The position numbers and the translations under genes were made by a program. The notes under the pieces were generated by a model that saw nothing but the letters and a program-made list of their open reading frames with translations, did no database searches and was not told where the DNA came from. Source: a virus (Duplodnaviria; Heunggongvirae; Uroviricota; Caudoviricetes). From it: 8,779 bases of DNA. The stretch lies in IMG/VR virus record IMGVR_UViG_2671180986_000012; one strand, given 5' to 3'. Shown here piece after piece: positions 1 through 8,779 of this stretch. Each line of letters opens with the position of its first letter. Within the stretch, counting starts at the first letter, position 1.

Positions 1-316
1 GGCAAATAACGGTCAAACATCGTGGCGTTGACAGAGAAACACGATCCACCCAGAATGTCTCACCATTAATGGTCAGCGTGTCACCACGCCGCACGGCACG
101 AACCGTATCCGTCCGCACAAATAATGACGGGCTGCTTCCTTCAATACGGACCCCGCTACCGGCAAACCCCAGCGACTCCGGATCGTCAAAAACCCCCTGA
201 ACTTCGCTGCCACACTGTGCCCCCGAGGTGAACTGCGCACAGAGCCCCATCACTTCAACAATCGTTCTGTCCACCCCGGCAAGGGCAGCATCAAAGGAAT
301 TCTCAAAATCATGCAT
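1..316 (-). CDS. FII: Head-tail joining / tail attachment protein, lambda gpFII homolog (partial; 3' end lies beyond window start)
   Basis: ATG at 316-314 (minus strand). Manual translation MHDFENSFDAALAGVDRTIVEVMGLCAQFTSGAQCGSEVQGVFDDPESLGFAGSGVRIEGSSPSLFVRTDTVRAVRRGDTLTINGETFWVDRVS... parallels lambda gpFII (MADFDNLFDAA...VFDDPEN...VRVEGSSPSLFVRTDEV...RGDTLTIGEENFWVDRVS, from memory). Start overlaps the FI stop in the sequence ATGCATGA. Not in the ORF track because it runs off the window edge. Confidence 0.85.
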   Translation of the reverse strand, partial: MHDFENSFDAALAGVDRTIVEVMGLCAQFTSGAQCGSEVQGVFDDPESLGFAGSGVRIEGSSPSLFVRTDTVRAVRRGDTLTINGETFWVDRVSLSTPRCLTVIC

Positions 317-713
317 AAACGGCCATTCCGCTCCTGACCATGTCTTTTGCCACTGAGGGGGGCATCAGAATTACTCTGCCAGCATCAACATGCTCAACAG
401 GCTCACCTGTTTCATCGTCAACACCGCACAGGTAAAAACACTTCAGAAGCCTGATACGTTCCAGAATACCAACGTCATCCTCACCGGTGTGCCTGCATGC
501 CTGCTCATGAACGGTATCATCAACATCTGCGATTTCATTTTCCGAGGCGCAAACCTCCTCTTCCCACTCTGCCACACGCTGTGCGATATCCGCAGCACTC
601 CCCGACATATCCGCCTCGCNNNNNNNNNNNNNNNNNNNNNNNNNNNNNNNNNNNNNNNNNNNNNNNNNNNNNNNNNNNNNNNNNNNNNNNNNNNNNNNNN
701 NNNNNNNTGCCAT
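309..713 (-). CDS. FI: FI-like DNA-packaging / head assembly protein (N-run 620-707 inside)
   Basis: ATG at 713-711 with AGGGAG 6 nt upstream; TGA stop at 311-309. Weak but collinear similarity to lambda gpFI (IAQRVAEWEEEV vs LALRVAELKEEL; acidic central region; C-terminal VILMPPSVAKDMVRSGMA vs VLPGTAFRVSAGVAAEMTERGLA). Sits between E-like and FII-like genes as in lambda. The ORF-track start at 761 is rejected because that extension reads through the terminator hairpin. Confidence 0.6.
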   Translation of the reverse strand: MAXXXXXXXXXXXXXXXXXXXXXXXXXXXXXXEADMSGSAADIAQRVAEWEEEVCASENEIADVDDTVHEQACRHTGEDDVGILERIRLLKCFYLCGVDDETGEPVEHVDAGRVILMPPSVAKDMVRSGMAVYA

Positions 714-728
714 ATCCAGCTCCCTGTG

Positions 729-757
729 AAAAAAACACGGGGGCATTTCGCCCCCGC
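729..757 (-). terminator. Putative rho-independent terminator between major capsid gene and FI
   Basis: Minus-strand RNA would read CGGGGGC-GAAAU-GCCCCCG (7-bp all-GC stem, + strand 738-744 pairing with 750-756, 5-nt loop) followed by UG and seven U (+ strand A-run 729-735). It starts 8 nt after the E-like stop (765) and ends about 15 nt before the FI ATG. Confidence 0.55.
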
Positions 758-764
758 TCACGGA

Positions 765-1266
765 TTATTTCACCTGTACCACCACAAACTCATCCGGATC
801 CGGCAGCACCATCAGCGGCGCGGACTGCGTCATGGTGAATTCACAGGNNNNNNNNNNNNNNNNNNNNNNNNNNNNNNNNNNGATCGCCCACGGTCAGCCA
901 GTGTTTCGGGTAACGGGAAGAAGCCACCACTCCTTCAGACAACGCCTGTGCATCCTTAATGGCTCCATAGCAACGAATCCCCTCTGCCGCCGTATTCCCC
1001 AGCACCAGCGTGCCCTCCGGCAGATAACGTTTTTCGGTACCGTCCTCTGCCACATAAGACGTTTTCGCTACCACAATAGCCAGATCGCCGTAATACCCCT
1101 TGAAGGATACCACTGCGCCCAGATCTTTCACTGCCGTTTCGAGTTGTGAATTTGAACCGCGACGGGTATCCAGTTTTTCGCGGAAAAGCTTAAAGCCATT
1201 CAGCAGACGCCAGACGGTACCGTCCATAATGGCAATATTCACAAGACCACTGGCCTGATCACAGAA
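765..1266 (-). CDS. E: Major capsid protein, lambda gpE homolog (C-terminal part; N-terminus masked; interrupted by N-run 848-881)
   Basis: 883-1266 encodes FCDQASGLVNIAIMDGTVWRLLNGFKLFREKLDTRRGSNSQLETAVKDLGAVVSFKGYYGDLAIVVAKTSYV...GNTAAEGIRCYGAIKDAQALSEGVVASSRYPKHWLTVGD, matching lambda gpE (...ASGVVNIIVFDPKGWALFRSFKAVKEKLDTRRGSNSELETAVKDLGKAVSYKGMYGDVAIVV...ARYPKNWVTTGD). After the N-run, 847-768 in a different frame encodes CEFTMTQSAPLMVLPDPDEFVVVQVK, then TAA at 767-765 (lambda: REFTMIQSAPLMLLADPDEFVSVQLA). The ORF-track stop at 841 is an out-of-frame artefact. Confidence 0.9.
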
Positions 1267-2271
1267 NNNNNNNNNNNNNNNNNNNNNNNNNNNNNNNNNN
1301 NNNNNNNNNNNNNNNNNNNNNNNNNNNNNNNNNNNNNNNNNNNNNNNNNNNNNNNNNNNNNNNNNNNNNNNNNNNNNNNNNNNNNNNNNNNNNNNNNNNN
1401 NNNNNNNNNNNNNNNNNNNNNNNNNNNNNNNNNNNNNNNNNNNNNNNNNNNNNNNNNNNNNNNNNNNNNNNNNNNNNNNNNNNNNNNNNNNNNNNNNNNN
1501 NNNNNNNNNNNNNNNNNNNNNNNNNNNNNNNNNNNNNNNNNNNNNNNNNNNNNNNNNNNNNNNNNNNNNNNNNNNNNNNNNNNNNNNNNNNNNNNNNNNN
1601 NNNNNNNNNNNNNNNNNNNNNNNNNNNNNNNNNNNNNNNNNNNNNNNNNNNNNNNNNNNNNNNNNNNNNNNNNNNNNNNNNNNNNNNNNNNNNNNNNNNN
1701 NNNNNNNNNNNNNNNNNNNNNNNNNNNNNNNNNNNNNNNNNNNNNNNNNNNNNNNNNNNNNNNNNNNNNNNNNNNNNNNNNNNNNNNNNNNNNNNNNNNN
1801 NNNNNNNNNNNNNNNNNNNNNNNNNNNNNNNNNNNNNNNNNNNNNNNNNNNNNNNNNNNNNNNNNNNNNNNNNNNNNNNNNNNNNNNNNNNNNNNNNNNN
1901 NNNNNNNNNNNNNNNNNNNNNNNNNNNNNNNNNNNNNNNNNNNNNNNNNNNNNNNNNNNNNNNNNNNNNNNNNNNNNNNNNNNNNNNNNNNNNNNNNNNN
2001 NNNNNNNNNNNNNNNNNNNNNNNNNNNNNNNNNNNNNNNNNNNNNNNNNNNNNNNNNNNNNNNNNNNNNNNNNNNNNNNNNNNNNNNNNNNNNNNNNNNN
2101 NNNNNNNNNNNNNNNNNNNNNNNNNNNNNNNNNNNNNNNNNNNNNNNNNNNNNNNNNNNNNNNNNNNNNNNNNNNNNNNNNNNNNNNNNNNNNNNNNNNN
2201 NNNNNNNNNNNNNNNNNNNNNNNNNNNNNNNNNNNNNNNNNNNNNNNNNNNNNNNNNNNNNNNNNNNNNNN

Positions 2272-2368
2272 AAGAAATCCCGCTGCTGCCTGTGGCGGTA
2301 TGAGCCGGATCATTACCAGCAAAAATACGTACTTCCGCACGCTGTTCAGTGATGGTTTTCGTCACCAT
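2272..2368 (-). CDS. D: Head decoration protein, lambda gpD homolog (N-terminal 32 codons visible; remainder masked)
   Basis: ATG at 2368-2366 with GAGG about 10 nt upstream. MVTKTITEQRAEVRIFAGNDPAHTATGSSGIS matches the lambda gpD N-terminus (...GNSDPAHTATAPGGLS). Lies 36 nt downstream of the C/Nu3 stop, as in lambda. Confidence 0.8.
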
Positions 2369-2404
2369 TTTGTTAAAACCTCATATTGATGGTCAGCACT
2401 GACT

Positions 2405-2922
2405 TCATGGCATGGCCATGAGCATTTTCACGTCCGCATCACCGTCTGCTGACGTCTGTGACACGCCACCCCGCACCGCTGCCGGTGAATGATTCGCCAT
2501 GAAATGTTCAAACAGGGCGGTTGTGGATGCAGAGACCGGTTCGGCCTTACCTGATCCCGCAGCCAGCACAGCCCGGGCGTTCTCCACGGTCATTCCCGGG
2601 CAGGCCGCCAGTTTTTCAGCCTGCGCTTCTGCCCCTTTTGCCTCATCCAGGGCCATGATCTGATCACGAAGTGAGGGCCCGGCATCCGCCAGTGGTGCAG
2701 CCGCCAGGATCGGGCGTGCTTTTTCCACCGTCATCTCCGGCATCGCCGCCAGCGTTGCCGCCAGTTGTTCACGACCTTTCGCTTCTTCACACGCCATAAT
2801 GCGATCGGCTNNNNNNNNNNNNNNNNNNNNNNNNNNNACTCTGCGCGGATGCCACCGGCTGCTGTGGTGCCGCCGCGGCCAGAATCGCCCGGGCCTGTTC
2901 AATGCTCATGCCCTGTTGTCCT
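2405..2922 (-). CDS. C: Prohead protease / scaffolding protein C-terminal region, lambda gpC/Nu3 homolog (partial; upstream masked; frame changes across N-run 2811-2837)
   Basis: TGA stop at 2407-2405. 2810-2408 encodes ADRIMACEEAKGREQLAATLAAMPEMTVEKARPILAAAPLADAGPSLRDQIMALDEAKGAEAQAEKLAACPGMTVENARAVLAAGSGKAEP... 2921-2838, in another frame, encodes GQQGMSIEQARAILAAAAPQQPVASAQS. Both resemble the C-terminal tail of lambda gpC/Nu3 (...SRIMGILNCEEAHGREEQARVLAETPGMTVKTARRILAAAP...). Confidence 0.8.
2564..2922 (-). repeat. Tandem ~140-nt direct repeats inside the C/Nu3 coding region (at least 3 copies, the outermost running into the mask)
   Basis: + strand units begin near 2564, 2705 and 2880: cagcacagcccgggcgttctccacggtcattcc / caggatcgggcgtgctttttccaccgtcatctcc / cagaatcgcccgggcctgttcaatgctcatgcc. 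Each encodes a copy of the motif (I)MxxEEAKGxExxAxxLAAxPGMTVExARxILAAA on the minus strand. Confidence 0.75.
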
Positions 2923-4462
2923 NNNNNNNNNNNNNNNNNNNNNNNNNNNNNNNNNNNNNNNNNNNNNNNNNNNNNNNNNNNNNNNNNNNNNNNNNNNNNN
3001 NNNNNNNNNNNNNNNNNNNNNNNNNNNNNNNNNNNNNNNNNNNNNNNNNNNNNNNNNNNNNNNNNNNNNNNNNNNNNNNNNNNNNNNNNNNNNNNNNNNN
3101 NNNNNNNNNNNNNNNNNNNNNNNNNNNNNNNNNNNNNNNNNNNNNNNNNNNNNNNNNNNNNNNNNNNNNNNNNNNNNNNNNNNNNNNNNNNNNNNNNNNN
3201 NNNNNNNNNNNNNNNNNNNNNNNNNNNNNNNNNNNNNNNNNNNNNNNNNNNNNNNNNNNNNNNNNNNNNNNNNNNNNNNNNNNNNNNNNNNNNNNNNNNN
3301 NNNNNNNNNNNNNNNNNNNNNNNNNNNNNNNNNNNNNNNNNNNNNNNNNNNNNNNNNNNNNNNNNNNNNNNNNNNNNNNNNNNNNNNNNNNNNNNNNNNN
3401 NNNNNNNNNNNNNNNNNNNNNNNNNNNNNNNNNNNNNNNNNNNNNNNNNNNNNNNNNNNNNNNNNNNNNNNNNNNNNNNNNNNNNNNNNNNNNNNNNNNN
3501 NNNNNNNNNNNNNNNNNNNNNNNNNNNNNNNNNNNNNNNNNNNNNNNNNNNNNNNNNNNNNNNNNNNNNNNNNNNNNNNNNNNNNNNNNNNNNNNNNNNN
3601 NNNNNNNNNNNNNNNNNNNNNNNNNNNNNNNNNNNNNNNNNNNNNNNNNNNNNNNNNNNNNNNNNNNNNNNNNNNNNNNNNNNNNNNNNNNNNNNNNNNN
3701 NNNNNNNNNNNNNNNNNNNNNNNNNNNNNNNNNNNNNNNNNNNNNNNNNNNNNNNNNNNNNNNNNNNNNNNNNNNNNNNNNNNNNNNNNNNNNNNNNNNN
3801 NNNNNNNNNNNNNNNNNNNNNNNNNNNNNNNNNNNNNNNNNNNNNNNNNNNNNNNNNNNNNNNNNNNNNNNNNNNNNNNNNNNNNNNNNNNNNNNNNNNN
3901 NNNNNNNNNNNNNNNNNNNNNNNNNNNNNNNNNNNNNNNNNNNNNNNNNNNNNNNNNNNNNNNNNNNNNNNNNNNNNNNNNNNNNNNNNNNNNNNNNNNN
4001 NNNNNNNNNNNNNNNNNNNNNNNNNNNNNNNNNNNNNNNNNNNNNNNNNNNNNNNNNNNNNNNNNNNNNNNNNNNNNNNNNNNNNNNNNNNNNNNNNNNN
4101 NNNNNNNNNNNNNNNNNNNNNNNNNNNNNNNNNNNNNNNNNNNNNNNNNNNNNNNNNNNNNNNNNNNNNNNNNNNNNNNNNNNNNNNNNNNNNNNNNNNN
4201 NNNNNNNNNNNNNNNNNNNNNNNNNNNNNNNNNNNNNNNNNNNNNNNNNNNNNNNNNNNNNNNNNNNNNNNNNNNNNNNNNNNNNNNNNNNNNNNNNNNN
4301 NNNNNNNNNNNNNNNNNNNNNNNNNNNNNNNNNNNNNNNNNNNNNNNNNNNNNNNNNNNNNNNNNNNNNNNNNNNNNNNNNNNNNNNNNNNNNNNNNNNN
4401 NNNNNNNNNNNNNNNNNNNNNNNNNNNNNNNNNNNNNNNNNNNNNNNNNNNNNNNNNNNNNN

Positions 4463-5716
4463 CCCGTGACCAGGCTGATCGCGCCTGATAAAAATCAAAA
4501 CGNNNNNNNNNNNNNNNNNNNNNNNNNNNNNNNNNNNNNAATAATCCCCCGAAGAAGTGCCTCTTCCAGCCAGCAGGAAAACATCTGCGTGGCCAGTCGG
4601 GCCGCAATAAATTTTCGCCGCCCCATAAAATAGCGCCACGACTCATTGGCGGAGGCGCGGGCACTTGAGTAACTGACCTTCGAGTAATCACGGGACAACT
4701 GTTCGTAGGAAACGCCAAGACCGGCGGCGATATACCGCAGCAGCGCCTGTTCAAGCGCCGAAAATCCATTGTCTGAATCCTGCGCTGTCTGCAGTTTCAG
4801 ATCATCACCAGGGAAAAGGTGCGGAATTTTGACACCGCCCAGCGTCACGTGATTCGTGTCATACCAGCTGGAGAACTTCTCCAGAATATTAATAAGCGGA
4901 TTATCCTTCTGCCCCTGCGGCGCACCGGCGATATATTCAAAGGCCTTTTCGGTATCCAGTTCACTTTCAATCGTCGCTGCATACATCGCCTTCACTATGG
5001 CCGACTGAAGCTGTGTTGCCTGCAGGGAATCGAGCATCTTCAGCCGTTCCATGACGCTGTAAAACTGATTGGCCCCACGGGTCTGCCCGTCCTCCACCGG
5101 CTCGAAAATATGCAGCATGGCCGGACGCCCGGTGGGTAGTTCACGCGGGATCCGTTCCCATCGTCCACTCCCGGAGCGAGGAAAATCATCCTCACAGATA
5201 TGGTACGCAACGGCACGGCCATATCGATCGACCTCCACACCGGCCCGCAGAAAACGGTTCCCGATACCGTGTCCTGGCGTGTCCACCCGTTTCGGACTCA
5301 CGGCTTTAAAACGCGTACGGAATAACTGCGTGGTTTCCGTATCCCAGACCGGCTGCACAAAGATTTCGCCGTTAAACGCATGAACGCCCACACCTTCACG
5401 GATAAATTCCGTAAACGTGCGTTTCCCTTCCACGTCGATCTCACCAAACATCCCTTCTGCGTATTCTGACCAGGCCGCCTCCACCTCATCGACAAAACTT
5501 TTTGCCGCGGTCTCCCGCATCCCCAGCCAGCGCCAGTTCGGACGGTAGCTGATAAGAAACATATGCCCGACAATGTGATCCTTATGCAGGGCCACCGCAT
5601 TGGCCGCTATCCCGTTATTGCGCACCAGATCATCTGCCCGGGCATTCCCCAGACGCAACGCGGGCAGCAGGGCCGCATCGGCACTCTGCGAGGGTGGCAA
5701 CCACTCCGCCATTTGC
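4463..5716 (-). CDS. B: Portal protein, lambda gpB homolog (internal part; both ends masked; frame changes across N-run 4503-4539)
   Basis: 5716-4540 encodes ...SADAALLPALRLGNARADDLVRNNGIAANA...FEPVEDGQTRGANQFYSVMERLKMLDSLQATQLQSAIVKAMYAATIESELDT...LQTAQDSDNGFSALEQALLRYIAAGLGVSYEQLSR...SYSSARASANESWRYFMGRRKF...CWLEEALLRGII, near-collinear with lambda gpB. After the N-run, 4502-4463 in another frame encodes RFDFYQARSAWSR (lambda RFSFQEARSAWGN). Confidence 0.9.
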
Positions 5717-7102
5717 NNNNNNNNNNNNNNNNNNNNNNNNNNNNNNNNNNNNNNNNNNNNNNNNNNNNNNNNNNNNNNNNNNNNNNNNNNNNNNNNNNNN
5801 NNNNNNNNNNNNNNNNNNNNNNNNNNNNNNNNNNNNNNNNNNNNNNNNNNNNNNNNNNNNNNNNNNNNNNNNNNNNNNNNNNNNNNNNNNNNNNNNNNNN
5901 NNNNNNNNNNNNNNNNNNNNNNNNNNNNNNNNNNNNNNNNNNNNNNNNNNNNNNNNNNNNNNNNNNNNNNNNNNNNNNNNNNNNNNNNNNNNNNNNNNNN
6001 NNNNNNNNNNNNNNNNNNNNNNNNNNNNNNNNNNNNNNNNNNNNNNNNNNNNNNNNNNNNNNNNNNNNNNNNNNNNNNNNNNNNNNNNNNNNNNNNNNNN
6101 NNNNNNNNNNNNNNNNNNNNNNNNNNNNNNNNNNNNNNNNNNNNNNNNNNNNNNNNNNNNNNNNNNNNNNNNNNNNNNNNNNNNNNNNNNNNNNNNNNNN
6201 NNNNNNNNNNNNNNNNNNNNNNNNNNNNNNNNNNNNNNNNNNNNNNNNNNNNNNNNNNNNNNNNNNNNNNNNNNNNNNNNNNNNNNNNNNNNNNNNNNNN
6301 NNNNNNNNNNNNNNNNNNNNNNNNNNNNNNNNNNNNNNNNNNNNNNNNNNNNNNNNNNNNNNNNNNNNNNNNNNNNNNNNNNNNNNNNNNNNNNNNNNNN
6401 NNNNNNNNNNNNNNNNNNNNNNNNNNNNNNNNNNNNNNNNNNNNNNNNNNNNNNNNNNNNNNNNNNNNNNNNNNNNNNNNNNNNNNNNNNNNNNNNNNNN
6501 NNNNNNNNNNNNNNNNNNNNNNNNNNNNNNNNNNNNNNNNNNNNNNNNNNNNNNNNNNNNNNNNNNNNNNNNNNNNNNNNNNNNNNNNNNNNNNNNNNNN
6601 NNNNNNNNNNNNNNNNNNNNNNNNNNNNNNNNNNNNNNNNNNNNNNNNNNNNNNNNNNNNNNNNNNNNNNNNNNNNNNNNNNNNNNNNNNNNNNNNNNNN
6701 NNNNNNNNNNNNNNNNNNNNNNNNNNNNNNNNNNNNNNNNNNNNNNNNNNNNNNNNNNNNNNNNNNNNNNNNNNNNNNNNNNNNNNNNNNNNNNNNNNNN
6801 NNNNNNNNNNNNNNNNNNNNNNNNNNNNNNNNNNNNNNNNNNNNNNNNNNNNNNNNNNNNNNNNNNNNNNNNNNNNNNNNNNNNNNNNNNNNNNNNNNNN
6901 NNNNNNNNNNNNNNNNNNNNNNNNNNNNNNNNNNNNNNNNNNNNNNNNNNNNNNNNNNNNNNNNNNNNNNNNNNNNNNNNNNNNNNNNNNNNNNNNNNNN
7001 NNNNNNNNNNNNNNNNNNNNNNNNNNNNNNNNNNNNNNNNNNNNNNNNNNNNNNNNNNNNNNNNNNNNNNNNNNNNNNNNNNNNNNNNNNNNNNNNNNNN
7101 NN

Positions 7103-8225
7103 GATCAAGTTTTTCGCCCACGGCCTCTTCCCAGGTCTCGCCCAGCGTGGTGTTCACAAAGGTTTTCACGCCGTTGGGATCTTTCAGTGCATCCAGCCAG
7201 TCATAGACTATCTGTACCCAGGTGGTAAACGGACTGTACGCCGTCCAGATATGGAACGTGATGGAGCGCGGCGGCGGAATTTCATTACCCGCAGCGCTGA
7301 AAAACGTCAGACCGTCACGGGTCCACATGCCCGTGTTTTCACAGATCCACCGCCCGTTGCTCTGGTCCAGTTCAGACTGATGGATCACGCAGCCATGATG
7401 TTCACAGAGGTAGAAAACACTTTCGGGACTGTCCTTCTCCCATTTAAGCCCAAAAGGCGTGGACTCATCGCCAAATTTCAGATACTGCTCCTCCCCACAG
7501 TGTGGGCAGGGCACATAAAAACGCATAAAATGCGCCGACTCGTTGGCCGCTTTTTCGATCTGGCAGGTGCCTTTGATTTTAGGCGTCGAGCCGCGAATGG
7601 ATTTGGGCCATACAGAGCCCTCAATACGTTTATCCCCAAGCAGGGTTGGCGACCCCTCTTTTTCGACATCCGGTTCGAACGAGGAAAGTTCGTCATAGCA
7701 GACCACGTCCACGGATTTTTCACGGTAGTTTTTAGCGGCAGCCCCGCCCAGGCACCAGAAGCCCACGCCCGATGAAAAACGTTTCAGCGTGAGGGTATTA
7801 TCACGATGTTTACGACCCAGCCATGGGGAAAGGTCTTTCAGGCATGGCACATCCCGAATCGTCGCCTCCACGTGAGACTTCATAAAATCTTCAGCGGCAG
7901 AATCCGTGGGCTGAAAAAGCAGACTGTTTCGTGATTTATGCTCAATAAAATACCCGACCACCCCCAGCAACATCTTTGTATAGCCAACACGGGCAGATTT
8001 AATCAGGTTAACCGTGCGAACCTGGTCGTTACCCATACAGTTCATAATGGCGACCTGGAACGGCAGCGTTTTCCATTCTCCCTCACCATATGAAGATTCT
8101 TTAGGCAGATAATAATTTTGATCAGCCCATTCAACTGGCGTCACCGGCAATGCCCTTATCAGGGGCTGTAATGCTGTTGTGACAGCACTCATCATATTAT
8201 TCAGTTGTTGCTCTGATATATTCAT
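7103..8225 (-). CDS. A: Terminase large subunit, lambda gpA homolog (N-terminal ~374 codons visible; C-terminal part masked)
   Basis: ATG at 8225-8223. MNISEQQLNNMM...PVEWADQNYYLPKESSYGEGEWKTLPFQVAIMNCMGNDQVRTVNLIKSARVGYTKMLLGVVGYFIEHK...GFWCLGGAAAKNYREKSVDVVCYDELSSFEPDVEKEGSPTLLGDKRIEGSVWPKSIRGSTPKIKGTCQIE...FMRFYVPCPHCGEEQYLKFGD...IWTAYSPFTTWVQIV...FVNTTLGETWEE closely parallels the lambda gpA N-terminus (MNISNSQVNRL...AVEWADANYYLPKESAYQEGRWETLPFQRAIMNAMGSD...). The ORF-track start at 8282 uses a non-ATG codon upstream; the ATG matches lambda's start. Confidence 0.95.
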
Positions 8226-8706
8226 CGAGTAAATCCGGTAATTTATCCCCTGCCCGCGCACACTGATTTGCCCCCTTCGCAATAAGGGTTTTCAGATGGT
8301 CAAGATGGCGTGGTGTTAAATCAGGAAACTGTCGTTGCATGGATAAAGGGATGGAATCAAGCGTACTGGATAACGCCATTGCCAGCTTGCTGAGGGCAAA
8401 AATACAGAACCCGGTGTCAATAAGTTTTCCTTTTGACACCTCATTTTTTAACTGCTGTGTAACAGCCTGTTCTGCTGTCAGTTCCCATCTGGCAATAAGC
8501 AATTTTTCCTCATAGTCGTCTTCGCTATCGCCATCAGGCACATCGTTTTTACTTCTTCTCAGATACGATATGTAAAAATCGCGCCAGGCATCCAGATCCA
8601 GTTGCCCTCGCTTATTCGATATCGGGGCACCCGGCAATTTCTGCAATCTGCGAAGCTGGCGATCGGTCAGACTTAAATGCCTGGCAACTTCAGTCTGCGT
8701 AGCCAC
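8197..8706 (-). CDS. Nu1: Terminase small subunit, lambda Nu1 homolog
   Basis: 169-aa ORF with a GTG start at 8706-8704, an in-frame TGA immediately upstream and GAGG 6 nt upstream; TAA stop at 8199-8197. N-terminus TQTEVARHLSLTDRQLRRLQKLPGAPI resembles the Nu1 winged-HTH segment. C-terminal DTGFCIFALSKLAMALSSTLDSIPLSMQRQFPDLTPRHLDHLK...LPDLLDEYI aligns with lambda Nu1 (ETAFCTFVLSRIAGEIASILDGLPLSVQRRFPELENRHVDFLK...IPGLLSEYI). Overlaps the large-subunit start by 29 nt. Confidence 0.85.
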   Translation of the reverse strand: MATQTEVARHLSLTDRQLRRLQKLPGAPISNKRGQLDLDAWRDFYISYLRRSKNDVPDGDSEDDYEEKLLIARWELTAEQAVTQQLKNEVSKGKLIDTGFCIFALSKLAMALSSTLDSIPLSMQRQFPDLTPRHLDHLKTLIAKGANQCARAGDKLPDLLDEYIRATTE

Positions 8707-8779
8707 TCCTCACCTCGCAAAAACTCTCACCTCACAATCACAACAAAACCGGTCATGTCCGGTTCACAGAAGACCTGTT
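8707..8779 (-). promoter_or_regulatory. Leader upstream of terminase small-subunit gene; candidate cosB-like terminase-binding region (speculative)
   Basis: Two copies of ctcacctc on the + strand (8709-8716 and 8726-8733; GAGGTGAG on the minus strand) spaced 17 nt apart, and a perfect palindrome AACCGG-N6-CCGGTT at 8747-8764. In lambda, cosB elements lie immediately upstream of Nu1. No match to lambda R-element sequence is claimed. Confidence 0.25.
8748..8779. other. Not annotated: no further feature supported in the final 32 nt
   Basis: Window ends at 8779; any cosN-like site would be expected further upstream of the terminase gene, beyond the window. Confidence 0.1.

Follow-up and report, generated by a model that had tools for sequence, protein, structure and literature searches.

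Three diverged Tri-type units in the scaffold part of the gp5/gp6 homologue of a phage 21-type E. coli prophage

The window, which is the whole stretch of 8,779 nucleotides analysed here, is a heavily masked lambdoid head operon on the minus strand. Its open reading frames give the order small and large terminase, portal, gpC-like gene, gpD-like gene, gpE-like major capsid protein gene, and FI. In the 3' part of the gpC-like gene, a unit of 40-44 amino acids occurs in three minus-strand copies, and the copy at 2865-2922 enters a mask. The unit consensus is IMA-EEAKGRE-LA--LA--PGMTVE-AR-ILAAAP. The locus raises the question of what this repeat is, i.e., how many copies the gene holds in one reading frame, whether they arose recently, and what they contribute to the phage head. 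The features needed for an answer are the following.

2272..2368, minus strand: start of the head-decoration gene (lambda D / phage 21 shp homologue), downstream of the gpC-like gene, from the window ORFs and the annotation of a relative
2405..4462, minus strand: homologue of lambda gpC / phage 21 gp5 (S49 head protease with C-terminal scaffold domain), from the match to relatives
2405-2407, minus strand: stop codon of the gpC/gp5 homologue
2408..2551, minus strand: C-terminal tail of 48 amino acids, GKAEPVSASTTALFEHFMANHSP...DADVKMLMAMP, from translation
2552-2671, minus strand: Tri3 unit, LRDQIMALDEAKGAEAQAEKLAACPGMTVENARAVLAAGS, from translation; 'Tri3 box' of M81255
2672..2692, minus strand: Tri2-Tri3 linker, LADAGPS
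2693-2810, minus strand: Tri2 unit, (E)ADRIMACEEAKGREQLAATLAAMPEMTVEKARPILAAAP, from translation; 'Tri box' of M81255
2838..2864, minus strand: Tri1-Tri2 linker, QQPVASAQS, from translation; pLDDT below 50 at residues 58-63 of the gp6 model
2865..2922, minus strand: Tri1 unit, visible C-terminal half, GQQGMSIEQARAILAAAAP; 'Tri1 box' of M81255

The unmasked part of 2270-2922 shares 99.7% identity with a prophage of E. coli strain STEC005. Masks aside, 2405-2810 is identical between the two, and 2838-2922 has 2 differing positions. In STEC005, the homologue (L002:6634-8139, minus strand) is a single CDS of 1,506 nt, which is annotated as 'S49 family peptidase', encodes 501 aa without interruption, and is flanked by genes for a 'phage portal protein' and a 'head decoration protein'. 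A Pfam search identified Peptidase_S49 (PF01343, E=3e-35) in this relative, in the part that is masked in the window. The S49 domain makes up the N-terminal two thirds and matches SppA in the PDB (E=7e-16). The relative is 54% identical to lambda gpC, and the window is about 95% identical at the nucleotide level to genes 5/6 of phage 21 (M81255). Its place among the head genes (in the order terminase, W-like, portal, C, D, E) agrees with the gpC/Nu3-gp5/gp6 type, as judged from the window ORFs and the annotations of STEC005, phage 21, and lambda. The feature by which members are recognised, one or more 'IMxxxEAxGRE...PGMTVxxAxxILAAAP' units followed by a tail of 40-55 aa, is also present in the window gene. 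The region is very probably the C-terminal scaffold part of a nested pair, gene 5 (S49 head-maturation protease) and gene 6 (scaffold, the analogue of lambda Nu3), of a phage 21-type E. coli prophage, and its three diverged units of 40-44 aa are the known Tri boxes.

The triplication was known before. In GenBank M81255.1 ('Bacteriophage 21 head gene operon'), gene 6 contains three repeat_region features; they are called 'Tri1 box', 'Tri box', and 'Tri3 box', are labelled 'function unknown; putative', and fall under the megablast match to the window. Our result is a rediscovery of the phage 21 Tri boxes, and the statement that they were known before rests on the GenBank feature table. The phage 21 genes (M81255.1; OL657228.1) have the same order of portal, 5/6, shp, and major capsid gene, and gp5 likewise has 501 aa with the three units at identical positions. 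Only point differences separate the two: the gp6 part differs from the prophage in the amino acid at 10 of 200 codons, and within the Tri units nine codons differ synonymously and five with a change of the amino acid. The window, for its part, represents a prophage copy from a chromosomal lineage of E. coli. The first-pass annotation had considered the repeat the clearest departure from lambda; as a novelty, this claim is lost to the boxes annotated in M81255.

The STEC005 relative has an in-frame internal ATG with the Shine-Dalgarno sequence GAGGAGG 5 nt ahead of it, and Tri1 begins 12 residues after this ATG. The same ATG is annotated as the start of gene 6 (scaffold), with its ribosome-binding site, in both phage 21 records (M81255, OL657228), and OL657228 names the pair 'capsid protease/scaffolding protein' and 'scaffolding protein'. 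All three units are located downstream of the annotated gp6 start and would therefore be carried by both the protease and the nested scaffold protein. In the window, this site is masked; the mask at 2923-4462 covers the protease domain, the gene start, and the internal start of gp6 (Nu3-like). The phages differ in the annotated scaffold start: lambda Nu3 (L003:833-1438) begins within the C-terminal part of the protease domain, which is further upstream than in phage 21, where gp6 (L001:2058-2660) begins just before Tri1. Nonetheless, the products are similar in length (201 aa for lambda Nu3, 200 aa for phage 21 gp6).

In the window as given, the copies occupy two different minus frames. A DNA repeat search found them as a family of 3 members with start-to-start distances of 141 and 175 nt and 68-73% identity over 41 nt. 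The mask of 27 N at 2811-2837 stands for 2 nt in close relatives ('tc', between 'gcgatcggct' and 'actctgcg'), and the shortfall of 25 nt is found in all top matches of both collections (E. coli genomes and phages). As 25 extra N shift the frame by one (25 mod 3 = 1), the apparent break is an artefact of the mask. After correction, the units start 141 and 150 nt apart, equal to 47 and 50 codons, and no frame break remains; phage 21 and the STEC005 relative each have one uninterrupted frame over 501 codons. The window has further N runs at 620-707, 848-881, 1267-2271, 2923-4462, 4503-4539, and 5717-7102, and those checked do not preserve length. Compared with the homologous sequence in STEC005, the masks measure 27 vs 2, 1540 vs 1274, 37 vs 15, 1386 vs 1081, and 1005 vs 866 nt. 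Since the N runs are overlong in every mask checked, frames and spacings cannot be carried across masks.

Hence, the three-copy count and the continuous frame are read from relatives, as the window's own masked sequence is not visible. In the relatives, the units comprise residues 314-355, 367-406, and 414-453 of 501; upstream of Tri1, there is a linker of 12 aa and then the S49 domain. In these relatives, the array consists of exactly three copies, which does not support the suspicion that more might be hidden under the mask. In the window itself, 2693-2809 encodes ADRIMACEEAKGREQLAATLAAMPEMTVEKARPILAAAP, and the first codon of Tri2 has two bases under the mask. The stretch 2838-2921 translates to GQQGMSIEQARAILAAAAPQQPVASAQS, which is the C-terminal half of Tri1 plus the linker. 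The N-terminal half of Tri1 is masked and reads ENQRVMGILTCQEAKGREQLATMLA in relatives.

The claim of three in-frame, head-to-tail units in the C-terminal, Nu3-like part of a gpC homologue was borne out by profile and alignment searches. The unit HMM finds three units in this protein (read from relatives), each with 76-80 bits, and one in lambda gpC, at residues 357-399, which agrees with the earlier statement that lambda carries the motif once. With BLASTP and compositional adjustment, the single unit of lambda matches three separate places in the 200-aa C-terminus (E = 3e-12, 2e-9, and 3e-9). Independently built PHROG scaffold and capsid-assembly profiles also match three stretches. What stands of the earlier description is that three copies are real and in one frame; a recent or local expansion is not supported, as the units are diverged, and the repeat has long been annotated.

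All three copies share the conserved core I-x5-A-x-G-(R)-E-x2-A-x2-L-A ... A-x3-L-x-A. Divergence is greatest in Tri3, where the KGRE turn is without its nearly invariant Arg. Tri3 of the E. coli phage 21 clade reads AKGAEAQAE instead of the nearly invariant AKGRE-LA turn, which the Gifsy-type Tri3 keeps, and the third unit may be functionally degenerate in this clade. A tail of 40-55 aa follows the last unit in the full-length relatives inspected, and its residues F166, M170, and D190 are nearly invariant in the homologue alignment.

To place the gene among its relatives, lambda gpC/Nu3 (NP_040584, NP_040585) and the prohead protease of Salmonella Gifsy-1 (STM2605.Gifsy1) are the most instructive. 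Lambda shares the S49 domain, the in-frame nested scaffold gene as it is annotated in phage 21, the neighbouring genes, and a Tri-type unit followed by a tail of 40 aa. It differs in having one unit, in a protein of 439 residues, instead of three and a low-complexity insert of 34 aa before that unit. Gifsy-1 shares the operon and three positionally matching units, with 67% identity over the unit region; it differs in its host, in its diverged sequence, and in the KGRE turn of Tri3, which is lost in E. coli. Phage 21 and Gifsy-1 have three units, compared with one in lambda. Among related prophages, the same arrangement is kept collinearly in about 1,865 of the 5,426 complete E. coli genomes.

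A profile built from 27 units was searched against 1.84 billion representative proteins (E <=0.001) and matched 1,484 proteins. Among the best 150 of these, one unit was found in 137, two in 10, and three in 3; among those of the best 150 with at least 380 aa, one unit was found in 44, two in 1, and three in 1. The ranking of profile matches favours multi-copy proteins, yet single copies dominate, and a single unit is therefore clearly the norm. The phage collection contains 20 records in which coverage of the three-unit query reaches 80% or more (the phage 21 group, ev017, 4A7, PhiR phages, and Gifsy-1); among the lambda-type records listed, namely lambda, 434, N15, phi80, HK phages, and others, the match is confined to one unit. 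A first homologue search with the 200-aa C-terminus gave mostly fragments and served only to spot variants with two and four units. Rare two-unit hybrids are P0022 (with a Tri1/Tri2 junction), P0013, and P0018. An E. coli variant with four units (GCA_032727965.1, L007:1-1043, protein P0027) has nearly identical units 2-4 and is hence a separate, younger amplification; its context is D-E-FI-FII with a capsid protein of 342 aa.

A stand-alone protein of 195 aa with two Tri-like units, P0088, was observed at L006:5001-5588 (Logan SRR25568644_270), in a neighbourhood that lacks an S49 protease. It is preceded, at a distance of a few genes, by a small-terminase-like gene, and an unknown protein of 297 aa and a tape-measure gene follow. 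P0088 may be the detached scaffold of a small phage or satellite.

Each unit is predicted to fold by itself as a small three-helix module. The AlphaFold2 model of a single unit (pLDDT 86, pTM 0.60) consists of three short helices in the order helix, EAKGRE turn, helix, PGMT loop, helix. For the 200-aa gp6, the model has a pLDDT of 73-79 in the units and below 60 in the linkers, with a pTM of 0.26, and the tail forms helices at residues 160-173 and 191-196, the latter short and terminal. The contrast between units and linkers, together with the low pTM, suggests independent modules on flexible linkers, like beads on a string. A Pfam search assigned no family to the unit, and a search of the PDB with the unit profile gave no sequence relative, only chance matches such as 10 residues in 9hqv, a Toxoplasma mitoribosome. 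Fold matches to the unit model were not significant.

Scaffolding proteins of the P22 gp8 type have a C-terminal helix-turn-helix domain that binds the coat protein. The Tri unit would be analogous to it as a small helical module near the scaffold C-terminus, with conserved charged residues, in a transient internal scaffold. P22 gp8-type proteins differ in that their module is single and lies at the very C-terminal end, and in that no protease is fused to them, and they gave neither a sequence match nor a significant fold match to the unit. Hence, membership in that group is not claimed.

Lambda Nu3 is a scaffolding protein that self-associates and interacts with C, B, and E (PMC3224144). As the Tri units are predicted to be independent modules and Nu3 has these contacts, the unit could be a module for protein-protein docking in the scaffold. 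Its partner would be the portal or the inner face of the capsid protein, or else it would serve to associate scaffold molecules with one another. With three copies, the scaffold would have a higher valency or a longer reach, the protease would be tethered inside the prohead, and the capsid geometry would stay unchanged. The stand-alone two-unit protein and the PHROG scaffold and capsid-assembly matches were counted in favour of a scaffold role. Tentatively, we propose that lambda-type scaffolds and the fused protease bind the capsid protein or portal through the Tri unit, a three-helix docking module that would fold on its own. If this is true, nature provides a ready-made series to study scaffold valency in assembly, with one unit in lambda, two in some stand-alone scaffolds, three in phage 21 and Gifsy-1, and four in some E. 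coli prophages.

The main rival to a docking module is that the units are a passive spacer, or 'ruler', or segments serving as protease substrate, which set the length or occupancy of the scaffold core, and that the conserved tail docks to the shell. The tail that follows the last unit in the relatives inspected, with its conserved F..FM and its terminal hydrophobic helix, is consistent with such a function, and the tail rather than the units could be the capsid-docking element. The region between protease and units varies widely in length, and lambda has its low-complexity insert there. Furthermore, scaffolds are degraded by the head protease (PMC3224144). The invariant charged turn (EAKGRE) and the hydrophobic pattern, however, are kept in the 1,484 representative proteins, which argues against a pure spacer, and so does the autonomous fold, which is predicted with good confidence. 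We consider the spacer reading rather unlikely.

Extra units might also shift the scaffold stoichiometry and alter capsid size or T number relative to lambda, as the first-pass annotation had suggested. Scaffold variants do redirect capsid size elsewhere, an example being SaPI1 CpmB (PMC5644958). In the present family, however, the major capsid protein found beside genes with one, three, and four units is always of the E family, with 341-342 aa, and is accompanied by a D-type decoration protein, and the genome sizes of phage 21 (42.9 kb) and lambda (48.5 kb) are similar. On this indirect evidence, a change of capsid size is very unlikely.

Regarding age, the units are 47-65% identical in amino acids and 54-65% in nucleotides, and the longest exact stretch they have in common is 8-11 nt. 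Efficient RecA recombination needs roughly 20-30 bp of identity, so the exact matches are well under this requirement. Tandem Repeats Finder did not report the array in 2380-2930, where it found only a trivial 10-nt repeat, because the units are too diverged. Compared at the same position, Tri1, Tri2, and Tri3 are 0.79, 0.80, and 0.68 identical to the units of the Salmonella Gifsy-1-type protein, and off-diagonal values are at most 0.59. This pattern is weaker yet present in more distant three-unit proteins. In an alignment of 20 homologues reaching down to 43% identity, every unit retains invariant core residues of its own.

Among the 5,426 complete E. coli genomes, the unmasked part of 2270-2922 matches at >=90% in 1,870, and in 1,865 of these at least 80% of the 627-nt C-terminal query is covered. 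In a spread sample, nearly all records match collinearly and in a single piece, with 627 nt on 627 nt. Only two sampled E. coli records, H151 (NZ_CP095083.1) and H152 (NZ_OZ121091.1), have a 57-nt (19-codon) in-frame deletion inside Tri2. The same deletion was observed in proteins P0008 and P0009, and the P0009 cluster comprises 53 member sequences. On these comparisons of sequence, the triplication dates far back, has become fixed, and is maintained by selection; it is neither a recent expansion nor a hotspot, and about one third of complete E. coli genomes have it.

A recent local tandem expansion, with the gene as a recombination or slippage hotspot of variable copy number in the population, would find support in the rare two-unit hybrids and the Tri2 deletion variants, and the four-unit variant with its near-identical units 2-4 indicates that amplification is possible in the family. 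The divergence of the units, the short exact matches, the silence of Tandem Repeats Finder, the nearly uniform collinearity of the array in the sample of the ~1,870 genomes, and the positional orthology with Gifsy-1-type proteins all speak against it. Thus, both the recent expansion and the hotspot of the earlier description are extremely unlikely. That the similarity is due to chance or to Ala-rich low complexity, for which the Ala/Glu/Gln-rich sequence and the lack of a Tandem Repeats Finder report could be cited, is refuted by the BLASTP, HMM, and PHROG matches to each of the three copies.

As a discovery, the locus matters little, since the triplication was annotated decades ago in the phage 21 head operon. 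Added here are the predicted three-helix module, the range of one to four copies across the family and in stand-alone scaffold-like proteins, and a copy number that does not track changes of the capsid protein. These points could guide deletion or valency experiments on lambda-type scaffolds.

Two further observations concern the sequences inspected. The 'CII binding site' pattern (TTGYN6TTGY) has one match in the window, at 2755-2768 on the plus strand, vs 0.93 expected by chance; it was rejected as a feature and is most likely meaningless. OL657228 annotates matches to this pattern antisense inside gene 6 (L004:1682-1695 and 1916-1929). On an 11.3-kb Logan contig, the protein P0041 (270 aa) combines an N-terminus resembling a fragment of a DPPY-motif DNA methyltransferase with a scaffold C-terminus of three units. 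Either a genuine rearrangement or a chimera of assembly or gene calling could explain this fusion.
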